Assembly: GCA_012178725.1 (NCBI GenBank)
Contig: GCA_012178725.1_3030.1
Source of the DNA: a phage
DNA: 64,000 nucleotides
Reading direction: 5' to 3' (one strand)
A program made the position numbers and the translations under genes. Positions 1 to 64,000 of this stretch are shown here, piece by piece (the first letter of the stretch is position 1; the number at the start of each line of letters is the position of its first letter). Under the pieces are notes generated by a model, which worked only from the letters and a program-made list of their open reading frames with translations, ran no database searches and was not told where the DNA came from.

Positions 1-746
1 CGTTTGGCGATCAACGTAAAATGGCAGTAGCAAATGGCACCGGAGCAGATGGTCAAATTATCCATGCTACTGGATATTATCAAAAACACTCTATTGCAGA
101 GTATGCAACTCCAGTGAAAGTTGGCACTAGACATGATATTGATACCTCTACTGTAGGTGTTAAAGTTATCATTGAAAGAGGCGAACTCGGCGATTGTGTT
201 GAATTCATTAATTCTAATGGATCAATATCAGTTACTAATCCTTTAACGATTCAGGCTATTGATTCAATTAAAGGTGTTTCAGGTAATTTGGTAGTAACTA
301 CTCCATATAGTAAAGTTACTTTACGCTGTATTTCATCTGATAATTCTACGTCGGTTTGGAATTATTCTATTGAAAGCATGTTTGGTCAAAAGGAATCACC
401 AGTTGAAGGTACGTGGAATATTTCTACATCTGGATCAGTTGACATTCCATTGTTTCATCGCACTGAATATAACATGGCTAAATTGTTAGTTACATGCCAG
501 TCAGCAGATGGAAGAAAAATTAAAACAGCAGAAATAAATATTCTTGTGGATATTGTTAATTCAGAGGTCATTTCTTCTGAATATGCTGTCATGCGAGTTG
601 GGAATGAAACCGAAGAAGACGAAATCGCTAATATTGCATTTAGTATTAAAGAAAATTATGTAACGGCGACTATAAGTTCTTCAACTGTCGGTATGAGAGC
701 AGCAGTTAAAGTTATCGCTACGCAGAAAATCGGGGTGGCTCAATAA
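1..746 (+). CDS. 9: Baseplate wedge protein gp9 (long tail fibre socket), C-terminal part; N-terminus lies upstream of the window
   Basis: ORF open to the window edge in the frame of 21..746; sits immediately upstream of gp10 with a TAATG stop/start overlap; T4 gene order. Confidence 0.75.
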   Translation, partial: FGDQRKMAVANGTGADGQIIHATGYYQKHSIAEYATPVKVGTRHDIDTSTVGVKVIIERGELGDCVEFINSNGSISVTNPLTIQAIDSIKGVSGNLVVTTPYSKVTLRCISSDNSTSVWNYSIESMFGQKESPVEGTWNISTSGSVDIPLFHRTEYNMAKLLVTCQSADGRKIKTAEINILVDIVNSEVISSEYAVMRVGNETEEDEIANIAFSIKENYVTATISSSTVGMRAAVKVIATQKIGVAQ

Positions 747-2551
747 TGAAACAAAATATTAATATCGGTAATGTTGTAGATGATGGTACCGGTGACTACC
801 TGCGTAAAGGTGGTATAAAAATAAATGAAAACTTTGATGAGCTTTATTACGAGCTTGGTGACGGTGATGTTCCATATTCAGCTGGTGCCTGGAAAACTTA
901 TAATGCTTCATCAGGACAAACATTAGCAGCAGAATGGGGAAAATCATATGCCATTAACACTTCATCTGGAAGAGTAACTCTACAACTTCCTAAAGGAACA
1001 GTTAATGATTATAATAAAGTAATTAAAGCTAGGGATGTATTTGCAACATGGAATGTTAATCCAGTTACTCTAGTAGCCGCTTCTGGTGATACTATTAAAG
1101 GATCATCGTCATCAGTTGAAATTAATGTTCAATTTAGCGATTTAGAGTTAGTTTATTGTGCTCCAGGACGTTGGGAATATGTCAAAAACAAACAAATTGA
1201 CAAAATTATTAGTTCAGATATTAGTAATGTAGCACGTAAAGAATTTTTAGTCGAAGTTCAAGGACAAACAGACTTTTTAGATGTTTTCCGTGGAACTAGC
1301 TATAATGTTAATAACATCCGAGTAAAACACCGCGGTAATGAATTATATTACGGCGATGTATTTAGTGAAAACAGTGACTTTGGCTCTCCCGGAGAAAATG
1401 AAGGAGAATTGATTCCTCTTGATGGATTTAATATTAGGTTAAGACAGCCTTGTAATATTGGTGACACTGTTCAAATTGAAACATTTATGGATGGTGTATC
1501 ACAATGGAGAAGTTCATATACAAGACGCCAAATAAAAGTACTGGATTCAAAACTAACATCAAAGACTTCTTTAGAAGGAAGCATTTATGTTACTGATTTA
1601 TCAGCGATGAAATCAATTCCATTTTCTGCATTTGGATTAATTCCTGGTGAACCCATTAATCCTAACTCTCTTGAGGTTCGTTTTAATGGAATTTTACAAC
1701 AACAAGCTGGAACAGCCGGATATCCTCTGTTTTTGTGTGAAGGTGCTAATTCAGATACGCAAGAAGGATGTATATCTCTTGGTGGTGAATGGAAAGAATC
1801 GAATACAGATTATTCTATAGAATATGAAGATGGAAAACCTGTCAGTCTTTTATTTGATAGAAAATTTGAATCCGGCGATATAATCGTTATAACATGGTTC
1901 AATAATGATTTAGGAACTCTTTTAGAAAAAGATGACATTATTGAATTAACTGATGACCGTTATGTTAGTAAAGGATCATCTACTGAAGTTACTGGTGATG
2001 TAGCCTTAACAGATTTTGATAAAATCGGTTGGCCAAATGTTGAAAAAGTTGATTCTTATACTAGAACGTATAATTCAATATCATCTATTTTCGACAGCAT
2101 TTATCCTGTTGGTTCAATTTATGAAAATGCTATAAATCCAAATAATCCAGTGACTTATATGGGATTTGGTTCATGGAAATTATTTGGTAAAGGGCAGGTT
2201 TTAGTAGGATGGAATGATGATGTTACAGATCCAAACTTTGCATTAAACAATAATGATTTAGATTCTAGCGGAAATCCTTCACATACCGCCGGTGGAACAG
2301 TTGGTACAACATCAGTAACGCTTGAAAACGCAAATCTTCCTGCGACTAAAACTGATGAAAGAGTTTTAATTGAAGACGAAAATGGATCAGTTATTATTGG
2401 AGGATGTCAATATGACCCAGACGAAACTGGTCCTATATATACAAAATATCGTGAAGACTACGCAACAACAAACTCTTCACATACTCCTCCTGCTAATATT
2501 AGTAATATTCAACCGTCTATTACTGTATACCGTTGGATAAGGATTGCATAA
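746..2551 (+). CDS. 10: Baseplate wedge protein gp10
   Basis: 601 aa ORF; size and position match T4 gp10; coupled to the flanking genes. Confidence 0.85.
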
Positions 2552-3210
2552 TGAGTTTACTTAATAATAAAGCGGGAGTTATTTCCCGCTTAGCAGATTT
2601 TCTTGGTTTTAGAACTAAGAAAAATGATATTTCGGTTATGAATAATCAGCCGGTAGGCGCTGTAACAATTTCACAAATAGCAAAAGGTTTTTATGACCCA
2701 AATGTAGAATCTGCTATCAATGATGTTAGAAATATGGCAGAGCAACAGGTTGGAGCCGTATTAATTAATATAAGCGGCGTATCTCCTACTGGCGTACAAC
2801 AAACTGACTATTGGTCATTTGAAGGAACTGTTACTGATACTTCAGCCAAACCAGGTGACCCAGTTATTGTTAACATGTTTGGTATTCCAGTTAAAGCTAC
2901 TAACGGAATGACTTCAATTGAATTTACCAGTGCCGTTAGAATAGCTCTACAGGAAATGGTTGCAAAATTTATTGCAATTGATTCATTTGAAGACCATCCT
3001 ACCATAGGAAATAAAATACAAGTTAAGTATTTAGATAACCAAGAACATATCTTAGAGCAATACTCTGATAAAGGAATTACTTTCAAGCAAGAAATAATTT
3101 CTCCTTCTAAACCTGGATATGGAACTTGGCAATTATTAGGTGCGCAAACTGTCACGTTAGATAGTCACACACAACCTACAGTATTTTATTATTTTGAGAG
3201 AATAGCATGA
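2551..3210 (+). CDS. 11: Baseplate wedge protein gp11 (short tail fibre attachment)
   Basis: Start set at the internal Met ([20 protein letters not shown]), overlapping the gp10 stop; 219 aa as in T4. Confidence 0.85.
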
Positions 3211-4757
3211 GTAATAATACATATCAGCACGTATCAAATGAATCAAAATATGTTAAATTCGATCCAACTGGATCGAATTTTCCTGACACTGTTACGACAG
3301 TGCAGTCTGCATTATCAAAAATAAGTAATATCGGCGTAAATGGTATTCCTGATGCAACTATGGAAGTTAAAGGAATAGCAATGATTGCATCAGAGCAAGA
3401 GGTTTTAGATGGAACAAATAATTCTAAAATCGTTACACCAGCTACATTAGCAACAAGATTATTGTATCCAAATGCTACTGAAACTAAATATGGTTTAACG
3501 CGTTATTCAACAAATGAAGAAACATTAGAAGGCTCAGATAATAATTCATCAATAACACCGCAAAAACTGAAATACCATACTGATGATGTGTTCCAAAATA
3601 GATATTCGTCTGAGTCATCAAACGGGGTTATTAAAATATCATCTACGCCTGCAGCTTTGGCTGGTGTCGATGATACTACGGCGATGACTCCGCTGAAAAC
3701 CCAAAAACTTGCAATAAAATTAATTTCACAAATAGCTCCTTCAGAAGACACTGCAACAGAATCTGTGAGAGGAGTAGTTCAATTATCTACTGTTGCACAA
3801 ACTCGTCAAGGAACTCTCCGCGAAGGATATGCAATTTCCCCGTATACCTTTATGAATTCTGTTGCAACACAAGAATATAAGGGTGTTATACGTCTAGGAA
3901 CACAAGCAGAAATTAATAATAATTTGGGGGATGTTGCAGTAACAGGTGAAACACTAAATGGTCGAGGAGCTACCGGTTCTATGCGTGGGGTAGTAAAATT
4001 AACGACGCAAGCTGGTATTGCTCCTGAAGGTGATAGCTCTGGGGCATTAGCCTGGAACGCAGATGTAATTAATACTCGTGGTGGACAAACTATTAATGGT
4101 TCTTTAAATTTAGATCATCTCACAGCAAATGGAATTCGGTCGCGCGGCGGAATGTGGAAAAATGGCGATCAACCTGTTGCCACTGAAAGATATGCGTCCG
4201 AAAGGGTTCCGGTTGGAACTATTATGATGTTTGCGGGTGATTCAGCACCTCCAGGTTGGATTATGTGTCATGGTGGAACTGTGTCAGGAGACCAATATCC
4301 TGATTATAGAAACACTGTTGGAACAAGATTTGGTGGGGATTGGAATAATCCAGGGATTCCTGATATGCGAGGTCTTTTTGTTAGAGGAGCGGGCACCGGT
4401 GGTCATATTTTAAATCAACGAGGACAAGATGGTTATGGGAAGGATAGACTTGGTGTAGGATGTGATGGAATGCATGTTGGCGGTGTTCAAGCACAACAAA
4501 TGTCATACCATAAACATGCTGGTGGTTGGGGAGAATATAACAGAAGTGAAGGTCCATTTGGCGCGTCTGTTTATCAAGGATATCTTGGAACTAGAAAATA
4601 TGCCGACTGGGATAACGCTTCATACTTCACCAATGATGGATTTGAATTAGGTGGACCGAGAGATGCCCTTGGTACACTTAATCGTGAAGGATTAATTGGT
4701 TATGAAACTAGACCATGGAATATATCATTAAACTATATTATTAAAATTCATTACTAA
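3207..4757 (+). CDS. 12: Short tail fibre protein gp12
   Basis: 516 aa; [14 protein letters not shown]-terminus and C-terminal ...[16 protein letters not shown] match what I recall of gp12. Confidence 0.9.
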
Positions 4758-4766
4758 GGATTACAA

Positions 4767-6224
4767 ATGATTGAATTAAAAGATTTACCTTTTGTTGATA
4801 GCGTTCCTGGCGAAGGTCAGGAACGTATTTCATGGATTAAAAATGGTGAAGAAATACTAGGAGCTAGTACTAAGTATGGAAACGATGGATCAATGAATAG
4901 ACCAACTGTTTCCGTGTTTAAAAATGTCGAAGTTCTTGATGAAAATGTGGGAATTCTTAAAACTGCCGTTGAAACATCACAGGAAGATATTAAAACAATT
5001 CAAGGCATTTTAGATGTATCAGGAGATATAGAAGCACTATCGCAGATCAGCGTTAATAAAAATGATATATCAAATTTAAAGACACTCACAAATGAACATA
5101 CTGATATATTAAATGGTACAAATACCACAGTTGACCGCATTCTTTCTGATATAGGTCCATTTAATGAGCAAGCAAATTCAGTTTATAGAACGATTAGAAA
5201 TGATTTGCTGTGGATTAAAAGGGAATTAGGACAATATGCTGGACAAGATATTAATGGTCTTCCTGTTGTAGGAAATAACAGCACAGGAATGAAGCACCGC
5301 ATCATTAATAATACAGATGCTATAACTTCGCAAGGAATACGTCTAAGTGATTTAGAAGAAAAATTTATTGAATCTGATGTAGGTTCGCTTACAATCGAAG
5401 TAGGAAATCTTAGACAGGAATTAGGACAAAGACCATCTTCATTTAGTGAAAGCATATATTCGCGTGTGCATAATTTAGACCAAGCACAAATTGATCTAAA
5501 TTCTGAAATTAAATTTATAAAAACTTCTATTGGATATCCAGGAAATACTTCAATAATCACAGATGTCAATGTCAATAGTCAAGAAATTTCAGCTTTAAAT
5601 GATGAACTAAATAAAAGCGGAGGTGTTAAACAACGATTAACTATTATCGAAACATCGATTGGTTCAGATGATATTCCTTCTAGTATTAAAGGTCGAATTA
5701 AAGATAATACTACTTCTATTGAATCTTTAAATGGAATTGTAGGTGAAAACACCTCGTCTGGTTTAAGAGCCAATGTTTCATGGTTAAACCAAATTGTTGG
5801 AACTGATTCTAGCGGTGGACAACCTTCTCCTCCTGGGTCTCTTTTAAATAGAATTTCAACAGTTGAAACTTCCGTTAATAGATTGAACAATGATGTTCAA
5901 AACTTACAAGTTGAAATTGGTAATAACAATTCCGGAATTAAAGGACAAGTTGTAGCATTAAATAAATTAGTAAATGGAACAAATCCAAATGGTTCAACTG
6001 TCGAAGAACGCGGATTGACTAATTCAATAAAAGCTAATGAGACTGACATTGCTTCAATTAATCAAGAGATTCGTAGCATTAAAAGCGATGTATCTTCATT
6101 ACAAAGGGATGTCCAGACTTTACAGGAAGCCGGTTATATTCCTGAAGCTCCAAGAGATGGGCAAGCTTACGTTCGTAAAGACGGCGAATGGGTATTGCTT
6201 TCTACCTTTTTATCACCAGCATAA
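4767..6224 (+). CDS. wac: Fibritin (whisker antigen control), coiled coil with C-terminal foldon
   Basis: 485 aa; C-terminus [27 protein letters not shown] is the T4 foldon. Confidence 0.95.
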
Positions 6225-6227
6225 CAT

Positions 6228-6243
6228 GGGGCCGCAAGGCCCC
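6228..6243 (+). other. GC hairpin with GNRA loop (ggggcc-gcaa-ggcccc) between wac and gene 13; no T-run, likely an RNA stability or processing element
   Basis: Perfect 6-bp inverted repeat read directly. Confidence 0.5.
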
Positions 6244-6255
6244 AAAGGATTTTAA

Positions 6256-7957
<1,702 letters not shown>

Positions 7958-7998
7958 TAAATATTATAAACTAATTAAAGCCCAGATTAGGAGAAATC

Positions 7999-11139
<3,141 letters not shown>

Positions 11140-11167
11140 TATTAAAGCATATTAAAGAGGATTAAAA

Positions 11168-13147
11168 ATGACTTTATTATCTCCGGGCATTGAGCTCAAA
11201 GAAACTACGGTTCAAAGCACCGTGGTTAATAACTCTACTGGTACAGCAGCTTTGGCCGGTAAATTCCAGTGGGGTCCTGCTTTTCAGATTAAACAGGTTA
11301 CAAATGAAGTAGATTTAGTTAATACTTTTGGTCAACCAACCGCTGAAACTGCTGACTATTTTATGTCTGCGATGAATTTCTTGCAGTACGGAAATGACTT
11401 ACGAGTAGTTCGTGCTGTTGATAGAGATACCGCTAAAAACTCATCGCCAATTGCTGGTAATATTGAATACACAATTTCTACCCCAGGTAGTAACTACGCG
11501 GTTGGAGATAAAATCACGGTCAAATATGTTTCAGATGATATTGAAACTGAAGGTAAAATTACTGAAGTAGACGCAGATGGAAAAATTAAGAAAATTAATA
11601 TTCCTACTGCAAAAATTATCGCTAAAGCGAAAGAAGTTGGTGAATATCCAACACTAGGTTCTAACTGGACTGCGGAAATTTCTTCATCTTCTTCCGGTTT
11701 AGCTGCAGTAATAACTCTTGGAAAAATTATTACTGATTCCGGTATTTTATTAGCTGAAATTGAAAATGCTGAAGCTGCTATGACAGCGGTTGACTTTCAA
11801 GCAAATCTCGAAAAATACGGAATTCCAGGAGTAGTAGCTCTTTATCCAGGCGAATTAGGCGATAAAATTGAAATTGAAATCGTATCTAAAGCTGACTATG
11901 CAAAAGGAGCTTCTGCATTACTCCCAATTTATCCGGGCGGTGGTACTCGCGCATCTACTGCTAAAGCAGTGTTTGGATATGGACCACAAACTGATTCACA
12001 GTACGCTATTATAGTTCGTCGTAATGATGCTATTGTTCAAAGCGTTGTTCTTTCAACTAAGCGTGGTGAAAAAGATATTTACGATAGTAACATCTATATC
12101 GATGACTTTTTCGCAAAAGGTGGTTCAGAATATATTTTTGCAACTGCACAAAACTGGCCAGAAGGCTTCTCTGGAATTTTAACTCTGTCTGGTGGATTAT
12201 CATCAAATGCTGAAGTAACAGCAGGAGATTTGATGGAAGCTTGGGACTTCTTTGCTGACCGTGAATCCGTTGATGTTCAATTGTTTATTGCGGGTTCTTG
12301 TGCCGGTGAATCTTTAGAAACAGCATCTACTGTCCAAAAACACGTCGTTTCAATTGGGGATGCTCGCCAAGATTGCTTAGTATTGTGCTCTCCTCCGCGT
12401 GAAACTGTAGTTGGAATTCCTGTAACTCGTGCAGTAGATAATTTAGTTAACTGGAGAACTGCAGCAGGTTCATACACCGATAATAACTTTAATATCAGTT
12501 CAACCTATGCAGCAATCGACGGCAACTACAAATATCAGTATGACAAATATAATGATGTGAATCGTTGGGTTCCATTAGCAGCTGATATTGCTGGTTTATG
12601 CGCAAGAACTGATAACGTATCTCAGACTTGGATGTCTCCGGCTGGTTATAATCGTGGCCAGATTCTTAACGTTATTAAACTGGCTATTGAAACTCGCCAG
12701 GCTCAGCGCGACCGTTTATACCAAGAAGCTATCAACCCAGTAACTGGTACAGGTGGTGATGGTTACGTATTGTATGGTGATAAAACAGCTACTTCTGTTC
12801 CTTCTCCATTTGATCGTATTAACGTTCGTCGTCTGTTTAATATGTTGAAAACTAATATCGGACGTAGTTCAAAATATCGTTTGTTCGAATTAAACAATGC
12901 GTTTACTCGTTCATCATTCCGCACAGAAACTGCCCAGTACTTACAGGGAATTAAAGCTCTCGGTGGAATTTATGAATATCGTGTAGTTTGCGATACAACA
13001 AATAATACTCCGTCAGTAATTGATAGAAATGAGTTTGTTGCAACATTCTACATCCAACCGGCTCGTAGTATAAATTATATCCAACTTAATTTCGTCGCAA
13101 CTGCTACTGGTGCAGATTTTGATGAGTTAACTGGTCTTGCAGGTTAA
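11168..13147 (+). CDS. 18: Tail sheath protein gp18
   Basis: 659 aa; MTLLSPGIELKETTVQS N-terminus; size as in T4. Confidence 0.95.
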   Translation: MTLLSPGIELKETTVQSTVVNNSTGTAALAGKFQWGPAFQIKQVTNEVDLVNTFGQPTAETADYFMSAMNFLQYGNDLRVVRAVDRDTAKNSSPIAGNIEYTISTPGSNYAVGDKITVKYVSDDIETEGKITEVDADGKIKKINIPTAKIIAKAKEVGEYPTLGSNWTAEISSSSSGLAAVITLGKIITDSGILLAEIENAEAAMTAVDFQANLEKYGIPGVVALYPGELGDKIEIEIVSKADYAKGASALLPIYPGGGTRASTAKAVFGYGPQTDSQYAIIVRRNDAIVQSVVLSTKRGEKDIYDSNIYIDDFFAKGGSEYIFATAQNWPEGFSGILTLSGGLSSNAEVTAGDLMEAWDFFADRESVDVQLFIAGSCAGESLETASTVQKHVVSIGDARQDCLVLCSPPRETVVGIPVTRAVDNLVNWRTAAGSYTDNNFNISSTYAAIDGNYKYQYDKYNDVNRWVPLAADIAGLCARTDNVSQTWMSPAGYNRGQILNVIKLAIETRQAQRDRLYQEAINPVTGTGGDGYVLYGDKTATSVPSPFDRINVRRLFNMLKTNIGRSSKYRLFELNNAFTRSSFRTETAQYLQGIKALGGIYEYRVVCDTTNNTPSVIDRNEFVATFYIQPARSINYIQLNFVATATGADFDELTGLAG

Positions 13148-13154
13148 TTGATAA

Positions 13155-13168
13155 GGGGCTTCGGCCCC
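13155..13168 (+). terminator. Hairpin ggggc-ttcg-gcccc (UUCG tetraloop) just after gene 18
   Basis: Inverted repeat 8 nt past the gp18 stop. Confidence 0.5.
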
Positions 13169-13185
13169 TATTCTCGAGGAATCAA

Positions 13186-13791
13186 GTGATTATTTCTAAG
13201 TTTGTTACAATAAAACCAAGAAATCATTCAAAAATGTGGTCGACAATTCTGGGATATAAAGTATCATATCATGATACAGTATCTGTTCCAATAGAATTAA
13301 TGCCAAAGAATAGTAATAAAATAGTTGACGCTAAATGTGATTTGTGTGGTATTAAATTTAGTAGAAGCATTCAGCTTTTAAATAGAACACCCACGCATGC
13401 ATGTAGAAAATGTAGCATTAAACAAGTTGCTATTAAAAATTCGGAAGTTCAATCTGGAATAAGTAGACCATGGCAAAGAGGTGATAAACATCCTCGATGG
13501 ACTGGTAAAAGAAAAGAGTTTGCATTATATGCTAGTAGAGTTCATTCTATAACTAAGTCAGCTAAAATAAGAAAAATTTGGTCAAAATGGCCGAATGCTG
13601 ATAAAATAGGAGTGTGTGGCGTAGAAGGTGCTTACCAACTCGATCATAAAGTATCTATCAAATATGGATTTGATAATTTAATTCCGCCGGAAATTATAGC
13701 AAGCGTAAAAAATTTAGAAATAATCACTTGGGAATCTAACCGAGAAAAGTCAAAAAGAAATAGCGTAGATCTTTGGGATTTACTAGAATGA
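13186..13791 (+). CDS. Putative HNH-family (His-Me finger) homing endonuclease, free-standing; GTG start
   Basis: 201 aa ORF between genes 18 and 19; Cys pairs (CDLC, CRKC) plus LDHKVSIKYGFDNL...NLEIITWESNREK HNH-like motif; GAGGA Shine-Dalgarno 5 nt before the GTG. Confidence 0.65.
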   Translation: MIISKFVTIKPRNHSKMWSTILGYKVSYHDTVSVPIELMPKNSNKIVDAKCDLCGIKFSRSIQLLNRTPTHACRKCSIKQVAIKNSEVQSGISRPWQRGDKHPRWTGKRKEFALYASRVHSITKSAKIRKIWSKWPNADKIGVCGVEGAYQLDHKVSIKYGFDNLIPPEIIASVKNLEIITWESNREKSKRNSVDLWDLLE

Positions 13792-13798
13792 TTCTAAA

Positions 13799-13816
13799 GG
13801 CCTGTTTCGGCAGGCC
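13799..13816 (+). other. Hairpin ggcctg-tttcgg-caggcc immediately after the HNH ORF
   Basis: Inverted repeat read directly. Confidence 0.45.
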
Positions 13817-13817
13817 A

Positions 13818-13825
13818 TATAAATA
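13818..13825 (+). promoter_or_regulatory. Late promoter core TATAAATA (first of two upstream of gene 19)
   Basis: Exact motif. Confidence 0.5.
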
Positions 13826-13876
13826 CACTATATCCTTAATTCTTTAATTCTATATGCCCTAGGTTAAACATAGGGA

Positions 13877-13884
13877 TATAAATA
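13877..13884 (+). promoter_or_regulatory. Late promoter core TATAAATA (second, proximal to gene 19)
   Basis: Exact motif about 15 nt upstream of the gp19 ATG. Confidence 0.6.
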
Positions 13885-13898
13885 CTACAGAGGCTAAT

Positions 13899-14390
13899 AT
13901 GTTTGTAGATGATGTAACACGAGCGTTTGAATCTGGTGATTTTGCTCGACCTAACTTATTCCAAGTAGAAATTTCTTATCTTGGACAAAATTTTACGTTT
14001 CAATGTAAAGCCACTGCTTTACCAGCTGGTATTGTAGAAAAAATTCCAGTCGGATTTATGAACCGTAAAATTAACGTAGCAGGCGATCGTACATTCGATG
14101 ACTGGACTGTTACAGTAATGAACGATGAAGCTCATGATGCTCGCCAGAAGTTCGTTGATTGGCAAAGCATTGCTGCAGGACAAGGAAACGAAATTACTGG
14201 TGGAAAACCTGCAGAGTATAAAAAGAGCGCTATCGTTCGTCAATATGCTCGTGACGCTAAAACAGTAACAAAAGAAATTGAAATTAAAGGTCTGTGGCCT
14301 ACTAACGTGGGTGAACTTCAATTGGATTGGGATTCAAACAATGAAATCCAAACATTTGAAGTAACTCTTGCTCTCGATTATTGGGAATAA
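13899..14390 (+). CDS. 19: Tail tube protein gp19
   Basis: 163 aa; position and size as in T4. Confidence 0.95.
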   Translation: MFVDDVTRAFESGDFARPNLFQVEISYLGQNFTFQCKATALPAGIVEKIPVGFMNRKINVAGDRTFDDWTVTVMNDEAHDARQKFVDWQSIAAGQGNEITGGKPAEYKKSAIVRQYARDAKTVTKEIEIKGLWPTNVGELQLDWDSNNEIQTFEVTLALDYWE

Positions 14391-14397
14391 AATGAAT

Positions 14398-14411
14398 GGG
14401 GAGAAATCCCC
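14398..14411 (+). other. Hairpin gggga-gaaa-tcccc (GNRA loop) after gene 19
   Basis: Inverted repeat read directly. Confidence 0.45.
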
Positions 14412-14422
14412 ATCCTGCTTAA

Positions 14423-16047
<1,625 letters not shown>

Positions 16048-16048
<1 letters not shown>

Positions 16049-16296
16049 TGGAAGGTTTAATTGAAGCTATTAAATCAAACGACCTCGTAGCCGCTCGTAA
16101 ATTATTTGCTGAAGCCATGGCTGCAAGAACGATTGATTTAATTAAAGAAGAAAAAATCGCTATCGCTCGTAATTTCTTAATCGAAGGTGAAGAACCTGAT
16201 GACGAGGATGATGACGAAGACGAAGATAGTGATGATAAAGACGACAAAAAAGACAAAGATTCTGATGAAGATGACGAAGACGAGGATGATGAATAA
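16048..16296 (+). CDS. 67: Prohead core protein gp67, acidic C-terminal tail
   Basis: 82 aa; Asp/Glu-rich tail; position between 20 and 68. Confidence 0.85.
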
Positions 16297-16721
16297 TGCT
16301 TCTGATCCCTGAAACTCATGAATTAGTTCTCGAGAATGTCGAAGCACTTATTCCTGAAGCACAGGGTCGCTTTGACGAATTGTCTTCTGCTTTAAATAAA
16401 GACGATATAAATACAATTGTCGAGAATATGCTTGATGATGAAACTGATTTAGCGGTTGCATTAGCTTCTATTAATGAAAATATGCCGCTAAATGAATTTA
16501 TCGTTAAACATGTTTCCGCCCGTGGTGAAATTACTCGCACTAAAGACCGCAAAACGCGTGAACGTAATGCATTTCAAACCACTGGGTTGTCTAAAGCAAA
16601 ACGTAGACAAATTGCTCGTAAAGCTACCAAAACGAAGATTGCCAATCCAGCAGGTCAATCTCGTGCTCAGCGTAAGCGTAAAAAAGCTCTTAAACGCCGT
16701 AAAGCATTAGGATTAAGCTAA
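16296..16721 (+). CDS. 68: Prohead core protein gp68
   Basis: 141 aa; position. Confidence 0.85.
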
Positions 16722-17359
16722 TGAATGAACCCCAATTACTAATTGAAACTTGGGGTCAACCTGGCGAAATTATTGATGGCGTACCAATGCTTGAATCTCA
16801 TGATGGAAAAGACTTAGGTTTAAAACCAGGTTTATACATCGAAGGAATATTCATGCAAGCGGAAGTCGTCAATAGAAATAAACGTCTTTATCCAAAACGC
16901 ATATTAGAAAAAGCGGTAAAAGACTATATTAATGAGCAAGTTTTAACTAAACAAGCTCTCGGAGAATTAAATCATCCTCCACGCGCTAATGTTGACCCGA
17001 TGCAAGCCGCTATCATTATAGAAGATATGTGGTGGAAAGGAAATGATGTATACGGACGAGCTCGTGTTATTGAAGGTGACCATGGTCCTGGAGATAAATT
17101 AGCAGCTAATATTCGTGCCGGATGGATTCCAGGAGTTTCTTCTCGTGGATTAGGTTCATTGACTGACACAAATAAAGGTTATCGTATCGTAAACGAAGGA
17201 TTCAAATTAACTGTAGGTGTTGATGCAGTATGGGGTCCAAGTGCTCCAGATGCATGGGTAACTCCTAAGGAAATTACCGAATCACAGACGGCGGAAGCCG
17301 ATACAAGTGCCGATGACGCCTATATGGCTCTCGCAGAGGCCATGAAAAAAGCGTTATAA
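16721..17359 (+). CDS. 21: Prohead core protease gp21
   Basis: 212 aa; position and size. Confidence 0.9.
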   Translation: MNEPQLLIETWGQPGEIIDGVPMLESHDGKDLGLKPGLYIEGIFMQAEVVNRNKRLYPKRILEKAVKDYINEQVLTKQALGELNHPPRANVDPMQAAIIIEDMWWKGNDVYGRARVIEGDHGPGDKLAANIRAGWIPGVSSRGLGSLTDTNKGYRIVNEGFKLTVGVDAVWGPSAPDAWVTPKEITESQTAEADTSADDAYMALAEAMKKAL

Positions 17360-17362
17360 ATA
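17355..17362 (+). promoter_or_regulatory. Late promoter core TATAAATA upstream of gene 22
   Basis: Exact motif. Confidence 0.6.
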
Positions 17363-17389
17363 TTATTATCTAAACAACAGGACTACAAA

Positions 17390-18199
17390 ATGCTTAAAGA
17401 ACAACTGATTGCCGAAGCGCAGAAAATTGATGCTTCCGTTGCTCTTGATAGTATTTTCGAATCAGTTAATATTTCTCCGGAAGCAAAAGAAACTTTCGGC
17501 ACTGTATTCGAAGCTACCGTCAAGCAGCACGCCGTTAAATTAGCTGAATCTCATATCGCTAAAATTGCTGAAAAAGCAGAAGAAGAAGTAGAAAAAAATA
17601 AAGAAGAAGCCGAAGAAAAAGCTGAGAAGAAAATCGCTGAGCAAGCTTCTAAATTCATTGACCATCTTGCAAAAGAATGGCTCGCTGAAAATAAATTAGC
17701 AGTTGATAAAGGTATTAAAGCCGAACTGTTTGAATCCATGCTTGGTGGATTAAAAGAGCTCTTTGTTGAACACAACGTTGTTGTTCCAGAAGAATCAGTT
17801 GATGTTGTAGCTGAAATGGAAGAAGAGCTGCAAGAACATAAAGAAGAATCAGCTCGTCTGTTCGAAGAACTCAATAAGCGTGACGCATATATCAATTATG
17901 TGCAGCGTGAAGTGGCATTGAGCGAAAGTACTAAAGATCTGACTGAGTCTCAAAAAGAAAAAGTCTCTGCTCTGGTCGAAGGTATGGATTATTCAGATGC
18001 ATTCTCAAGTAAATTGAGTGCAATCGTAGAAATGGTGAAGAAATCTAATAAAGATGAAAGCACTATTACTGAGAGTATAAATACTCCTGATACTGAAGCA
18101 GCCGGACTGAATTTCGTCACTGAAGCTGTAGAAGATAAAGCTGCACAGGGTGCAGAAGATATCGTAAGTGTATATGCGAAAGTCGCATCTCGTTTCTAA
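17390..18199 (+). CDS. 22: Prohead core scaffold protein gp22
   Basis: 269 aa; Glu/Lys-rich coiled coil. Confidence 0.9.
   Translation: MLKEQLIAEAQKIDASVALDSIFESVNISPEAKETFGTVFEATVKQHAVKLAESHIAKIAEKAEEEVEKNKEEAEEKAEKKIAEQASKFIDHLAKEWLAENKLAVDKGIKAELFESMLGGLKELFVEHNVVVPEESVDVVAEMEEELQEHKEESARLFEELNKRDAYINYVQREVALSESTKDLTESQKEKVSALVEGMDYSDAFSSKLSAIVEMVKKSNKDESTITESINTPDTEAAGLNFVTEAVEDKAAQGAEDIVSVYAKVASRF
18076..18083 (+). promoter_or_regulatory. Candidate late promoter TATAAATA inside the 3' end of gene 22, reading toward gene 23
   Basis: Exact motif about 135 nt upstream of the gp23 ATG. Confidence 0.4.
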
Positions 18200-18217
18200 T
18201 TTTAAAGGTTAACACAA

Positions 18218-19783
18218 ATGACTATCAAAACTAAAGCTGAACTTTTGAACAAATGGAAGCCATTACTGGAAGGTGAAGGTTTACCGGAAATTGCTAATAG
18301 CAAACAAGCGATTATCGCTAAAATCTTTGAAAACCAGGAAAAAGATTTCCAGACAGCTCCGGAATATAAAGACGAAAAAATTGCTCAGGCATTCGGTTCT
18401 TTCTTAACAGAAGCTGAAATCGGCGGTGACCACGGTTACAATGCTACCAACATCGCTGCAGGTCAGACTTCTGGCGCAGTAACTCAGATTGGCCCAGCTG
18501 TTATGGGTATGGTACGTCGTGCTATTCCTAACCTGATTGCTTTCGATATTTGCGGTGTTCAGCCGATGAACAGCCCGACTGGCCAGGTATTCGCACTGCG
18601 CGCAGTATATGGTAAAGATCCAATCGCTTCCGGTGCTAAAGAAGCATTCCACCCAATGTATGGTCCAGATGCAATGTTCTCTGGTCAGGGTGCTGCTAAG
18701 AAATTCCCAGCTCTGGCTGCTAGCACACAAACCGTTGTAGGTGATATCTATACTCACTTCTTCCAGGAAACTGGTACCGTGTATCTGCAAGCTTCAGCTG
18801 TAGTAACAATCGATGCTGGTGCGACTGATGCTGCTAAATTAGATGCCGAAATTAAGAAACAAATGGAAGCTGGTGTACTTGTAGAAATCGCTGAAGGTAT
18901 GGCTACTTCTATCGCTGAACTTCAGGAAGGTTTCAACGGTTCTACCGATAACCCATGGAATGAAATGGGCTTCCGTATCGATAAACAAGTTATCGAAGCT
19001 AAATCTCGTCAGCTGAAAGCTGCTTACTCTATCGAATTAGCACAAGACCTCCGCGCTGTTCACGGTATGGATGCTGATGCTGAACTGTCTGGTATTCTGG
19101 CTACCGAAATCATGCTGGAAATCAACCGTGAAGTTGTTGATTGGATTAACTACTCAGCTCAGGTTGGTAAATCTGGTATGACCCTGACTCCGGGTTCTAA
19201 AGCTGGTGTATTTGACTTCCAGGATCCGATTGATATTCGTGGTGCTCGCTGGGCGGGTGAATCTTTTAAAGCTCTGTTGTTCCAGATTGACAAAGAAGCA
19301 GTTGAAATTGCTCGTCAGACCGGTCGTGGTGAAGGTAACTTCATTATCGCTTCCCGTAACGTAGTTAACGTTCTGGCTTCAGTTGATACCGGCATTTCTT
19401 ATGCTGCACAGGGTCTGGCTACCGGCTTTAACACTGATACTACCAAGTCAGTATTTGCTGGTGTTCTGGGTGGTAAATACCGCGTATATATCGACCAGTA
19501 TGCTAAACAGGATTATTTCACTGTAGGTTATAAAGGTCCGAACGAAATGGATGCTGGTATTTACTACGCTCCATATGTAGCTCTGACTCCGCTGCGTGGT
19601 TCCGATCCGAAGAACTTCCAACCAGTAATGGGATTCAAAACTCGTTACGGTATCGGTATCAACCCATTTGCAGAATCCGCTGCTCAGGCTCCGGCTTCTC
19701 GCATCCAGAGCGGTATGCCTTCTATTCTGAATAGCCTTGGTAAAAACGCTTACTTCCGCCGTGTATATGTTAAAGGTATCTAA
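18218..19783 (+). CDS. 23: Major capsid protein gp23
   Basis: 521 aa; MTIKTKAELLNKWKPLLEGEG... matches T4 gp23. Confidence 0.97.
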   Translation: MTIKTKAELLNKWKPLLEGEGLPEIANSKQAIIAKIFENQEKDFQTAPEYKDEKIAQAFGSFLTEAEIGGDHGYNATNIAAGQTSGAVTQIGPAVMGMVRRAIPNLIAFDICGVQPMNSPTGQVFALRAVYGKDPIASGAKEAFHPMYGPDAMFSGQGAAKKFPALAASTQTVVGDIYTHFFQETGTVYLQASAVVTIDAGATDAAKLDAEIKKQMEAGVLVEIAEGMATSIAELQEGFNGSTDNPWNEMGFRIDKQVIEAKSRQLKAAYSIELAQDLRAVHGMDADAELSGILATEIMLEINREVVDWINYSAQVGKSGMTLTPGSKAGVFDFQDPIDIRGARWAGESFKALLFQIDKEAVEIARQTGRGEGNFIIASRNVVNVLASVDTGISYAAQGLATGFNTDTTKSVFAGVLGGKYRVYIDQYAKQDYFTVGYKGPNEMDAGIYYAPYVALTPLRGSDPKNFQPVMGFKTRYGIGINPFAESAAQAPASRIQSGMPSILNSLGKNAYFRRVYVKGI

Positions 19784-19798
19784 TCTTTGACGATTTAA

Positions 19799-19814
19799 GG
19801 GACCTTCGGGTCCC
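19799..19814 (+). terminator. Hairpin gggacc-ttcg-ggtccc followed by a T-rich tract, after gene 23
   Basis: Inverted repeat plus tttagttgttttt. Confidence 0.6.
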
Positions 19815-19831
19815 TTTAGTTGTTTTTATGG

Positions 19832-19839
19832 TATAAATA
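19832..19839 (+). promoter_or_regulatory. Late promoter core TATAAATA upstream of gene 24
   Basis: Exact motif. Confidence 0.6.
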
Positions 19840-19866
19840 AATCATATAAACCAAAAGGAAAGCGCA

Positions 19867-21150
19867 ATGGCTAAAATCAACGAACTTCTGCGCGAATCAA
19901 CCACAACGAATAGCAACTCAATCGGTCGCCCAAATCTCGTTGCTTTGACTCGCGCTACCACTAAATTAATATATTCTGACATTGTAGCAACGCAAAGAAC
20001 TAATCAACCTGTTGCTGCTTTTTACGGTATCAAATACCTTAACCCAGATAACGAATTTACGTTTAAAACTGGTGCTACTTACGCTGGCGAAGCTGGGTAT
20101 GTAGACCGAGAACAAATCACAGAATTAACAGAAGAGTCTAAATTAACTCTCAATAAAGGCGATTTATTCAAATATAATAATATCGTTTATAAAGTATTAG
20201 AAGATACACCATTTGCTGATATTGAAGAAAGCGACTTAGAGTTAGCTCTTCAGATTGCAATTGTTCTTTTAAAGGTTCGTCTATTTTCTGACGCAGCGTC
20301 AACAAGCAAATTTGAAAGCTCTGATAGTGAAATTGCGGATGCTAGATTCCAGATTAATAAATGGCAAACCGCGGTTAAATCTCGTAAACTTAAAACTGGC
20401 ATCACAGTTGAATTAGCGCAAGATTTAGAAGCAAATGGATTCGATGCTCCTAATTTCTTAGAAGATTTGCTTGCAACTGAAATGGCAGATGAAATCAATA
20501 AAGATATTCTGCAGTCTTTGATTACAGTATCAAAACGTTATAAAGTTACAGGAATTACTGATACTGGATTCATTGATTTGAGTTATGCATCTGCACCTGA
20601 AGCTGGTCGTTCATTATACCGAATGGTATGTGAAATGGTTTCGCATATCCAAAAAGAATCAACTTATACAGCAACGTTCTGTGTTGCTTCAGCTCGTGCT
20701 GCTGCGATTCTTGCTGCATCAGGTTGGTTAAAACATAAACCAGAAGATGATAAATATCTTTCACAAAATGCCTACGGGTTCTTAGCTAATGGTTTACCGC
20801 TTTATTGCGATACTAACAGCCCATTAGATTATGTAATCGTTGGTGTAGTAGAAAATATCGGTGAAAAAGAAATTGTTGGATCAATTTTCTATGCTCCGTA
20901 TACAGAAGGTCTTGACTTAGATGACCCTGAACATGTAGGTGCATTTAAAGTTGTTGTTGATCCAGAAAGCTTACAACCGTCTATCGGTTTATTAGTTAGA
21001 TATGCTTTATCAGCAAATCCTTATACCGTAGCAAAAGATGAAAAAGAAGCAAGAATAATTGATGGTGGAGACATGGATAAAATGGCGGGTCGTTCAGATT
21101 TGTCTGTTTTATTAGGTGTTAAATTACCAAAAATTATTATTGATGAATAA
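19867..21150 (+). CDS. 24: Capsid vertex protein gp24
   Basis: 427 aa; position and size. Confidence 0.95.
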   Translation: MAKINELLRESTTTNSNSIGRPNLVALTRATTKLIYSDIVATQRTNQPVAAFYGIKYLNPDNEFTFKTGATYAGEAGYVDREQITELTEESKLTLNKGDLFKYNNIVYKVLEDTPFADIEESDLELALQIAIVLLKVRLFSDAASTSKFESSDSEIADARFQINKWQTAVKSRKLKTGITVELAQDLEANGFDAPNFLEDLLATEMADEINKDILQSLITVSKRYKVTGITDTGFIDLSYASAPEAGRSLYRMVCEMVSHIQKESTYTATFCVASARAAAILAASGWLKHKPEDDKYLSQNAYGFLANGLPLYCDTNSPLDYVIVGVVENIGEKEIVGSIFYAPYTEGLDLDDPEHVGAFKVVVDPESLQPSIGLLVRYALSANPYTVAKDEKEARIIDGGDMDKMAGRSDLSVLLGVKLPKIIIDE

Positions 21151-21156
21151 AACAAA

Positions 21157-21177
21157 GGGACCGAAAGGTCCCTTTTT
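21157..21177. terminator. Bidirectional intrinsic terminator between convergent gene 24 and rnlB (gggacc-gaaa-ggtccc plus T5)
   Basis: Perfect hairpin with T-run. Confidence 0.7.
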
Positions 21178-21179
21178 AT

Positions 21180-22184
21180 TTAGCTCACCAACTCAATCCA
21201 AGCTGGACGAAGTACATCTTGCACCATTTTAACTAATTCCTTTTTAATCAAAGAAGGATTATCCGCTTGAGTTAGAGTAATACCTTCACGAGAAGTTTCT
21301 TCCAAAATATCTTGAACAGTTAGCCCCATCACCTTTCCAAAATCTTTAGGACCAATTTCGCCAATTTTAGAAATAACGTTATTTACTCGGTTCAGTGTAA
21401 CGTAACAAGCTAAAATTCCCACCAATTTGTTATCAGCTTCTGATAGTTCAACTTTAGCTTTAATAGGCTTATCAGACTTTTTCTTTTCACTAAATTTGGA
21501 ATTCTTGCATTTAATTGCTACACGATTTCCATTACGAAGCCAAGAAGGATAACAAGGTTTCAATACATATCCTTCAGCGGTAAATACTTCGCCTTTTGCT
21601 TCGGCATTCCAAACACATTTATTTGCATCAACTAATCCAGCATGGTCTACTGTAAAATTATAATCTTGGACGACAGAATCTAAATCATTTGGCAATTTAA
21701 TAAGCTCTTCAAATTTACCGCGACCTAAAAGTGGAGCCATTTTAAATTTAAATGTATTACAGAATGATTCCATCATATAATCGTCGACATAAGTCACATC
21801 ACCACTTTCTGTAGTGACAATAATGTCAAATACATAAAAATCTTTATCGCCATAATCAACATTCTTCTGAATGCCAGGTCCAGCGAATTCGCCAAAGACT
21901 TGATAAGATACAACCGCTGAGGTTTCCATAATATCTTGTACTGCTTTAATGGAATCAGCGTAATTCTTTAGAATAATTTCATACCCAAAGAAATCTTCAG
22001 CAGGAAGAATAGGACCAGTACGTTTAGCGCAAGTTACTTTATCACGCTCAATAATCAATGAGAAATTTGTGCCGTGAATTTTTTCACGAGCTACCCATTC
22101 GCCGCCAGTCAATCCCAAGCTATAAAGTTTTTCAATAAATTTAGAGTTGTAATGATTTTCAAGACTGCTATACTTTTTAAACAT
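21180..22184 (-). CDS. rnlB: RNA ligase 2 (Rnl2)
   Basis: 334 aa; [25 protein letters not shown]... with KIHGTN ligase motif I. Confidence 0.95.
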
Positions 22185-22193
22185 AATTAATCC

Positions 22194-22472
22194 TCAAAAT
22201 GAAATTTCTAACCAATCGCCGTCACGCTGATCACTATTGACTTTAAAATTAAATCCTTCTTTTCTCAGCCAATCACCAATTTCTTCAGTAATCAATTTAT
22301 CGCGAGCAGTACAATAATAACTAAAATATGTTTTACCTTGTTCAGCTGCTTTATTAGCAAGTTCTGAAAAATCTTTAATAAAACACTCTAGCTTAAACTG
22401 TTTACTTTTTAATGCTTTTTCACGTAATTGATTAGCAAAAGATTCATTTTCATAAAGATCATACTGTTCCAT
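22194..22472 (-). CDS. Hypothetical protein (between rnlB and hoc)
   Basis: 92 aa ORF, coupled to neighbours. Confidence 0.55.
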   Translation of the reverse strand: MEQYDLYENESFANQLREKALKSKQFKLECFIKDFSELANKAAEQGKTYFSYYCTARDKLITEEIGDWLRKEGFNFKVNSDQRDGDWLEISF

Positions 22473-22674
22473 TTTTCACCTTTTTATTAATATGTCTTTT
22501 TCTATAGACAACTTTTTCTCGAGTTTCAAATCTATTCTTAGCAGTCATAGCTCGAGCCCATAATACAGCCACTTCTTTTGCCTGTAAGTTCAATTCACGA
22601 GCAATTTCAATGAATGACTTTCCAGACTCATGGAGAGTAAACACCACAACCTCAGTTCTCATAATCAATCTCAT
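22459..22674 (-). CDS. Hypothetical small protein with helix-turn-helix-like segment
   Basis: 71 aa; ESGKSFIEIARELNLQAKEVAVLWARA resembles an HTH. Confidence 0.5.
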   Translation of the reverse strand: MRLIMRTEVVVFTLHESGKSFIEIARELNLQAKEVAVLWARAMTAKNRFETREKVVYRKRHINKKVKNGTV

Positions 22675-22743
22675 GTTATCGAGTTGGTGCCATTATATAC
22701 ATCATTTTCTGAGTGTGTTTTGTGTGCTTTCAAAATGAAGAAA

Positions 22744-22757
22744 GGGGCCGAAGCCCC
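22744..22757 (-). terminator. Hairpin ggggc-ttcg-gcccc followed by a T-rich tract, downstream of hoc
   Basis: Inverted repeat; minus strand then reads tttcttcatttt. Confidence 0.55.
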
Positions 22758-22763
22758 TTATGA

Positions 22764-24182
22764 TTATGGATAGGTATAGACGATACCAGTTTCTAAAGCA
22801 GTTTTATGAATGATGTATCCATTACGTGATTCTTGAACATCAACTTCTGGATAGTCTTTCATCATCTTCTGGAGAGTGTAACGATGCAAGTAGTACTTAC
22901 TATCTGGATCGTCAGTTTTCCAATCTTTACCTTCTTCAGTCATTTTTTGGATTTCATCCATAACCCACCAACCGCACCAGATGTAAGCTGAAGTACGATG
23001 TGGAAGAGGATGAACATAAGGCAATTCACCTTCTGGCTCTGGAGCAACTTTATCAGTCACTTGAACTTGACCTTCTGCTGTAATAGTTTTGCTATCATAA
23101 TCAGCAGCAGTAACAGTTGCAGTAACTTCAATAGTTTGACTTCCAATAGATGAGGTATCAACGGTATATACATTAGTTGACCCTTCTACAGGAGAAGAAT
23201 CTTTCTTCCATGAATACGCAATTTGCGCTTCTTCTGGAGCATCAGTGACATTAGCAGTAAATGTAGCCGAAGCATCTTGTTGAACGTTAATAGAAGGAGG
23301 AGTCAATGTAACCTGTGGATTCATTGTCTTCTTATTAACTGTTAATGATACTTCATTCGAAGTAACTTCCTTTTCATTGTAATTTTCAGCAGTTACTTGG
23401 GCTACGCATTTAATTCTTTTTACTCCACTTGTAGTTGGAGTATAGATAAATGTAGAGTTAGTTTCTCCACCAACTTGTGAATCATCTACATACCACTGAT
23501 ACGTAGCAGATGCTCCATCAGGTTGAGAAGCTAAGGCAGCAGTAAATTGAACTAGTGTTCCAATTACTCCAGCTGAAGGACTATCGGGAGTTACTGCCAA
23601 AGTAGTTGTCTGTGTCTTTTTATTAACAGTCAATGACACTTCATTAGAAGTAACTTCTTTTGCATCATAATCTGTCGCGGTTACTTGAGCCACACACTTG
23701 ATTGTTTTAACTCCGCTTGTGTCAGGAGTGTAATTGAATGTAGCGCTAGTCGCTTCGCTCACAGGAGAACCGTCAACGTACCATTGATACGTAGCAGATG
23801 CGCCTGATGGCTGCGAAGCCAAAGCAGCGGTAAATTCAACAGCTGTTCCGATTACTCCTTCCGGAGGACTATTAGGAGTTACAGCTAAGGTAGTCGTTTG
23901 TGTCTTATTTTGAACTGTGATAGTTGTACTAATTTCAGCTGTTTCGGGACTACTATCGGCAACTTGATTTGTTGCAACTACTTTAATAGTCTTTTGACCG
24001 GCAGGTCCTTTTAATACATAACTAAAAGTTGCTTCAGCCCCATCTTGTGGAACATCATCTACAGTCCAAGCATATGTAATAGGTCCATCTCCAGTTTGAC
24101 CACTGGGCGTAGCAGTAAACTGCTGAGTCTGATCTATAACTCCAGTAGGTGTTTTAGGAGTTATATCAACTGTAAAAGCCAT
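22764..24182 (-). CDS. hoc: Hoc (highly immunogenic outer capsid protein), four Ig-like domains plus capsid-binding C-terminus
   Basis: 472 aa; repeated about 96-aa Ig-like units; position between rnlB and inh. Confidence 0.9.
   Translation of the reverse strand: MAFTVDITPKTPTGVIDQTQQFTATPSGQTGDGPITYAWTVDDVPQDGAEATFSYVLKGPAGQKTIKVVATNQVADSSPETAEISTTITVQNKTQTTTLAVTPNSPPEGVIGTAVEFTAALASQPSGASATYQWYVDGSPVSEATSATFNYTPDTSGVKTIKCVAQVTATDYDAKEVTSNEVSLTVNKKTQTTTLAVTPDSPSAGVIGTLVQFTAALASQPDGASATYQWYVDDSQVGGETNSTFIYTPTTSGVKRIKCVAQVTAENYNEKEVTSNEVSLTVNKKTMNPQVTLTPPSINVQQDASATFTANVTDAPEEAQIAYSWKKDSSPVEGSTNVYTVDTSSIGSQTIEVTATVTAADYDSKTITAEGQVQVTDKVAPEPEGELPYVHPLPHRTSAYIWCGWWVMDEIQKMTEEGKDWKTDDPDSKYYLHRYTLQKMMKDYPEVDVQESRNGYIIHKTALETGIVYTYP
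23322..23897 (-). repeat. Tandem direct duplication (2 x 288 bp) inside hoc encoding two near-identical Ig-like domains
   Basis: Protein residues 96-191 and 192-287 are near-identical (TTTLAVTP...SNEVSLTVNKKT). Confidence 0.85.
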
Positions 24183-24191
24183 AAGTTATCC

Positions 24192-24872
24192 TTATTTTAA
24201 TGTTACGAAAGAAGAATTGCGTGTTTCACGAATTAAAACTGATCCGTCACGGTTAATGTAATAAATTAAGCTAAATAATGTTTGGTGTGCAGAAGCATGC
24301 TCAAAACTAGTTGGGTGAGATTTCCAATCCGGAGTTTCAGCGATCCATTGATAAATCCACCAAGGAACAGTACAGAATCCTGGATTTTTTCCAATCAACT
24401 GAAGATTCGGGCTAAAGTTTTCCGGAAGAGTAAATACACACGGCTTTTCAGATTCAATAATCTCAGCTACAGCCTGTTCGAATTTTTCTTCAACAAAAGG
24501 AGTATCTTCAATCAAAACATCGGTATTTTCAGGAATTTTATCCGTTTCTACTACTTCAATTTTAATGTCAGATTTAACTGGAGAATCAATCAAAAGTGCT
24601 GCTTCTGGATTGACTTCTTCATCGTCATATTTTAATCCCTCTGCAGCATCAGCAGCATCAATTAAGTCTTTAATAGATAACCCATCAGTCTCTGGCATAG
24701 GTTCACTAGCGAGCTTCTGGAGAGCTTCTTCAATATCAACAACGATATTATCAAAAGATTTATTCTTTTTGACCTTTATACCAAACTGTTCAGCATATTC
24801 AGCTAATTTAGCTTTAGCTTCTTTGTTATCATCAAGAGCCTTCAGCTCTGCAATATAATCTTTATCTATCAT
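24192..24872 (-). CDS. inh: Inh-like protein (inhibitor of prohead protease), positional assignment
   Basis: 226 aa acidic protein between hoc and uvsW. Confidence 0.65.
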   Translation of the reverse strand: MIDKDYIAELKALDDNKEAKAKLAEYAEQFGIKVKKNKSFDNIVVDIEEALQKLASEPMPETDGLSIKDLIDAADAAEGLKYDDEEVNPEAALLIDSPVKSDIKIEVVETDKIPENTDVLIEDTPFVEEKFEQAVAEIIESEKPCVFTLPENFSPNLQLIGKNPGFCTVPWWIYQWIAETPDWKSHPTSFEHASAHQTLFSLIYYINRDGSVLIRETRNSSFVTLK

Positions 24873-24886
24873 AATATTTCCTCAGT

Positions 24887-24894
24887 ATAAATAT
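24887..24894 (+). promoter_or_regulatory. Late promoter core TATAAATA upstream of uvsW
   Basis: Exact motif. Confidence 0.55.
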
Positions 24895-24922
24895 AGATAT
24901 ATTTATTACATGGTATTTAGAC

Positions 24923-26434
24923 ATGACTGACATTAAAGTACATTTTTATGATTTTAGTCACGTGAGAATTGATTGTGAAGAAAGTACATTTCATGAACTC
25001 CGTGATTTCTTTAGCTTTGAAGCTGATGGGTATCGTTTTAATCCGAAATACAAATATGGCCACTGGGATGGACGAATCCGTCTTTTAGATTATAATCGTC
25101 TTCTTCCATTCGGCTTAGTCGGGCAAATTAAAAAGTTCTGTGATAACTTTGGCTATAAAGCCTGGATTGACCCGCAAATTAATGAAAAAGAAGAATTATC
25201 AAGAAAAGATTTTGATGAATGGCTTTCTAAATTAGAAATCTATTCAGGAAATAAAAGAATTGAACCGCACTGGTATCAAAAAGATGCAGTGTTCGAAGGA
25301 TTAGTTAATCGTCGTAGAATTCTTAATCTTCCAACATCCGCTGGTAAATCGTTAATTCAAGCTTTGCTTGCGCGATATTATTTGGAAAATTATGAAGGTA
25401 AAATTCTTATCATTGTTCCAACAACTGCCTTAACAACTCAGATGGCTGATGACTTCGTCGACTATCGTCTATTCAGTCATGCAATGATAAAGAAAATTGG
25501 TGGCGGAGCATCAAAAGATGATAAATATAAAAATGATGCACCAGTCGTTGTTGGTACATGGCAAACTGTAGTTAAACAACCGAAAGAATGGTTCTCACAG
25601 TTTGGAATGATGATGAATGATGAATGTCATCTTGCTACAGGAAAAAGTATTTCATCCATCATATCAGGTTTAAATAACTGCATGTTTAAATTTGGTCTAT
25701 CTGGTTCATTACGTGATGGCAAAGCCAATATCATGCAGTATGTTGGAATGTTTGGTGAAATATTTAAACCAGTAACGACTTCTAAATTAATGGAAGATGG
25801 ACAAGTAACTGAGCTAAAAATTAATAGTATTTTTCTTCGCTATCCCGATGAGTTCACTACTAAATTAAAGGGAAAAACTTATCAAGAAGAAATAAAAATT
25901 ATTACTGGGCTTAGTAAAAGAAATAAATGGATCGCTAAATTAGCTATTAAGCTTGCGCAAAAAGATGAAAACGCTTTTGTCATGTTTAAACATGTATCAC
26001 ATGGTAAAGCTATTTTCGATTTAATTAAAAATGAATACGATAAAGTTTATTACGTATCAGGGGAAGTTGATACCGAAACCCGCAATATAATGAAAACCTT
26101 AGCTGAAAATGGTAAAGGAATAATTATAGTAGCTAGTTATGGTGTATTTTCTACTGGTATTTCAGTTAAAAATCTGCATCACGTTGTTTTAGCGCACGGT
26201 GTTAAATCAAAAATCATTGTATTACAAACAATCGGTCGTGTATTACGTAAGCATGGTTCTAAGACAATAGCAACTGTCTGGGACCTCATAGATGATTGTG
26301 GTGTTAAGCCAAAATCTGCTAATACGAAAAAGAAATATGTTCATTTGAACTATCTTTTAAAACACGGCATTGATCGTATTCAGCGCTACGCAGATGAAAA
26401 ATTTAATTACGTAATGAAAACAGTTAATTTATAA
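24923..26434 (+). CDS. uvsW: UvsW helicase (SF2 recombination/repair helicase)
   Basis: 503 aa; Walker A PTSAGKS and DEAH-like NDECH. Confidence 0.95.
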   Translation: MTDIKVHFYDFSHVRIDCEESTFHELRDFFSFEADGYRFNPKYKYGHWDGRIRLLDYNRLLPFGLVGQIKKFCDNFGYKAWIDPQINEKEELSRKDFDEWLSKLEIYSGNKRIEPHWYQKDAVFEGLVNRRRILNLPTSAGKSLIQALLARYYLENYEGKILIIVPTTALTTQMADDFVDYRLFSHAMIKKIGGGASKDDKYKNDAPVVVGTWQTVVKQPKEWFSQFGMMMNDECHLATGKSISSIISGLNNCMFKFGLSGSLRDGKANIMQYVGMFGEIFKPVTTSKLMEDGQVTELKINSIFLRYPDEFTTKLKGKTYQEEIKIITGLSKRNKWIAKLAIKLAQKDENAFVMFKHVSHGKAIFDLIKNEYDKVYYVSGEVDTETRNIMKTLAENGKGIIIVASYGVFSTGISVKNLHHVVLAHGVKSKIIVLQTIGRVLRKHGSKTIATVWDLIDDCGVKPKSANTKKKYVHLNYLLKHGIDRIQRYADEKFNYVMKTVNL

Positions 26435-26446
26435 GGGCTTCGGCCC
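26435..26446 (+). other. Hairpin gggc-ttcg-gccc between uvsW and uvsW.1
   Basis: Inverted repeat with UUCG loop. Confidence 0.45.
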
Positions 26447-26459
26447 TTTGGAGAAAAAG

Positions 26460-26690
26460 ATGTTACTAGAATTTAAACAATTTCTTTATGAAGCTTCTAT
26501 TGATGAATTTATGGGTAAAATTGCCTCCTGTCAAACATTAGAAGGTTTAGAAGAACTTGAAGCTTATTATAAGAAAAGAGTTAAAGAAACTGAATTAAAA
26601 GATACTGATGACATCTCTGTGAGAGATGCTTTGGCAGGAAAAAGAGCTGAATTAGAAGATTCAGACGATGAAGTAGAAGAAAGCTTTTAA
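26460..26690 (+). CDS. uvsW.1: UvsW.1 small acidic protein
   Basis: Start set at ATG 26460 (GGAG upstream); 76 aa. Confidence 0.8.
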   Translation: MLLEFKQFLYEASIDEFMGKIASCQTLEGLEELEAYYKKRVKETELKDTDDISVRDALAGKRAELEDSDDEVEESF

Positions 26691-26699
26691 ATTAAAAAA

Positions 26700-26722
26700 G
26701 GCCCAACCAAAAAGGAAGGGCC
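26700..26722. terminator. Hairpin ggccc...gggcc flanked by A/T runs between convergent uvsW.1 and the uvsY-side genes
   Basis: Inverted repeat with A-runs on both sides. Confidence 0.45.
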
Positions 26723-26733
26723 AAAACTATAGA

Positions 26734-26913
26734 CTAAAGGTCACACTATAGCAAAAGTTGTGTTTCATTTAATTGTTCTTCCGAACTTTCTGAAACTGGT
26801 AGTTCTTTAATGTAATTATAGCAAGGCCCAGGATGCACAGGACCTTTGTCTGTTTCAACAACCAATGCAGAATCGATTGGAGTTTTACAGACAACACAAA
26901 TCTTATCTGACAT
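26734..26913 (-). CDS. Small Cys-containing hypothetical protein (59 aa; uvsY.-2 position)
   Basis: Hand-translated MSDKICVVCKTPIDSALVVETDKGPVHPGPCYNY...; GGAGA Shine-Dalgarno before ATG; below the ORF-track length cut-off. Confidence 0.5.
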
Positions 26914-27036
26914 GATTGTCTCCTTTTGAATATAATACTATTTATAACCCCATCTTAAAACGCATTTCTTGTACACGCTTTAAACATGCTTCCATTTCTG
27001 CTAAAAGTCTAAATACTTCTTTATAATTTGTCATAT

Positions 27037-27264
27037 TTACCCCATATCTCTCATATGCATATCAATGCCCATATCTTTAGAATAAAAATATTCATCAAGA
27101 TATCCAGCAAATTTTCCTTTAATATAAAGGACATCTTCACCACACGGGTGGTCGGCCAGGATACGAATATCCTGACGCTTAAGATTATACTTTTTCATTA
27201 AGAATTGAATTTCCGTTTCAAATTCTTCTTCATAATTAAAAGCATCATCAATGCTATATCTCAT
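27037..27264 (-). CDS. Hypothetical protein (uvsY.-1 position)
   Basis: 75 aa ORF coupled to the uvsY stop. Confidence 0.6.
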   Translation of the reverse strand: MRYSIDDAFNYEEEFETEIQFLMKKYNLKRQDIRILADHPCGEDVLYIKGKFAGYLDEYFYSKDMGIDMHMRDMG

Positions 27265-27677
27265 TATTTTCCAGCCTCAAATGCTCGCATGTCTTGAATG
27301 TGCTTAATAGCAAATCCACGTGATTTAATAGCATCAAGAGCTCCGCTACAGAAATCTAATAAAATCCCCCAATACTGCAACGAGGTATCAACCTTTAAAA
27401 CATCCTTATCAGCTGATAGAACCGTCTTCATTTCTGATTTCTCGTAACGATCCATACTAAATTCATCACCATCTCCTCGTCCCGAGTAGTAGTCTAATTT
27501 AGCTTTAAGAGCAACTTTTTTCTGTGCTTCAATTCTAAGCATTTCCTTTTTAATACTTGAATGCTTATTAAGCCATTTACTATATAACATCACATTATTA
27601 GCTGCTTCATACTGTAATTTAGTCGAATCTATAAACACATCTTTCTTCAATTCTTCTTGAAGATCTTCTAATCTCAT
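27264..27677 (-). CDS. uvsY: UvsY recombination mediator
   Basis: 137 aa; MRLEDLQEELKKDVFIDSTKLQYEAANN... Confidence 0.95.
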   Translation of the reverse strand: MRLEDLQEELKKDVFIDSTKLQYEAANNVMLYSKWLNKHSSIKKEMLRIEAQKKVALKAKLDYYSGRGDGDEFSMDRYEKSEMKTVLSADKDVLKVDTSLQYWGILLDFCSGALDAIKSRGFAIKHIQDMRAFEAGK

Positions 27678-27714
27678 ATTGTTCTCTATTCAATTGTTAT
27701 TGGATGGACTTAGA

Positions 27715-27747
27715 TTCATTATACCACGTTTATACGTGAAGCATTAT
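27715..27747 (-). promoter_or_regulatory. Middle (MotA-dependent) promoter for uvsY: MotA box aatgcttca, 13 nt, TATAAT
   Basis: Box and -10 read on the minus strand about 40 nt upstream of the ATG. Confidence 0.55.
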
Positions 27748-28142
27748 ACTCTATTACTAGAAGCCAGTTGCAGTTTTATCTGCTCAATATCATCAGGGTT
27801 ATCGATGACTGAAAAGCGTATTTCTACTATCAGAGTATAATCATCATAAACTGGTATCACATTAACTGCTAATTTATCAATACGTGGCTCGTAGTTTCTT
27901 ACTGCGCTTTCAATGTTACGCTCAACAGTATCAGCAGTAAGAGGAGTCATATTCTCAAAAAGCTGGTCAGATAAATCGCATCCAAATTCTGGGTCAAATG
28001 GCCTTGACCCTTTCCTGGTTGTAATAATTCCTAAAAGGCTATTTTTAATTGACCTTAATCCAAGCGATCTGGAAACGTCTTTGTCCCAGTCCATTTTCAT
28101 TTCTGGGTCAATGTCAGAATAAAGCTTATTAATATTTGCCAT
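27744..28142 (-). CDS. 25: Baseplate wedge protein gp25
   Basis: 132 aa; [28 protein letters not shown]... Confidence 0.95.
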   Translation of the reverse strand: MANINKLYSDIDPEMKMDWDKDVSRSLGLRSIKNSLLGIITTRKGSRPFDPEFGCDLSDQLFENMTPLTADTVERNIESAVRNYEPRIDKLAVNVIPVYDDYTLIVEIRFSVIDNPDDIEQIKLQLASSNRV

Positions 28143-28768
28143 TACAATAGCTCAAAGAATTCTTTGAGTCCTCTTATTACATGAGCGTGAGTTTTTCCAC
28201 ACTCTGGACACTTAATTGGAACAGCCAAATAAACAGTAGGCTTTAAAAGCATATCTTTTATAGCTACAATATCTGACTCTGTGATGATAGAATATAAATC
28301 TTCCAGTTCTTTTTCATTTAAGTCTTCAACTGGAATGCTTTCCCCGTTAGCGTGAATCGTTTCTATGCATGATACTATCATGTGGGCTATATTTTTATCA
28401 TCAAAAATTTTGGGGTAATGGAACTTAATTTTAATGTCACCCAGTGTATACCAGAGGTCTTCTGGTGCATCTATTTGCGTATGTAATAGATTTATATGGG
28501 TTGGTATTTCAGTTCCACAGGTGCACTTCCAGGAGTTTTCGTGATTAACTTCCCCAAGAGAATGTGCCCATAAATGAATCAACAAGAGTTCTGATTCTTG
28601 GCGGTTTAAATCTTTTGCATTTGTGCAGTCTTTGATTAGCTTTTTAACAATTACTTCTACAGAACCATTATTTTTGGCAGTAATAAGTTCTAGATATTCT
28701 TTAAGCTTGAATGCGCGACAATTGATTATTTTAGAACCAACTCTCACATCAAATTTGTATTCATACAT
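28142..28768 (-). CDS. 26: Baseplate hub protein gp26
   Basis: 208 aa; position. Confidence 0.9.
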
Positions 28769-28791
28769 ATTTAGCTCCTTTATTTATCATA

Positions 28792-28801
28792 TTTATAAAT
28801 A
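28792..28801. promoter_or_regulatory. Palindromic late promoter core (atttataaat) between divergent genes 26 and 51; reads TATAAATA on both strands
   Basis: Read directly. Confidence 0.55.
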
Positions 28802-28818
28802 GAATAAAAGGAGCATCT

Positions 28819-29568
28819 ATGGCAAACATTATTCGTTGTAAATTACCAGATGGTGTTCATCGTTTTAAACCATTTACGGTAGAAGATTATCGAGATTTTT
28901 TGTTAGTTCGAAACGATATAGAACATCGGTCACCACAAGAACAGAAAGAAATAATTACTGATTTAATTGATGATTATTTTGGAGACTATCCGAAGACTTG
29001 GCAACCATTTATATTTTTGCAGGTATTTGTAGGGTCAATAGGTAAAACAAAAGTACCGGTCACATTTGTATGTCCAAAATGTAAAAAAGAAAAGACAGTT
29101 CCATTTGAAATATATCAAAAAGAATTAAAGGAACCTGTTTTTGATGTAGCTAATGTTAAAATTAAATTAAAGTTTCCTTCTGAGTTTTATGAAAATAAAG
29201 CAAAGATGATTACTGAAAATATTCATTCTGTTCAAGTAGATGAAATATGGTATGATTGGAAGGAAATTAGTGAATCCAGTCAAATAGAACTTGTTGATGC
29301 CATCGAGATAGAAACATTAGAAAAAATTCTCGATGCAATGAATCCTATTAATTTAACTCTACATATGTCATGCTGTAATAAGTACATTAAAAAATACACT
29401 GATATAGTAGACGTGTTTAAGCTATTAGTTAACCCAGATGAGATATTTACTTTTTATCAAATTAATCACACACTCGTAAAAAGTAATTATAGCTTAAATT
29501 CAATAATGAAAATGATTCCTGCCGAGCGCGGATTCGTATTAAAACTGATTGAGAAGGATAAACAATAA
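28819..29568 (+). CDS. 51: Baseplate hub assembly protein gp51
   Basis: 249 aa; position. Confidence 0.9.
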
Positions 29569-30743
29569 TGAGTATGTTGCAACGCCCCGGATATCCAAAT
29601 CTCAGCGTTAAATTATTTGATAGCTACGACGCTTGGAGTAATAATAGATTTGTTGAATTAGCTGCTACTATTACTACATTAACTATGCGGGATTCTCTTT
29701 ATGGCCGAAATGAAGGAATGCTGCAGTTTTATGATTCTAAAAACATCCATACAAAAATGGATGGAAATGAAATAATTCAGATTTCTGTAGCTAATGCAAA
29801 TGATATTAATAATGTTAAAACACGAATTTATGGATGTAAGCATTTTTCCGTGTCAGTAGATTCAAAAGGTGATAACATCATTGCTATTGAATTGGGAACT
29901 ATTCATTCTATAGAAAATCTTAAATTTGGTAGACCATTTTTCCCTGATGCAGGTGAATCTATAAAAGAAATGCTTGGCGTCATTTATCAGGATCGCACAT
30001 TATTAACTCCAGCAATAAATGCTATAAATGCTTATGTTCCTGATATTCCGTGGACTAGCACATTTGAAAACTATTTGTCATATGTAAGAGAAGTTGCTCT
30101 AGCTGTAGGAAGCGACAAATTTGTATTTGTGTGGCAAGACATCATGGGAGTTAACATGATGGACTATGATATGATGATAAATCAAGAACCATATCCAATG
30201 ATTGTTGGTGAGCCATCTTTAATAGGTCAATTTGTCCAAGAATTAAAATACCCATTAGCATATGATTTTGTTTGGTTGACTAAATCGAATCCTCACAAAC
30301 GTGACCCAATGAAAAATGCTACTATCTATGCTCATTCATTTTTAGATTCTTCACTGCCAATGATTACTACAGGAAAGGGTGAAAACTCTATTGTAGTGTC
30401 AAGGTCAGGTGCTTATTCTGAACTGACTTATAGGAATGGATATGAAGAAGCTATTCGTCTTCAAACTATGGCACAATATGACGGCTATGCTAAATGTTCT
30501 ACTGTCGGTAATTTTAACTTGACTCCTGGTGTTAAAATTATTTTTAATGATAGTAAAAACCAATTTAAAACAGAATTTTACGTTGATGAAGTCATCCATG
30601 AATTATCCAATAATAATTCAGTAACTCATCTATATATGTTCACTAATGCAACGAAACTGGAAACAATAGACCCAGTTAAGGTTAAAAATGAATTTAAATC
30701 TGATACTACCACTGAAGAAAGTAGTTCTTCCAATAAGCAATAA
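29568..30743 (+). CDS. 27: Baseplate hub protein gp27
   Basis: 391 aa. Confidence 0.9.
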
Positions 30744-31221
30744 AGAAGTTTCTATTCCTAAAATGGGTCTTAAACACTATAACATTTTAAAAGATGTTAA
30801 AGGTCCTGATGAAAATTTAAAACTTCTTATTGATTCTATTTGTCCGAATTTATCACCGGCAGAAGTTGATTTCGTTTCTATTCATTTATTGGAATTTAAT
30901 GGAAAGATTAAATCTCGTAAAGAAATAGATGGTTATACTTATGACATTAATGATGTTTATGTGTGCCAAAGATTAGAATTTCAATACCAAGGAAATACAT
31001 TTTATTTTAGACCTCCTGGAAAATTTGAACAATTTTTAACGGTGAGCGATATGTTATCTAAATGCTTACTTAAGGTCAATGATGAAGTTAAAGAAATTAA
31101 TTTTCTTGAGATGCCAGCATTCGTTTTAAAATGGGCAAATGATATTTTTACAACTTTAGCAATTCCTGGCCCTAATGGTCCAATAACTGGAATTGGCAAT
31201 ATTATTGGATTATTTGAATGA
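30688..31221 (+). CDS. 28: Baseplate hub distal subunit gp28
   Basis: 177 aa; overlaps the gp27 3' end. Confidence 0.85.
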
Positions 31222-32990
31222 AAAAGCCACAAGAAATGCAAACGATGCGTAGAAAAGTTATTTCAGATAATAAACCAACACAGGAAGCGGCTAAATCCGC
31301 TTCTAACACTTTATCTGGACTTAACGATATATCTACGAAATTGGATGATGCTCAAGCTGCCTCTGAATTAATAGCTCAAACTGTCGAAGAAAAATCGAAT
31401 GAAATAGTTGGAGCAATTGGTAACGTAGAAAGCGCAGTGAGTGATACTACTGCCGGTTCTGAGTTAATTGCTGAAACTGTCGAAATTGGCAATAATATTA
31501 ATAAAGAAATCGGTGAATCACTCGGAAGTAAATTAGATAAATTAACAAGTTTACTAGAGCAAAAAATTCAGACAGCTGGAATTCAACAGACTGGAACTAG
31601 TTTAGCCACGGTTGAAAGCGCTATTCCTGTTAAAGTCGTTGAGGATGATACCGCTGAATCTGTGGGTCCTTTATTACCAGCTCCTGAAGCAGTTAATAAT
31701 GATCCTGACGCTGATTTTTTCCCTACTCCTCAGCCAGTTGAACCCAAGCAAGAATCGCCAGAAGAAAAACAGAAAAAAGAAGCATTTAACTTAAAATTAT
31801 CTCAAGCTTTAGATAAATTAACAAAGACTGTTGATTTTGGATTTAAGAAATCCATTTCAATCAGTGATAAAATATCAAGCATGTTATTTAAGTACACCAT
31901 CAGTGCTGCTATTGAAGCTGCTAAAATGACTGCAATGATATTAGCTGTTGTTGTTGGAATAGACCTTTTGATGGTTCACTTTAAATACTGGTCAGATAAA
32001 TTTTCAAAAGCCTGGGATTTATTTAATACTGACTTTACTAAATTCTCTAGCGAAACCGGAACATGGGGTCCTTTATTACAGAGCATCTTTGATTCTATTG
32101 ATAAAATTAAACAACTTTGGGAAGCGGGAGATTGGGGTGGATTGACAGCAGCTATTGTTGAAGGACTCGGAAGTGTTCTTTTTAATTTAGGAGAGCTTAT
32201 TCAATTAGGTATGGCTAAATTATCTGCTGCAATTCTTCGAGTCATTCCTGGTATGAAGGATACCGCTGATGAAGTAGAAGGAAGAGCATTGGAAAATTTC
32301 CAAAATTCTACTGGAGCATCTCTCAATAAAGAAGACCAAGAAAAAGTTGCAAATTATCAAGATAAACGAATGAATGGAGACCTTGGTCCGATAGCAAAAG
32401 GATTAGATAAAATTGCTAATTGGAAAACTCGTGCATCTAATTGGATTCGTGGGGTTGATAATAAAGAAGCACTAACTACCGACGAAGAACGCGCAGCAGA
32501 AGAAGAAAAATTAAAGCAACTTTCACCTGAAGAAAGAAAAAATGCTTTAATGAAGGCTAATGAAGCACGTGCCGCGATGATTCGTTTTGAAAAATATGCT
32601 GATTCAGCTGATATGAGTAAAGACTCAACGGTTAAATCAGTTGAAGCTGCCTATGAAGACCTTAAAAAACGGATGGATGACCCGGATTTAAATAATTCAC
32701 CGGCAGTTAAAAAAGAACTTGCTGCTAGATTTTCTAAAATTGATGCTACTTATCAAGAGCTCAAGAAAAATCAGCCTAATGCCAAACCTGAAACTTCTGC
32801 TAAATCACCAGAAGCGAAACAAGTCCAGGTGATTGAAAAGAACAAAGCACAGCAAGCTCCTGTTCAACAAGCATCTCCTTCGATCAATAATACTAATAAT
32901 GTTATTAAGAAAAATACTGTCGTTCATAATATGACACCTGTCACAAGCACAACTGCTCCTGGTGTATTTGATGCGACTGGGGTTAATTAA
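31218..32990 (+). CDS. 29: Tail tape measure / baseplate hub protein gp29
   Basis: 590 aa. Confidence 0.9.
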   Translation: MKKPQEMQTMRRKVISDNKPTQEAAKSASNTLSGLNDISTKLDDAQAASELIAQTVEEKSNEIVGAIGNVESAVSDTTAGSELIAETVEIGNNINKEIGESLGSKLDKLTSLLEQKIQTAGIQQTGTSLATVESAIPVKVVEDDTAESVGPLLPAPEAVNNDPDADFFPTPQPVEPKQESPEEKQKKEAFNLKLSQALDKLTKTVDFGFKKSISISDKISSMLFKYTISAAIEAAKMTAMILAVVVGIDLLMVHFKYWSDKFSKAWDLFNTDFTKFSSETGTWGPLLQSIFDSIDKIKQLWEAGDWGGLTAAIVEGLGSVLFNLGELIQLGMAKLSAAILRVIPGMKDTADEVEGRALENFQNSTGASLNKEDQEKVANYQDKRMNGDLGPIAKGLDKIANWKTRASNWIRGVDNKEALTTDEERAAEEEKLKQLSPEERKNALMKANEARAAMIRFEKYADSADMSKDSTVKSVEAAYEDLKKRMDDPDLNNSPAVKKELAARFSKIDATYQELKKNQPNAKPETSAKSPEAKQVQVIEKNKAQQAPVQQASPSINNTNNVIKKNTVVHNMTPVTSTTAPGVFDATGVN

Positions 32991-32998
32991 GGAATAAT

Positions 32999-34093
32999 AT
33001 GGCAATTGTTAAAGAAATAACTGCTGATTTAATTAAAAAGTCCGGTGAGAAAATTTCAGCCGGGCAGAGTACTAAATCAGAAGTAGGAACTAAAACATAC
33101 ACAGCCCAGTTTCCAACTGGGCGTGCTAGTGGTAATGACACTACAGGGGACTTCCAGGTAACAGATCTATATAAGAATGGATTATTATTTACTGCATACA
33201 ATATGTCATCTAGGGATTCTGGAAGTCTTAGATCGATGAGATCTAACTACTCTTCTTCATCTTCGAGTATTTTACGTACAGCTAGAAACACTATTAGTAG
33301 TACAGTATCAAAACTATCAAATGGATTAATATCAAATAATAATTCAGGAACAATAAGTAAAGCTCCTATCGCAAACATTCTTTTACCGAGATCTAAATCT
33401 GATGTTGATACATCATCACATAGATTTAATGATGTTCAAGAAAGCCTTATCAGTAGAGGCGGAGGTACTGCTACTGGTGTGCTAAGTAATATTGCTTCAA
33501 CCGCAGTATTTGGGGCACTGGAAAGTATAACACAAGGTATAATGGCTGATAATAATGAACAGATTTATACGACAGCCAGAAGTATGTATGGTGGTGCTGA
33601 AAATAGAACTAAAGTGTTTACATGGGATTTGACTCCACGTTCAACAGAAGATTTAATGGCTATTATTAATATCTATCAATATTTTAACTATTTTTCTTAT
33701 GGTGAAACGGGTAAATCTCAATATGCTGCTGAAATAAAGGGGTATTTAGATGATTGGTATCGTTCTACGTTAATTGAACCTTTATCTCCGGAAGACGCAG
33801 CTAAAAATAAAACACTATTTGAGAAAATGACATCGAGTTTAACTAACGTTCTAGTGGTTTCAAACCCGACAATTTGGATGGTGAAAAACTTTGGTGCAAC
33901 ATCTAAGTTTGATGGAAAAACGGAAATATTTGGTCCATGCCAAATACAGAGCATCAGATTTGATAAAACACCTAATGGTAACTTTAATGGATTAGCTATT
34001 GCTCCAAACCTCCCTAGTACATTTACTCTCGAGATTACTATGAGAGAAATTATCACGTTAAACCGTGCTTCTTTATATGCGGGGACTTTTTAA
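32999..34093 (+). CDS. 48: Baseplate tail tube cap gp48
   Basis: 364 aa. Confidence 0.9.
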   Translation: MAIVKEITADLIKKSGEKISAGQSTKSEVGTKTYTAQFPTGRASGNDTTGDFQVTDLYKNGLLFTAYNMSSRDSGSLRSMRSNYSSSSSSILRTARNTISSTVSKLSNGLISNNNSGTISKAPIANILLPRSKSDVDTSSHRFNDVQESLISRGGGTATGVLSNIASTAVFGALESITQGIMADNNEQIYTTARSMYGGAENRTKVFTWDLTPRSTEDLMAIINIYQYFNYFSYGETGKSQYAAEIKGYLDDWYRSTLIEPLSPEDAAKNKTLFEKMTSSLTNVLVVSNPTIWMVKNFGATSKFDGKTEIFGPCQIQSIRFDKTPNGNFNGLAIAPNLPSTFTLEITMREIITLNRASLYAGTF

Positions 34094-35058
34094 TGTATTC
34101 TTTAGAGGAATTTAATAATCAAGCAATAAACGCAGATTTCCAACGTAATAATATGTTTAGCTGCGTTTTTGCGACAACTCCATCAACTAAAAGCTCTTCG
34201 TTGATAAGTTCAATTAGCAACTTTTCTTATAATAACTTGGGCCTAAATTCAGATTGGTTAGGATTAACTCAAGGCGATATTAATCAGGGAATTACCACGC
34301 TAATTACAGCTGGCACACAAAAACTGATAAGAAAATCAGGGGTTAGTAAATATCTTATTGGTGCCATGAGTCAACGCACAGTTCAAAGTTTATTAGGCTC
34401 ATTTACAGTTGGTACATATTTAATTGACTTCTTTAACATGGCATATAACTCATCTGGATTGATGATATATTCTGTAAAAATGCCAGAGAATAGATTATCC
34501 TATGAAACTGACTGGAACTATAATTCTCCTAATATTCGTATAACTGGAAGAGAATTAGACCCTTTGGTTATTTCATTTAGAATGGATTCAGAAGCTTGTA
34601 ACTATCGTGCAATGCAAGACTGGGTTAACTCTGTTCAAGACCCAGTAACTGGATTACGTGCTTTGCCACAAGATGTCGAGGCAGATATTCAGGTTAATCT
34701 TCATGCTCGTAATGGATTACCTCATACTGCAGTGATGTTCACTGGCTGTATTCCAATATCTGTGAGTGCTCCTGAGTTATCATATGATGGAGATAACCAA
34801 ATAACTACATTTGATGTTACTTTCGCTTATAGAGTCATGCAGGCTGGAGCAGTTGATAGACAAGCTGCCCTTGAATGGCTTGAATCTGCTACTATAAATG
34901 GTATTCAAAGCGTTCTCGGAAATAGTGGAGGTGTTACTGGACTATCTAATTCGCTTTCACGACTTAGTAGATTAGGGGGAACTGCAGGAAGCATTTCAAA
35001 TATTAATACTATGACAGGAATTGTCAATTCGCAAAGTAAAATATTGGGAGCAATATAA
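34093..35058 (+). CDS. 54: Baseplate tail tube initiator gp54
   Basis: 321 aa. Confidence 0.9.
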   Translation: MYSLEEFNNQAINADFQRNNMFSCVFATTPSTKSSSLISSISNFSYNNLGLNSDWLGLTQGDINQGITTLITAGTQKLIRKSGVSKYLIGAMSQRTVQSLLGSFTVGTYLIDFFNMAYNSSGLMIYSVKMPENRLSYETDWNYNSPNIRITGRELDPLVISFRMDSEACNYRAMQDWVNSVQDPVTGLRALPQDVEADIQVNLHARNGLPHTAVMFTGCIPISVSAPELSYDGDNQITTFDVTFAYRVMQAGAVDRQAALEWLESATINGIQSVLGNSGGVTGLSNSLSRLSRLGGTAGSISNINTMTGIVNSQSKILGAI

Positions 35059-35062
35059 CAAT

Positions 35063-35080
35063 GGGGACCTTTCGGTCCCC
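35063..35080. terminator. Intrinsic terminator ggggacc-tttc-ggtcccc plus T-rich tract after gene 54
   Basis: Perfect 7-bp stem followed by atatttttattt. Confidence 0.7.
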
Positions 35081-35086
35081 ATATTT

Positions 35087-35377
35087 TTATTTACGGAATG
35101 AAATGAAAGCAGAAACTGAAGCAACTAAACTGTCTTCAATATAAACTTCAATTTTTACCGGAGCTTCTGACTCAAATTTACCTGTTACTACACCCTGAAA
35201 AATACTTTCAGTTTGTTCTGGCTTTGAAAAATTTTCAGAAGGAAAAATTCCGAACTTTTTATCTGTTCCAAAAATTTTAATAAATTCATCGTAAACTGCT
35301 TCATTAAAAGCATTATCAGCAGGAATAACGCCTTCAACTACAAGTTCTTGACCTAAAAAGCGCAAAGAAGATTTCAT
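35087..35377 (-). CDS. Hypothetical protein (alt.-3 position)
   Basis: 96 aa ORF with GAGGAA Shine-Dalgarno and its own early promoter. Confidence 0.6.
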   Translation of the reverse strand: MKSSLRFLGQELVVEGVIPADNAFNEAVYDEFIKIFGTDKKFGIFPSENFSKPEQTESIFQGVVTGKFESEAPVKIEVYIEDSLVASVSAFISFRK

Positions 35378-35404
35378 TTTGTGTTCCTCATGTTATGTCA
35401 GTAA

Positions 35405-35440
35405 GACTACTATAACACAACATAAGGGACTTGTAAACTA
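35405..35440 (-). promoter_or_regulatory. Early promoter GTTTAC-N18-TGtTATAGT (T4 early class)
   Basis: -35 GTTTAC at 35433-35438 and extended -10 at 35409-35417 on the minus strand. Confidence 0.6.
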
Positions 35441-37495
35441 CATTTTGAACTTTTTAGACATTCCGTTGATGTTAACCAAAGAAGCCAAGATTTGAGAAAC
35501 TTCGTTTTCCTCTTCTTTTGATTCTTCTACAAGAAATTGATTAAATCCAGCCATTGGACGAACTTCACCAGTTTCCATTAAATGGTCGCCATCATATACC
35601 GATTCCTCTAATTGTTCAGAAGGAGGAACGATTGTACCTTCGATTAGATACTTGTTATAAGCAGTTTCTTTCATAAAGTACGTACTTACTTTATTAATCT
35701 TCAGTAAAATTCCACGCGGTAGAATAACTTCAGCTTCTGATGGAAATCCTGATAAATGACCTGGAACGATAACTTTGATTCGCTCAGCTCCTTTAATTAC
35801 CATACCCACGCTAGTTTCAGCATCTTCATTAGCATATGTAGAATGACTACCCATATGCATCAAATCTTCTGCGTCAACTGAACCTTCTCCTTCACCAGAA
35901 AATACTGCGCCGGAATCATCTAGAGCCATATAGTTTTTACCATGCTCACCGAAGATATTTGGTTTAAGAGATGTGGATACGAAGTTCTTGAAATAGAACA
36001 TTTTGTTTTCAATGTTATGACGCAAAGTTTTAAAGGTAACTTCTTGTCCGCGATAAAGCGTAGTTCCTGGAGGAAGAACTGAACCTTTAGCGAATGCAGA
36101 ATCCAACGTCTCGATGTGCTTAATAGCTCGTTCCATATATTCTTCACGGGTAGAATCTGGTTTACCCAAAAGGAACGAGTTCATTTCAACATATGAATCT
36201 GCACAATAATCTTCAATTACATCAGATTCGGCCTGAGTCAGTCCTTTTGGAGTTACTTCAGTGCTTGCGTATTCATATGCCTGGGCAGCAGATTCATTAA
36301 TCAATTTATAAATGCCATTCATGACAAATTGAATAATAGCTGTCTTTTCATCTGGCGTAGCTTTAGAACCTTTAACTAAATCATTAATAATTTTCTTAAT
36401 AACATCAAAGCTATTAGAAATATTAATGTCAGCAAGATCGCTTAAAATTTTATCAGTTTTATAATCAAAGAATTCTTTATTCTTTAAATATTCTTGAGAA
36501 CCTTGATATGTTATATCGCTCTGCAACTTGATAGATGGATCACGTAAACGTGCGTGGGCCAATGCAATATGATTTCGGAAGTTTTCTAGTTCATAATCGC
36601 TAGATTTAAAACGAGAAGCACTTCTCATACCACCGATAGCTCCTTTGCTGAAGTTTGAACCAATCTGGATAACGCCAGAGTTCATCGGACCTTCTGCTTT
36701 ATATACCGGAACTTTAGATTCAAACTCTTGATATTTCTTTGCAGCGAAGCTATCACCCTGAAGTGAAGCATCGACAGTAGAATATTGAGCTTGTGCTGCT
36801 AATCGACGACTAATTTTAGTTTTTTGAATAACAGCTTGATCCGTGCGCTTATCATTTTCTAAAGCAATAGAAGCAGCAACAGCGACAGCTTTAGGAACAG
36901 CATTACCTGTTTTAACATCTACATAAACATCACCGACCTTTGATTCAACTTTTGTGAATAACTCAGTTGAAATAGGAGGTACACCTGGAATGTCTTCTAA
37001 ATTGGCATTTTTACGGTAAACCATAATATATGCATATTTCTTATCATAGTCCCAGATTTCCTTTAAAAGAACATATCGACCTGCTCCTTTAGTACGTACT
37101 AAACGGTCAGCAATAACTTGCATTTGACGAGCAGCGCCATTTGTTTTACTCTTTAGTACACGGAATAAGCACGCGTCAATTTTATACTGCTTCATTGTTT
37201 GAAGAGCAGTATCAAAAACAGCATTAATGACGCCAATTGGATTTCCACCCAAGTTTCTAAGCTTAACCAGTGATAATTTCTCGTTGACACCTATCATTAC
37301 GATATGCATCATTTTATCGCCTGGCTTAACGTTTTTATTTGTATCACCACCAGAGGTGTATGTACAAAATCTAAATCCAGGAAGCACGCTTTCTTCGCCG
37401 GCTTGAATAGCAAAAATTTGTGGTATTTTATGCTTAGGATTTAAGTTAACAACCGGCGCCGAAGCGCCGTCAAATAATTCTGTAATAAGTTCCAT
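35438..37495 (-). CDS. Alt-like ADP-ribosyltransferase paralog (distal copy)
   Basis: 685 aa; MELITELFD N-terminus; conserved YRGQ and FYFKNFVSTSL ART-like motifs; C-terminal VYDGDHLMETGE shared with the adjacent Alt. Confidence 0.85.
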   Translation of the reverse strand: MELITELFDGASAPVVNLNPKHKIPQIFAIQAGEESVLPGFRFCTYTSGGDTNKNVKPGDKMMHIVMIGVNEKLSLVKLRNLGGNPIGVINAVFDTALQTMKQYKIDACLFRVLKSKTNGAARQMQVIADRLVRTKGAGRYVLLKEIWDYDKKYAYIMVYRKNANLEDIPGVPPISTELFTKVESKVGDVYVDVKTGNAVPKAVAVAASIALENDKRTDQAVIQKTKISRRLAAQAQYSTVDASLQGDSFAAKKYQEFESKVPVYKAEGPMNSGVIQIGSNFSKGAIGGMRSASRFKSSDYELENFRNHIALAHARLRDPSIKLQSDITYQGSQEYLKNKEFFDYKTDKILSDLADINISNSFDVIKKIINDLVKGSKATPDEKTAIIQFVMNGIYKLINESAAQAYEYASTEVTPKGLTQAESDVIEDYCADSYVEMNSFLLGKPDSTREEYMERAIKHIETLDSAFAKGSVLPPGTTLYRGQEVTFKTLRHNIENKMFYFKNFVSTSLKPNIFGEHGKNYMALDDSGAVFSGEGEGSVDAEDLMHMGSHSTYANEDAETSVGMVIKGAERIKVIVPGHLSGFPSEAEVILPRGILLKINKVSTYFMKETAYNKYLIEGTIVPPSEQLEESVYDGDHLMETGEVRPMAGFNQFLVEESKEEENEVSQILASLVNINGMSKKFKM

Positions 37496-37498
37496 GAT

Positions 37499-39550
37499 TT
37501 ATCCTTGAACGAACTTGTAAGGCATGTTTGCAATATCTATGCAAGACGCAATAATTCCAAGAGATGATTCTACTTTCTGTTTAACATTTGATGAAACAAA
37601 TGATGCAAAGTCAACTCTATCTTCTATATCACCTGTCATTGTAACCAATTCACCAGTTTCCATTAAATGGTCTCCGTCATAGATTACCGATTCGGTGAGT
37701 TCTTCTGTGGTCATAACTTCAGCTTGAATAAGCTTGTTGTTAGTTTTAACTGTTCCATCATTGTAAGATGCATCGGTTATTTTATTAACTTTGACCATTA
37801 ATCCACGTGGCAAAATGACTTCCATTTCATTTGAAGGCGCTAAACTTCCACCGGGTAAAACAACATTGACCTTATCAGCCCCAGTAATAACCCATCCAAT
37901 TCCGACTAAATTATCGCTAGAATTAACAAGCCCTTCATCATTTTTATCGATAGAAATGTTTAGACGCTTTTCATCTGGTAAAACACCAATAGCTGAATCA
38001 GTCATCCAAGTACCAAAAATGTTTGGATATAATGATGTTGATACAAAATTTCTAAAATAAAAAACTCGATTTTTTACCAATGTTTCATATATTGAAGGTA
38101 ACATTCGCTGTGAACGATATAAAGTAATACCCTTTGGCAATCGATCACCATTTTTAAAGGCTGAATCTAAATTATCGATGGCTTGTTCTATTTCAGGTGC
38201 TGTTAAAATACTTGTACGCTCATCTGGATTATATAATCCCAAAAGAGCATTATTCATGTCTACATATCCTGAACCTACATATTCACGAATTCCGCGTTTT
38301 TGCGCTGGTGTGTATTTAGATGAATCTTTATTTTCGACTATAGAATGCAATGACCATCCAACAGTAAGAGCATATCCACGTAATTCTCTTCGAATAATCT
38401 TTGTTTTTATTGCATTCCAAGAATTTTGCACTAACTCATTATTCGCAGCGTCTTGATTTAAATGCGAATGCTTGTTAATATTTCTTTCTAACCAAGCACC
38501 TTTATATTTTTCTAAAGTATCATCGACTATAGAAGCAATAGTTTCTAAAGTTTTTATTGAAGTAATAGATTCTTTTCGTAATCTTTCTAAAGCTTTATTT
38601 TTTATTTCTGTATTAACATCAGTTTCTTTATCTTCAGGAATTATAGAAGCTTCTCTGAATGCCATTCCAGCTGTAACACTATTAAGAGCATTCTCTAATG
38701 CAAATCCTGAAGTAGAAATAACAGTTAATTCATTAGCATCAGAAATTAAAGGAGCGTCAGCAGGTTTATTTAATTCTGCTGCTGAAGCCTCAAATTTTTG
38801 AAACATCGGTGTTTCAAATCTAGAAGATTCCAATGACTGACTTTGTGCAATTGCTCTACGTGAAATTTTAACTTTAACGATTACAGCTTGGTCAGAACGT
38901 TTATCATTTTCTTGTGCAATAGATGCTGCAATTGCCTCATTTTTAGTTACTTGAGCTCCAGTATCTTTATTGATATAAACATCGCCGACTTTCGATTCAA
39001 CTTTAGTAAAGAGCTCGGTACTAATTTCCGGAACTCCTGGAATGTCTTCTAGTGATACATTTTTGCGATGTATAAGAATATATGCATACTTTTTATCATA
39101 ATCCCAGAGTTCCTTAAGAAGGACGTATCTGCCACCTGAACGACTACGGATAAGTCTATCAGCAATAACTTGAATTTGTCGAGCTTGGCCAGCAGTTTTA
39201 GACTTAAGAATACGAAGCATACAAGCATCAATTTTATACTGACGCATTGTTTGCATTGCAACAGTAAAAACTGAATTGATATAATTAATTGGGCTTGGAC
39301 CAAGACCTTTTAATTTAGCAATTGAACCTTTAGCAGTTAATGTAAAAGGAACAATATGCATCATTTTATCGCCCATTTTTAAATCACGATTAGTATCACC
39401 TCCAGATGTATAGGTACATAAACGAAAGCCTGGTTGTTCAATTGCATCATCAACATGAACTGAAAAAATTTGTGGTATTTTCTTCTTTGGATTTAAGTTT
39501 GTAATCGGAAGAGTAGTATCTTCGTCAAATAATTCTGTAATGAGTTCCAT
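37499..39550 (-). CDS. alt: Alt ADP-ribosyltransferase (head-packaged; modifies host RNA polymerase)
   Basis: About 683 aa from MELITELFDEDTTLPITNLNPKKK; YRSQ and FYFRNFVSTSL motifs; late promoter upstream. Confidence 0.9.
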   Translation of the reverse strand: MELITELFDEDTTLPITNLNPKKKIPQIFSVHVDDAIEQPGFRLCTYTSGGDTNRDLKMGDKMMHIVPFTLTAKGSIAKLKGLGPSPINYINSVFTVAMQTMRQYKIDACMLRILKSKTAGQARQIQVIADRLIRSRSGGRYVLLKELWDYDKKYAYILIHRKNVSLEDIPGVPEISTELFTKVESKVGDVYINKDTGAQVTKNEAIAASIAQENDKRSDQAVIVKVKISRRAIAQSQSLESSRFETPMFQKFEASAAELNKPADAPLISDANELTVISTSGFALENALNSVTAGMAFREASIIPEDKETDVNTEIKNKALERLRKESITSIKTLETIASIVDDTLEKYKGAWLERNINKHSHLNQDAANNELVQNSWNAIKTKIIRRELRGYALTVGWSLHSIVENKDSSKYTPAQKRGIREYVGSGYVDMNNALLGLYNPDERTSILTAPEIEQAIDNLDSAFKNGDRLPKGITLYRSQRMLPSIYETLVKNRVFYFRNFVSTSLYPNIFGTWMTDSAIGVLPDEKRLNISIDKNDEGLVNSSDNLVGIGWVITGADKVNVVLPGGSLAPSNEMEVILPRGLMVKVNKITDASYNDGTVKTNNKLIQAEVMTTEELTESVIYDGDHLMETGELVTMTGDIEDRVDFASFVSSNVKQKVESSLGIIASCIDIANMPYKFVQG

Positions 39551-39573
39551 CATATCCTCTCTAGTGTTTATTC

Positions 39574-39581
39574 TATTTATA
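39574..39581 (-). promoter_or_regulatory. Late promoter core TATAAATA upstream of alt
   Basis: Exact motif on the minus strand, preceded by a GC hairpin at about 39585-39600. Confidence 0.55.
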
Positions 39582-39602
39582 AAATTAAAGGCCCGAAGGC
39601 CT

Positions 39603-39791
39603 TTAATAATCTATTGGTAAGAGAGTACGATATATTTCAAACTTTGGACCTTTTTCATAGGCATCAAAAGTTTCTGTGAATTTATTATAAGCATATGCAT
39701 CTATAAATTCAATCATGATTTGTGATACAGAAGTAGAAACATCTCCACCTTCTTTTTGAGCCACGACAATTGTTTCTAAGTAAGCTTTCAT
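39603..39791 (-). CDS. Hypothetical small protein (alt.1 position)
   Basis: 62 aa ORF coupled to the ligase stop. Confidence 0.5.
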   Translation of the reverse strand: MKAYLETIVVAQKEGGDVSTSVSQIMIEFIDAYAYNKFTETFDAYEKGPKFEIYRTLLPIDY

Positions 39792-41251
39792 AAACCAGTT
39801 ACCTCATGAAAATCACCAAATACATCTTCGAATGTATTAGCTTTAGTTTTATCTTCACGTAAACGAATCGCAATCGGAAGAAATAATTTAACGTAATCAG
39901 TGCGGCCATCAGATTTTAACCAACCGTTGCATTCGCACTCTAGAATTTTTCCAATATAATAATTTTGGTTTTCCATAATGCGAGTACGGTCAAGTTCATG
40001 CGATTTTACACCGGCTTTATCTTTTAAGCCTGAACCAGCATTTACTTTAATTTTTCCACACTCTGATTCAAGAATAAATCCACCCGCTTTAGTAGGGTCT
40101 TTACGGTGAGGATAAATTCCTACAATTTTTAAATCAACATCAATTACTTCTTTAAATTTATAGAGATTTTTTGAACGAGCATTTTCCCATAATCCATCGA
40201 TATTTTTGAGAATAATACCTTCAAGACCTTGGTCAATATATTTTTTATAAATTACCTTAGCTTCATTTAGGTTATTTACTACCTGGTTTTCAATTAAAAT
40301 TACTTTATCATATCCTGATGTCATTTGTTCTAGTTTAGAAAAACGTACATCATATTTTAAACGAAACGCTGGAAGACCGTATATTTCTACCAACGGGACA
40401 TAATCCCAGACCTGAAACTTCATACATTGAGCTTCTTTTTCAGAAATGGTTCCTTTTAAGGATTTATTGGCGATTCCATTAGAAGTAGTACGAGATTCCG
40501 CTACTTCGGCGAATTCTTTAGCTTTACTAATTTCAGGATAAGCATCAAAAAGAAAATCTAGGCCTTCTGGTTCCTTTTTAACTTGCTCATGGTATACCAA
40601 TTCGCCATCAATTAACACACCTTCTGGATGAATCTGGCGGGCTTCAGCAGTCATTTTGATTAACTCTTCTTTAAGAAGATCTAATCCTAGATATTCATTA
40701 CCAGCTCGTGATAAAAGACGAACATCATCTAATTCATCGCCTCGGACTTCAGCAAAACACCGAGCTCCATCAGCTTTTAACTGCGCAAAAGCTGGAAACT
40801 TGATATTCTTACTAATGCCTTTTTCATCATAAGAACTTGCCAGCATTTGAGGTTGTTCAGGAATTAAACCTGGCCAAACTTTGTTTGCAATAGATACTGA
40901 AGCACCGCATTCAAGGTCTCGCATCATAACTCGACGCAAAACTTCAACATCATCCTTTTTACCATCGGTGATATATCCAGTTAATTCCTCAATTGCTGCA
41001 TTGCCAGTTAATTTCCGAGTAGCTAACGTGAATTCAATGAAGTCAAGCATATCGGTAATAGTCAGCATTCCAAAACTCTGGGTAGCAATACCAGGTTTAG
41101 GCCATTTCTTGATATAATACTGCAACCCACGAGAATAAGTTAAACGATATACTCGTTTAAGCAATTCATTATCTTTATTCTTTTCAAGAATTGCTTGCTT
41201 CTGCTTAGTTGAACCAATAGATGCTATTTCGTTCAGAATTTTAAGAATCAT
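39788..41251 (-). CDS. 30: ATP-dependent DNA ligase gp30
   Basis: 487 aa; MILKILNEIASIGSTKQKQAILEKNKDNELL... with KADGAR adenylation motif. Confidence 0.97.
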   Translation of the reverse strand: MILKILNEIASIGSTKQKQAILEKNKDNELLKRVYRLTYSRGLQYYIKKWPKPGIATQSFGMLTITDMLDFIEFTLATRKLTGNAAIEELTGYITDGKKDDVEVLRRVMMRDLECGASVSIANKVWPGLIPEQPQMLASSYDEKGISKNIKFPAFAQLKADGARCFAEVRGDELDDVRLLSRAGNEYLGLDLLKEELIKMTAEARQIHPEGVLIDGELVYHEQVKKEPEGLDFLFDAYPEISKAKEFAEVAESRTTSNGIANKSLKGTISEKEAQCMKFQVWDYVPLVEIYGLPAFRLKYDVRFSKLEQMTSGYDKVILIENQVVNNLNEAKVIYKKYIDQGLEGIILKNIDGLWENARSKNLYKFKEVIDVDLKIVGIYPHRKDPTKAGGFILESECGKIKVNAGSGLKDKAGVKSHELDRTRIMENQNYYIGKILECECNGWLKSDGRTDYVKLFLPIAIRLREDKTKANTFEDVFGDFHEVTGL

Positions 41252-41517
41252 TGTTCATCCTTTAGAGTTTGGTTTACAGCTCTATTATAAATCAATTCAT
41301 CATTAAGCTCAGTCAAAGACCTGTGGTACGTGGTTCTAACTTTATTTCCTTGCATCCAGTGCTTGACGTAAATGAAACCTTGTTCTACGCATTTTTTAAA
41401 AATTCGTTCGTCTTTTTGAGCACGGAATTCTGGATTGCATCTAAAAAATTGATTTACGTGACCGTAATCACGTGTAGTATTACCTTCATTTTCATAAATA
41501 GTATGAACAACAAACAT
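41248..41517 (-). CDS. Hypothetical protein (30.1 position)
   Basis: 89 aa. Confidence 0.6.
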   Translation of the reverse strand: MFVVHTIYENEGNTTRDYGHVNQFFRCNPEFRAQKDERIFKKCVEQGFIYVKHWMQGNKVRTTYHRSLTELNDELIYNRAVNQTLKDEQ

Positions 41518-42359
41518 TAGAATGCTCCTTGAAAAATATTATCACCACTAGTAGGTCTATTATACAAATACTCTATGCCACCAGGTTTAATATAGTTCCA
41601 TGTATGAAATGGATGCACATGATATGGATGTGTATAATATGGATGGTATGGATTTAATCCAGGAGTTCTCCAGGTAGTATTCCAACGAAAAGAATCGTTT
41701 TTAATCATCTTTTCAATTGCATCTTTTACAGCTTTTTCACTATCAAAACTTTCTTTATTTTCCTTCAATGGAAAAAGCTTATTCTCTACATCATTCCATG
41801 TATAAACTCGCTGAGCAGTTTTTGGAATACTGTCACGTTCCCCTCGAGCCATCCAATACACAGGAACACGTAATATTTCACTCGCATGATCGCAGTGATG
41901 AGCGAGATCGTCAATATAACAAATTACGTTATATTTCTCTTTTGCCTTTTTGAACAACTCTTCTTTTGAAGAATCATGACCACACATCATTACTTCTGAG
42001 AAGGCACCAGGAAAAAGAGCATTCAAATTAAATTGACGATTCAGCAGAGCGTCAATAGAATCACCCAGCGCTGTAACAGCTACAAAATTATAATCTTCTT
42101 TTAACTTGTTAATTACACACAGAGCATCTTTATATGGAGACAAGTAACGAATAAAATCTGATCGATTGTATTTTTCAATTAACTTAACACCAAGTTCTTC
42201 ATCACAATTAAAAAGTTTACCTGGAGAAATAAATTTCTCATCTTGGATCATTTTTAAAATATGTTCCAACGGAAGATTATATTTCTGAGCAAAATAAGGA
42301 AGGCCTGATTGCCAGCTTAAACATACTCCATCAATATCAGTTAAAATAGTAGGCTTCAT
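41517..42359 (-). CDS. HAD-superfamily-like hydrolase or phosphatase (30.2 position)
   Basis: 280 aa; N-terminal LTDIDGV and a downstream DD motif typical of HAD enzymes. Confidence 0.6.
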   Translation of the reverse strand: MKPTILTDIDGVCLSWQSGLPYFAQKYNLPLEHILKMIQDEKFISPGKLFNCDEELGVKLIEKYNRSDFIRYLSPYKDALCVINKLKEDYNFVAVTALGDSIDALLNRQFNLNALFPGAFSEVMMCGHDSSKEELFKKAKEKYNVICYIDDLAHHCDHASEILRVPVYWMARGERDSIPKTAQRVYTWNDVENKLFPLKENKESFDSEKAVKDAIEKMIKNDSFRWNTTWRTPGLNPYHPYYTHPYHVHPFHTWNYIKPGGIEYLYNRPTSGDNIFQGAF

Positions 42360-42820
42360 AGAGAGTCTCTTAATAGGTTTAACACATCAATAAATTCAGC
42401 TTCGGTTAGTATTGTATCATCTTTTGTTAGACCACTAGCCATGCTGTGCTTCAAAACTTTTCCTTTCGAGGCTTGTAATGCATCACGAAAGCCCTTGTTT
42501 TGAATCGCTGCTTCAAAATATGCATTTGTGTATAATTCTTTCCACGCTGGGGAGTATCTTGAAAACGGAACTCCAAGCCAGAAGAGGGTCCCACGGTCCT
42601 GAGCTCTAGCATAAGACCTTCCAGCTTGTTGGGCGGCAAGCCCGGATAACCCAAATATACGACGTTGTTGTTCAACATTTTTCACCTTGCATCCTTGGAG
42701 GAATCCTTCAAGACCTCCAAATTGAATATCATCCATAACGAAAGGCCATTGGGCGAAATTACTTAATGCACATGATGGCCACCTAAAATTGCTTCTAATC
42801 TCTAGCTCAGACATTTTCAA
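42356..42820 (-). CDS. Hypothetical protein (30.3 position)
   Basis: 154 aa. Confidence 0.6.
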   Translation of the reverse strand: MKMSELEIRSNFRWPSCALSNFAQWPFVMDDIQFGGLEGFLQGCKVKNVEQQRRIFGLSGLAAQQAGRSYARAQDRGTLFWLGVPFSRYSPAWKELYTNAYFEAAIQNKGFRDALQASKGKVLKHSMASGLTKDDTILTEAEFIDVLNLLRDSL

Positions 42821-43013
42821 TGCTTATAATTTCAACATCAGCCCAATGACCATAGTTTGGTAGACGAAATTCAACTGGCCAGTCACTGCCTTTTTCTAAT
42901 ATAATAGACTTAACTTGTGGTTCTTCGTGTTCATCAGTATATGGATTTTTATCTGTTACTTTATATGTGACCTTAATGTACTGAATTCCAAAAATCTTAT
43001 TAATTATATTCAT
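42807..43013 (-). CDS. Hypothetical small protein
   Basis: 68 aa. Confidence 0.5.
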   Translation of the reverse strand: MNIINKIFGIQYIKVTYKVTDKNPYTDEHEEPQVKSIILEKGSDWPVEFRLPNYGHWADVEIISIENV

Positions 43014-43207
43014 ACTAATTCCTTTAATCCGTAAATAGGAGATAATTCATCACCCATACGAAGGTCTTCATTTCCATCTACCCAAGAAACAATATAAGCC
43101 TCTTTTATTTGAATACCACTCCATTTAAATGGAGGTAGAACCTTAGAAATTAATCCAGGTATACCAACTCCCTTTAATTCAACAGTTTGACCTAAAAAGA
43201 ATTTCAT
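43010..43207 (-). CDS. Hypothetical small protein
   Basis: 65 aa. Confidence 0.5.
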   Translation of the reverse strand: MKFFLGQTVELKGVGIPGLISKVLPPFKWSGIQIKEAYIVSWVDGNEDLRMGDELSPIYGLKELV

Positions 43208-43494
43208 TAGAACCTCATCTGAAAACCGTGCGATTTAACATTACCGCTGCCAATATCAGAAATGTTAATTTCACGCGCAATTGAAGGGTCAATGTCAATT
43301 TCGCGATTGAGTTTAGTGATAGCTAAAGTATCGCGCCCATTTACAGTACGGAACTCTAAAGGACATACTACATTAACGTAGTTTTTAATCGATTCGCTGG
43401 TAGGTTGCAAATGAGCAGGAAGGTCTTTAGGCGCCTTAGAGAAAACCACTTCACAGAAGTTTTTACGAGTATCAAAATAAGTAGTCATAAACAT
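43207..43494 (-). CDS. Hypothetical protein
   Basis: 95 aa. Confidence 0.55.
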   Translation of the reverse strand: MFMTTYFDTRKNFCEVVFSKAPKDLPAHLQPTSESIKNYVNVVCPLEFRTVNGRDTLAITKLNREIDIDPSIAREINISDIGSGNVKSHGFQMRF

Positions 43495-43535
43495 AGTATT
43501 TTCCTCAGCAAGGGGCCGAAGCCCCTCATTTTATT

Positions 43536-43913
43536 TTAAATATCAAATTCGTTAAGAACTACATCAAAGATTGCTTCAAGATGCTCAGGTTTAGCTCTAT
43601 TACTCAGAATATGACGAATCCAAGTTTTAACCAAAAGCTTGCGATTAGCACCATTCCAGCAAGGATGAGTCCCTAAATCACGTTGACGAAAATCATCATC
43701 CAGAGCGATTTTGAAGTTTGAACCTTCCATTGTGATTGAAACCGTGATTCCATTTTCAAATCGCATATAAACGTAGTTAGGAGTCATATACTGTTCAATT
43801 TCGCATACTGATCCATTTTGATGTTTCCAAAGGCAGATAGTATCAATAGAACCTGCAATACCATTAGAAACATATTTACGTTCAAAGTTGATGTAGTTCA
43901 TTTTATTCTCCAA
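43536..43913 (-). CDS. Hypothetical protein
   Basis: 125 aa; own early promoter. Confidence 0.6.
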   Translation of the reverse strand: MENKMNYINFERKYVSNGIAGSIDTICLWKHQNGSVCEIEQYMTPNYVYMRFENGITVSITMEGSNFKIALDDDFRQRDLGTHPCWNGANRKLLVKTWIRHILSNRAKPEHLEAIFDVVLNEFDI

Positions 43914-43934
43914 GATGTTTAATTGCGGTACAGG

Positions 43935-43966
43935 TATATAATATCATATCCTGTACCAAAGTAAAC
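43935..43966 (-). promoter_or_regulatory. Early promoter GTTTAC-N17-TGaTATTAT
   Basis: -35 at 43961-43966, -10 at 43938-43943 (minus strand). Confidence 0.6.
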
Positions 43967-43970
43967 TATT

Positions 43971-44339
43971 TTATGCAACTTTAATCCAATTATCTAAATT
44001 TAATTCACCTTTGGCTTTCATTTTTTCAATCAAGAGGTCAGCGGTAATACGACCATTTTGATACCACGTAACATCTTCAGAGTAACCAGTTTCTTTATCT
44101 TCATAAGTCTCACAACGAATTTTACCAATAATCAAAGTTTTCAATTCGTATGTATCTCCAGTAAAAAAGTTAGTTAACATTATTTTCCAAGAGAAATCAT
44201 CAGAAGGACCTTCAGGAGTCATGCAACCTACAAATTCAAATTGTTCTTTGTATAAGTGCCACTGAAGTTCTTTAGTTTCGATAGCTTTATAGCCGTCGTG
44301 ATCTTTACCTTTGATGTATGAGTTAAGATTGATTTTCAT
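43971..44339 (-). CDS. Hypothetical protein
   Basis: 122 aa. Confidence 0.6.
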   Translation of the reverse strand: MKINLNSYIKGKDHDGYKAIETKELQWHLYKEQFEFVGCMTPEGPSDDFSWKIMLTNFFTGDTYELKTLIIGKIRCETYEDKETGYSEDVTWYQNGRITADLLIEKMKAKGELNLDNWIKVA

Positions 44340-44364
44340 TTTATTCTCCTTTGTTTGTGTAAGA

Positions 44365-44397
44365 TAATACTATCACAAAGGAACTATACTGTAAACA
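44365..44397 (-). promoter_or_regulatory. Early promoter-like GTTTAC with a weak -10 (TAGTAT)
   Basis: -35 GTTTAC at 44392-44397. Confidence 0.4.
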
Positions 44398-44416
44398 ACT
44401 TTATGCAATCTTTGGA

Positions 44417-44446
44417 AAATAAAAAAGGACTCCCGAAGGAGTCCTC
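44417..44446 (-). terminator. Intrinsic terminator aggactc-ccgaag-gagtcct plus T-run, downstream of the small basic-protein gene
   Basis: Minus strand reads hairpin then ttttttatttt. Confidence 0.7.
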
Positions 44447-44449
44447 AAC

Positions 44450-44626
44450 TTATGCTTTCTGCTTACCAAAACGAGAAGCATCATCTCGAAGAACCGCACG
44501 TGCTCGGCGCATGATCTTCTCAACAGTTTGATTGATACGAGAGTTCGACCCACGCTTGTAGCCAGCGCGTTTAGAATCACCAACTTTCTTTTCAACTGCT
44601 TTCTTTGCTTTAACTTGTTTTGCCAT
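44450..44626 (-). CDS. Small highly basic protein (58 aa), function unknown
   Basis: MAKQVKAKKAVEKKVGDSKRAGYKRGSNSRINQ...; AAGAG Shine-Dalgarno; ORF track gives a longer 72-aa version from an upstream ATG. Confidence 0.55.
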   Translation of the reverse strand: MAKQVKAKKAVEKKVGDSKRAGYKRGSNSRINQTVEKIMRRARAVLRDDASRFGKQKA

Positions 44627-44870
44627 TATAAATTCTCTTTTAAATGAAAATGCAGGACTTATTGGCATTGCCTGCGCAAGCCCTCAAGGGGGTACTTAGG
44701 TTTTGTATATTTACCGACAGGATAACCATAAACCCGTCATCATTCACATTCAAGAGGTACACCGTAAAACTGCCGGGGTCTTAAAACTATAATGATTCGC
44801 AAATCATTAATCAGACAGTTCGACGGCTCCTCGATTTTAGCTCACACTAAGGCAGTGAATCTCCAATAAA

Positions 44871-45119
44871 TTACTTCAGTGTTACCACAAAGTGACGAAC
44901 TGCTTTTCGTGCAGCAGAAGCCAGAGGCTTAGCATATTTAAGTTCATCTTTTTCCTGAAGCTCAGCAGCTAATGCAGTTTGAGCAGGATTCAGATGTTTG
45001 AAATAACGCAGGATTTCAAGAGCTTCGGCTTCAACATCAATAGATGCGCCATAGTTTTCGTGACCATTATTCCATGCGTTTCGTTGCAGTTCAAGAGCGT
45101 GTTGTAATTGTTTAATCAT
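44871..45119 (-). CDS. rIII: rIII lysis inhibition accessory protein
   Basis: 82 aa; size and position between gene 31 and the 30.x block. Confidence 0.8.
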   Translation of the reverse strand: MIKQLQHALELQRNAWNNGHENYGASIDVEAEALEILRYFKHLNPAQTALAAELQEKDELKYAKPLASAARKAVRHFVVTLK

Positions 45120-45266
45120 TTAAAAATTCTCGTTAGAGATTAAAACTCGGTAGTCACGTTCTTCTGAATTTCATCTTCTTTCGACAGATCTCTCAGTTGT
45201 AGACTACCACATAGAATTGTTCGGTTAACTTATTATTCCGACGCCCAATTCATATTATTATTTATA

Positions 45267-45602
45267 TCACTTATAAAGACACGGAATAGCTTTATAATGA
45301 CAAGTAACGAATTTTTGTTTAATTTCTTTTGGCTGCTTAAGACCCAGAGCTACAAAAGGATGCGGAACATTTCGAATTTGACCAACTGGAAGAGAAGTCA
45401 AATCGCCAACTTCGCAAAAACCTTCAGGAACATCAGGACCAACAGAGTGAACTACACACAGTTCAGGAACTTCACCTTGAACACGTTTACCGATAATAAG
45501 TCCTGATTCTGTAACTTCTTCATCACCAGCTTGTGCAGGTTCAGAAACTAAAATCACATATTCACCGACAGCACGAATTGGTAGCTGTTGTACTTCAGAC
45601 AT
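45267..45602 (-). CDS. 31: gp31 co-chaperonin (GroES analogue)
   Basis: 111 aa from [22 protein letters not shown]... Confidence 0.95.
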
Positions 45603-45632
45603 CATTTTTCCTTTTTGTTAACAGATGAATTA

Positions 45633-45660
45633 ATAATAACAAATAATTCTTAAAGCATTT
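45633..45660 (-). promoter_or_regulatory. Middle promoter for gene 31: MotA box aaaTGCTTTAa, 12 nt, TATTAT
   Basis: Box at 45651-45660 and -10 at 45633-45638 (minus strand). Confidence 0.55.
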
Positions 45661-45967
45661 ATTTACCAATAAATTGGAGCAAATGCTCAACTTTCATACC
45701 ATTAACAGAAATCAATTTGTCAATAGAAAAACCTCGCCATGCACCAAGCTCAACATCAAATACTGGAATCATGTCAGTAGATTCTTTCCGAGTAGATTCA
45801 GTCAATTTACCAGTTTGCATGGTTGGCATAAAGTCTGCATCACGAGTACCTTTCATAGTACGAATAGTACCATCAGACTTTTCAAAAACTACGTTTGAAA
45901 TACCCATGGACAATTTAGTTTTCAAAATTTCACGAATTGCTACTTTTTGTTCAGTCGTCAGTTTCAT
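45659..45967 (-). CDS. Hypothetical protein (31.1 position)
   Basis: 102 aa. Confidence 0.6.
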   Translation of the reverse strand: MKLTTEQKVAIREILKTKLSMGISNVVFEKSDGTIRTMKGTRDADFMPTMQTGKLTESTRKESTDMIPVFDVELGAWRGFSIDKLISVNGMKVEHLLQFIGK

Positions 45968-46207
45968 TTATTTACCTATTACAGTTTTAATATGAGTTGT
46001 TCCACGTTCTTTAAGAGTGGAAAGCAATTTTTGGCATTTTTCTAAATCAGATTTCCAACTATACGGCCTATCAATACAAACCCATTCTGACTTATAATAC
46101 TGTTTCCATTTAGAGAAAAAATACTTCTTATACTCTACAGCAAATGAAATGTTCTCGTTAGAATAAGAACTAATTGCTGTGAGCTGTACCAAACGAAATT
46201 TCATCAT
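45968..46207 (-). CDS. Hypothetical protein (31.2 position)
   Basis: 79 aa. Confidence 0.55.
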   Translation of the reverse strand: MMKFRLVQLTAISSYSNENISFAVEYKKYFFSKWKQYYKSEWVCIDRPYSWKSDLEKCQKLLSTLKERGTTHIKTVIGK

Positions 46208-46785
46208 TCACCACAGAATTCGTTGATATTTTCCCAGTTTAACTTATTCAAGTTTTTCTTAGGAACATTAAACACTTCAATACCTGCATTTCGCAAAATA
46301 TCATCCCAGCCAGGTTTATTTTTGTCGTATGTTTCGCAATAAACTAGTTTTTTAATTCCAGATTGAGCTATCGCTTTTGCGCAATCCGGACATGGAGAAA
46401 GTGTTACATACATAGTAGCACCTTCAATAGAAGAACCATTTCGTGCAGCAAACAAAATTGCATTTAGTTCAGCATGAATTTCATTTTTAGATGACCATTC
46501 CGAGTGAGCGCTGCGGTGTTCTTTCGCCAAGACAAAACGATCAGTTGAACCAAACGATACGCATTCAGGCTTATGACCTTGAATGATAGTATGTTTAGGC
46601 TTGTTCAACAACCAGCCTTGTTCAGCAGCATAATCACAGCAATTCACACCACCAGCAGGTGAACCATTATATCCGGTAGAAATAATACGTCCATTCTTTT
46701 CAATTACTGCTCCTACCTTCCAGGAGCAGCATTTTGATTCTTGCGATACTAAATATGCAATTTGAAGTACTGTACTCGCTTTCAT
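46204..46785 (-). CDS. cd: dCMP deaminase
   Basis: 193 aa; zinc-binding HAE...PCxxC cytidine/dCMP deaminase motif. Confidence 0.95.
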   Translation of the reverse strand: MKASTVLQIAYLVSQESKCCSWKVGAVIEKNGRIISTGYNGSPAGGVNCCDYAAEQGWLLNKPKHTIIQGHKPECVSFGSTDRFVLAKEHRSAHSEWSSKNEIHAELNAILFAARNGSSIEGATMYVTLSPCPDCAKAIAQSGIKKLVYCETYDKNKPGWDDILRNAGIEVFNVPKKNLNKLNWENINEFCGE

Positions 46786-47120
46786 TTCATAATCACCAGA
46801 TAAGCAGATTTAGCAGTTTCTACACGATAAATTTCGTGACGAAGTTTAGTTATACTTTTAATAACAGAACTAATTATATTCTGCCCATCTTTAAAGCGGT
46901 TTTTCTTATCAATGAAAATTGCACCAGCCATCTTTTTGTGAAGCTCAACTGGATACTTCGTCACAATAATAGCATCATACACAGAAGGATGAATACTATT
47001 CACTAGAGTATCATTCATTAAAGTTATTCTAATGAACTGTGCTGTTTCAGAATCAAGCGCTCTATGATCGCCAGTATCATTTTCAAGACAATTATCAATT
47101 ATATCAGTTAAATTCATCAT
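46782..47120 (-). CDS. Hypothetical protein (cd.1 position)
   Basis: 112 aa. Confidence 0.6.
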   Translation of the reverse strand: MMNLTDIIDNCLENDTGDHRALDSETAQFIRITLMNDTLVNSIHPSVYDAIIVTKYPVELHKKMAGAIFIDKKNRFKDGQNIISSVIKSITKLRHEIYRVETAKSAYLVIMK

Positions 47121-47353
47121 AGTACGCCATACACCCTTTGTGCTTCAACTAATCCATCGAAATCCAGTTTAAGATGCGATATTTGATCGCCATCACCTGG
47201 ATTCACAATTACTAATACTGAACGAGGAGTTTCGGTAATAACACGAACCGATGTTTCAGGAAATCGTTCAGAAACCCTATTTACTAATTCCTGCGCAAAT
47301 AGTTTAACTTTTTCTTGGAATTCTTTAACAGTAATTGGTTTTTCACTTAGCAT
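47117..47353 (-). CDS. Hypothetical protein (cd.2 position)
   Basis: 78 aa. Confidence 0.55.
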   Translation of the reverse strand: MLSEKPITVKEFQEKVKLFAQELVNRVSERFPETSVRVITETPRSVLVIVNPGDGDQISHLKLDFDGLVEAQRVYGVL

Positions 47354-47874
47354 GTTGATCCCAGCTCCTTACTTTCAACGTTTTTAACTAATTTGACAGA
47401 AACTAATTCAGCATCTTGAGTAATCATTACCGGACCTTCTTCATACTCTTCAAGATATTCTAGAGCTTTCTTTTTAGCTTCTTCTTTCGTATCAGTTTGA
47501 GCATAGATATAAAACATACAACCAGTAATACCTACTACTTTCCACTTAATTTCTTTATCAGCTTTAATTTCAAATTTACTGACAGAATCATCTTTTTGAA
47601 CTTCTTCGAAAAAAGAATATTCTAACATATAAGCAATTGAAAATAACGGGCTAACTTTATAGGATTCGCCCATTACGTCAACAGCTTTATACCAGCAGTC
47701 ATCAATTTCGCGTTTAATGCTAATAACATTCTTTGCAGGGTCAATTTTTACTTTAAATGAATTTTCCCCAATAAACTGGGCAATTCGTTTATTAGCCCCG
47801 CAAGTTTCATTAAAAATATCTTTATATCCAGCTTTAAAGCGATAAACCTTATCTTCTTCAAACCATTCGCTCAT
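47347..47874 (-). CDS. Hypothetical protein (cd.3 position)
   Basis: 175 aa; own early promoter. Confidence 0.6.
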   Translation of the reverse strand: MSEWFEEDKVYRFKAGYKDIFNETCGANKRIAQFIGENSFKVKIDPAKNVISIKREIDDCWYKAVDVMGESYKVSPLFSIAYMLEYSFFEEVQKDDSVSKFEIKADKEIKWKVVGITGCMFYIYAQTDTKEEAKKKALEYLEEYEEGPVMITQDAELVSVKLVKNVESKELGSTC

Positions 47875-47905
47875 TTCAATTTCCTCGTTTGTTTTGGTAG
47901 AGCTA

Positions 47906-47935
47906 TAATATCACAACTCTACCGTAAAGTAAACT
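47906..47935 (-). promoter_or_regulatory. Early promoter GTTTAC-N18-TGaTATTAT
   Basis: -35 at 47930-47935, -10 at 47906-47911. Confidence 0.6.
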
Positions 47936-47936
47936 A

Positions 47937-48212
47937 TTAAATTGCTTTGAATTCTGCTGTCTGCGATTCAAAACGAATGTCGCCTTTGATAACTAACTCA
48001 GCATCAAGACCGAATACAACAATGATATGCGCTGAACCTGGATACAACGTAATTGCAATAGAATCCACTTGGTCTGGAAGCAAAGTATTCAATACATGAG
48101 TCACTTGAGCATGAATTCGAAGCTCGGCTGCGTTATCAAGCTTTTCAAACATATTATTAGCGATAATTTGACTAAACACTACTTCTACGATTTTAGAATA
48201 AGTCGGAAACAT
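47937..48212 (-). CDS. Hypothetical protein (cd.4 position)
   Basis: 91 aa. Confidence 0.55.
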   Translation of the reverse strand: MFPTYSKIVEVVFSQIIANNMFEKLDNAAELRIHAQVTHVLNTLLPDQVDSIAITLYPGSAHIIVVFGLDAELVIKGDIRFESQTAEFKAI

Positions 48213-48214
48213 AT

Positions 48215-48415
48215 TTACCTCACATAATTTTCTTCAAGCCAATCAATAACATCCAACGCATTATCAAAAGTTGAACCATCTACTTTGTCTTCTGTTTCAT
48301 AATCAAGAACATCTAAGCCTAATCTTCCGTTAACAATAGGCCATAGACAAAATAGATATTTCTTTTCTTTTTCAATTTTATCACAAAGACGATAAATCTT
48401 TTCTAGGTTATTCAT
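48215..48415 (-). CDS. Hypothetical protein (cd.5 position)
   Basis: 66 aa. Confidence 0.5.
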   Translation of the reverse strand: MNNLEKIYRLCDKIEKEKKYLFCLWPIVNGRLGLDVLDYETEDKVDGSTFDNALDVIDWLEENYVR

Positions 48416-48604
48416 AAGTTTTCCATGGTAAAGGCAGTTTAGTTTTCTTTACTGTTAGTTCAACATCGGGATTCTTTTCTCTTAATTTAAGACATTCCTC
48501 CCATGCTCTGATTTCACTAGTGAAAACACAAAATTGACCATTACTAGTACCAACTAAACCGCTATTTACAATAACAATAGCCCAAGTTTCATGATGCAAA
48601 GCCA

Positions 48605-48605
<1 letters not shown>
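48408..48605 (-). CDS. Hypothetical small protein just downstream of pseT
   Basis: ORF-track 48408..48635; start moved to the internal Met whose ATG overlaps the pseT stop. Confidence 0.45.
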
Positions 48606-49826
<1,221 letters not shown>

Positions 49827-49830
<4 letters not shown>

Positions 49831-50063
49831 TTATTTTTCTCAACCAATGATTGAATATAATCATGCAGGTCTTTAGATGCTTTACCCCACTTATTTTGAT
49901 ATTCATTTTTGAGATTAGCGCGTGATTGAGCTAATAAAACATCATTAGTTGGAGGTAAAGATTCTAATCGCTGAATCTGGCGTCCATAAATCATTGCAGC
50001 CATCTCGGATTCATAAATCAATCCTTTAAGATGTTCAAATTGATGCCATGAAATCATTTGCAT
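49827..50063 (-). CDS. Hypothetical protein
   Basis: 78 aa. Confidence 0.5.
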
Positions 50064-50353
50064 TTATCCTCTTTTAACTCTTGACGATAATAACATATCA
50101 TAGTTTTCTGGTCATGTACATATCGTTTTACATCATTAAGCCAAATACGAAATTCCTGGGAATCTTCAAATGGCATACCGACCCAAGCTTTACCATCAAT
50201 AACTTTAACTTGCCAAGATAGTTTAGCTTCATCATATGACTTTATCTGCACAGGCCAATTAGGATGAACTGTTTCTTTCTTTACTTCTAGAGGCTTTGTC
50301 GAACAACCAACTAGAAGACCAATAGATAATATTACTGCTGATAGTCTAATCAT
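50054..50353 (-). CDS. pseT.2: Outer-membrane spanin (lipoprotein, Rz1-like)
   Basis: 99 aa; signal peptide with lipobox LVGC (MIRLSAVILSIGLLVGCSTKP). Confidence 0.75.
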   Translation of the reverse strand: MIRLSAVILSIGLLVGCSTKPLEVKKETVHPNWPVQIKSYDEAKLSWQVKVIDGKAWVGMPFEDSQEFRIWLNDVKRYVHDQKTMICYYRQELKEDKCK

Positions 50354-50703
50354 TTAGAAAGGTCCTGGATGTCTTCTGCGAACTTGTTGAAGGAGTTATT
50401 GATTTGTTTTTCAACCAATCCTGGCTTATGAGCCACCACATCCGCCTTCTTTGCGTCTTTGCGCAGTTTTTCATTTTCACGCTCAATAGCAGCAATTGCC
50501 TCACGATTTTTATTATTCATCGCATCAATATAATTATACTGAATTCGCAAATTATTTAATGCTAAGGCGTTTTCATTGGCCGTTTTTGTAATTTCAGTAA
50601 CCGATGTTTCTAATCTTTCTACCTTATTTTTTAAAATAATAGATGTTCCGCCAAATACTATTACAAGTAATAGCAAACCTGCTGTCGTATTACTTAATTG
50701 CAT
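50350..50703 (-). CDS. pseT.3: Inner-membrane spanin (Rz-like), N-terminal TM anchor and coiled coil
   Basis: 117 aa; hydrophobic GLLLLVIVFGGTSIIL then coiled-coil periplasmic region; directly upstream of the lipoprotein gene. Confidence 0.75.
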   Translation of the reverse strand: MQLSNTTAGLLLLVIVFGGTSIILKNKVERLETSVTEITKTANENALALNNLRIQYNYIDAMNNKNREAIAAIERENEKLRKDAKKADVVAHKPGLVEKQINNSFNKFAEDIQDLSK

Positions 50704-51197
50704 AAAGTTTTAATAACCTCTATAATATCGTCTTGAGAAAGACCGTTAATTAAAATATGATGTTCCGCCGGAGATTTAGAAATTTTAAAGCATGCCGCAA
50801 CATCTTCTGCCATATCCGATGCGCTACGATTTGGATTACTAATTCCAAGACGATGTTTTCCCGTTAAAGGATTAACGATGATATAGCATTTACAGCTATT
50901 GATATGAACATTAGGTTGAGTCTGATTAATGAACACTTCACAATCATACTTAGCGAGTTGATTTTCTAAAAAGACTTTCATCTCTTCAACCGCATCAGGA
51001 AGCATATCACGGGCTTGCTCAAGACGACGATTTCGATATTCTTTAATGGTCGTTTTCCGCTTGACTTGCTTAGCTAAATCTTTCTTAAGATCGGTGATAT
51101 ATCCAACTCGACGATTTCCTTTAAATACAGAAATCCCATCTGTAGTATCACCGTATGCTTCAACGACCATTTCAGTAGTAATAAGCTGCAAATCCAT
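50694..51197 (-). CDS. alc: Alc (blocks host transcription on cytosine-containing DNA)
   Basis: 167 aa from MDLQLITTEMVVEAYGDTTDG... Confidence 0.9.
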   Translation of the reverse strand: MDLQLITTEMVVEAYGDTTDGISVFKGNRRVGYITDLKKDLAKQVKRKTTIKEYRNRRLEQARDMLPDAVEEMKVFLENQLAKYDCEVFINQTQPNVHINSCKCYIIVNPLTGKHRLGISNPNRSASDMAEDVAACFKISKSPAEHHILINGLSQDDIIEVIKTLCN

Positions 51198-51228
51198 CAT
51201 AAAGTCCTCATGTTATGTCAGTAAGATT

Positions 51229-51258
51229 ACTATAACACAACACGAGGGACTTGTAAAC
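51229..51258 (-). promoter_or_regulatory. Early promoter GTTTAC-N18-TGtTATAGT; near-identical to the element at 35405-35440
   Basis: -35 at 51253-51258, -10 at 51229-51234. Confidence 0.6.
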
Positions 51259-51261
51259 AGC

Positions 51262-52849
<1,588 letters not shown>

Positions 52850-52876
52850 AATAAAATGGGCCTTGCGGCCCACTCC

Positions 52877-54046
52877 TTAAAAGTATTTTTTAAAACTCAT
52901 CATAACTTTATCATCAACATCATTATCAATCTGTGCAACAAGGTAAGATGACAGTTCTACTTCTTGTGGCGCGGATTGAACATTATCAGAATTAAGGTAT
53001 TCACGAATCCAAGGATATGGATGTTTAACCGGAGCATCGGTAATTGGGCATGGAAGATCGCACTGTTTCATACGAGATACAGTTAAGTAATCAATAAAGC
53101 TCCACATGCTATTTGTATTTAATCCAGGAACATCACCATCTTTAAATAAATGAACTGCCCAATCTTTTTCTTGGCGGTTAACTTCCATGAAAATATCAAC
53201 TGCTTCTTGTTCACACTCTTGGGCGATTTTAACCCATTCATCACCATCAGTGCCAAGCTGAAGTTGACGAATAATATATTGGGTGCCTTTAAGGTGAAGC
53301 TGCTCATCACGTGCAATGAACTTCATAATCTTGGCATTACCTTCCATGATTTCCATGTTCTTATGGAAGTTAAAGGTACACGCGAAAGATACATAAAAAC
53401 GAATAGCTTCTAAGGCATTAATAACGTGCAAACAGAGGTAAAGAGACTTCATTAAAGCACGTTTAGTACATGCAACAACTTTGCCTAACTCTTCTTTACG
53501 AAATCCTTCTGATAAAATTCCTTCATATTCTTCTTTAGCATTTTCCCATTCACGGGTTTTAATTAGAACGTCATCATAATAGCGACCGATAGATTCAGCG
53601 CGTTTCATAATAGCTTCATCTAATACAATCTCATCAAATACCTTCGATGGATCAGTATAAAGATTTCGCATGATATGTGTATATGAACGACTGTGAATAG
53701 TTTCACTAAAAGTCCATGTAGCAACCCATGTATCAAGACTTGGGTCTGAAATTAATGACATAAGTACAGCAGATGGCGCACGACCTTGAATGCTATCCAA
53801 AAGTGATTGATACTTCAGGTTATTAGTAAAAATATTTTGCTGATACTGAGGAAGCTTATTAAACTGCGCAGAATCCATCATTAAGTTTACTTCTTCAGGC
53901 CGCCAGAAAAATGACAATTGCTTTTCGGTCAAATCTTCAAAAACTTTATGGCGTTGAATATCATAACGCGCAATACCAAGACCTGAACCAAAAAACATAG
54001 GTTCTTTTAAAACATCAACTGGATTTGTATTAAAAACTGTGCTCAT
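52877..54046 (-). CDS. nrdB: Ribonucleotide reductase small subunit (aerobic, class Ia), uninterrupted
   Basis: 389 aa continuous ORF; no intron. Confidence 0.97.
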   Translation of the reverse strand: MSTVFNTNPVDVLKEPMFFGSGLGIARYDIQRHKVFEDLTEKQLSFFWRPEEVNLMMDSAQFNKLPQYQQNIFTNNLKYQSLLDSIQGRAPSAVLMSLISDPSLDTWVATWTFSETIHSRSYTHIMRNLYTDPSKVFDEIVLDEAIMKRAESIGRYYDDVLIKTREWENAKEEYEGILSEGFRKEELGKVVACTKRALMKSLYLCLHVINALEAIRFYVSFACTFNFHKNMEIMEGNAKIMKFIARDEQLHLKGTQYIIRQLQLGTDGDEWVKIAQECEQEAVDIFMEVNRQEKDWAVHLFKDGDVPGLNTNSMWSFIDYLTVSRMKQCDLPCPITDAPVKHPYPWIREYLNSDNVQSAPQEVELSSYLVAQIDNDVDDKVMMSFKKYF

Positions 54047-54099
54047 AAATTTTCCACTTAGTTAATAGATAGTGACTCGTCCCCATGAGTCAAATTATA

Positions 54100-56364
54100 T
54101 CATAATTTACAGGATGAACAATCTTCAGCTTTTGGAGTTTCTATTTCATAATCATCAGTACCAGAACCATCTCGGGTATTATGATAATAGAAATTTTTTC
54201 CACCAAAGTACCAAAAATACAAAAGGTCATCAATCATTATTGACATTGGAACCTTTCCTTTTGGAAAAATCTGCGGGTCATAATATGTATTTGCTGAAGC
54301 TGATTGACATACCCATTTAAGCATAATAGCTACTTGCGTAAGATAAGGTTTATTACCTTTCTTAGCTAATTTCCATGTATAATCATAGAGGTCTATGTTA
54401 TGCTCAATATTGGGCACGACCTGATTAAAGGAGCCCTCTTTTGATTCTTTAACAGAGACTGGTCCACGTGGAGGCTCGATACCGTTTGTACTGTTAGATA
54501 CCTGACTGGACGATTCACAAGGCATCAACGCGGATAAAGTAGAATTTCTAATTCCATGCTGTTTGAGTTCAGATCGAAGTTCGTCCCAATCACACACGTA
54601 GTTGGGCGCAGCGATTTGGTCAATCTTTTTATTGTACCAGTCGATAGGTAATTCGCCTCGAGACCAACGAGTGTCTGAATAATATTCGCAAGGTCCTTTT
54701 TCTTTGGCGAGCTTAATGGATGCTTTAATGAGTCCATACTGTAATCTCTCAAATAGTTCATGTGTTAAATCGTTAGCATCTTCATAAGAAGCAAAGTTAC
54801 TTGCCAGCCAAGCTGCATAGTTGGTAACACCTACGCCAAGGTTACGACGCTTTTTAGCTTTTTCTGCTTCAGGAACTGGATATCCTTGGTAATCCAACAG
54901 ATTATCAAGAGCACGAACTTGAACTTCTGCCAATTCATTAATTTTATCTTGGTCTTGCCAGTCAAAATTATCTAATACGAATGCAGAGAGAGTACACAAT
55001 CCAATTTCAGCATCAGGACTATTCACATCATTTGTTGGAATAGCAATTTCACAGCACAAGTTACTCTGACGAATAGGTGCCTTTTCACGAATAAACGGAG
55101 TATAGTTATTCGTATTATCAATGAACTGTACATAAATCCTTGCTGTTCCTGAACGTTCAGTCATGAGCAATTCAAATAGTTCACGGGCTTTAATACGCTT
55201 TTTACGAATATTAGGGTCTTTTTCTGCTGCTTCGTATAATTCACGGAAACGGTCTTGGTCTTTAAAATAAGAATAATAAAGCTCTCCACCCATTTCATGC
55301 GGACTGAACAAAGTAATGTAATCGTTCTTTCCGAATCGTTCCATCATCAAATCATTCAGCTGAACACCATAATCCATATGACGAATTCGGTTTTCTTCTA
55401 CGCCTTTGTTATTTTTCAAAACGAGAAGATTTTCAACTTCCAAATGCCAAATAGGATAATAAGCAGTAGCAGCGCCGCCACGAATTCCACCCTGTGAACA
55501 TGATTTAACTGCAGTCTGAAAATGTTTCCAAAAAGGAATAACACCAGTATGGCGTACTTCACCCATGCCAATCTTAGAACCTTCGGCACGAATCATACCA
55601 ACGTTAATACCAATTCCAGCTCGTTTGGAAATATATTCAACAATTGAAGCAGAAGCCTTATTGATAGACTTCAGCGAATCACCTGCCTCAATAACAACAC
55701 ATGAACTAAATTGCCGAGTCGGAGTACGGCAACCAGCCATAATAGGAGTTGGCAATGAAATCTGTCGAGTAGATACTGCTTCATAAAAACGAATAACATG
55801 TTTTAATCTGTCAACAGGTTCATCTTGATGCAATGCCATTCCAATAGTCATAAATGCAAACTGCGGAGTTTCATAAATTTGACCAGTGGTTTTATCTTTA
55901 ACGAGATATTTTTCTTTTAATTGCATCGCCCCGGAATAAGTAAATTCCATATCCCGCTCGTGCTTAATTTTTGATTCTAAAAATGTAATTTCTTCTGCTG
56001 AATATTTTGACAACAATTCAGGGTCATATTTACCTTCATTTACGCAGTAAGAAATATGGTCAATAAATGAACGCGGTTCATATTGTCCGTAAACATGCTT
56101 ACGAAGAGCAAACATTAAACAGCGTGCAGCTACGTATTGATAATCAGGCTCTTCAACTGAAATAGAATTCGCAGCAGCCTTAATGACAATAGTCTGAATG
56201 TCATCAGTTGTCATTCCATCACGGAGATAAGATTTAATATTTTCATATAATTCATAAGGATCTACTGATGTTCCCTCAGCTGCCCAAGATAAAACTTTAA
56301 TAATTTTTTGTGGGTCAAAGCTCTGAGAAACACCACTACTTTTGATAACATTAATTAATTGCAT
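54100..56364 (-). CDS. nrdA: Ribonucleotide reductase large subunit (aerobic, class Ia)
   Basis: 754 aa; MQLINVIKSSGVSQSFDPQKIIKVLSWA (ATP-cone) ... CSSCKL tail. Confidence 0.97.
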   Translation of the reverse strand: MQLINVIKSSGVSQSFDPQKIIKVLSWAAEGTSVDPYELYENIKSYLRDGMTTDDIQTIVIKAAANSISVEEPDYQYVAARCLMFALRKHVYGQYEPRSFIDHISYCVNEGKYDPELLSKYSAEEITFLESKIKHERDMEFTYSGAMQLKEKYLVKDKTTGQIYETPQFAFMTIGMALHQDEPVDRLKHVIRFYEAVSTRQISLPTPIMAGCRTPTRQFSSCVVIEAGDSLKSINKASASIVEYISKRAGIGINVGMIRAEGSKIGMGEVRHTGVIPFWKHFQTAVKSCSQGGIRGGAATAYYPIWHLEVENLLVLKNNKGVEENRIRHMDYGVQLNDLMMERFGKNDYITLFSPHEMGGELYYSYFKDQDRFRELYEAAEKDPNIRKKRIKARELFELLMTERSGTARIYVQFIDNTNNYTPFIREKAPIRQSNLCCEIAIPTNDVNSPDAEIGLCTLSAFVLDNFDWQDQDKINELAEVQVRALDNLLDYQGYPVPEAEKAKKRRNLGVGVTNYAAWLASNFASYEDANDLTHELFERLQYGLIKASIKLAKEKGPCEYYSDTRWSRGELPIDWYNKKIDQIAAPNYVCDWDELRSELKQHGIRNSTLSALMPCESSSQVSNSTNGIEPPRGPVSVKESKEGSFNQVVPNIEHNIDLYDYTWKLAKKGNKPYLTQVAIMLKWVCQSASANTYYDPQIFPKGKVPMSIMIDDLLYFWYFGGKNFYYHNTRDGSGTDDYEIETPKAEDCSSCKL

Positions 56365-56680
56365 AAGTCCTCAACTTGAAAATCGTCTTTAAACAATCGG
56401 TTAACTATATGAGCTATTATATCACCATGACACGGCTTTGGTTTACATGTGCATCCTAGCCTCATTCCACGTAAAGGCTCTAAATGTGCTTTAGTTATTT
56501 CTCCGGATTTAATTCGACGTATAAATCTTTTTTGAATAATTCAATGGCAGCCTCCCGGCTGCCAGCATCTTTACCGACGTAATTTCCCCAAAATGTACCA
56601 CGGTGAATATTAACATCAAAGTCGGATTTATATTTATTCACTACCCGACATAGACGGCCCGCGCGGTGATAATTCGGCAT
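56355..56680 (-). pseudogene. Small gene split by a frameshift; CxC...PCHGD motif (DUF4326-like, from memory) in the downstream -1 frame
   Basis: Frame A (56495..56680) ends at TAA; the -1 frame stays open to 56355 and encodes ...LEPLRGMRLGCTCKPKPCHGDIIAHIVNRL...; frames meet at the A6 run (plus T6, 56528-56533). Confidence 0.55.
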
Positions 56681-56897
56681 ATTGTTTTTCCGTTAAAACA
56701 GTAATATCATAATAACAGTCAGAAGAAATTTTAATGGTGGAAACTTTATTATCAAAATACTCACGGGTCATTTTATGAGTATAATATTTTTTGCCATAAA
56801 TGATAATAGGCTGATTTGGTCCTGGAACTTCTAACTCGCTTGGGTTAGGAAGTGTAAAAAGAACTGCACCAGAAGTATCTTTAAATCGTAAAATCAT
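56634..56897 (-). CDS. Hypothetical protein (nrdA.1 position)
   Basis: 87 aa ORF downstream of td. Confidence 0.55.
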
Positions 56898-56920
56898 AAA
56901 TCCTCACAATTAAATTAAAA

Positions 56921-57780
56921 TTACACCGCCATCTTTCCTTTAATTGGCGGGTGAGATACATAGTCGTTAAGAACAAAATTATGCGGCTTTGCGAATTGAC
57001 TCAACCAAAATACCTGTGATTCTGTGTCCCATTCATCAAATTCATCTGGGAATTTTAATTGTAATTCGCATAAATCCATAGGTTCACGACGCAAAATTTC
57101 TTTACATTGTTCTACGTGATTCATATAGATATGAGTATTACCGCCAGAAAATATCAAATCTCCCGGAATAAGATTACATATCTTAGCTACAATATGAACT
57201 AACGCAGCATATGATGCAATATTAAATGGAAGACCGAGGAAAACATCTACTGATCGTTGATACCACTGAAGGTCAAGGTATCCATTACGAACATTAAATT
57301 GATAGAACATATGACAAGGTGGTAATGCCATCTGCTTGAGTTCAGTTGGATTCCATGCTGAAATAATTTGACGCCTATCATTTGGCAGTTTTTTAATACG
57401 ATCAATAACTTCTATAATTTGGTCTACACCACCAAAATCACGCCACTGTTTTCCATAAATTGGACCAAGTTCACCGCTATGGTATCCTAAATCTTTTGCT
57501 TGATTTTCGTAATTTTCATCCCAGACTGTTTTGCCTTGAATTAATGAATCATGTTGAATTAATCGCAAATCATTGACATTTGTGCTTCCTGATAAAAACC
57601 ATATTAGCTCAGCAATGCATGCATTCCAGGCGAGCTTTTTAGTTGTTACTGCAGGAAAACCTTTGGTTAAATCCCAACGCAATTTAGTACCGAACAAAGC
57701 AATTGTTCCTGTGCCCGTTCGGTCATCGGTTTCATAGCCATTTTCAAAAATGTCTTTAATTAAATCTTGGTATTGTTTCA

Positions 57781-57781
<1 letters not shown>
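56921..57781 (-). CDS. td: Thymidylate synthase, uninterrupted
   Basis: 286 aa from MKQYQDLIKDIFENGYETDDRTGTG...; continuous, no intron; in-frame upstream ATG at 57793 also possible. Confidence 0.97.
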
Positions 57782-58809
<1,028 letters not shown>

Positions 58810-58825
<16 letters not shown>

Positions 58826-59169
58826 TGAAAAGAGCTAGAAGCAAATCCGCTATCTTTAATCATTTTAACTAAAGTTACCATTCCTCTGTTAACTGCTTGT
58901 GCGATTTCATCAAAAACTTCATCACTATCACCATAAAGATCACTAAAAAGTTCTAACACGTTCTTCTGAACTTTTAATTTACAGCCAACAAATTCGCCTA
59001 CAGTAAATTCGTTTCCGCCAATTCCAGCGTAAAACGTAATTACACCAGTTAATGGTCTTTCACTAGAACATAGGTCGTGTGATAAATTAATATAAGCCGT
59101 CCCGGGTGCAGTTTTAAGTTGGCAACGAATACTTACTCGAGCAATTCCAGCTACACGAATGTCAGACAT
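58810..59169 (-). CDS. Hypothetical protein (frd.2 position)
   Basis: 119 aa. Confidence 0.6.
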
Positions 59170-59179
59170 AATATTTTCC

Positions 59180-59422
59180 TCAAACAGACTTTTTCACAAT
59201 TTTCCAATCAGTTTTAAACTGATCGACGTCAGAATGATAAATCCAGAATCCTGCGCTTTCTCCATCTTCATAAAGAGGACATCCATCGCATTCATCTTCC
59301 CATCCCATATCACGTAAAAGATGTTCAGCTTTTTCAACGAGCTCAGAATCTTTACCGATGATATTAAAATACCATTTACCTCTAACTTCTGAATCTTTGA
59401 TGCTCTGACGTTGTAATCTCAT
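59180..59422 (-). CDS. Hypothetical protein (frd.3 position)
   Basis: 80 aa; own early promoter. Confidence 0.6.
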   Translation of the reverse strand: MRLQRQSIKDSEVRGKWYFNIIGKDSELVEKAEHLLRDMGWEDECDGCPLYEDGESAGFWIYHSDVDQFKTDWKIVKKSV

Positions 59423-59459
59423 TTTATTCTCCAGTTATTTGGTAACTCAGTATGGGACC

Positions 59460-59489
59460 ATTATATCATAGCCCCATTTAGTTGTACAC
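59460..59489 (-). promoter_or_regulatory. Early promoter GTGTAC-N18-TGaTATAAT
   Basis: -35 at 59484-59489, -10 TATAAT at 59460-59465. Confidence 0.55.
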
Positions 59490-59495
59490 TACTTT

Positions 59496-59873
59496 TTACT
59501 GAATATCAAAAGTTGCTTTAATCAGTGCAATGACTTCTGCCGCATTTTTATGATTTACCTGTACATGAATGGTTTGAGTATCATCAACATCATCAGAAGC
59601 ATCGCTATCAACTTCCAGGAAGTGACAGAATTCCCATTCAGCGAGTTCAAAGTACTCATCATCATCACTCATACTATTCAGGATGGTGCCATCTTTCATT
59701 TCAACTTTTTCAACAAAATAATCACCTTCAATATAACACATATCCAGGACTTTGAAGGAACTGCCATGTTGTTCCATCAACTTGACCATGCACGAATTAG
59801 CATCAGGATTACCAGCGATGAATCGTTTTTTTGCAGCAGGGTCTAATACGTAAAATTTACCAGTTTCCATCAT
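59496..59873 (-). CDS. Hypothetical protein, paralog of 59932..60312
   Basis: 125 aa; shares the NS.VK..E.GG.F.V...Y..V..IE...G and EF.CF.E ... VDE.I.L...TF pattern with the upstream ORF. Confidence 0.6.
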   Translation of the reverse strand: MMETGKFYVLDPAAKKRFIAGNPDANSCMVKLMEQHGSSFKVLDMCYIEGDYFVEKVEMKDGTILNSMSDDDEYFELAEWEFCHFLEVDSDASDDVDDTQTIHVQVNHKNAAEVIALIKATFDIQ

Positions 59874-59901
59874 TTTAATTTCCTCATGTAGTTGATAAGG
59901 C

Positions 59902-59931
59902 TATAGTATCATTACCATAGCCCGTTGTAAA
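59902..59931 (-). promoter_or_regulatory. Early promoter GTTTAC-N18-TGaTACTAT
   Basis: -35 at 59926-59931. Confidence 0.5.
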
Positions 59932-60312
59932 CTACTTTTTGAAAGTTTTTCGCAAAAGTTCAATGATTTCATCTACATTGTTTTCGTCAACAATGCAGTG
60001 AATTTTTGTTACGCCAGAAACCGGGTCTTTGACTTCATCTTTTTCAGAAGTCGGTTCTTTATACTCACGAAAACAATGAAATTCGTCTTCGCAAATTTCT
60101 AAAAGTCTATCTTTGAGGTAAAAATGTTTTCCATTTGCGCATTCAATGTGTTTTACTGCTTTATATCCATTAGCGACGGAAACTTCTTTAACTTCAAACC
60201 ATCCGCCATTCTCTCGAATGGCTTTAACTATTGATGAATTAGAACGTGGGCTATAATTAATAAATGTATCAATAAGTCTTGGAACAAGTTCATACTTTCT
60301 ACCAGTATACAT
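59932..60312 (-). CDS. Hypothetical protein, paralog of 59496..59873
   Basis: 126 aa. Confidence 0.6.
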   Translation of the reverse strand: MYTGRKYELVPRLIDTFINYSPRSNSSIVKAIRENGGWFEVKEVSVANGYKAVKHIECANGKHFYLKDRLLEICEDEFHCFREYKEPTSEKDEVKDPVSGVTKIHCIVDENNVDEIIELLRKTFKK

Positions 60313-60332
60313 AATGTTTCCTCATTTTAATA

Positions 60333-60350
60333 GGGGCTTGATAGCCCCTT
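60333..60350 (-). other. Hairpin aggggc-ttgata-gcccct between the small early genes
   Basis: Inverted repeat read directly. Confidence 0.4.
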
Positions 60351-60355
60351 AATAA

Positions 60356-60574
60356 TTATTGTTCGATCAGTCCCATGTAAAATTCTGCGTCTTCAGAATC
60401 CATGCCATCGCAATATTCATTAGCCATAAAGCGGGTGAGGTCTTCAAGAGGACCTTCAATAACGATTTGAATACTCCAAAACTTAGAATCTTGTACGCTT
60501 GTGATACTAAGTTCAGGATAACGATTACGAATAATTTCTTCGATATATTCAAAATCAACGATGTCAATATCAAC
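60356..60574 (-). CDS. Hypothetical acidic protein
   Basis: Start set at [13 protein letters not shown] (GAGG Shine-Dalgarno); the longer ORF-track version would run through the promoter. Confidence 0.55.
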
Positions 60575-60626
60575 TTTAGCCATATTATTTTCCTCTTTAA
60601 TTATTAGCAGTATTGCCGATAGTTTT

Positions 60627-60656
60627 ATAGTACCATGGAAGGACAAGGATGTAAAC
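60627..60656 (-). promoter_or_regulatory. Early promoter GTTTAC-N18-TGgTACTAT
   Basis: -35 at 60651-60656. Confidence 0.5.
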
Positions 60657-60686
60657 AGTTTTGTGAAAAATTTTTAAAATAAAAAA

Positions 60687-60705
60687 GGGGACCCTAGAGG
60701 TCCCC
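60687..60705 (-). terminator. Gene 32 intrinsic terminator ggggacc-ctaga-ggtcccc followed by a T-run
   Basis: Minus strand reads hairpin then ttttttattttaaaaattttt. Confidence 0.75.
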
Positions 60706-60727
60706 AATTAATTAGTAATATAATCTA

Positions 60728-61636
60728 TTAAAGGTCATTCAAAAGGTCATCCAGGTCCGTGTCATCAGCACTAGATGAACTGCCAGAGCTTGAGCTCATA
60801 AAATCATCTTCAGTTTTTGTATTGAAGTCATCAACATTGAATGCATCCAAATCATCAGCAACTTTATCAGCTTTCTTAGCAGCAGTTGCAGCGGCACCGC
60901 CCATCACAGCAGTTCCCATAACTTGACCGAATTTAGTGCTCAGTTCTTCAAATGATTTGAATTTATCTTTAGAAGTCATTTCAGAAAGGTCAACCATTTG
61001 TTCGAACAGTTCTTTCTGGAAAGATTCATCGTCAATGTTTGGAATAGCAGATTGATTCAGGAATTTAGATTCATCGTAGTTACTAAATCCAGAAACCTGT
61101 TTAACTTTCAGTACAAAGTTAGCACCTTCCCACGGACAAGTTACATCAACCGGAGTTTCACCCATTTCAACATCAACCGCAATCATCGCGTTGATTTTAT
61201 CCCAGATTTTCTTACCGAAACGATATTTAAATACTTTACCTTCATTTTCTGGAGCAGCTGGGTCTTTTACTACAAGAATGTTAGCCCAGTAAGAAGTTTT
61301 ACGTTTAACAAGACCGTACTCTTTATTGTCAGTGTTGTACAAATCATTTTTACTGATGTACTGACATACTGGACAAGAATCGTAATCACCGTAGGTAGAT
61401 GAGCATGTTTCGATATACCATTTACCATTTTTCTTGAAACCGTGATTTACAAGAAGTGCGAATGGTGCTTGTTCATCATTTTTAGACGGAAGAAAACGAA
61501 TTACTGCTTGACCGTTACCCGCATTGTCGAGTTTCAGTTTCCACTCGCCTTTATCTTCAGAAGAAAAACCACCTTTATTTCCAGCCAGTTTAGCCATTTG
61601 CGCAGCGAGTTCAGCAGTAGATTTACGTTTAAACAT
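60728..61636 (-). CDS. 32: Single-stranded DNA-binding protein gp32
   Basis: 302 aa; [17 protein letters not shown]... with acidic Ser-rich C-terminus. Confidence 0.98.
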
Positions 61637-61703
61637 TTTTATTTCCTTTTTAATTTAATTAACAGTTGGTGCTATGACGATGTATGACCTCATAGCTGGT
61701 CAG
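61637..61703 (-). promoter_or_regulatory. Gene 32 translational operator: H-type pseudoknot (61668-61703) plus unstructured A/U-rich leader (61637-61666) bound by gp32 for autoregulation
   Basis: Minus strand CTGACCAGCTATGAGGTCATACATCGTCATAGCACC then AACTGTTAATTAAATTAAAAAGGAAATAAAA-ATG. Confidence 0.8.
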
Positions 61704-61719
61704 TGAGATAATTATAATC

Positions 61720-61727
61720 TATTTATA
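61720..61727 (-). promoter_or_regulatory. Late promoter core TATAAATA upstream of the gene 32 operator
   Basis: Exact motif on the minus strand. Confidence 0.5.
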
Positions 61728-61735
61728 ATAAGCAA

Positions 61736-62389
61736 TTAATACTTACAAGATTTCACAGTTTCAATGAAAACATTTTTAGCTTTCTGTGAATCAATATTTA
61801 AAATTTTTCTATAAGCCTTTAACTTTATAGAATAATTATTCCAGACTAAATTATCAGTCTGTTCATCGTGTTTATCAATTATATTTAAAAACGAATCAAG
61901 CAAGATAAACGTCTCAAACGAAATTATGTTCGATTGCAGAAGTTTAAAAATATAACTTGACTGAACCTTTGGATTATATTCAAAGATTTCTTTAAAAGCA
62001 GAAACTTCAACTTTTTTACTAAAATAGTAAATGTTGCGAATATCTTCTTCAAACTTAAATTTAATTTGCTTTAAGCGTCCGATATATTCACGATAAAACA
62101 CAAGTGCATCAGCGTCAGAGATGTCACCAATCCAAGCATCTTGGTTAGCAACCAAATTGCTTATAAAGATTAAAGCAAGTTCCTTTAATTTATATTTTTC
62201 TGATAACTTCTGGAAAAAATACTTATCCCTTCGCTTTTGATAAGCGGCATCAGACACCCGCATGCACCAGTTATACTTAATAACATCATACTTTCCATTC
62301 ATATGCTGTTTTATCATTAAGTATAATTTATAAACTGATTTACCATCAATGTATCTTTCACCACCAGCAGGCATGCGGAGTTTAATCAT
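61736..62389 (-). CDS. 59: gp59 helicase loader
   Basis: 217 aa; MIKLRMPAGGERYIDGKSVYKLYLMIKQH... Confidence 0.97.
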   Translation of the reverse strand: MIKLRMPAGGERYIDGKSVYKLYLMIKQHMNGKYDVIKYNWCMRVSDAAYQKRRDKYFFQKLSEKYKLKELALIFISNLVANQDAWIGDISDADALVFYREYIGRLKQIKFKFEEDIRNIYYFSKKVEVSAFKEIFEYNPKVQSSYIFKLLQSNIISFETFILLDSFLNIIDKHDEQTDNLVWNNYSIKLKAYRKILNIDSQKAKNVFIETVKSCKY

Positions 62390-62724
62390 AGTAGAAAATC
62401 TAATGTATTAGTTTTTTCACAACGAACAACAGAAGGACGTAAAAGATTTTCGTCAATGGCTTCTGACTGAATTTTTTCAATTATACCCGAAGGAATAAAT
62501 TTAGCAAATTGAGTTTCAGGAATAGAATTTTCTTCTAAGAATGCTGTTGTAGCTTCAAGATAACTCATTCCAAACTCTTCTACCATTTTTTCAATAATAA
62601 ATCCGTTTTCTTGACGATCAAGAAGCTTTGCTATTTCATCCTTTTCTTTCTTGATTGAAAGTTCTTTTTCTGAAAGACCGGTCTCATCGACCGGACGAAT
62701 ATCATTTAGAGAAAACTGTGTCAT
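62386..62724 (-). CDS. 33: gp33 late transcription co-activator
   Basis: 112 aa from MTQFSLNDIRPVDETGLSEKE... Confidence 0.9.
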   Translation of the reverse strand: MTQFSLNDIRPVDETGLSEKELSIKKEKDEIAKLLDRQENGFIIEKMVEEFGMSYLEATTAFLEENSIPETQFAKFIPSGIIEKIQSEAIDENLLRPSVVRCEKTNTLDFLL

Positions 62725-62971
62725 AAAGTTCAACTACCTCTTCGGTTTCAGCTTCAAACACATCACGGTTATCTTTATGATACAAAGCTAATAGACGATT
62801 AAACATCTTACCATCAACGCCAAGTTCATCTTTGGCACGAATTCGAATATCTTTAATCAGTTCATTATAACCGGAAATTTTCAGTTTATGATCAGATGCT
62901 TCTTTAATAAATTTAGCCAAGTCTTCGCCGTGGATAGCTTCATCAAATTCAACCATTTCTTTTTTAGCCAT
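62702..62971 (-). CDS. dsbA: DsbA double-stranded DNA-binding protein (late transcription enhancer)
   Basis: 89 aa; position between 33 and rnh. Confidence 0.85.
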   Translation of the reverse strand: MAKKEMVEFDEAIHGEDLAKFIKEASDHKLKISGYNELIKDIRIRAKDELGVDGKMFNRLLALYHKDNRDVFEAETEEVVELYDTVFSK

Positions 62972-62979
62972 TATTCACC

Positions 62980-63897
62980 TCAAAATTCATTAATGCTATT
63001 AGTTAATTTAGAAAGACCCGCTTTTACAAAATATGAATAAATTTTGCCACGCGGTGGTAATTTATATGAATTATAGTAATTCACAATGTTTGAAGCAATA
63101 TTATCAGGAATATAATCAAAATCAATTAAAACTAAATTTTCTTTATAACGATTATATTCAGATTCTGTGAGAAGCACCTTAGCTTGCTCACGGTCATTAG
63201 CAATAGCTTCAACGATTGAAGTTTTCATTGAAGGAGTTCGTTCACCTTCAACTCTAGTAAACCAAAAGTCAGATCGTACTTTAACTGAAGCAACGTTATC
63301 CTTTTTGTCGCCTTTAAGGATTTTAGTCATACAGTCAATTTCAGCAGAACCGCTTTTAATTTTAACCCATTTCTTATGCATCGGTGACCATTGCTTAACA
63401 TTTGGATATTTGTGAAGCTGAGTGAAGTCACCATCCGATGAAATGATCAAAATCTTATGTCCTTCTAAAGAGAACTTTTTAACAAGAACAGCAATGTGGT
63501 CATCTGCTTCATACTTATCAATATCCATAACAATGTATGGCATATAAGCTTTCAATTCATCTATAACTTTATGACTGGATTCAAAATAACCTTCCCAGTC
63601 CCAAGTAGATTCTTCTCGTGCTTTTCCACGGTTTTTCTTGTAATAATACGCGAAATCACGACGCCAGTATCCAGATTTCGCGTTATCAATACACAGTACA
63701 ATTTTAGTGTATCCAAGCGTTTTTGCTTTTTTGACATTAAACTTAATTGAGTTCAATATCAAATGACGAACCATTGATAAATTAATTTTTTCTTTATCTG
63801 GGAAGTTTACCAGAGCAGTTGAAAGCGCAATTTGACTAAAGTCAATAAAGCAAATTCCTTCTTTGTAATCTTCATCCAGCATCATTTCTAAATCCAT
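62980..63897 (-). CDS. rnh: RNase H (5'-3' exonuclease / flap endonuclease)
   Basis: 305 aa from MDLEMMLDEDYKEGIC... Confidence 0.97.
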   Translation of the reverse strand: MDLEMMLDEDYKEGICFIDFSQIALSTALVNFPDKEKINLSMVRHLILNSIKFNVKKAKTLGYTKIVLCIDNAKSGYWRRDFAYYYKKNRGKAREESTWDWEGYFESSHKVIDELKAYMPYIVMDIDKYEADDHIAVLVKKFSLEGHKILIISSDGDFTQLHKYPNVKQWSPMHKKWVKIKSGSAEIDCMTKILKGDKKDNVASVKVRSDFWFTRVEGERTPSMKTSIVEAIANDREQAKVLLTESEYNRYKENLVLIDFDYIPDNIASNIVNYYNSYKLPPRGKIYSYFVKAGLSKLTNSINEF

Positions 63898-63959
63898 ATG
63901 AACCTCGTTCAATTAGTGAGATTTCTATTATATACCATCCAAATCTTAAAGTAAACAAG

Positions 63960-63967
63960 TATAAATA
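63960..63967 (+). promoter_or_regulatory. Late promoter core TATAAATA with AGGAG at 63989-63993, for a plus-strand gene starting just past the window (gene 34 position)
   Basis: Exact motif and Shine-Dalgarno at the window edge. Confidence 0.5.
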
Positions 63968-64000
63968 CTTATTATTGAAAACACAATAGGAGCCCGGGAG

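Follow-up and report, generated by a model that had tools for sequence, protein, structure and literature searches.

A sporadic cassette at the tail sheath-tail tube gene junction of a T6-like phage probably encodes a free-standing HNH-type homing endonuclease

Introduction

In phage T4, gene 18 (tail sheath) and gene 19 (tail tube) are adjacent, as an initial annotation of the DNA studied here had stated, and are separated by a spacer of only 116 bp. In the T6-like phage examined here, of which a stretch of 64,000 nucleotides was analyzed (the window), this spacer measures 751 bp and holds an open reading frame (ORF) of 201 codons that is absent from T4. What does this ORF encode, and how did it come to lie between two conserved essential tail genes? 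The gene was deposited in 1994 as phage T6 "ORF19.1" from the same place; the copy in the window differs from that record by 5 nt and 1 aa, and its protein is identical to AFO10689.1 (ECML134_163) of phage ECML-134. Nearly all records name the product "hypothetical" or "uncharacterized," while a few recent ones label it, or proteins related to it, as HNH endonuclease, homing endonuclease, or type II restriction endonuclease. No paper on the gene was found in the literature searched, in which the name "ORF19.1" returned Candida papers only.

An exact insertion at the gene 18-gene 19 junction

Gene 18 (659 aa) ends at position 13147 of the window, and the ATG of gene 19 lies at 13899. Between them, on the plus strand, the ORF runs from a GTG start to a TGA stop (13186 to 13791), and a GAGGA Shine-Dalgarno sequence (plus strand, 13176 to 13180) stands 5 bases 5′ of the GTG. 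The initial annotation had correctly placed the ORF, its ribosome-binding site, its paired cysteines and HNH-like motif, and the hairpins and late-promoter cores around it. Although database versions disagree on the length of the product (185, 201, and 212 aa), the GTG is the first start codon past the preceding stop, and a conserved MIISK N terminus in the homologues supports it; the GenBank note on T6 ORF19.1 already proposes this start. The 201-aa translation contains LDHKVSIKYGFDNL...NLEIITWESNREK and two Cys pairs (C51/C54 and C73/C76).

Alignment of the junction with T4 and other relatives bore out the proposal that the ORF is an insertion, giving exact boundaries and sporadic presence. 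The inserted cassette, absent from T4, is 643 bp long (plus strand, 13148 to 13790) and stands in place of 8 bp of the empty site (TACGGTGC); T4 homology begins again at A13791, the final base of the ORF stop codon. Among approximately 510 Tequatrovirus records, 70 carry this form of the ORF (type a), 48 carry a second form at the same site (type b), and the remaining ∼390 are empty there. The cassette junctions were exact and identical in the three type-a and two type-b carriers compared, and the empty site was the same in five phages. Presence and absence of the cassette are polymorphic at this one locus, its boundaries are exact, and the tail genes on both sides of the spacer are conserved and essential. 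The ORF is intact, and purifying selection acts on it: type-a copies lie 5 to 11 nt apart yet differ by only 1 to 2 aa, and of the 243 records matched by tblastn, 233 cover at least 80% of the protein. As the initial annotation had noted, the seg and mob endonuclease genes of T4 are missing from their T4 positions in the window (segD, segE, mobE, and segG); the nrdB intron with I-TevIII and the td intron with I-TevI are likewise missing.

The cassette also carries a hairpin, GGGGC-TTCG-GCCCC, right after the gene 18 stop codon (plus strand, 13155 to 13168; fold z = −3.0), which was found in all type-a and type-b carriers examined. This hairpin is not a strong intrinsic terminator, because the U tract is missing, and a scan for terminator-like sites returned none. 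The interval from the gene 18 stop to the GTG contains no sigma-70-like or TATAAATA promoter. An Rfam search of positions 13000 to 14000 returned nothing. We also considered whether the hairpin hides the ribosome-binding site, as in mobE; this was set aside, as the extended pairing is weak and not conserved among variants.

The protein combines a zinc ribbon with a predicted HNH-like domain

We next consider the protein, which comprises an N-terminal Cys4 zinc-ribbon module (residues 1 to ∼90) and a C-terminal domain (residues ∼109 to 201) predicted to be HNH-like. Across 136 diverse relatives (<50% mutual identity), exactly four columns are invariant, D153, H154, N176, and N185, and the first two are also invariant in 42 close relatives; the local consensus around the two asparagines is NLQxxPWxENRxK. 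In an AlphaFold2 model (mean pLDDT of 90), a strand at 150 to 154 ends in the DH pair, a second strand (177 to 181) follows N176, and a helix (182 to 188) contains N185. The predicted topology is that of a beta-beta-alpha metal finger, and the Asp-His pair at the end of the first strand, the Asn before the second strand, and the Asn in the helix stand where an HNH nuclease has its conserved residues. In that superfamily, the Asp-His pair supplies the general base and a metal ligand, the Asn before the second strand is structural, and an Asn or His in the helix is a metal ligand.

The initial annotation had called the gene HNH-like and had proposed a profile search as a check. The invariant residues and the predicted fold uphold the assignment; the profile search did not, as neither Pfam nor NCBIfam returned an HNH profile for the protein or its 42 close relatives (the best E value, 0.078, came from one member against HNH_4). 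Neither the protein nor its relatives matched a nuclease or defense family in Pfam, NCBIfam, or PADLOC, and the sole PHROGs match of the whole protein was phrog_5104, a family of unknown function. The N-terminal 87 residues gave a weak match to a PHROG labeled "homing endonuclease," and a second weak N-terminal match was to one labeled "HNH endonuclease"; both lie over the zinc ribbon and not the catalytic core. A sequence-profile search of the PDB gave no significant nuclease match (zinc-finger noise only), and Foldseek against the PDB found nothing significant, including no solved HNH nuclease; against viral models, Foldseek recovered proteins labeled HNH, homing, or "endonuclease-like" (E values of 1 × 10−5 to 3 × 10−3). 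Because no curated HNH profile matches, the HNH assignment rests on the invariant residues and the predicted structure.

The C-terminal domain recurs in other company. Matches number 6,612 clusters (50% identity) at an E value of ≤1 × 10−3 and 1,755 at ≤1 × 10−10. Among the 120 matches listed in a C-terminal-only profile search, none bore a Pfam HNH label, a few carried NUMOD3, and one was called McrA by JGI. In relatives, the domain is joined to NUMOD3 (PF07460), multi-HTH arrays, DUF7487, or other zinc ribbons. Differences between types a and b are confined to residues ∼11 to 140; the zinc-ribbon module, a putative DNA-binding module, is swapped wholesale between the two types, and in distant relatives HTH, NUMOD3, or DUF7487 modules take its place. 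The protein thus has a modular design, in which a nuclease domain is combined with an exchangeable putative DNA-binding domain.

Relatives occupy the sheath-tube junction in distant phages

Beyond the close relatives, at least six more of the lineages sampled have a relative of the gene at the sheath-tube junction. Homologues with 33 to 66% identity lie there in Dhakavirus UP19 and Bp7, Klebsiella phage Roth77, Gelderlandvirus STP4-a, Acinetobacter phage Mokit, and Sinorhizobium phage phiM7. Phage L020 carries the gene between its sheath and tube genes, while its close relatives L019 and L021 lack it. The position of the insertion inside the spacer varies between genera, indicating repeated invasions.

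These data allow a broader joint reading, to which we give somewhat less than an even chance: the C-terminal domain would define a large HNH-like clade that curated profiles miss, with a D-H...N...N signature and its domains in reversed order, and one branch of it would have tracked the T4-type sheath-tube junction over the long term, including in a Sinorhizobium phage outside the Straboviridae, and may have forced recoding of the sheath gene.

A recoded patch near the 3′ end of gene 18

Comparison of alleles across phages identified a recoded patch at the 3′ end of gene 18, covering the codons R-S-I-N-Y-I-Q-L-N-F-V (plus strand, 13064 to 13096), 52 to 84 nt from the insert. The patch differs from the T4 allele at 14 of 33 nt, comprising 11 silent changes and a Thr-to-Gln codon, and forms the densest substitution cluster of gene 18 (reached by 0 of 20,000 permutations). 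L020, an independent carrier from a second genus, shows recoding of the homologous codons relative to L019 and L021, and the I-N-Y codons read ATA AAT TAT in 6 of 8 carrier lineages versus 3 of 12 noncarriers. L020 also has silent recoding in the opening 12 codons of gene 19, an observation as compatible with a co-conversion scar as with a target site.

On sequence grounds, the patch is a candidate for either of two things, the target or immunity site of the endonuclease or a co-conversion scar. Its allele is linked to the presence of the ORF, with three to four exceptions: the type-b carriers Ec_YwIITB1 and Shigella sb1 and sb3, and perhaps sb2, have the T4 allele. Carrier-type alleles also occur in the empty-site phages T2, SG1, SA20RB, L012, and L018. 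The patch is not a clean immunity marker, because the T4 allele occurs with the gene and carrier-type alleles occur without it. Under the broader reading given above, the element may have forced silent recoding of the most conserved C-terminal motif of the sheath protein, and an otherwise invariant Thr was perhaps forced out in three carrier lineages, in favor of Gln (this phage and Acinetobacter phage Mokit) or Val (L020). The patch includes TATAAATT at 13069 to 13076. As a late promoter for the ORF, this sequence was rejected as a general explanation, given that GATAAAT stands there in four other carrier lineages.

A homing endonuclease gene is the probable explanation

The cassette (13148 to 13790) is probably a free-standing gene for a homing endonuclease, and the enzyme would be of a divergent HNH (His-Me finger) type; the sequence comparisons and the predicted fold support this reading well, if indirectly. 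It is an element of an ordinary kind for T4-type phages, from an uncharacterized subfamily. Such an element, with no promoter of its own, would be transcribed late by read-through from gene 18 past the hairpin that lacks a U tract, and would be translated weakly from the GTG. In a mixed infection, the zinc-ribbon module would bind the genome that lacks the gene, in or beside the 3′ end of gene 18, which is highly conserved, and the HNH domain would nick or cut that genome. The recombination-dependent repair typical of T4 would then copy the cassette and some flanking DNA from the carrier genome. The carrier itself would be protected either by the silent recoding of the patch or by the insert, if the latter disrupts the site.

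A retained accessory gene is an alternative that we consider unlikely. On this view, the phage would benefit from the product, whether a nuclease or a DNA-binding protein, which might keep out or break down the DNA of competing phages, for instance, or control the tail-gene region. Inheritance of the gene would be mostly vertical, with shuffling through ordinary recombination. The purifying selection seen in the protein is consistent with such a role, and the very long tie to the sheath-tube junction in distant genera could reflect a function linked to these genes; this alternative also accommodates the occurrence of carrier-type gene 18 alleles without the gene and of the T4 allele with it. 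However, about 390 of some 510 close relatives manage without the ORF. The same 8-bp filler was present in all five of the empty sites read, and precise independent deletions would not regenerate it. The differing insertion points between genera likewise speak for repeated invasions, and no defense-system profile matched. The accessory and homing readings also overlap, in that homing endonucleases cause marker exclusion too.

Still less probable, in our estimate, is that the gene is a homing endonuclease whose activity has been lost, leaving a relic or a protein that only binds DNA, with its spread ended. The T4 patch allele and a type-b gene coexist in one lineage, which would follow if that copy had ceased to cut; the GTG start is weak and a promoter is missing; and T4 itself has defunct endonuclease genes, such as I-TevIII (by annotation). 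Against decay, almost every record has the ORF at full length, the substitutions between copies are mostly silent, and the four catalytic residues remain invariant across the 136 divergent representatives.

The downstream promoters belong to gene 19

Two late-promoter cores, each next to a hairpin, stand 3′ of the ORF on the plus strand. In the first unit (13799 to 13825), the hairpin GGCCTG...CAGGCC (13799 to 13816) is followed by a TATAAATA core at 13818 to 13825; in the second (13857 to 13884), the hairpin CCCTA...TAGGG (13857 to 13875) is followed by a TATAAATA core at 13877 to 13884, which ends 15 bp upstream of the gene 19 ATG. Both units are present in T4. Indeed, T4, T2, SG1, BECP11, and SA20RB lack the ORF but match the window base for base over the 108 bp that follow the insert, which run from ATTCTAAAGG to the gene 19 ATG, and both units occur in every empty-site phage examined, within a 116-bp spacer (one close relative is off by one base). 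Because phages without the ORF carry the identical sequence, we conclude that both promoters and both hairpins predate the insertion and are ancestral, lying outside the cassette; they form the ordinary control region of gene 19 and have no part in the element. The initial annotation had suggested that the paired cores could be a duplicated promoter region, left when the cassette landed beside the gene 19 promoter, so that one unit would be element borne; although two cores with hairpins do stand there, the empty-site sequences refute this model, and the units, which have little in common beyond the ATATAAATAC core, are not copies of each other past it, making such an origin extremely improbable.

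Relation to known endonucleases and implications

The gene resembles mobE and mobA of T4 in that these are free-standing, lie between conserved genes, occur sporadically, and encode an HNH-type nuclease with a separate DNA-binding part (Edgell, Gibb and Belfort 2010, PMC2988022). However, the HNH domain of Mob proteins is N terminal (PMC2988022), while the predicted nuclease domain of the ORF19.1 protein is C terminal. MobE matches the Pfam HNH profile PF01844, in contrast to the ORF19.1 protein, which matches none, and the two have no detectable sequence relationship (hhalign probability of 0.1%). On these features, the gene falls outside the T4 Mob family (mobA to mobE).

In proposed behavior, the gene is the same as segF and segG, free-standing T4 genes for GIY-YIG endonucleases. 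SegF and SegG cut a conserved neighbor gene at some distance from where the endonuclease gene is inserted; flanking markers are co-converted during repair, and the allele found in carriers is polymorphic at the cleavage site. The recoded gene 18 patch, 52 to 84 nt from the insert, fits such behavior. SegF and SegG differ from the ORF19.1 protein in catalytic fold, and experiments have demonstrated their cleavage and marker exclusion.

Two small HNH nucleases with solved structures, the Gme HNH nicking endonuclease (4h9d) and the HNH protein of phage GVE2 (5h0o), served for further comparison. The ORF19.1 family differs from both: its nuclease core has no Cys pairs, its last position is Asn and not His, and 22 residues separate the DH from the first Asn. 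As the GVE2 sequence we used ORF43, which matches PF01844 and was taken as the counterpart of 5h0o although their lengths differ (188 aa versus a 92-residue chain); it has no sequence or profile similarity to the ORF19.1 protein, and hhalign of the C-terminal profile gave no match to it, either alone or within a 35-sequence PF01844 family. Enzymes of the I-HmuI type are intron-encoded HNH nicking endonucleases with NUMOD or HTH DNA-binding modules. They share with the ORF19.1 family an HNH core without zinc-binding cysteines and a beads-on-a-string design, and some ORF19.1 relatives have NUMOD3 or HTH arrays; they are set apart in that ORF19.1 is free-standing rather than intron encoded and its domain order is reversed.

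The prevailing view of how such elements work is left unchanged by these results. If the homing reading is confirmed, the T-even set would gain an active free-standing endonuclease with a mapped target, and PHROG 5104 and thousands of unannotated relatives would gain a function. It would also explain a recurrent presence/absence difference and a hot spot of silent change in gene 18 among genomes that are otherwise 97 to 99% identical. For annotation, we suggest that the gene be named a putative HNH-type homing endonuclease that starts at GTG and that the two late promoters downstream be assigned to gene 19. Carriers include widely used phages, among them T6, PP01, ECML-134, and many therapeutic isolates.

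Insertion of a cassette between the sheath and tube genes

The 18/19 gene sits in a block of tail and head morphogenesis genes in a Tequatrovirus genome, with genes 17 (9304-11136) and 18 (11168-13147) on one side and genes 19 (13899-14390) and 20 (start at 14462) on the other. The surrounding 1.7 kb shares 99.5% identity with Escherichia phage vB_Eco_CP and 98-99% with PP01, ECML-134, T6, and Yersinia phage PST. All features listed in the initial annotation were recovered from the sequence at the coordinates given there: a 201-aa ORF (13186..13791) whose GTG is the first possible start, with GAGGA five bases 5′ of it; paired cysteines (C51/C54 and C73/C76); a translation containing LDHKVSIKYGFDNL...NLEIITWESNREK; a hairpin (13155-13168) immediately 3′ of the gene 18 stop; and two TATAAATA cores (13818-13825 and 13877-13884), each closely preceded by its own hairpin.

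T4 genes 18 and 19 are separated by a spacer of 116 bp. Junction alignment confirmed that the ORF is an insertion relative to T4, with window positions 13148-13790 (643 bp) in place of 8 bp of T4 (TACGGTGC) and T4 homology restarting at A13791, the final base of the ORF stop codon. We compared junctions from three phages carrying the window's form of the cassette (type a; the window, T6, and Ptacy1496), two carrying a second form at the same site (type b; RB5 and ADUt), and five with an empty site (T4, T2, SG1, BECP11, and SA20RB); junctions were alike within each class. A duplicated promoter region had been proposed as a possible footprint of the insertion. This proposal was refuted, since a 108-bp stretch running from ATTCTAAAGG up to the gene 19 ATG, which contains both downstream hairpins and both cores, is base-for-base the same in all five ORF-less phages, and since the two hairpin/core units have little in common outside the promoter core.

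Beyond the ORF, the cassette contributes only a hairpin and a Shine-Dalgarno sequence. Neither a TATAAATA nor a sigma-70-like promoter was found 5′ of the GTG within the cassette, no U tract follows the cassette hairpin, and a scan for terminator-like sites returned none. Expression of the 18/19 gene would be late and low, relying on transcripts reading through from gene 18 and on translation starting at the GTG. In addition, UUGAU directly 3′ of the gene 18 stop (13148-13152) is complementary to AUCAA (13181-13185), which sits between the Shine-Dalgarno sequence and the GTG. This pairing (perfect in the window and RB5; one mismatch in T6, ADUt, and Ptacy1496) would put the cassette hairpin and the ribosome-binding site inside one larger stem-loop, and it might relate to the ribosome-binding site-sequestering hairpin described for mobE.

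Farther downstream, portal gene 20 is annotated as two CDS in Escherichia phage Ptacy1496 (sequence L002, 3280-4706), and this phage diverges sharply from the window ~800 nt past the gene 19 start (16, then 39 mismatches per 50 nt); its gene 20 may contain an insertion or a replaced segment. In the window, a 106-aa serine-rich ORF antisense to gene 20 (15999-16319, minus strand) is almost certainly a by-product of sense-strand codons.

HNH-like signature and predicted fold of the 18/19 protein

The gene product had been described as HNH endonuclease-like, a claim that curated profiles failed to bear out: no Pfam or NCBIfam HNH match was detected for the protein or for 42 relatives scanned singly (best HNH profile score, E = 0.078 to HNH_4, one member). 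A profile search of PDB sequences yielded zinc-finger noise alone and no nuclease. Using hhalign, the C-terminal profile matched neither the phage GVE2 HNH protein, taken singly or as a 35-member family, nor T4 MobE, both of which themselves match PF01844.

A whole-library HMMER search returned 6,612 cluster representatives at E ≤ 1e-3. When 136 of these, all pairwise <50% identical, were aligned, exactly four columns were invariant (D153, H154, N176, and N185); a C-terminal-only alignment gave the same columns plus K188. The local consensus around these residues, YQLDHxxSIKxGF ... NLQxxPWxENRxK, resembles the classical DHIxPxxxGG ... NLxxLCxxCNxxK of the family, except that the zinc cysteines are missing and the final position is Asn. 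In the AlphaFold2 model (mean pLDDT of 90), DH ends a strand (150-154), N176 precedes a strand (177-181), and N185 lies in a helix (182-188); as modeled, this arrangement is that of a beta-beta-alpha metal finger. Foldseek found no matches to this model in the PDB; among viral models it returned the protein's own family together with proteins labeled HNH or homing endonuclease (E of 5e-5 to 3e-3). Relatives carry the C-terminal domain fused to NUMOD3, HTH motif arrays, DUF7487, or other zinc ribbons, in keeping with the beads-on-a-string architecture reported for homing endonucleases of phages (PMC2988022). Because the invariant residues and the predicted fold fit, we file the protein as HNH-like by signature and predicted fold, although one defining feature, a match to a curated profile, was not found.

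A relationship to the T4 Mob proteins was ruled out, given that the 18/19 protein has no sequence similarity to them, has a domain order opposite to that given for Mob proteins (PMC2988022), and, unlike MobE, does not match PF01844. Type-a copies differ by 5-11 nt and 1-2 residues, and 233 of 243 tblastn-matched records cover at least 80% of the protein; these comparisons indicate that the protein is being maintained, which counts against a decaying relic. The reading of the gene product as a putative endonuclease is well supported, if indirectly. Neither gene 18 nor gene 19 is mentioned in two reviews from 2010 that cover mobile elements and genomes of T4-type phages; one of these counts a single "other HNH" gene in T6 that may or may not be the 18/19 gene, and no experimental paper on this gene was found in the literature searched. 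It is an uncharacterized member of a familiar kind of element, 30 years in the sequence databases; the size of the nuclease clade and its unannotated state lend it modest extra interest.

Distribution and alleles

Of the ~510 close relatives that the phage collection contains, type a is found in 70 and type b in 48 (including RB3, RB5-RB10, HP3, pSs-1, HY03, and ADUt); the remainder have an empty site. Comparison of RB5 (L006, 3001-3618) and ADUt (L005, 1455-2105) with window positions 13186-13791 revealed type b to be a mosaic relative to type a: residues 1-10 are identical and ~140-201 nearly so, whereas residues ~11-140, including the zinc ribbon, have been exchanged (~40% DNA identity). 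The type-b gene is left unannotated in the RB5, RB6, RB7, RB9, and RB10 records. Tequatrovirus sequence ~95-99% identical to the query regions also appeared under Pseudomonas phage PsgM02F, Pseudomonas phage vB_PSGBLB0006, and Staphylococcus phage SAJK-IND (search records H11, H37, and H278), which are probably mislabeled or contaminated.

Homologues of 33-66% identity occupy the sheath/tube position, immediately 3′ of the sheath gene and ahead of the tube gene, in Dhakavirus UP19 and Bp7, Klebsiella phage Roth77, Gelderlandvirus STP4-a, Acinetobacter phage Mokit, and Sinorhizobium phage phiM7. A homologue is also found there in metagenomic contig L020, and the close relatives of this contig, L019 and L021, are without the gene. 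The L020 gene sits at another point of another spacer, lying 3′ of a late promoter and directly against gene 19; therefore, the invasions were separate events between the same two flanking genes. Since sheath/tube spacers show no conservation between genera, whatever draws the element to this locus is probably in the conserved coding flanks. In Bp7 (L034), an ORF annotated as "HNH endonuclease" (2469-3030) directly follows gene 19, in the place expected for the portal gene. Its sole match is a weak one to SegE GIY-YIG; lying in the next spacer along, it would count as another putative mobile gene.

A recoded patch in gene 18

Gene 18 of the window differs from that of T4 at 66 of 1,980 positions, 14 of which fall within a 33-nt patch (13064-13096) located 52-84 nt upstream of the insert. 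This density was reached in 0 of 20,000 permutations, also when codon position was respected. Eleven of the changes are silent, and the other three convert a Thr codon to Gln. The patch encodes part of PARSINYITLNFVAT, a motif whose amino acid sequence is conserved across phages ranging from T4 to the KVP40 type. Three main alleles (T4, a, and b) were distinguished. The T4 allele is present in ~200 records, with just one carrier lineage among them; the a allele is present in every type-a carrier sampled, the least similar one included; and 44 of the 48 type-b carriers have the b allele or other non-T4 alleles. In a different genus, the carrier L020 differs from gene-less L019 and L021 by 14 changes within 33 nt at the homologous codons, with the threonine replaced by Val; Mokit has Gln at this position. 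The Ile-Asn-Tyr codons are ATA AAT TAT in 6 of 8 carrier lineages, compared to 3 of 12 noncarriers.

A cleavage-resistant target would be expected to show this pattern, but the linkage is imperfect. The T4 allele occurs in three or possibly four type-b carriers that are related to one another (Ec_YwIITB1, Shigella sb1 and sb3, and perhaps sb2), and carrier-type alleles occur in several empty-site phages (T2, SG1, SA20RB, L012, and L018). The first 12 codons of gene 19 in L020 are silently recoded too, which resembles donor DNA brought in alongside the gene more than a target. Read either as a target or as a scar, the gene 18 patch would point to the gene having been acquired through homologous recombination, as happens in homing. 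The patch is a concrete, testable candidate target site, and a second source of modest extra interest.

Other differences from T4

Comparison with the T4 annotation upheld the statement that T4 seg and mob genes are missing from the window. All six T4 mobile elements that map here are cleanly missing: segD (19794-19855), segE (24909-24929), the nrdB intron/I-TevIII (53379-53380), nrdB.1 and mobE (54046-54104), the td intron/I-TevI (57232-57233), and segG (61699-61735). The 18/19 gene is the sole putative homing endonuclease recognized in the window.

A 685-aa ORF (35438-37495, minus strand) with an ADP-ribosyltransferase domain (PF03496) occupies ~1.7 kb absent from T4 and has 68% DNA identity to part of T4 alt; its sequence suggests a second, full-length paralogue of alt at a site where T4 retains only the alt.-1/alt.-2 remnants. 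Small insertions relative to T4 were observed at 47347-47874, 49510-49830, and 58568-59169 (all minus strand). Two correspond to ORFs of 175 aa and 106 aa, neither with a Pfam match; the third comprises a 119-aa DUF7247 protein beside an 85-aa ORF, between frd and frd.1.

Follow-up and report, generated by a model that had tools for sequence, protein, structure and literature searches.

The extra Ig-like domain of a 472-aa Hoc in a T4-like phage appears to be an old, position-specific paralogue of domain 2

The capsid decoration protein Hoc encoded in the window, as we call the whole 64,000-nucleotide stretch of phage DNA analysed here, has four Ig-like domains instead of the three of T4 Hoc. 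Read from the N terminus, it consists of domain 1 (D1), a type A unit of domain 2 (D2), a type B unit of D2, domain 3 (D3) and the capsid-binding domain. Very probably the additional unit is an ancient domain 2 paralogue, and the window gene represents one allele in a length polymorphism that spans the genus. As judged from sequence comparisons, the extra domain occupies the same position in many phages, and belongs to a genus-wide copy-number series in which segments have been exchanged between units.

The initial annotation named the gene hoc and gave its product 472 aa, and both points stand. When the product of the ORF at 22764..24182 was compared with the PDB by phmmer, T4 Hoc (376 aa) was the sole match, with E = 1.2e-219. 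The gene and its neighbours are as follows.

24192..24872, minus strand: inh homologue (prohead protease inhibitor), 226 aa, adjoining hoc upstream, with the size and position of T4 inh
22764..24182, minus strand: hoc coding sequence, 472 aa plus stop
22459..22674, minus strand: gene 24.3 homologue, 71 aa, adjoining hoc downstream, at the same position as in T4
22194..22472: small ORF past the gene 24.3 homologue, followed by a 334-aa ORF

The ORF order equals that of the T4 annotation (inh - hoc - 24.3 - 24.2 - rnlB), and the annotation of phage MLF4 agrees too. Thus hoc lies where it is expected, in the head gene region between inh and 24.3/24.2/rnlB. The inh homologue and the annotated gene of MLF4 are 95-100% identical. 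At the position of the gene 24.3 homologue, both MLF4 and Kelasse have a 216-bp hypothetical gene; the homologue is 71 aa in the window and 56 aa in T4. The homing-endonuclease gene segE is absent between inh (24192..24872) and uvsW (24923..26434), that is, from 24873..24922. T4 has segE there, and MLF4 lacks it like the window. On the strand opposite to hoc, the ORF list contains no overlapping ORF of 60 aa or more.

At the nucleotide level, the window hoc is 98.5% identical to that of Shigella phage A2 and 88% identical to that of T4, and the surrounding ~24 kb is ~97% identical to several Tequatrovirus genomes. The source of the window is a Tequatrovirus (T4-like) phage.

The protein divides into five parts, listed here from the N terminus with coordinates on the minus strand.

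23898..24182, minus strand: Ig-like domain D1, aa 1-95, aligning with T4 Hoc 1-95; pLDDT ~85-93
23610..23897, minus strand: repeat unit 1 (type A), Ig/PKD-like, extra relative to T4, aa 96-191; Pfam PKD; pLDDT >90
23322..23609, minus strand: repeat unit 2 (type B), Ig/PKD-like, counterpart of T4 domain 2, aa 192-287; Pfam PKD, best stretch 195-267
23055..23321, minus strand: Ig-like domain, counterpart of T4 D3, aa 288-376, aligning with T4 Hoc 192-280; pLDDT ~90
22767..23054, minus strand: linker plus the C-terminal domain that binds the capsid, aa 377-472, almost identical to T4 Hoc 281-376

The phmmer alignment with T4 Hoc falls into two parts, window residues 1-113 with T4 1-113 and window residues 189-472 with T4 93-376; because of this split, one unit is skipped. 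Pfam reports PKD above threshold on two stretches inside the units and Ig_3 / I-set at 289-373, with an Ig_2 match as well. An AlphaFold model made with 36 homologues has four beta-sandwich domains at about 4-91, 98-187, 194-283 and 290-376 with pLDDT mostly >90, and low confidence in the C-terminal domain. The best PDB matches of the model by Foldseek are four-Ig-domain fragments, for example those of Dscam1 and ICAM-5 D1-D4. Pfam, AlphaFold and Foldseek thus agree on an N-terminal linear string of Ig-like domains. The initial annotation had counted four Ig-like domains in addition to a capsid-binding C-terminus, one domain more than in T4 Hoc; domain prediction and the T4 alignment bear out this count. 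A T4 Hoc of 472 aa with four Ig units of its own is ruled out, as T4 Hoc has 376 aa and a single unit.

Hoc of T4-like phages is characteristically bound as one molecule in the middle of each gp23 hexamer, and is dispensable for growth. The window protein keeps the capsid-binding C-terminal domain (residues 377-472, corresponding to T4 281-376). Its residues Y389, H391, H395, R396, W405 and W406 are invariant across 36 aligned sequences, and correspond to Y293, H295, H299, R300, W309 and W310 of T4 Hoc, which have been named capsid-contact or conserved residues (PMC10385173). The window Hoc would accordingly be placed by its unchanged C-terminal domain, which probably attaches it at the gp23 hexamer centres.

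The extra domain is encoded in a tandem array. Two repeat finders located a direct repeat of 2 x 288 nt at 23325-23900 (TRF score 680), which in protein register is 23322..23897, codons 96-287. Each unit equals exactly one 96-aa domain in frame, and the two units align without gaps. The two adjacent in-frame units at aa 96-191 and 192-287 had been noted at the outset, and the repeat finders reproduce them.

The copies had also been called near-identical and their duplication recent, and neither description survives. The units share 215 of 288 nucleotides (74.7%) and 75 of 96 residues (78%), with 17 nt as the longest exact run in common. This is far beyond chance (z = 16.8), as random pairs of 288-mers drawn from the window (n=20,000) are 27.0 ± 2.8% identical with a maximum of 39%. 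Third codon positions hold 47 of the 73 nucleotide differences, and 38 codons differ synonymously only. By the Nei-Gojobori method, pS is 0.65, near saturation, dS is ~1.49 and dN is 0.137, giving dN/dS of ~0.09. Between the window and T4, D1 has a dS of 0.27, unit 2 compared with T4 domain 2 one of 0.23, and D3 with the C-terminus one of 0.30. Because dS is ~1.5 between the units and 0.23-0.30 between the phages, the split of the units is several times older than that of the window phage and T4. From these substitution patterns, both unit types appear to have been kept under purifying selection for far longer than the phages carrying them have been diverging.

The other Ig domains of the protein are much more distant. 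In register, the neighbouring domains are 16% (D1 against unit 1) and 7% identical to the units in amino acids. When a profile of the units was run on a closely related 472-aa Hoc (L002), it gave weak matches to D1 and D3 with E of ~1e-9 to 1e-11, that to D1 being ~1e-11.

It is very improbable that domain 2 was duplicated recently in this lineage, leaving near-identical copies in an unstable array whose copy number varies in the population. Such an event would fit units that are adjacent, in frame, equal in length and ungapped, as well as related phages that differ in copy number. However, the copies are 74.7% identical in nucleotides with dS of ~1.5 and no exact run above 17 nt, which is not the near-identity, above all at synonymous sites, that a recent tandem duplication leaves. 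Nor are they each other's closest relatives or missing from close relatives: units cluster by position, unit 1 having 83-100% identity with first units in other phages but 75% with its own neighbour, and roughly one in three sequenced Tequatrovirus genomes shows the identical architecture.

It is known that tandem repeats can be misassembled, and a second unit could in principle come from a repeat collapsed or expanded by the assembler. The probability of this is close to nil, as 73 of 288 positions differ, so that short reads place the units unambiguously, the reading frame is intact, and the arrangement recurs at 90-98.5% identity in many independently sequenced genomes. The initial annotation had allowed for such an artefact; it does not apply to copies that are 25% diverged and are found in many independent assemblies.

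The relationships among units were examined with 171 units from 122 proteins, which were cut with a unit HMM and then clustered. The units sort into three main types according to their position in the protein and not according to the phage. Type A comprises the first units of 30 of 31 two-unit proteins and of all nine three-unit proteins. Type B comprises most second units and most single units, that of T4 included, and type C most last units of three-unit proteins. The architectures are B (64), A-B (26), C (9), A (8), A-B-C (6), A-C (3) and a few others. The order of the types is fixed, with A first, B next and C last. The same position-wise clustering was obtained at the DNA level with 32 units from 18 genes (17 GenBank phages and the window).

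In nucleotides, window unit 1 shares 83-100% with first units in other multi-unit hoc genes, 77% with T4 domain 2 and 75% with the unit 2 beside it. Window unit 2 shares 90-99% with the other type B units and 90% with T4 domain 2. Because unit 1 matches other first units while unit 2 matches T4 domain 2, the duplication is older than the spread of these phages.

Some units are mosaic. Painting was based on 17-18 diagnostic sites that separate first from later units. In the single unit of T4, as in the middle units of three-unit genes, a type A patch at nt 224-240 lies in a type B background, and the single units of RB33, Shinka and MLF4 are A/B chimeras. The single units of RB3 and HY03 are pure B, and that of L005 (IMG/VR) is essentially pure A. 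Type A, type B and mosaic single-unit genes together point to long-term unequal recombination and gene conversion. A simple tree of units is unreliable because of this mosaicism, and a single-unit hoc could be either ancestral or derived by deletion.

MLF4 has one unit only. Its flanking genes are 95-100% identical to those of the window, and the D1-D2 part of its hoc 84-91%. Compared with MLF4, the window segment 23300..24100, covering D1 and the D2-type part, is a local divergence hot spot with a length difference of 288 nt. A 567-aa Hoc from a Logan assembly (P0054) is mosaic as well: its D1 is T4-like and its first unit of type A, but the next two Ig units are far more diverged, and a diverged D3 and the conserved C-terminus come after them.

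On the mechanism, the copy number may shift through unequal homologous recombination between units, and the unit content through short gene-conversion tracts between them. T-even phages recombine very actively, and for that reason mixed infections would be the most likely setting for recombination between units.

The tandem could also have been put together from separate alleles. A and B would have diverged as single-unit alleles, and a single unequal crossover between co-infecting phages would later have placed them head to tail, so that the tandem is younger than the A/B split but older than the window phage. Pure type A single-unit genes (L005; type A in 8 of 82 single-unit sequences) do exist beside pure type B ones (RB3, HY03), and exchange between unit types is frequent. 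On the other hand, the fixed A-B-C order in two-, three- and four-unit genes equally fits an old array that has been losing units. Single type A genes finish on the M residue found before D3, as deletion from A-B would give and as expected from a crossover deletion in the conserved 3′ end. We consider the joining of alleles possible but on the unlikely side.

A broader scheme, which we hold still more tentatively, takes hoc as a recombining cassette array. One to four position-specific A, B and C units would be reshuffled between co-infecting phages, with selection by mucosal niche acting on fibre length or glycan-binding valency, and the near-saturated synonymous divergence of adjacent units perhaps favoured as a guard against recombinational collapse.

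Returning to the old domain 2 paralogue as the preferred reading, its array is not expected to change copy number frequently within one stock. Efficient T4 recombination requires homology on the order of 50 bp, and the window units share at most 17 nt of perfect homology. The long repeat had been proposed as a recombination substrate, but with 75% identity and a longest run of 17 nt it is a poor one for frequent present-day exchange. Over evolutionary time exchange has occurred, as the mosaic units attest.

The length forms of hoc were surveyed in a search that returned 659 phage GenBank records, 60 of which were sampled at even steps down the ranking, and in the 120 best-scoring protein clusters; the counts refer to these two sets rather than to all genomes. 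In the GenBank sample, ~19 of 60 records have hoc in a single piece of ~1419 bp, most others have 1131 bp as T4 does, and two are longer. Judged from this evenly spaced sample, the four-Ig form would make up roughly one third of sequenced Tequatrovirus genomes. Of the protein clusters, 30 have 472 or 468 aa, 9 have 567-570 aa and 81 have 371-377 aa. When a 568-aa Hoc was used in tblastn, ~23 GenBank records matched at full length over ~1.7 kb; of these records, at least those of the slur03 group have four units.

These forms make a series of one, two, three or four D2-type units, corresponding to 376, 472, 568 or 664 aa. As T4-size, 1419-bp, 568-aa and 664-aa (slur03) forms all occur, the unit number ranges genus-wide from one to four. 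The earlier expectation that copy number may vary in the population is therefore partly upheld: it varies between phages of the genus (1-4 units), the only level at which variation was seen.

Several records stand out in this survey. Escherichia phage slur03 (LN881728.1 60366-62360) has the longest Tequatrovirus form found here, a 664-aa Hoc with four D2-type units and six Ig-like domains. The T4_ev151 record (LR597660.1 107091-108794) has a three-unit, 568-aa hoc, unlike reference T4. In Escherichia phage FriedrichMiescher (MZ501066.1 13298-14714) and in NHEP10, the annotation splits hoc in two ('Hoc part 1 / part 2'), a sign that a four-Ig gene may be interrupted or frameshifted there. In Escherichia phage T2 (MH751506.1 105371-106687), the hoc region carries no gene annotation; it is open for 62 codons and then frameshifts, the remaining Hoc being recoverable in other frames. 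T2 is not known to have Hoc, and the frameshifted region fits this.

Compared with known systems, the window protein is a known family member and an ordinary variant, in a form that has been deposited many times. T4 Hoc (UniProt P18056; PDB 5VF3 and others) shares the gene position with it, D1, D2, D3 and the C-terminal domain align, and the capsid-contact residues are conserved. The difference is the extra 96-aa type A Ig-like domain, which lies between D1 and the T4-like D2 and raises the length from 376 to 472 aa. The 472-aa Hoc proteins of Shigella phage A2 (OP197928), the Escherichia phages AdolfPortmann, teqhal and slur04, and Serratia phage PhiZZ30 have the same four Ig domains in A-B order at 94-98.5% nucleotide identity. 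They are annotated as Hoc-like head decoration, capsid whisker or PKD domain proteins, and differ from the window by point differences, A2 also having one extra alanine in the D3-equivalent domain. UGKSEcP1 and YUEEL01 (568 aa each) and slur03 (664 aa) belong to the same unit family, with type A first and the remainder near-identical, but have one or two more D2-type units, the last one being of type C, a type absent from the window.

More distant Hoc proteins vary in the same general manner. Among 650 Hoc homologues, which are mostly strings of Ig-like domains, Serratia phage Muldoon reaches the maximum of 10 Ig domains (Fokine et al. 2023; PMC10385173). Hoc of PNJ-9 is without D3 and has 283 aa (Fu et al. 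2024; PMC11853027). Like the window protein, Hoc of PNJ-9, Muldoon and RB49 (PDB 3SHS) combines a string of Ig-like domains with a conserved capsid-binding domain, and the domain number varies between phages. However, their best-matching segments are 33-61% identical to the window, and their extra or missing domains are not of type A or type B. An IMG/VR scan yielded 21 loci, few of them from Tequatrovirus, and was used as an outgroup view, the unit DNA being taken from GenBank records; its relatives from more distant T4-like phages have two, three or four Ig domains.

Variation in the number of Hoc Ig domains among T4-like phages is thus already published. In a literature search for the 472-aa A-B variant, general statements on variable domain number were all that turned up, and in that on Hoc the fixed A-B-C order and the mosaic D2-type units were not found described. 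We regard this order and mosaic structure as an incremental addition. The discovery value is small, since four-Ig Hoc has been deposited many times and domain-number variation has been published. For work on Hoc display, vaccines or mucus adherence, however, the three-Ig layout of T4 is not safe to assume in other Tequatrovirus, roughly one third of which have a longer fibre. The natural series of one to four D2-type units is ready material for relating fibre length and valency to mucus binding, particle dispersion and antigenicity.

The T4 Hoc fibre is 180 Å long, with three Ig-like domains and the capsid-binding domain (PMC10385173). If this length is split equally over the four domains, the window fibre would be longer by one Ig domain, roughly +45 Å.

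Published binding data conflict on which domain is key. D1 is the binding domain of PNJ-6 Hoc, domain 2 of which did not bind (PMC11150434), S183-L184-T185 in D2 are needed for MUC2 binding in PNJ-9 Hoc, and D246 of D3 is implicated in evolved T4 Hoc (PMC11853027 for both). The S-L-T motif is kept in both units of the window, at S183-T185 and S279-T281, and a doubled D2-type binding surface is therefore possible in the window Hoc.

What the first reader, a model, noticed from the sequence alone, without database searches (positions are those of the whole stretch)
35378..35440. Near-identical early promoter plus leader cassette repeated at two distant loci
About 55 nt at 35384-35438 and 51204-51258 are nearly identical, with about 4 mismatches. 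On the minus strand each reads GTTTAC-N18-TGtTATAGT followed by the same leader (tcttactgacataacatgagga) and Shine-Dalgarno, then runs into an unrelated ORF: the alt.-3-position ORF in one case and alc in the other. Typical early promoters here (43935-43966, 47906-47935, 59460-59489, 59902-59931, 60627-60656) share only the -35/-10 framework. Conservation extending through the transcribed leader suggests a duplicated or transposed regulatory cassette, resembling the promoter-early stem-loop modules proposed to shuffle genes in T4-type phages, or a shared post-transcriptional control site.
Basis: seen in the sequence. Interest (0 to 1): 0.4.

Follow-up and report, generated by a model that had tools for sequence, protein, structure and literature searches.

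The report
Early promoter nested in ribosome-site-masking hairpin

Summary
The repeat is real. It is 54 nt on the minus strand, at 35385-35438 and 51205-51258, with 3 mismatches. About 500 Tequatrovirus genomes, T4 included, carry exactly two copies each.

The similarity runs past the -35/-10 boxes because the unit is one long hairpin. The promoter spacer and -10 form the 5' arm. The predicted start site lies just 3' of the 4-nt apical loop. The leader and Shine-Dalgarno form the 3' arm.

- **Read-through RNA** folds at -27.3 kcal/mol (alc, z -5.4) and -21.2 kcal/mol (alt.-3). Opening the ribosome site costs 13-18 kcal/mol.
- **RNA started at the embedded promoter** lacks the 5' arm. Opening costs about 4.6 kcal/mol.

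At the rnlA-alc junction the same layout recurs in at least six Tevenvirinae genera, with different but complementary arms. 92.7% of cells are paired and 9 of 13 pairs show compensatory changes, beating shuffled and slid controls.

In other genera the alt.-3 promoter has a different small spacer hairpin. The Tequatrovirus alt.-3 copy therefore came from the alc cassette by ectopic exchange, bounded by GTTTACA and ATGAGGA.

The cassette is a PeSL-type element. It works like the T4 e/soc/49/I-TevI hairpins, but with an early rather than a late promoter inside. No start-site or translation data were available.

The parts
51205..51258 (-). Repeat copy 2 (alc cassette, the presumed donor), lying between the rnlA stop (51262-51264) and alc
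   Evidence: The same position carries a promoter-hairpin in other genera.
35385..35438 (-). Repeat copy 1 (alt.-3 cassette). The stop codon TAG of the distal alt paralogue (35438-35440) overlaps the first G of GTTTAC.
51252..51257 (-). -35 hexamer TTTACA of the alc promoter
51229..51237 (-). Extended -10 of the alc promoter, TGtTATAGT. It lies inside the 5' arm of the hairpin.
51228..51252 (-). 5' arm of the alc hairpin (spacer plus -10): AAGUCC.C.UCGUGUUGUGUU..AGUA
51224..51227 (-). Apical loop AUCU. The predicted start site, A at 51222 (7 nt after the -10), is the second base of the 3' arm, two bases 3' of the loop.
   Evidence: for the structure. The start site is inferred from sigma-70 spacing and is not measured.
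51202..51223 (-). 3' arm of the alc hairpin: the leader plus Shine-Dalgarno GAGGA (51205-51209) plus CUU. Pairing continues 3 bp beyond the repeat.
50694..51197 (-). alc (167 codons from the second ATG, as annotated in T4; an in-frame ATG also lies at 51198-51200)
35432..35437 (-). -35 hexamer TTTACA of the alt.-3 promoter
35409..35417 (-). Extended -10 of the alt.-3 promoter, TGtTATAGT
35408..35430 (-). 5' arm of the alt.-3 hairpin
35383..35403 (-). 3' arm of the alt.-3 hairpin, including Shine-Dalgarno GAGGA (35385-35389). The predicted start site is A at 35402.
35087..35377 (-). alt.-3 homologue (96 aa)
39574..39581 (-). Late-promoter motif TATAAATA, 20 nt upstream of the first alt gene. 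It is the likely source of late transcripts that read through both alt genes into alt.-3.
   Evidence: No terminator-like site lies between it and alt.-3 on this strand.
35061..35082 (.). Bidirectional terminator-like hairpin that ends the alt/alt.-3 unit and gene 54

Best explanation
Each copy is a strong sigma-70 early promoter embedded in a hairpin-forming sequence.

**Mechanism.**
- On RNA that enters from upstream, the spacer/-10 segment pairs with the leader/Shine-Dalgarno segment. For alc this upstream RNA is the delayed-early or middle transcript through rnlA. For alt.-3 it is the late transcript through the alt genes. The pairing masks the ribosome-binding site.
- RNA polymerase starting at the embedded promoter begins just 3' of the 4-nt apical loop, at the second base of the 3' arm. 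Its transcript carries only the 3' arm and has an open ribosome site.
- Translation of alc and alt.-3 is therefore tied to their own early promoter. It should stop when early promoters shut off, even though the genes keep being transcribed.

**Origin of the second copy.** The alc cassette is ancestral in Tevenvirinae. In the Tequatrovirus ancestor it replaced the resident alt.-3 promoter by ectopic homologous exchange between the short motifs both promoters share, GTTTACA and (AC)ATGAGGA.

**What is shown and what is inferred.**
- Shown computationally: the repeat, the hairpin, its covariation, the difference in RBS opening energy, and the different alt.-3 promoter type in outgroups.
- Inferred: the start-site position, the existence and amount of read-through RNA, the effect on translation in vivo, and the direction and mechanism of the exchange.
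For: **Folding.** Read-through RNA folds at -27.3 kcal/mol (z -5.4, 0 of 200 shuffles) at alc and -21.2 kcal/mol (z -3.4) at alt.-3. A 39-nt RNA starting five bases upstream of the predicted start site (repeat position 32, at the apical loop) is unstructured, with z about +0.3.

**Ribosome-site accessibility.**
- P(unpaired) of GAGGA at alc is 0.03 on read-through RNA and 0.78 on promoter-proximal RNA.
- RBS opening energy at alc is 17.9 versus 4.6 kcal/mol, and at alt.-3 12.8 versus 4.7 kcal/mol.
- In nine outgroup lineages it is 10-17 versus 2.7-6.7 kcal/mol.

**Conservation across genera.** The same layout sits at the rnlA-alc junction in Karamvirus, Gelderlandvirus, Jiaodavirus, Dhakavirus, Winklervirus and unnamed lineages. 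The arms differ in sequence but stay complementary, for example TCCTCATTTTGTTG/CAACAAAATGAGGA and TCTCCGTTTAGT/ACTAAACGGAGA. Thirty-four of 41 distinct sequences have z <= -3.3.

**Covariation.**
- Cognate arms pair best in 13 of 14 hairpin lineages, with a mean of -16.8 against -9.1 kcal/mol for non-cognate arms.
- The pair count gives 92.7% paired against 74.7% shuffled (0 of 500 shuffles as high). Nine of 13 pairs change on both sides. The covariation score is 0.506 against 0.181 (0 of 500). Slid controls give 35-49%.

**RNA rather than DNA.** In Tequatrovirus three G.U pairs make the sense RNA 9 kcal/mol more stable than the antisense. Natural variants sit in loops or bulges, or are mostly wobble-preserving: C11U, C15U, G16A, G40A, A54G.

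**Read-through is plausible.**
- No terminator-like site lies between the upstream genes and either cassette, and a late-promoter motif lies upstream of alt.
- Rnl1 and Pnk, which flank alc, are delayed-early (PMC3014915).

**Donor direction.**
- Outgroup alt.-3 promoters carry a spacer-internal hairpin.
- Pairing extends 3 bp beyond the repeat only at alc.

**Precedent.** T4 genes e, soc, 49 and I-TevI use a promoter inside an RBS-masking hairpin (PMC3014915).
Against: - No transcription-start, RNA-structure or translation data for these sites could be found in the searchable literature. The key steps therefore rest on prediction.
- Several lineages lack RBS masking at alc. Mosigvirus and three others have only a spacer hairpin. 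In L043, L050 and L060 the stem ends just 5' of the Shine-Dalgarno. Masking is thus common but dispensable.
- At alt.-3 the Shine-Dalgarno is also predicted to be partly paired, to a weak local stem, in the promoter-proximal RNA. P(unpaired) is 0.18.
- The covariation alignment was fitted to the model structure.
- Ribosomes terminating at the upstream stop codon, 9-10 nt from the stem, could partly open it.
- Older T4 literature (Miller et al. 2003; the 1994 T4 book) could not be read and may already mention this.
Confidence: 0.6

Rival explanations
1. PeSL reading as published: the stem-loop is a terminator, attenuator or 3'-end stabiliser for the upstream transcript and insulates transcription units. 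Its overlap with the Shine-Dalgarno would be incidental to packing signals into about 60 nt.
For: - Arbiol et al. measured terminator-like activity for one RB49 PeSL stem-loop. They list stem-loops between -35 and -10, or overlapping the -10, as the commonest layouts.
- Other early promoters in the window have hairpins around the -10 that do not reach the Shine-Dalgarno: 43966, 47934, 59489, 59932.
- In three alc lineages the stem stops short of the Shine-Dalgarno.
Against: - No U-tract follows the stem in any lineage. The tails are A-rich or mixed: GAGAAAACGAAAUG, GGAUAUUGAAAUG.
- The terminator scan does not call either site.
- In 34 of 41 distinct alc sequences the predicted structure is significantly stable (z <= -3.3). 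The 3' arm covers the GGAG/GAGG core in all 22 CM-aligned non-Tequatrovirus rows and in the Tequatrovirus copies. In L043, L050 and L060 the stem stops just 5' of it. Transcription insulation does not require that.
- pseT, downstream of alc, is delayed-early, which implies transcription passes through.
Confidence: 0.2
2. Two copies of an unusually good promoter with no RNA-level role. The 54-nt identity would reflect a recent copy event, gene conversion, or selection on spacer and initial-transcribed sequence for promoter strength (for example the response to Alt-modified polymerase).
For: - Overall divergence among Tequatrovirus genomes is only 2-5%, so 0-5 differences in 54 nt is not by itself evidence of constraint.
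- G28 and UFV09 have identical copies at both loci, carrying the same A29/A32 variants.
- T4 early promoters are known to have consensus positions beyond -35/-10 (PMC2988021).
Against: - Across genera the sequence of both arms changes while complementarity is kept. That selects for pairing, not for a particular promoter sequence.
- Within-genome distance between the copies equals between-genome distance (2.47 versus 2.53, permutation p = 0.42). Ongoing homogenisation is therefore not the general cause.
Confidence: 0.1
3. The hairpin is an RNase III (or other endonuclease) processing site. It would separate upstream and downstream cistrons, and cleavage would liberate or inactivate the ribosome site.
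For: The Tequatrovirus stem is about 22 bp with one bulge and a small internal loop, which is in the size range of RNase III substrates.
Against: - Stems in the other genera are 13-21 bp in total, with only 9-14 bp in the conserved outer helix, and the apical part is irregular.
- No Rfam family matched.
- The term 'RNase III' does not occur in the T4 post-transcriptional review (PMC3014915; 0 occurrences).
Confidence: 0.05
4. A DNA-level element: an inverted repeat that extrudes as a cruciform, or serves as a recombination hotspot that shuffles genes (PeSL mini-circle model).
For: - The cassette has moved between loci at least once. A Dhakavirus contig shows an independent leader exchange between the same two loci.
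- Rearrangements sit next to both copies: the T4 deletion of the distal alt paralogue and the G28 351-bp tandem duplication.
Against: - Outside Tequatrovirus the conserved helix encloses 20-25 nt, which disfavours cruciform extrusion.
- Three G.U pairs in Tequatrovirus work only in sense RNA.
- The 13-16 kb between the direct repeats holds essential genes (30, 31), so deletion products are inviable.
- Recombination use does not explain arm covariation.
Confidence: 0.05

Closest known systems
T4 RBS-masking hairpins with an internal promoter (genes e, soc, 49, I-TevI; also mobE, segB)
   Same: The Shine-Dalgarno or AUG is sequestered in a helix on transcripts coming from upstream. A promoter is placed so that its own transcript lacks the 5' strand of the helix and is translated (PMC3014915).
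   Different: - In those cases the embedded promoter is a late one (TATAAATA), or a middle one, and the effect is to delay translation. Here it is a sigma-70 early promoter, and the predicted effect is to confine translation to the immediate-early period.
- Here the 5' strand of the helix is the promoter's own spacer and -10.
- alc and alt.-3 are not among the cases that review lists as examples, and 'alc' does not occur in it.
PeSL (promoter-early stem-loop) cassettes of T4-type phages (Arbiol et al. 2010; Comeau et al. 2014)
   Same: - Intergenic unit running from stop codon through AT-rich stretch, sigma-70 -35/-10, stem-loop and Shine-Dalgarno to ATG.
- The stem-loop may lie between the boxes or overlap the -10.
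- The units act as sites of homologous exchange, with crossovers between the -10 and Shine-Dalgarno boxes.
   Different: - The published role of the stem-loop is terminator or attenuator. Translation and Shine-Dalgarno sequestration are not discussed.
- Here the stem is much longer (about 22 bp) and its 3' arm is the Shine-Dalgarno.
- Only the control region was copied, not a flanked ORF.
- The two copies are 15.8 kb apart across essential genes rather than flanking an ORFan in a hyperplastic region.
Lambda-type and operon-type translational control by long-range RBS masking (e.g. RNA-phage coat/replicase coupling, Q-beta; PMC2978339)
   Same: Hairpin stability at the ribosome site sets the initiation rate.
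   Different: Those systems are opened by ribosome transit or by processing. Here the open or closed state is set by which promoter made the RNA.

Membership tests
PeSL cassette | Intergenic position between the stop codon of one gene and the start codon of the next | tested here: met
   The rnlA stop lies 3 nt before the -35. The alt-paralogue stop overlaps the -35. The ATG lies 7 nt after the Shine-Dalgarno.
PeSL cassette | Sigma-70-like -35 and -10 boxes (T4/PST type: TTTACW-N17-TAYWAT) | tested here: met
   TTTACA-17-TATAGT with TGn. TATAGT deviates from TAYWAT at position 5, and the G28/T2 variants read TATAAT.
PeSL cassette | Stable stem-loop within or next to the promoter | tested here: met
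   -27.3 and -21.2 kcal/mol, z -5.4 and -3.4. The stem overlaps the spacer and the -10.
PeSL cassette | AT-rich stretch upstream of the -35 | tested here: inconclusive
   The upstream 30 nt are A/T-rich at both sites, but they are coding sequence.
PeSL cassette | Stem-loop terminates or attenuates upstream transcription | not testable with these tools
   There is no U-tract, and the terminator scan does not call either site. Activity needs an experiment.
PeSL cassette | Mediates exchange or indels between cassettes (mini-circles, ORF swaps) | tested here: inconclusive
   Comparative evidence supports cassette exchange between the alc and alt.-3 loci in Tequatrovirus, one Dhakavirus and probably Mosigvirus. 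No ORF swap was seen and no mini-circle data exist.
Promoter-in-hairpin translational gate (e/soc/49/I-TevI class) | Shine-Dalgarno and/or AUG paired in a stable helix on upstream-initiated RNA | tested here: met
   P(unpaired Shine-Dalgarno) is 0.03 (alc) and 0.20 (alt.-3). Opening energy is 17.9 and 12.8 kcal/mol. This is prediction only.
Promoter-in-hairpin translational gate (e/soc/49/I-TevI class) | A promoter positioned so that its transcript lacks the 5' strand of the helix | tested here: met
   The -10 lies in the 5' arm. The predicted +1 (7 nt after the -10) is the second base of the 3' arm. The start site is not measured.
Promoter-in-hairpin translational gate (e/soc/49/I-TevI class) | The embedded promoter is a late (gp55, TATAAATA) promoter giving late-only translation | tested here: not met
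   There is no TATAAATA at either site. The embedded promoter is of the early sigma-70 type.
Promoter-in-hairpin translational gate (e/soc/49/I-TevI class) | Experimentally shown inhibition of translation on long transcripts | not testable with these tools
   No data were found in the searchable literature.
Any curated RNA family (Rfam 15) | Covariance-model match at or above the gathering score | tested here: not met
   The best hits score far below gathering (20.7 versus 140 bits) at site 1, and there are none at site 2.

The most novel reading that the evidence does not exclude
T-even phages may use 'promoter-gated translation' as a general early-gene shut-off device. The anti-Shine-Dalgarno strand is placed in the spacer of an early promoter, so a gene stays translatable only while that promoter fires. 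Immediate-early proteins such as Alc would then stop being made when early promoters are switched off, although delayed-early, middle or late transcripts keep crossing the gene. That would supply part of the still unexplained decline of early protein synthesis. It would also mean PeSL stem-loops encode translational as well as transcriptional insulation. At least three promoters in this window (alc, alt.-3, 30.8) would belong to the class.
Probability: 0.35. Interest if true: 0.65.

Novelty: new variant of a known kind. Interest (0 to 1): 0.5.

Why it matters
**Consequences if the mechanism holds.**
- It adds the mirror image to a textbook T4 mechanism. Known hairpins let only late transcripts be translated. 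This one would let only immediate-early transcripts be translated.
- It gives a concrete, testable cis-element for how synthesis of an early host-takeover protein (Alc) is limited in time.
- It re-reads the stem-loops of PeSL cassettes as translational insulators.

**What already stands on sequence evidence.**
- It explains why a promoter can be conserved base-for-base through its spacer and leader.
- It documents repeated exchange of control cassettes between two fixed loci in different genera.

**Practical use.** The 54-nt unit is a compact part that makes a gene's translation depend on which promoter produced the mRNA.

Tried and rejected
- **Homology of the downstream proteins.** A short E[LM]VVE[GA] match suggested it, but BLASTP found nothing.
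- **Further copies.** None in the window, none in whole Tequatrovirus genomes apart from G28's local tandem duplication, and only 8 exact-pattern hits in IMG/VR, all at the same two loci.
- **General concerted evolution of the two copies.** Not supported. In 17 genomes the within-genome distance was 2.47 and the between-genome distance 2.53, with p = 0.42. Only G28 and UFV09 look homogenised.
- **RNAalifold on a plain MAFFT alignment.** It gave no structure because the arms are out of register between genera. This was solved with a covariance model and with an alignment-free cognate versus non-cognate duplex test.
- **Leader mini-ORF.** ATG AGG ... TGA overlaps the start codon as ATGA at both sites. 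It has no Shine-Dalgarno of its own and is not conserved in Karamvirus, Jiaodavirus or Dhakavirus alc leaders, so it was dropped.
- **RegB target.** The Tequatrovirus Shine-Dalgarno is GAGGA, with no GGAG.
- **MotA box or late promoter at the sites.** Absent.
- **Rfam.** Nothing.
- **Literature.** Miller et al. 2003 (PMC150520) and Drivdahl & Kutter 1990 (PMC208917) are not held. No T4 start-site map was found.

Full report
**What the window is.** The window is a Tequatrovirus (T4-like) genome segment, about 98% identical to the best GenBank records. Around the finding, the minus strand carries these genes in transcription order:
- gene 30, at 39788-41251;
- a small ORF;
- two full-length alt paralogues, at 37499-39553 and 35438-37495;
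- a 96-aa alt.-3 homologue, at 35087-35377.

This unit ends at a bidirectional terminator-like hairpin at 35061-35082, facing gene 54. The second site lies between rnlA (51262-52422) and alc (50694-51197/51200).

A 54-nt segment is present at 35385-35438 and 51205-51258 on the minus strand, with 3 mismatches. No such match occurred in 100 shuffles. Alignment with flanks shows that similarity stops immediately 5' of GTTTAC and immediately 3' of GAGGA. The two downstream proteins are unrelated by BLASTP.

Across the phage collection, 500 records hold 999 copies, so there are two per genome, all in Tequatrovirus. In T4 the copies differ by one base. The single genome with three copies, G28, has a local 351-bp tandem duplication of the rnlA 3' end, the cassette and the alc 5' end.

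**Promoter anatomy.** Both copies read TTTACA-17 nt-TATAGT with TG at -15/-14. This is the best promoter-like match in each neighbourhood and fits the T4 early-promoter pattern (consensus as described in PMC2988021). The predicted start, 7 nt after the -10, is the A at repeat position 37 (window 35402 and 51222). This is an inference. No start-site data could be found.

**Why the leader is conserved.** Folding the RNA that would cross each site from upstream gives one long hairpin.
- The 5' arm is the promoter spacer plus -10: AAGUCC.C.UCGUGUUGUGUU..AGUA.
- The apical loop is 4 nt and ends two bases 5' of the predicted start site.
- The 3' arm is the leader plus Shine-Dalgarno: UACU-GACAUAACAUGA-GGACUU.
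- At alc, dG is -27.3 kcal/mol (z -5.4; 0 of 200 shuffles as stable). At alt.-3 it is -21.2 kcal/mol (z -3.4).
- The 39-nt RNA tested, which begins five bases upstream of the predicted start site at the apical loop, is unstructured (-1.8 and -2.5 kcal/mol, z about +0.3).

Partition-function calculations on longer contexts point the same way.
- The alc Shine-Dalgarno is unpaired with probability 0.03 on read-through RNA and 0.78 on promoter-proximal RNA.
- The energy needed to open the ribosome-binding window is 17.9 versus 4.6 kcal/mol at alc, and 12.8 versus 4.7 kcal/mol at alt.-3.

The 54 nt are therefore conserved as a unit because nearly every base is a promoter element, a ribosome-site element, or the partner of one.

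**The alc copy is an old, covarying structure.** Alc homologues occur in many Straboviridae. I collected the rnlA-alc junction from six GenBank outgroups and from 42 IMG/VR loci.

Nearly all Tevenvirinae lineages have GTTTACA followed directly by a strand complementary to the alc Shine-Dalgarno region. The -10 and the predicted start lie in the loop. The arm sequences differ between lineages:

| Lineage | 5' arm / 3' arm |
|---|---|
| Gelderlandvirus | TCTCCGTTTAGT / ACTAAACGGAGA |
| Karamvirus | TCTCCATTTGG / CCAAATGGAGA |
| Jiaodavirus | TCCTCATCAG / CTGATGAGGA |
| Dhakavirus | TCTCCTCAT / ATGAGGAGA |
| L032 | TCCTCATTTTGTTG / CAACAAAATGAGGA |
| Winklervirus | TCCTCATTTCGTT / AACGAAATGAGGA |
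| L044 | ACCTCTCATTTT / AAAATGAGAGGT |

Thirty-four of 41 distinct sequences fold with z <= -3.3. Winklervirus folds at -26.9 kcal/mol with z -6.4.

Two covariation tests agree.
- **Alignment-free test.** The spacer of each lineage was paired with the leader of every lineage. The cognate partner is the best in its row for 13 of 14 hairpin lineages, with a mean of -16.8 against -9.1 kcal/mol.
- **Covariance-model alignment of 21 distinct non-Tequatrovirus sequences.**
  - 92.7% of cells are paired against 74.7% in shuffles (0 of 500 shuffles as high).
  - Nine of 13 pairs change on both sides.
  - The covariation score is 0.506 against 0.181 (0 of 500).
  - Partners slid by 1-3 columns give only 35-49% paired (independent count).

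The caveat is that this alignment was fitted to the model structure.

There are exceptions.
- Mosigvirus and three other lineages have only a small hairpin inside the spacer.
- In three lineages the stem ends just 5' of the Shine-Dalgarno.
- Acinetobacter and Aeromonas phages use other layouts.

**RNA rather than DNA.** In Tequatrovirus the stem contains three G.U pairs, so the sense RNA is about 9 kcal/mol more stable than the antisense. I examined 36 copies from the 17 Tequatrovirus genomes with both loci typed, plus UFV09.
- Variation falls in the bulge, the internal loop or the apical loop (positions 13, 27, 32-34).
- Otherwise it is mostly pairing-preserving: C11U, C15U, G16A, G40A, A54G.
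- Three variant types break a pair: G16U, G18A, G29A.
- The 3' arm, which is constrained both as ribosome site and as partner, is almost invariant.

Outside Tequatrovirus the conserved spacer-to-Shine-Dalgarno helix encloses 20-25 nt, which also argues against cruciform extrusion.

**Is there read-through?** No terminator-like site separates either cassette from the gene upstream on the minus strand. A late-promoter motif, TATAAATA, lies 20 nt upstream of the first alt gene at 39574-39581. This fits the fact that Alt is a virion protein (PMC2988021). Late RNA should therefore run through both alt genes into alt.-3. Rnl1, upstream of alc, and Pnk, downstream of it, are delayed-early products (PMC3014915). 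This implies long transcripts across alc after the immediate-early phase.

**Where the second copy came from.** alt.-3 homologues with the same gene neighbourhood exist in other genera. Their promoter also overlaps the alt stop codon. However, its spacer holds a self-contained small hairpin (for example ACACCACaaggatGTGGT) and no anti-Shine-Dalgarno strand.

The Tequatrovirus alt.-3 cassette is therefore of the alc type. Pairing at alc continues three base pairs beyond the repeat (AAG/CUU), and those pairs are lost at alt.-3. This too points to alc as the donor. The repeat ends at GTTTACA and (AC)ATGAGGA, motifs that both loci already share in the outgroups. That is what homologous exchange between PeSL-type cassettes would produce. 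Arbiol et al. mapped mini-circle crossovers between the -10 and Shine-Dalgarno boxes.

Exchange between these two loci seems to have recurred.
- One Dhakavirus contig has an identical 32-nt leader at alc and alt.-3, whereas its sister genomes do not.
- The Mosigvirus alc promoter resembles alt.-3-type promoters (75-78% identity) more than alc-type ones (54-70%).

Within Tequatrovirus, however, the two copies are no more alike within a genome than between genomes (2.47 versus 2.53 differences, p = 0.42). There is no general ongoing homogenisation. Only G28 and UFV09 have identical copies that share unusual variants.

**Comparison with what is known.** The cassette meets the structural definition of a PeSL. 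The PeSL papers treat the stem-loop as a terminator or attenuator and do not mention translation. No U-tract follows the stem here.

The mechanism proposed is that of the T4 e, soc, 49 and I-TevI leaders. There, a promoter inside an RBS-masking hairpin yields the only translatable transcript (PMC3014915). Those embedded promoters are late. Here the promoter is early, so the predicted outcome is reversed: translation only while the early promoter fires. The review's list of examples does not include alc, and alc is not mentioned anywhere in it. No Rfam family matches. I could not read the older T4 compilations, so prior mention cannot be excluded.

**Verdict.** The conserved leader is the complementary strand of the promoter itself. 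The alc copy is an ancient, covarying RNA structure, and the alt.-3 copy is a Tequatrovirus-specific replacement by it. The functional claim of promoter-gated translation rests on folding, covariation and analogy. It needs start-site mapping and translation assays.

Noticed in passing
L003 (phage G28) 4135-4539; corresponds to window about 51100-51400: A 351-bp tandem duplication comprising the last ~130 nt of rnlA, the whole 54-nt cassette and the first ~46 codons of alc. It gives a third, identical cassette copy and a truncated alc ORF.
   Followed up: partly
window 35438-37495 and 37499-39553 (minus strand): Two full-length alt paralogues in tandem. T4 itself keeps only the N-terminal remnants (alt.-1, alt.-2) of the distal one, with the last ~25 nt before the cassette retained.
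   Followed up: partly
window 44337-44396 (minus strand): The early-type promoter upstream of the 30.8-like ORF (43971-44339) has the same logic with an unrelated sequence. Spacer UUCCUUUGU pairs with ACAAAGGAG, which is the Shine-Dalgarno. Read-through dG is -14.5 kcal/mol (z -2.0), and the promoter-proximal RNA is unstructured. The covariance model built from alc loci also picks it up in T4, T2 and T6.
   Followed up: partly
window 43966, 47934, 59489, 59932 (minus strand, position of the G of GTTTAC/GTGTAC): Other early-type promoters sit in hairpins whose loop holds the -10, for example GGTACAGG...CCTGTACC and CGGTAGAG...CTCTACC. These stems do not reach the Shine-Dalgarno. They are probably the PeSL stem-loops of this genus.
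   Followed up: partly
window 35375-35391 and 51197-51211 (minus strand): A 4-5 codon mini-ORF (ATG AGG AAC ACA AAA TGA, and ATG AGG ACT TTA TGA) starts inside the Shine-Dalgarno arm and ends in an ATGA overlap with the start codon (at alc, the first of the two in-frame ATGs, 51198-51200). It is also seen in some outgroup leaders but not all, and it has no Shine-Dalgarno of its own. Judged coincidental.
   Followed up: partly
L048 and L077 (IMG/VR contig 2706795356, Dhakavirus-like): alc and alt.-3 share an identical 32-nt leader (ACCTTACACAAACATGAGGAGAACATTATGAA) in this genome only. This is an independent exchange between the same two loci, in the opposite direction.
   Followed up: partly
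window 39574-39581 (minus strand): Late-promoter motif TATAAATA 20 nt upstream of the first alt start codon.
   Followed up: no
window 23325-23900: Two tandem 288-nt units, 75% identical. This could be a repeated protein domain, but it was not examined.
   Followed up: no
window 16188-16292: Cluster of GAT/GAA/GAC-rich 27-nt repeats, which would encode an acidic low-complexity stretch.
   Followed up: no

Follow-up and report, generated by a model that had tools for sequence, protein, structure and literature searches.

A tandem pair of Alt-family ADP-ribosyltransferase genes in a T-even phage and the alt2 remnant of T4

[quoted passage not shown] The phage DNA analyzed here, a stretch of 64,000 nucleotides to which we refer as the window, contains two adjacent open reading frames (ORFs) that a preliminary description took for tandem Alt ADP-ribosyltransferase (ART) paralogs and set against T4 as a phage with a single alt. 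Does the second copy distinguish this phage from its relatives, is its product likely to be an active enzyme, and would it be delivered into the host to act as Alt does or on other targets?

Layout of the locus and its expression signals

Both ORFs are present on the minus strand as full-length, homologous Alt-family genes arranged head to tail, alt (39550..37499) followed by alt2 (37495..35438). Synteny comparison places the pair between gene 30/alt.1 and alt.-3/gene 54, and we assign it to a T-even phage of the genus Tequatrovirus.

37499..39550, minus strand: alt, T4-type allele, 683 aa, 76.0 kDa precursor, 96.9% amino acid identity to T4 Alt (NP_049811)
35438..37495, minus strand: alt2, 685 aa, 76.0 kDa precursor, assigned by PF03496, phrog_802 and BLASTP against alt

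The proximal gene shares with T4 alt the same promoter block and the same neighbors, and together with the level of protein identity its sequence marks it as the T4 Alt orthologue. Its ORF would open at 39553 (39553..37499, 684 aa) if the first ATG of an ATGATG were used. The second ATG at 39550 is the likely start because of its spacing from the Shine-Dalgarno sequence and the T4 annotation (MELITE..., with cleavage at ITE-6), which gives a protein of 683 aa beginning with MELITE as in T4. The alt stop codon TAA (37501..37499) is followed by a 3-nt spacer, ATC (37498..37496), and by the alt2 ATG at 37495. AR1 and T6 share this junction letter for letter, and Dhakavirus dhaeg has the same 3-nt layout. 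The signals around the two genes are as follows.

39587..39604, minus strand: stem-loop AAAGGCC-UUCG-GGCCUUU followed by AAUUUU, from sequence reading and RNA folding
39574..39581, minus strand: T4-type late promoter TATAAATA of the alt-alt2 pair, position and flanks matching T4 alt
39555..39560, minus strand: alt Shine-Dalgarno AGAGGA, 4 nt from the second ATG and 1 nt from the first
37502..37506, minus strand: alt2 Shine-Dalgarno AAGGA, within the final alt codons, 6 nt from the ATG
35409..35437, minus strand: sigma-70/T4-early-like promoter TTTACA-N17-TATAGT with an upstream TG (10/12 matches, TG-extended)

The octamer TATAAATA alone is unremarkable in this AT-rich window, where 16 copies were found and 9.4 were expected. 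The copy at 39574..39581 is the sole one on the minus strand from 28.8 kb to 45.3 kb; it occupies the same place in all Tequatrovirus loci compared, T4 included, and its flanks are those found upstream of T4 alt. An octamer scan found no further copy inside the gene pair, and a terminator-like site, looked for between alt and alt2, was not seen. T4 alt is a late gene by RNA-seq and proteomics (PMC9697503). By synteny and promoter, alt2 would share the late timing measured for T4 alt.

The stem-loop has a predicted folding energy of -15.2 kcal/mol (z = -3.5 against shuffles) and is unchanged in T4, T6, AR1 and others; a scan for consensus terminators did not flag it. It is likely an intrinsic terminator for early gene 30/alt.1 transcripts, directly 5' of the late promoter. 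At the other end, the early-like promoter abuts the alt2 stop codon as the downstream limit of the late unit and probably drives alt.-3. The preliminary description had listed ORFs of 685 and about 683 aa, a 3-nt gap, an AAGGA for the distal copy within the 3' end of the proximal one and a late promoter upstream of the proximal copy, and each was found where it had been described.

A common active site and diverged effector regions

Both proteins score above the gathering cut-off of 23.4 bits for PF03496 (ADPrib_exo_Tox, Alt/VIP2 group), Alt with 118.1 bits (E = 4e-34) and Alt2 with 71.9 bits. Both also match phrog_802 over their full length (for Alt2, E = 1.8e-256 across residues 1-685), and homologues have a PF03496 plus PF26846 architecture. 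The catalytic residues are R479, S504 (STS) and E575-M-E577 in Alt, and R482, S507-T-S509 and E587-A-E589 in Alt2, the E-x-E pair forming the ARTT motif. None of R482, S507, E587 and E589 varies among the 61 family members compared. The shared ART-type motifs and the C-terminal motif reported earlier were all located in both proteins (LYR[SG]Q, FYF[RK]NFVSTSL, E[MA]EVILPRG and YDGDHLMETGE).

Alt2 can be divided into a conserved N-domain (residues 1 to about 235), a hypervariable helical region (about 240-420), the ART domain (about 421-625) and a C-terminal propeptide (632-685). In an AF2 model of the protein (pLDDT 82.8), the ART domain matched Vis (4xzj), C3bot, VIP2 (1qs1), Certhrax and CDTa by Foldseek, with E values of 8e-7 to 4e-4, a probability of 1.00 and, for the single-domain targets, TM-scores on the target of 0.57-0.66. 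Alt2 is therefore predicted to be a mono-ADP-ribosyltransferase of the R-S-E clade with an intact, functional-looking active site. The bacterial toxins C3 exoenzyme, VIP2, Vis, Certhrax and CDTa have the catalytic fold and the R-S-ExE motifs of Alt2, but they are secreted, are only 14-20% identical to it and lack a phage packaging module. Two further T4 enzymes, ModA and ModB, are small proteins of about 200 aa that are made before the late phase and are not packaged, and they lack the Alt-type N-domain, central region and gp21 propeptides. They belong to the same R-S-E ART clade as the Alt family (PMC5512222).

Pairwise alignment, which had been proposed as a check, showed homology of Alt and Alt2 over their full length and far beyond chance, with 41% identity by BLASTP (E = 8e-159) and 45.8% over aligned columns by MAFFT. 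Identity is unevenly distributed. The N-domains are 67-69% identical, and the value of 66.9% for the N-terminal 235 aa bears out an estimate by eye of two-thirds over 230 residues. The ART domains are 38% identical, and the central region, already described as strongly diverged, is 13-29% identical. T4 Alt itself has an N-domain 67-69% identical to that of Alt2 and agrees with it in length, PHROG, gp21 motifs and the R/STS/ExE site, whereas the two are apart in overall identity (41-46%), in the ART domain (38%) and the center (13-29%), and in belonging to separate ART lineages. Synonymous sites between alt and alt2 are saturated, and alt2 is by these comparisons an ancient paralogue of alt.

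A tree of the ART domains (neighbor joining with 200 bootstraps, a distance-based analysis of a small sample of 14 sequences) grouped the distal copies of Tequatrovirus, Dhakavirus and Moonvirus with 100% bootstrap, and the proximal copies with the single Mosigvirus copy, also with 100%. The distal gene of this phage thus falls in the Alt2 lineage of Tequatrovirus, Dhakavirus and Moonvirus, apart from proximal Alt. This separation bears on the idea that Alt2 is a redundant dosage copy, packaged and injected to modify the targets of Alt (the polymerase residue and others) with more ART delivered. The architecture, catalytic residues and processing motifs common to Alt and Alt2 would suit such a role, as would the many targets known for T4 Alt (PMC5512222). 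However, identity falls to 38% between the ART domains, the central regions hardly align at all, and two ART lineages kept apart in three genera would be unexpected for a dosage duplicate. Since synonymous sites are saturated, the effector half has not been homogenized between the two genes, which also counts against this explanation. We regard it as unlikely.

The alt2 remnant of T4 and the retention of alt2 among its relatives

The description of T4 as a phage with a single alt stands insofar as T4 has no intact second copy, but a deleted and frameshifted remnant of alt2 is present there as alt.-1 and alt.-2 (NP_049810 and NP_049809). These match alt2 nt 1-339 at high nucleotide identity, and the same region also keeps the last 20 nt of alt2 and the promoter downstream. 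T4 lacks 1,699 nt of alt2 (about codons 114-679) between the 9-nt near-repeats CTAAAGAGT and CTAAAAAGT, and a 1-nt deletion at nt 160 shifts the reading frame. Because the large deletion stops 20 nt short of the alt2 stop, the early-like promoter was kept in T4. The families phrog_23015 and phrog_15247, to which alt.-1 and alt.-2 correspond, score 138 and 129 bits on Alt2 and 78 and 70 bits on Alt. The T4 annotation describes the two ORFs as a 'duplication of the first part of alt', but the comparison with alt2 indicates an internal deletion in a gene that was once full-length.

The T4 deletion junction is common to 91 records, T4 counted. An independent deletion is found in sutha, the distal copy is frameshifted in CF1, and remnant or frameshifted versions of alt2 are known from T4, sutha, CF1 and PHB13. 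Given these alleles, alt2 is dispensable in nature. That T4 and 90 other records manage without it would be compatible with a dosage copy, and the remnants and frameshifts might even suggest that the distal ORF is a nonfunctional or decaying duplicate, still open by chance in this genome. We give the latter almost no credence. About 400 records contain the 685-aa ORF without interruption, every catalytic and processing residue is kept, and dN/dS values of 0.03-0.07 at dS 0.11-0.39 effectively refute decay. The alt2 gene is under strong purifying selection.

The preliminary description implied that the pair was novel, and this does not hold. About 400 Tequatrovirus records, T6 included, have an intact distal gene at ≥95% amino acid identity, often annotated as a second alt in public records. 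About four in five relatives keep alt2 intact, which makes this the majority state in Tequatrovirus. Alt2 of this phage is 100% identical at the amino acid level to that of vB_EcoM-CHD94UKE2 and 99.1% identical to that of T6 (YP_010067344); the dN of 0.0056 against AR1 (BAI83209) corresponds to about 99% amino acid identity. The Alt2 genes of Bas37 (bas37_0032), T6, AR1 and JK08 (alt_2) lie at the same site between alt and alt.-3, and the group has the 2,058-nt length found here and 95-100% amino acid identity among the records compared. The distal gene of this phage is a member of this T-even Alt2 group with no material difference. Paralogues adjoining alt were noted in 2006 (PMC1524935). The arrangement is already known as a common T-even state that is publicly annotated and has been named Alt2. 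The question of whether it had also been characterized has a divided answer: the pair was annotated and named before, but neither virion proteomics nor biochemistry of Alt2 was found in the literature searched.

Insertion data from Bas37, whose bas37_0032 we equated with alt2 by name, position and length, are available in the tables of a 2025 preprint, where the gene is named "Alt2" and its essentiality class is 'Intermediate'. Insertions in Alt2 were depleted, with 71% of TA sites hit and a mean count of 44.5, compared with 92% and 203.6 for Alt (2025 preprint). The depletion could alternatively result from toxic truncated products or polar effects rather than from loss of function. The difference in behavior between the two genes argues against a dosage copy, and a fitness effect of alt2 insertions argues against a decaying duplicate.

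Predicted processing, packaging and role of Alt2

The MELITE N-terminus of both proteins contains ITE-6, a cleavage motif of the prohead protease gp21. For this N-terminal [L/I]-x-E motif, 59 of 61 family members have E6 and 55 have L/I at P3. A C-terminal gp21 motif, L-x-E, lies just ahead of S-V-(I)-Y-D-G-D as LTE-620 in Alt and LEE-631 in Alt2. Of 61 members, 60 have E631 and 54 have L/I at position 629. Both Alt2 motifs sit in low-pLDDT segments of the AF2 model, the C-terminal one in a linker. Cleavage of T4 Alt at the corresponding positions, ITE-6 and LTE-619, was mapped by mass spectrometry, and the mature protein has a published mass of 68.2 kDa (PMC5694885). This agrees with the 68.4 kDa predicted here for mature Alt (residues 7-620). 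By analogy with T4 Alt, the motifs predict gp21 cleavage of Alt2 to residues 7-631, or 69.2 kDa. The gp21 motifs, the invariant catalytic residues and the purifying selection all argue for Alt2 as a late, head-packaged protein, possibly with other targets than Alt.

It is conceivable that Alt2 is made late without being injected, and that it acts in the producing cell or contributes to the structure or assembly of the prohead core, its ART activity being secondary. The literature searched contained no Alt2 virion proteomics that would speak against this, the cost of Bas37 Alt2 insertions even on a laboratory K-12 host could hint at a role in assembly, and T4 alt mutants alter the amount of packaged DNA (PMC3012670). 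Yet Alt2 has kept both gp21 motifs and the N-domain that it shares with packaged Alt, and the invariance of its catalytic residues argues that selection acts on its enzymatic activity. Since natural deletion alleles are common, Alt2 is not required for assembly. We consider a non-injected Alt2 quite improbable.

We propose instead that alt and alt2 are probably transcribed together late in infection and that their products are packaged, trimmed by gp21 and injected to ADP-ribosylate arginines, with targets for Alt2 unlike those of Alt. The single TATAAATA promoter past the alt.1 terminator hairpin would give one alt-alt2 transcript, as the sequence and the late expression of T4 alt suggest, and Alt2 would be translated from its own AAGGA, starting 3 nt past the alt stop. 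Both 76-kDa precursors would enter the prohead core via their common N-terminal domain and propeptide, both of which are conserved. There, gp21 would remove the six N-terminal residues (ITE|) and the C-terminal propeptide (LTE| in Alt, LEE| in Alt2), leaving about 68.4 kDa of Alt, as shown for T4, and by extension about 69.2 kDa of Alt2 in the head. Injected with the DNA, the two enzymes would use NAD+ to mono-ADP-ribosylate host arginines through their R-S-ExE sites in the first minutes of infection. A target set of its own, which the divergence makes plausible, would come to Alt2 from its hypervariable helical region and diverged ART domain; Alt and Alt2 would therefore be complementary rather than redundant effectors of host takeover or anti-defense.

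A wider reading, which we offer tentatively and at slightly less than even confidence, is that Alt2 is a second injected ART with its own targets, maybe against host defense, and that the Alt family is a modular delivery system. Its constant parts would be a genus-specific packaging N-domain, homogenized even between paralogues, and cleavable propeptides; its exchangeable parts would be ancient central/ART lineages, namely the T4-type and T6-type proximal alleles and Alt2.

Nearly all knowledge of injected phage ARTs comes from T4, which belongs to the minority that lost Alt2. A conserved, constrained and probably injected enzyme is therefore without a target on record. Its carriers make up about four-fifths of Tequatrovirus isolates, many of them used for phage therapy. 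Recent work indicates that Alt alleles differ in countering a bacterial defense system: T4 Alt acts against Mokosh type I, and against this system even two alleles of the proximal type cannot replace each other, which also favors distinct targets for Alt2. Since Alt alleles are unequal in this respect, Alt2 and the Alt allele types are reasonable candidates for host-range determinants. If the wider reading is correct, a standard part of the 'first-minute' arsenal of T-even phages would have escaped study because T4 lost alt2 through a 1.7-kb deletion.

Organization of the alt-alt2 locus

Two long ORFs were found on the minus strand of the window within the 35438-39581 span. Both are full-length, tandem Alt-type genes, as their products match Pfam PF03496 and, over their full length, phrog_802 ('Alt-like RNA polymerase ADP-ribosyltransferase'); NCBIfam returned no family for either. 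Identity to T4 Alt is 96.9% for the proximal protein and 45.8% for the distal one, and the genes are referred to here as alt and alt2. The neighbours of the pair are gp48, gp54, alt.-3, alt.1 and the DNA ligase gp30, and the locus is the T4 alt locus. Its features are as follows.

39581..39574, minus strand: TATAAATA, T4-type late promoter octamer, directly after a UUCG-tetraloop hairpin
39553..37499, minus strand: alt, from the first ATG of an ATGATG; likely start at 39550
37495..35438, minus strand: alt2, 685 aa
35409-35437, minus strand: T4-early/sigma-70-like promoter, TTTACA-N17-TATAGT with an upstream TG, abutting the alt2 stop and preceding alt.-3
35087-35377, minus strand: alt.-3 (DUF5498)

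AGAGGA, the Shine-Dalgarno sequence of alt, has a spacing of 1 nt to the first ATG and of 4 nt to the second. A mechanical ORF call (window 39548-39553, minus strand) gives 684 aa beginning MMELITE, and AR1 is among the records annotated in this way. The second ATG at 39550, which gives 683 aa, is the likely start in view of the Shine-Dalgarno spacing, the T4 annotation from MELITE and the numbering of the mapped cleavage at ITE-6. The two genes are joined by TAA-ATC-ATG, with AAGGA inside the 3' end of alt 6 nt ahead of the alt2 ATG; the 3-nt spacing and the AAGGA had been reported in the preliminary description. The late promoter that it had placed upstream of the proximal copy is also there. 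It is the only minus-strand copy of the octamer within ~10 kb on either side; a scan of the window found none inside the pair, and a terminator scan found no terminator-like site between alt and alt2. The hairpin and U-run upstream of the octamer gave -15.2 kcal/mol (z = -3.5) in a separate RNA fold, and the hairpin was not flagged by the consensus terminator scan.

The flanking genes merit brief comment. T4 escapes the CmdTAC defence system through C-terminal extensions of Alt.-3 (PMC11618068), and the Alt.-3 orthologue of the T-even phage Bas37 is conditionally needed on E. coli CFT073 (log2FC -2.70, adjusted p 0.02; 10.1101/2025.11.20.689424). Between the convergent genes 54 and alt.-3, a 9-bp GC-rich hairpin (window 35061-35082) received a terminator score on both strands, with a T-rich tail only behind the plus-strand copy. 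The product of alt.1 (62 aa; window 39603-39791, minus strand) matches Pfam PF24647, 'Phage blade protein' (E = 7.5e-29); the T6 RefSeq label of its orthologue, 'siderophore-interacting protein', looks like an annotation-transfer error.

Divergence and constraint of the two proteins

The products of alt and alt2 are 41% identical over their whole length by BLASTP (E = 8e-159). The similarity is unevenly distributed: the first 235 residues are 66.9% identical, in line with the two-thirds estimated earlier by eye, while the centre, described as strongly diverged, is only 13-29% identical. The ADP-ribosyltransferase (ART) motifs listed in that description are present in both copies. The same pattern was seen in a 61-member family alignment, assembled by searching 1.84 billion representative proteins: residues 1-240 scored 0.46-0.63 for conservation, residues 241-420 scored 0.10-0.23 and the tail 0.49, with intermediate values for the ART domain. 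The search returned only 112 clusters, indicating that the Alt family is narrow. No variation occurs in the alignment at the catalytic Arg, the first Ser of STS or either Glu of ExE, which correspond to R482, S507, E587 and E589 of the distal protein. In an AlphaFold2 model of Alt2 (pLDDT 82.8, pTM 0.76), an alpha/beta N-domain (1-~235) is followed by an entirely helical region (~240-470) and then by an ART domain, for which the PDB contains matches in Vis, C3, VIP2, Certhrax and CDTa. A PDB sequence search with the distal protein gave no match at E <= 1, and no solved Alt structure was found by sequence or structure searches of the PDB.

Among seven Tequatrovirus genomes, dN/dS for alt2 was 0.03-0.07 at dS 0.11-0.39. 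These values point to strong purifying selection and rule out a pseudogene. Between alt and alt2, synonymous sites have reached saturation from end to end (pS 0.53-0.86), whereas pN is ~0.2 in the N-terminal third. This rules out recent gene conversion behind the conserved N-terminus; the duplication is old, and the N-terminal likeness of the copies reflects constraint and not a recent copying event.

The arrangement of alt genes varies in related genera.

Alt genes in other genera (L numbers denote the relatives' alt loci compared with the window)
Dhakavirus dhaeg: tandem pair, 686 + 707 aa, with the same 3-nt spacer
Moonvirus CF1: tandem pair, distal copy frameshifted (L013 3501-5623)
Biquartavirus UP87: tandem pair, 639 + 640 aa
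Krischvirus PHB13: alt and a 274-aa truncated second copy (L011 6053-6877)
Mosigvirus MM02: single alt
Gelderlandvirus Melville: single alt, split by a frameshift (L010 3992-6099)

Whereas the copies in the window are separated by 3 nt, those of the Aeromonas phage UP87 have a GGGCCTTCGGGCCC hairpin between them (L015 3468-3498), and this pair may therefore not be co-transcribed.

Neighbour-joining trees (200 bootstraps; a small sample and a simple method) were constructed separately for the N-domain and the ART domain, and the two disagree. The ART-domain tree contains one cluster, at 100%, of the distal copies from Tequatrovirus, Dhakavirus and Moonvirus and another, also at 100%, of the proximal copies with the single Mosigvirus copy. 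In the N-domain tree, the two Tequatrovirus copies group at 94% and the Dhakavirus pair with the single Mosigvirus copy at 100%. The N-domain thus groups by genus and the ART domain by paralogue lineage across genera, which suggests older within-genus homogenisation of the N-domain. The simplest reading, offered as a lead and not a result, is that two ancient effector lineages sit on a packaging module that tracks the genome; either past homogenisation or co-evolution with the head could account for such tracking.

The proximal gene itself exists in Tequatrovirus as two allele types. T4-type alt (682-684 aa) is found in T4, the window (37499-39550, minus strand), AR1 and JoYop, and T6-type alt (697 aa) in T6 (L003 904-2997), WL-3, P922, PP01, sutha and SP1. 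The types do not differ over residues 1-230; beyond that, their centres are 14-40% identical, their ART domains 60-77% and their tails ~90%, and dN between the types is ~0.20. For the ART domain, the T6-type allele clusters with the Dhakavirus proximal Alt (100% bootstrap). SP1 combines T6-type alt with a T4-type alt2 remnant, implying that alleles at alt and alt2 recombine.

Distribution of alt2 and its remnant in T4

A megablast search with the locus matched 530 phage records, 392 of them with at least 80% query coverage, and many carry two annotated alt genes. The alt2 interior was matched in 402 records, with nucleotide identities of 90-99%, and 397 records, T6, PP01, AR1, RB7 and RB33 among them, encode an Alt2 protein with 95% identity or more.

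The preliminary description had contrasted the pair with the single alt usually ascribed to T4. T4 indeed has no intact second copy; it nevertheless retains part of one. In reference T4, alt is followed by the small ORFs alt.-1 and alt.-2, annotated as an old duplication of the first part of alt. Alignment of T4 with the window shows that this segment is nt 1-339 of alt2, with a 1-nt deletion in the A-run at nt 160, joined directly to the last 20 nt of alt2 and the downstream sequence. T4 lacks 1,699 nt of alt2, and the junction lies in a 9-nt near-repeat that reads CTAAAGAGT in the N-terminal part of the gene and CTAAAAAGT close to its C-terminal end. In addition, the distal copy scores about double the proximal one against the small PHROG families derived from alt.-1 and alt.-2. 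The alignment and these scores rule out a partial duplication of alt and indicate that alt.-1/alt.-2 is an internally deleted, frameshifted Alt2. As the deletion ends 20 nt before the alt2 stop codon, the promoter on the alt.-3 side is preserved in T4.

The T4-type junction occurs in 91 records, including the natural isolates HY03, SG1, slur03, RB55 and RB59. An independent deletion in sutha (PV245934; L008 4900-5200) has the junction GTTCAA|TGACTGG and leaves a 38-aa ORF. Therefore, alt2 has been lost more than once in Tequatrovirus, and it is intact in roughly four-fifths of sequenced Tequatroviruses. Alt-family genes decay repeatedly, as seen in sutha, CF1, Melville and PHB13.

Packaging signals and the place of Alt2 in T-even biology

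In T4, mass spectrometry has located two cuts made in Alt by the prohead protease gp21, one following ITE-6 and the other LTE-619 (PMC5694885). The latter takes off the C-terminal 63 residues, so that a 68.2-kDa protein remains, of which each head contains ~40 copies (PMC5694885; PMC9026906). The proximal protein of the window has ITE-6 and LTE-620, with a computed mature mass of 68.4 kDa. The distal protein, examined at the motif level, has ITE-6 and, at the homologous place directly before SVYDGDHLMETGE, LEE-631. Its predicted mature form is 69.2 kDa with a C-terminal propeptide of 54 residues. Across the family, Glu is found in 59 of 61 members at the first site and 60 of 61 at the second, with Leu or Ile two residues earlier in 55 and 54 of 61, respectively. 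Both putative sites fall in low-confidence segments of the Alt2 model, which are presumably flexible.

Alt paralogues have been noted before. Nolan et al. (2006) listed ORFs adjoining alt as paralogous duplications of it, including T4 alt.-1/alt.-2 and, in Aeromonas phage 44RR, a duplicate of full length (PMC1524935). The HIDEN-SEQ preprint names bas37_0032 'ADP-ribosyltransferase Alt2' (2,058 nt, minus strand, between alt.-3 and alt) and bas37_0033 'Alt' (10.1101/2025.11.20.689424). In its transposon tables, Bas37 Alt2 is 'Intermediate' in K-12 (116/164 TA sites hit, mean count 44.5) and Alt 'Non-essential' (164/179, mean count 203.6); in the comparison with strain CFT073, Alt2 has no extra effect (10.1101/2025.11.20.689424). 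T4 Alt helps evade Mokosh type I, for which the Bas37 Alt allele is no substitute (10.1101/2025.11.20.689424); by length, Bas37 Alt is T6-type. Alt2 is absent from the discussion in the preprint's main text (10.1101/2025.11.20.689424), and a paper on injected internal proteins does not treat Alt (PMC12373910). Our literature search found no paper on Alt2 targets, activity or virion presence, or on virion proteomics of a second Alt. Since the predicted mature masses of Alt and Alt2 differ by less than 1 kDa, the two would co-migrate on SDS-PAGE, and this may explain why classical T-even head-protein gels would not have revealed a second Alt.

The preliminary description was correct in its observation and sound in its interpretation, and the alt-alt2 pair is an ordinary feature that T-even annotations already include. 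The present analysis adds a precise account of what T4 retains, the modular way in which the copies have diverged, and evidence that Alt2 is under constraint and has every signal required for packaging and catalysis.

What the first reader, a model, noticed from the sequence alone, without database searches (positions are those of the whole stretch)
44417..44870. Self-contained small basic-protein gene next to a 200-bp ORF-free stretch downstream of rIII
Between rIII (44871..45119) and the next ORF there are about 200 nt with no ORF over about 30 codons on either strand, in a genome where genes otherwise abut or overlap. The stretch holds a palindrome aatgatt-cgcaa-atcatt (about 44791-44809), a GC-rich self-complementary block (about 44664-44690) and a possible TTGAAT-N17-TATGGT promoter. 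It is followed by a 58-aa extremely basic ORF (MAKQVKAKKAVEKK...) that ends at a strong intrinsic terminator (44417-44446). The arrangement looks like an independent mini transcription unit, and the gap could encode a structured RNA or mark the remains of a deleted gene. By my count T4 has one more 30.x gene in this interval than I find here.
Basis: partly seen in the sequence, partly recalled or inferred. Interest (0 to 1): 0.45.

Follow-up and report, generated by a model that had tools for sequence, protein, structure and literature searches.

The report
Structured RNA spacer between rIII and 30.9
The "empty" 244 bases between the phage genes rIII and 30.9 are the normal T4 layout, not a lost gene, and they encode a chain of conserved folded RNA modules, including a pseudoknot found in every relative examined and a diverged copy of a bacterial RNA antitoxin (ToxI) that phages are known to copy to defeat a host suicide system.

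Summary
The window is a T4-type phage, and T4 has the same 244-nt rIII–30.9 gap and the same 30.x genes, so nothing is missing. The 58-aa ORF is T4 gene 30.9, a conserved basic protein of unknown function. The terminator is real. The proposed promoter is weak and not conserved.

The gap is not junk. On the sense (−) strand it is a string of five RNA modules, each recurring in other Tevenvirinae with compensatory base changes:
- E, 44831-44865
- A, an H-type pseudoknot, 44695-44743
- C, a small hairpin
- L, a hairpin with a conserved loop

Pseudoknot A occurs exactly once in all 41 distinct spacers examined. Both of its helices covary, and it has no Rfam match.

Module E is a single ToxI-like unit. 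In relatives it is about 90% identical to the tandem repeats upstream of plasmid toxN genes. In this window it is diverged, though it is still the top hit of a bacteria-only ToxI model.

Aligned spacer sequence is 87-92% identical where rIII third-codon positions are 63-66%.

Best reading: a co-transcribed cassette of autonomous RNA modules, at least partly an anti-defence decoy. The function of pseudoknot A is unknown.

The parts
44871..45119 (-). rIII (82 aa), the upstream gene of the transcript
   Evidence: ORF; PHROG 1457, lysis inhibition accessory protein, E = 5e-44; 100% identical to T4 RIII.
44627..44870 (-). 244-nt untranslated rIII-30.9 spacer, made up of modules E-K-A-C-L
   Evidence: Same length and 96% identity to the T4 spacer. 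Aligned parts are 87-92% identical to Mosigvirus-like relatives, where rIII third-codon positions are 63-66% and 30.9 is about 70%.
44831..44865 (-). Module E: diverged single ToxI-like (type III antitoxin) pseudoknot unit, UGGAGAUUCACUGCCUUAGUGUGAGCUAAAAUCGA
   Evidence: Top hit in the whole window for a model built only from bacterial ToxI units (15.6 bits, E = 0.17). E = 0.004 within the gap with model R2. The orthologous position in relatives holds units of 20-46 bits. Stem UCAC/GUGA is compensatory relative to UUGC/GCAG.
44754..44832 (-).
   Evidence: RNAalifold on 12 variants gives 25 pairs, 5 of them with compensatory changes. Present only in the T4-type and Mosigvirus-like lineages; shortened in L022.
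44695..44743 (-). Module A: H-type pseudoknot. S1 = 44733-44738 with 44716-44721. S2 = 44726-44732 with 44695-44700 (one bulged U). It has an A-rich 15-nt third loop and an invariant AUGAU 5' flank.
   Evidence: Found once in each of 41 distinct spacers. S1 is 87% paired, covariation score 0.453 against 0.143 in shuffles (0/500). S2 is 79% paired, 0.471 against 0.258 (0/500). Single copy in the window at 63 bits. No Rfam match.
44677..44695 (-). Module C: small hairpin GUA-CCC..GGG-CUUG
   Evidence: Recurs in most spacers, either 3' or 5' of module A or separated from it by inserted modules. Limited covariation (CCC/GGG, CCUC/GAGG, GCC/GGC).
44652..44675 (-). Module L: hairpin GCAGG/CCUGC with conserved loop CAAUGCCAAUAAGU
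   Evidence: L022 and L026 have GAACUGG/CCAGUUC with the same loop, which is a compensatory change.
44627..44651 (-). Translation initiation region of 30.9: weak hairpin UUUUC-AUUUAAAA-GAGAA carrying the Shine-Dalgarno sequence (GAG, 44635-44637)
   Evidence: Read directly from the sequence. Relatives have an analogous UCUCCA-AAA-UGGAAGA hairpin.
44450..44626 (-). Gene 30.9, a 58-aa basic protein
   Evidence: 98% identical to T4 gp30.9. PHROG 1427, function unknown. The MAKQ start is conserved where the upstream ATG is absent. 66 homologues, all in T4-like phages and all unnamed. AF2 model: disordered residues 1-24 plus one helix at 29-53, pLDDT 68.
44415..44446 (-). Intrinsic terminator (GAGGACUCC-UUCG-GGAGUCCUU plus a U-run)
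   Evidence: Terminator scan.
44367..44395 (-). Sigma-70-type early promoter of 30.8 (TTTACA-N17-TAGTAT with TG); together with the terminator it forms a PeSL-type cassette
   Evidence: Promoter scan. PeSL is defined in PMC2839356.

Best explanation
The interval is the ordinary T4 rIII-30.9 junction. Gene 30.9 is a conserved 58-aa basic protein. It is preceded by a 244-nt untranslated spacer that is transcribed on the - strand by read-through from the promoters that serve 31 and rIII, and the transcript ends at the terminator after 30.9.

The spacer is a string of five self-contained RNA structure modules (E, K, A, C, L). Related phages keep, lose, insert and reorder these modules like beads on a string.

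Shown:
- The helices are maintained by compensatory substitutions.
- Pseudoknot A is present in every spacer examined.
- Module E is homologous to the ToxI antitoxin repeat of toxIN type III toxin-antitoxin loci.

Inferred:
- The modules act as free-standing protein-binding RNAs rather than as a classical leader.
- E-type modules act as antitoxin mimics. They would occupy the ToxI-binding site of the ToxN abortive-infection RNase once host ToxI decays, as shown experimentally for pseudo-ToxI in phage PhiTE.
- In this window E is a diverged single unit, closest to the GGAG-type ToxI subfamily, and may be weak or re-targeted.
- Pseudoknot A most likely binds an unidentified protein partner, either a host nuclease or defence protein or gp30.9 itself.
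For: - Same layout as T4.
- The spacer is more conserved than flanking synonymous sites.
- Covariation in S1 and S2 of module A, in K and in the two E stems.
- Module A occurs once in each of 41 spacers, at variable distance from both genes: 5 to about 210 nt from the rIII stop and about 45 to 300 nt from the 30.9 start.
- G-U pairs fit only the sense strand.
- E modules of relatives match tandem arrays immediately upstream of annotated ToxN/AbiQ toxin genes.
- A model built only from bacterial ToxI units scores 20-46 bits in 14 T4-like spacers and gives the rank-1 hit in this window at the orthologous position.
- ToxI-like units were acquired independently by unrelated phages: the 76-kb phage Bas88 and a T5-like phage (in its tRNA cluster) were inspected, and PhiTE-like DU_PP_I is the best BLAST hit.
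- Pseudo-ToxI is an experimentally shown anti-ToxIN RNA (PMC3475682).
- rIII is expressed from early, middle and late promoters (PMC9409239).
Against: - In this window E scores only 15.6 bits (E about 0.2 window-wide). It is a single unit, and one of its two stems carries an A-G mismatch.
- From my own knowledge of the Laub-laboratory work: wild-type T4 is restricted by E. coli toxIN and escapes through tifA, so this unit does not neutralise that ToxN.
- PhiTE needed expansion of its pseudo-ToxI repeats to escape.
- Modules A, K, C and L have no detectable bacterial counterpart, so a decoy role for them is inference only.
- No transcript or processing data were available.
- High identity of modules between genera could partly reflect recent horizontal exchange rather than constraint.
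Confidence: 0.5

Rival explanations
1. Classical cis-acting leader. The structures, especially pseudoknot A and the hairpin holding the Shine-Dalgarno sequence, set translation or stability of the 30.9 message. Control could come from gp30.9 binding its own leader, as in T4 gene 32 and ribosomal-protein operons.
For: - The spacer lies directly upstream of 30.9 in all 41 cases.
- gp30.9 is very basic, with a disordered N-terminus and one helix, which is typical of RNA binders.
- The Shine-Dalgarno sequence sits in a small hairpin.
- T4 precedent of a leader pseudoknot (gene 32; my own knowledge).
Against: - Module A lies anywhere from about 45 to about 300 nt from the start codon, with other modules inserted between.
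- 30.9 homologues exist without any spacer (L156, L159) or behind a plain early promoter (L039).
- In L152 the modules persist although 30.9 is replaced by a fusion gene.
- One module is clearly an antitoxin homologue.
Confidence: 0.25
2. Self-cleaving ribozyme or processing site. Module A together with hairpin C has the connectivity of a pistol or pseudoknot-hammerhead ribozyme: a hairpin whose loop forms a pseudoknot, an A-rich strand after the hairpin, and a second hairpin. It would cut the rIII-30.9 transcript.
For: - The topology, and the motif GUUAAAUA after S1, resemble the sequence I recall for the env25 pistol ribozyme (CCACG-UUAAAUAG; my own memory, not checked against a tool or paper) and the AUA4 triplex strand of the pseudoknot hammerhead.
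- Modules A and C occur in both orders (A-C and C-A), as in circular permutation.
- A possible linker-tail helix (CCGAAA/UUUCGG) appears in L009 and L042 (read).
Against: - No Pistol, Hammerhead or significant Twister hit, even when searching only 244 nt at E up to 10; the best match was twister-P3 at 15.8 bits, E = 1.5.
- The hammerhead core order is not met.
- The pistol junction nucleotides and the GU cleavage site are absent.
- The putative P2 helix is 3 bp and invariant in most sequences.
- Module C is missing in L016 and L018.
Confidence: 0.07
3. Selfish or neutral mosaic. The modules are small mobile or recombination-prone hairpin elements, or scars of mini-circle-type exchange, that persist without benefit to the phage.
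For: - Presence, absence and order of modules vary between close relatives, with spacers of 120-464 nt.
- The whole spacer plus the 3' end of rIII was moved, circularly permuted, into the tRNA cluster of the unrelated phage phi92.
- Mini-circle shuffling is documented in T4-type phages (PMC2839356).
Against: - Compensatory substitutions and invariant loop nucleotides point to selection on RNA structure.
- Module A is never lost in the 41 spacers.
- The modules are single-copy in the genome window, not dispersed repeats.
Confidence: 0.1
4. One reading: an independent mini transcription unit with its own promoter, or the remains of a deleted gene.
For: A TTGAAT-N17-TATGGT match exists, and a terminator follows 30.9.
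Against: - The promoter match is 8 of 12, sits inside conserved RNA helices and is lineage-specific.
- T4 has the identical gap.
- No reading frame is conserved. The AUGAUG mini-ORF and the 72-aa extension break in relatives.
Confidence: 0.04

Closest known systems
Pseudo-ToxI of Pectobacterium phage PhiTE, and the ToxI antitoxin RNA of toxIN type III toxin-antitoxin / abortive-infection systems
   Same: Module E is a phage-borne, non-coding, ToxI-like pseudoknot unit without a toxN gene. In relatives it is about 90% identical to units in arrays upstream of ToxN genes. Both pseudoknot stems are kept, and an A-rich AAAAU motif follows the unit.
   Different: - One unit, where ToxI arrays here have about 3-13.
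- Embedded in an mRNA spacer between two protein genes together with other unrelated RNA modules.
- The copy in this window is strongly diverged (15.6 bits).
- No experimental evidence of ToxN inhibition.
- Not mentioned in the T4/toxIN papers I could read (PMC9391042, PMC10853763, PMC5449768).
Pistol ribozyme, pseudoknot-containing hammerhead, and small H-type pseudoknot riboswitches (preQ1-I, NAD+-II, SAM-II)
   Same: Module A is a hairpin whose loop pairs downstream (an H-type pseudoknot). It is followed by an A-rich strand of the kind that lies in the minor groove of the first stem in those RNAs.
   Different: - No covariance-model match to any of them.
- The catalytic or ligand-binding core nucleotides are not present.
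- Loop 2 (UUAUC) and loop 3 (15 nt) are longer.
- Its position relative to the downstream start codon is not fixed.
T4 gene 32 mRNA leader pseudoknot (autoregulatory operator)
   Same: A conserved pseudoknot in an untranslated leader of a T-even phage message, upstream of a small nucleic-acid-binding-like protein gene.
   Different: No sequence similarity; no evidence that gp30.9 binds it; variable distance to the start codon; accompanied by other modules. The comparison rests on my own knowledge of gene 32.
PeSL cassettes (promoter-early plus stem-loop) of T4-type phages
   Same: The 30.9-30.8 junction (terminator at 44425-44446, early promoter at 44367-44395) is this kind of cassette. The circularly permuted copy in phi92 fits mini-circle transfer.
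   Different: The rIII-30.9 spacer itself has no promoter or terminator and is not a PeSL.

Membership tests
ToxI / pseudo-ToxI (type III antitoxin RNA) | Sequence similarity to the 35-38-nt ToxI repeat unit | tested here: inconclusive
   A model built from bacterial units only gives 15.6 bits, E = 0.17, rank 1 of 128 kb searched. Model R2 gives E = 0.004 within the gap. Orthologous modules in 14 relatives score 20-46 bits. BLAST of the window spacer against plasmids finds nothing.
ToxI / pseudo-ToxI (type III antitoxin RNA) | Two interleaved helices (pseudoknot): GGUG/UACC and UUGC/GCAG | tested here: inconclusive
   Family-wide the helices are 94% paired with compensatory changes. In the window the second helix is UCAC/GUGA (4 of 4 pairs). 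The first is GGAG/UGCC, with G-C, G-C, A-G and G-U. Natural GGAG-type ToxI units also have a mismatch at that position.
ToxI / pseudo-ToxI (type III antitoxin RNA) | Tandem repetition of the unit | tested here: not met
   Single unit only. What follows (CGAGGAGCCGUCG) at most resembles the start of a second unit (my own reading).
ToxI / pseudo-ToxI (type III antitoxin RNA) | Adjacent toxN gene (true antitoxin) versus none (phage mimic) | tested here: not met
   The neighbours are rIII and 30.9. This is as expected for a mimic, not for a toxin-antitoxin locus.
ToxI / pseudo-ToxI (type III antitoxin RNA) | Binds and inhibits ToxN | not testable with these tools
   Needs biochemistry or plating assays.
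Pistol ribozyme | P1 hairpin whose loop forms a pseudoknot with a downstream strand | tested here: met
   S1 and S2 of module A covary.
Pistol ribozyme | P2 and P3 helices, a strictly 2-nt junction with the cleavage site, and 10 conserved core nucleotides (PMC4604425) | tested here: not met
   No Pistol hit at E up to 10 in 244 nt. The P2 candidate is 3 invariant base pairs. The junction and core nucleotides differ. Module C is absent in some spacers.
Hammerhead ribozyme (including the pseudoknot form) | CUGAUGA and GAAA core strands flanking helix II or the pseudoknot | tested here: not met
   AUGAUG lies 5' of S1 and its last G is base-paired (the 6-30 pair is invariant G-C). The order of elements does not fit. 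No Rfam hit.
Known riboswitch pseudoknots (preQ1-I/II/III, SAM-II/V, NAD+-II, fluoride) | Match to the family covariance model | tested here: not met
   No hit in Rfam 15 at E up to 10, nor in relatives at E up to 1.
PeSL cassette | Intergenic stem-loop terminator plus sigma-70-like early promoter | tested here: met
   Met for the 30.9-30.8 junction only (definition). Not met for the rIII-30.9 spacer.
T4 gp30.9 protein family (PHROG 1427) | Sequence match and synteny downstream of rIII | tested here: met
   E = 3.5e-31 to PHROG 1427; 98% identity to T4 gp30.9.

The most novel reading that the evidence does not exclude
The rIII-30.9 spacer of T-even-type phages is an RNA anti-defence island: an evolving array of decoy RNAs. 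The ToxI-like module is only the recognisable member. The universally conserved pseudoknot A, and in relatives the 137-nt kissing-loop RNA B, would be mimics or inhibitors of host defence components not yet known to be RNA-controlled, or a new catalytic or ligand-binding RNA class.
Probability: 0.25. Interest if true: 0.85.

Novelty: new variant of a known kind. Interest (0 to 1): 0.62.

Why it matters
T4 is the reference phage, and its rIII-30.9 interval has simply been listed as intergenic. Three points would matter if they hold.

1. A covariation-supported pseudoknot, conserved across many Tevenvirinae genera and absent from Rfam, adds a new structured RNA to a model system where it can be deleted and tested within days.
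2. ToxI-like units in well over a hundred Klebsiella T4-like phage records (163 of the 200 phage records with a ToxI-like match are Klebsiella phages), in several other T4-like genera, and as a diverged relic in T4 itself, would extend RNA-based antitoxin mimicry from one Pectobacterium phage to a widespread phage strategy. That is relevant to host range and to the choice of phages for therapy.
3. The modular, shuffled arrangement suggests that untranslated spacers can act as cassettes for RNA counter-defence. This gives a concrete place to look for further RNA decoys.

Tried and rejected
- Rfam searches found nothing credible: the region at E up to 10, the whole window at gathering thresholds, and eight relatives. 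Rfam also fails to recognise a genuine toxI array, so its silence says nothing about type III antitoxins.
- Gene loss is rejected by the T4 annotation.
- Hidden small ORFs are rejected. The 72-aa extension of 30.9 (the LZ1 annotation), the 40-aa GTG ORF and an AUGAUG-started mini-ORF are not conserved.
- The promoter is rejected: below threshold and not conserved.
- Hammerhead and pistol membership are rejected on core features. The twister-P3 hit of 15.8 bits is at chance level.
- I looked for pairing of the AUGAU flank with the linker and for an A-C long-range helix. There is no usable covariation; only L009 and L042 are suggestive.
- BLAST of modules A, B, C, D, F, H and I against plasmids and E. 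coli genomes matched nothing except module E.
- A pattern scan of IMG/VR for module A found it only in T4-like contigs and phi92-like contigs that carry the transferred T4 spacer; the other hits look like chance or coding sequence.
- The genome-contig search with ToxN returned only one locus.
- gp30.9 has no Pfam or NCBIfam family and no meaningful solved-structure match. The AF2 model is a single helix, so no fold search was run.
- Literature searches for a described RNA in this interval found none.

Full report
**1. What is there**

The window is a T4-type genome with this region on the minus strand. In order it carries cd, 31.2, 31.1, gene 31 (45267-45605), rIII (44871-45119), a 244-nt gap (44627-44870), a 58-aa basic ORF (44450-44626), an intrinsic terminator (stem-loop 44425-44446 plus T-run) and an early-type promoter (44395-44367) in front of the next gene. 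BLAST finds 968 phage records with this segment, the best at 99.7% identity. The gap is one of only four stretches of at least 120 nt in the 64 kb that lack an ORF of 60 aa or more. Another of the four is the neighbouring 31-rIII leader.

**2. Comparison with T4**

The T4 reference record has rIII at 130785-131033 and 30.9 (58 aa) at 130364-130540. That is the same 244-nt gap, followed by 30.8, 30.7, 30.6 and onward. The window has the same set of genes, so no 30.x gene is missing. The ORF is gene 30.9 (98% identical; PHROG 1427, unknown function).

The conserved start is MAKQ. The upstream in-frame ATG used in the LZ1 annotation (72 aa) is absent in many relatives.

All 66 homologues in the large protein collection come from T4-like phages and are unnamed. 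An AlphaFold model built from 27 sequences shows a disordered basic N-terminus and one helix at residues 29-53, with mean pLDDT 68. This is compatible with a nucleic-acid or ribosome binder but gives no assignment.

**3. Transcription**

The TTGAAT-N17-TATGGT match scores 8 of 12 and is not reported by the scan. Its -10 element is part of a covarying RNA helix, and its -35 element exists only in lineages with module K. No late (TATAAATA) or other conserved promoter is visible in the gap.

rIII is reported to be driven by early, middle and late promoters (PMC9409239). The simplest reading is a rIII-spacer-30.9 transcript that ends at the 30.9 terminator. The terminator plus the following early promoter is a PeSL-type cassette as defined for T4-type phages (PMC2839356).

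**4. The gap is conserved and modular**

I collected rIII-30.9 junctions from IMG/VR and GenBank and obtained 41 distinct spacers of 120-464 nt. They are mosaics of recurring blocks.

The window has blocks E-K-A-C-L. Klebsiella phages have F-A-E-B-C-D. Karamvirus-like phages have C-A-I or C-A-J. Other lineages have other combinations.

Against Mosigvirus-like relatives, the aligned spacer is 87-92% identical. In the same comparison rIII is 82-85% identical (third-codon positions 63-66%) and 30.9 is about 70%.

In more distant relatives rIII and a 30.9 homologue abut with no spacer (L156, L159), or 30.9 sits behind a plain early promoter (L039). The spacer is therefore a lineage-specific addition, not a decayed gene.

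**5. Pseudoknot A (44695-44743)**

Every one of the 41 spacers has exactly one copy.
- Helix S1 (window GACGGG/CCUGUC) is 87% paired over 32 sequences. Four of its six pairs show double changes. Its covariation score is 0.453 against 0.143 in shuffles (0/500) and at most 0.137 when the partner column is slid.
- Helix S2 joins the S1 loop to a strand 15 nt downstream. I took the arms by an anchor rule that is independent of complementarity. S2 is 79% paired, with a score of 0.471 against 0.258 (0/500).
- In the T4 lineage S2 is weaker: GG/CC, a bulged U, then AUU(U)/(G)AAU.
- Many unpaired positions are invariant: the AUGAU flank, GUU, UUAUC, CG-U(U)AAA and the AAA run.
- The G-U pairs only make sense on the minus-strand RNA.

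Module A is single-copy in the window (63 bits; the next hit is 17 bits). A pattern scan of IMG/VR found it only in T4-like contigs and in phi92-like contigs that carry the transferred T4 spacer. Its distance to the rIII stop (about 5 to 210 nt) and to the 30.9 start (about 45 to 300 nt) is not conserved. This argues for a self-contained unit rather than an expression platform.

**6. Other modules in the window**

- **K (44754-44832)** is a 25-bp irregular hairpin. Five of its pairs change compensatorily, for example AACUGUC/GGCAGUU to AAUUGUC/GACAAUU and UAAUGAUU/AAUCAUUA to UAUCGAUU/AAUCGGUA.
- **L (44652-44675)** keeps its 14-nt loop while the stem changes from GCAGG/CCUGC to GAACUGG/CCAGUUC.
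- **C (44677-44695)** is a short hairpin flanked by GUA and CUUG. It is found 3' of A, immediately 5' of A, or separated from A by inserted modules.

**7. Module E is ToxI-like**

The block just after the rIII stop looked to me like the 36-nt ToxI repeat, so I tested this.

- The E module of a Mosigvirus-like relative hits 29 plasmids, with 2-13 places per plasmid in most.
- In all ten loci inspected the array lies directly upstream of a gene annotated as a type III toxin-antitoxin ToxN/AbiQ family toxin (or, in one record, Endoribonuclease ToxN). Examples are E. coli NZ_CP083892, with 5.6 copies of AGGTGATTTGCTACCTTTAAGTGCAGCTAGAAATTC, and Pectobacterium pPA21A, with 13 copies.
- ToxI units and phage E modules share two interleaved helices that are 94% paired with compensatory changes.
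- A covariance model built from 13 bacterial units alone scores 20-46 bits in the rIII-30.9 spacers of 14 T4-like loci, and in unrelated phages.
- In this window the same model puts its best hit of both strands of the 64 kb exactly at 44831-44865. The score is only 15.6 bits, E about 0.17. Within the gap, a second model gives E = 0.004.
- The window's unit (UGGAGAUUCACUGCCUUAGUGUGAGCUAAAAUCG) resembles the GGAG/UCAC subfamily found next to divergent ToxN genes on Serratia and E. coli IncF plasmids. It shares position and about 77% identity (hand alignment) with canonical E modules that precede the same K domain.

My conclusion is that E is a ToxI-derived unit. It is well preserved in many relatives and diverged here.

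**8. Wider picture of ToxI mimics**

- ToxI-like units occur in 200 phage records. Of these, 163 are Klebsiella phages.
- The records also include unrelated families. Bas88 (76 kb) has one perfect unit in a 3' untranslated region just before a terminator. The T5-like phage pzk-kv7 has two units between tRNA genes. DU_PP_I is PhiTE-like.
- PhiTE's pseudo-ToxI is the experimentally established example of RNA mimicry of an antitoxin (PMC3475682). Escape there required expansion of the repeats.
- The T4/toxIN papers I could read (PMC9391042, PMC10853763) and the study of T4-family escape from ToxIN (PMC5449768) do not mention a ToxI-like unit near rIII.
- Modules A, B, C, D, F, H and I have no BLAST counterpart in plasmids or E. 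coli genomes.

**9. How it most likely works**

Shown: structured, selected, sense-strand RNA modules, one of which is homologous to an RNA antitoxin.

Inferred: the modules are expressed within the rIII-30.9 transcript throughout infection and act as independent protein-binding RNAs. E-type units would sit in the ToxI site of ToxN once host ToxI decays, preventing abortive infection.

For this window the E unit is single and diverged. From my own knowledge, T4 is restricted by E. coli toxIN unless tifA is amplified. So here E is either tuned to another ToxN subfamily or decaying.

The partner of pseudoknot A is unknown. Its compact pseudoknot with an A-rich third strand is the architecture used by ToxI itself, by pistol and pseudoknot-hammerhead ribozymes and by small riboswitches, but it fails every membership test I could run.

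The rivals, with my estimated probabilities:
- a cis-acting leader of 30.9, possibly autoregulated by gp30.9: 0.25
- a selfish mosaic: 0.10
- a ribozyme: 0.07

**10. Novelty and limits**

The gene, the gap and the terminator are already known features of T4. I could not find the following described in Rfam 15 or in the searched literature:
- the comparative evidence that the gap is a cassette of conserved RNA structures
- the universal pseudoknot A
- the identification of a ToxI-like unit at this locus across T4-like genera

Limits:
- There are no expression or probing data.
- The pseudoknot arms were aligned by rule, but on 32 related sequences, so the shuffle statistics are not probabilities.
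- The ToxI assignment for the window's own copy rests on synteny and intermediates more than on score.
- The decoy role of the other modules is hypothesis.

Noticed in passing
window 45120-45266 (-): The 31-rIII leader is also ORF-free and highly structured. It starts with a late promoter (TATAAATA) and then has nested hairpins whose stems covary between phages. Its block at 45155-45202 (CUACAACUGAGAGAUCUGUCGAAAGAAGAUGAAAUUCAGAAGAACGUG) is 85-92% identical to module D, which sits in the rIII-30.9 spacer of other phages. A hairpin holding the Shine-Dalgarno sequence precedes rIII.
   Followed up: partly
L120 (phage phi92, NC_023693) 1498-1845: The unrelated rV5-like phage phi92 and two IMG/VR relatives carry the whole T4 spacer (96% identical) fused to the last 85 nt of rIII. 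The fragment is circularly permuted, bounded by a 13-nt direct repeat (TTTATTGGAGATT), and inserted between tRNA-Gly and tRNA-Gln. This looks like integration of a mini-circle. The annotated 'rIII-like' 42-aa ORF there is a fusion artefact.
   Followed up: partly
L008 1246-1388 and 16 other loci (not in the window): Module B is a 137-nt RNA present in many relatives' spacers and in some Tequatroviruses as a roughly 150-nt insertion. It has 40 predicted pairs, 18 of them with compensatory changes, a GNRA hairpin, and an apparent loop-loop (kissing) pairing, CGAUGG/CCAUCG, that covaries by eye in at least three lineages (read; not formally counted). It is 93-94% identical between Klebsiella and E. 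coli phages and has no Rfam match.
   Followed up: partly
L175 701-745 (Escherichia phage Bas88); L176 695-771 (Klebsiella phage pzk-kv7): Unannotated ToxI-like units occur in unrelated phages. Bas88 has one perfect unit just before an intrinsic terminator. The T5-like phage has two tandem units between tRNA genes. In total 200 phage records carry such units.
   Followed up: partly
L170 1129-1328 (E. coli plasmid toxI array): Rfam 15 has no family that recognises a genuine toxI array, so type III antitoxin RNAs are invisible to Rfam-based annotation.
   Followed up: yes
window 43971-44339 (-): Gene 30.8 in this window is only about 38% identical in protein to T4 gp30.8 but 96% identical to that of phage LZ1. 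This is an allelic replacement bounded by PeSL-type cassettes.
   Followed up: no
window 26691-27036 and 56365-56494: Two further stretches (346 and 130 nt) have no ORF of 60 aa or more on either strand and no Rfam hit at gathering thresholds. I did not examine them.
   Followed up: no
L152 1749-2533 (Yersinia phage TG1-like contig): Here the spacer modules C-A-E-J are kept, but 30.9 is replaced by a 208-aa ORF that retains only the first roughly 15 residues of gp30.9.
   Followed up: no
window 44825-44866 (-): The T4-type E module begins with GGAG where canonical ToxI has GGUG, and a second GGAG lies at the base of module K. GGAG is the RegB endoribonuclease motif, and RIII is reported to inhibit RegB activation (PMC9409239). 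I did not test any link.
   Followed up: no
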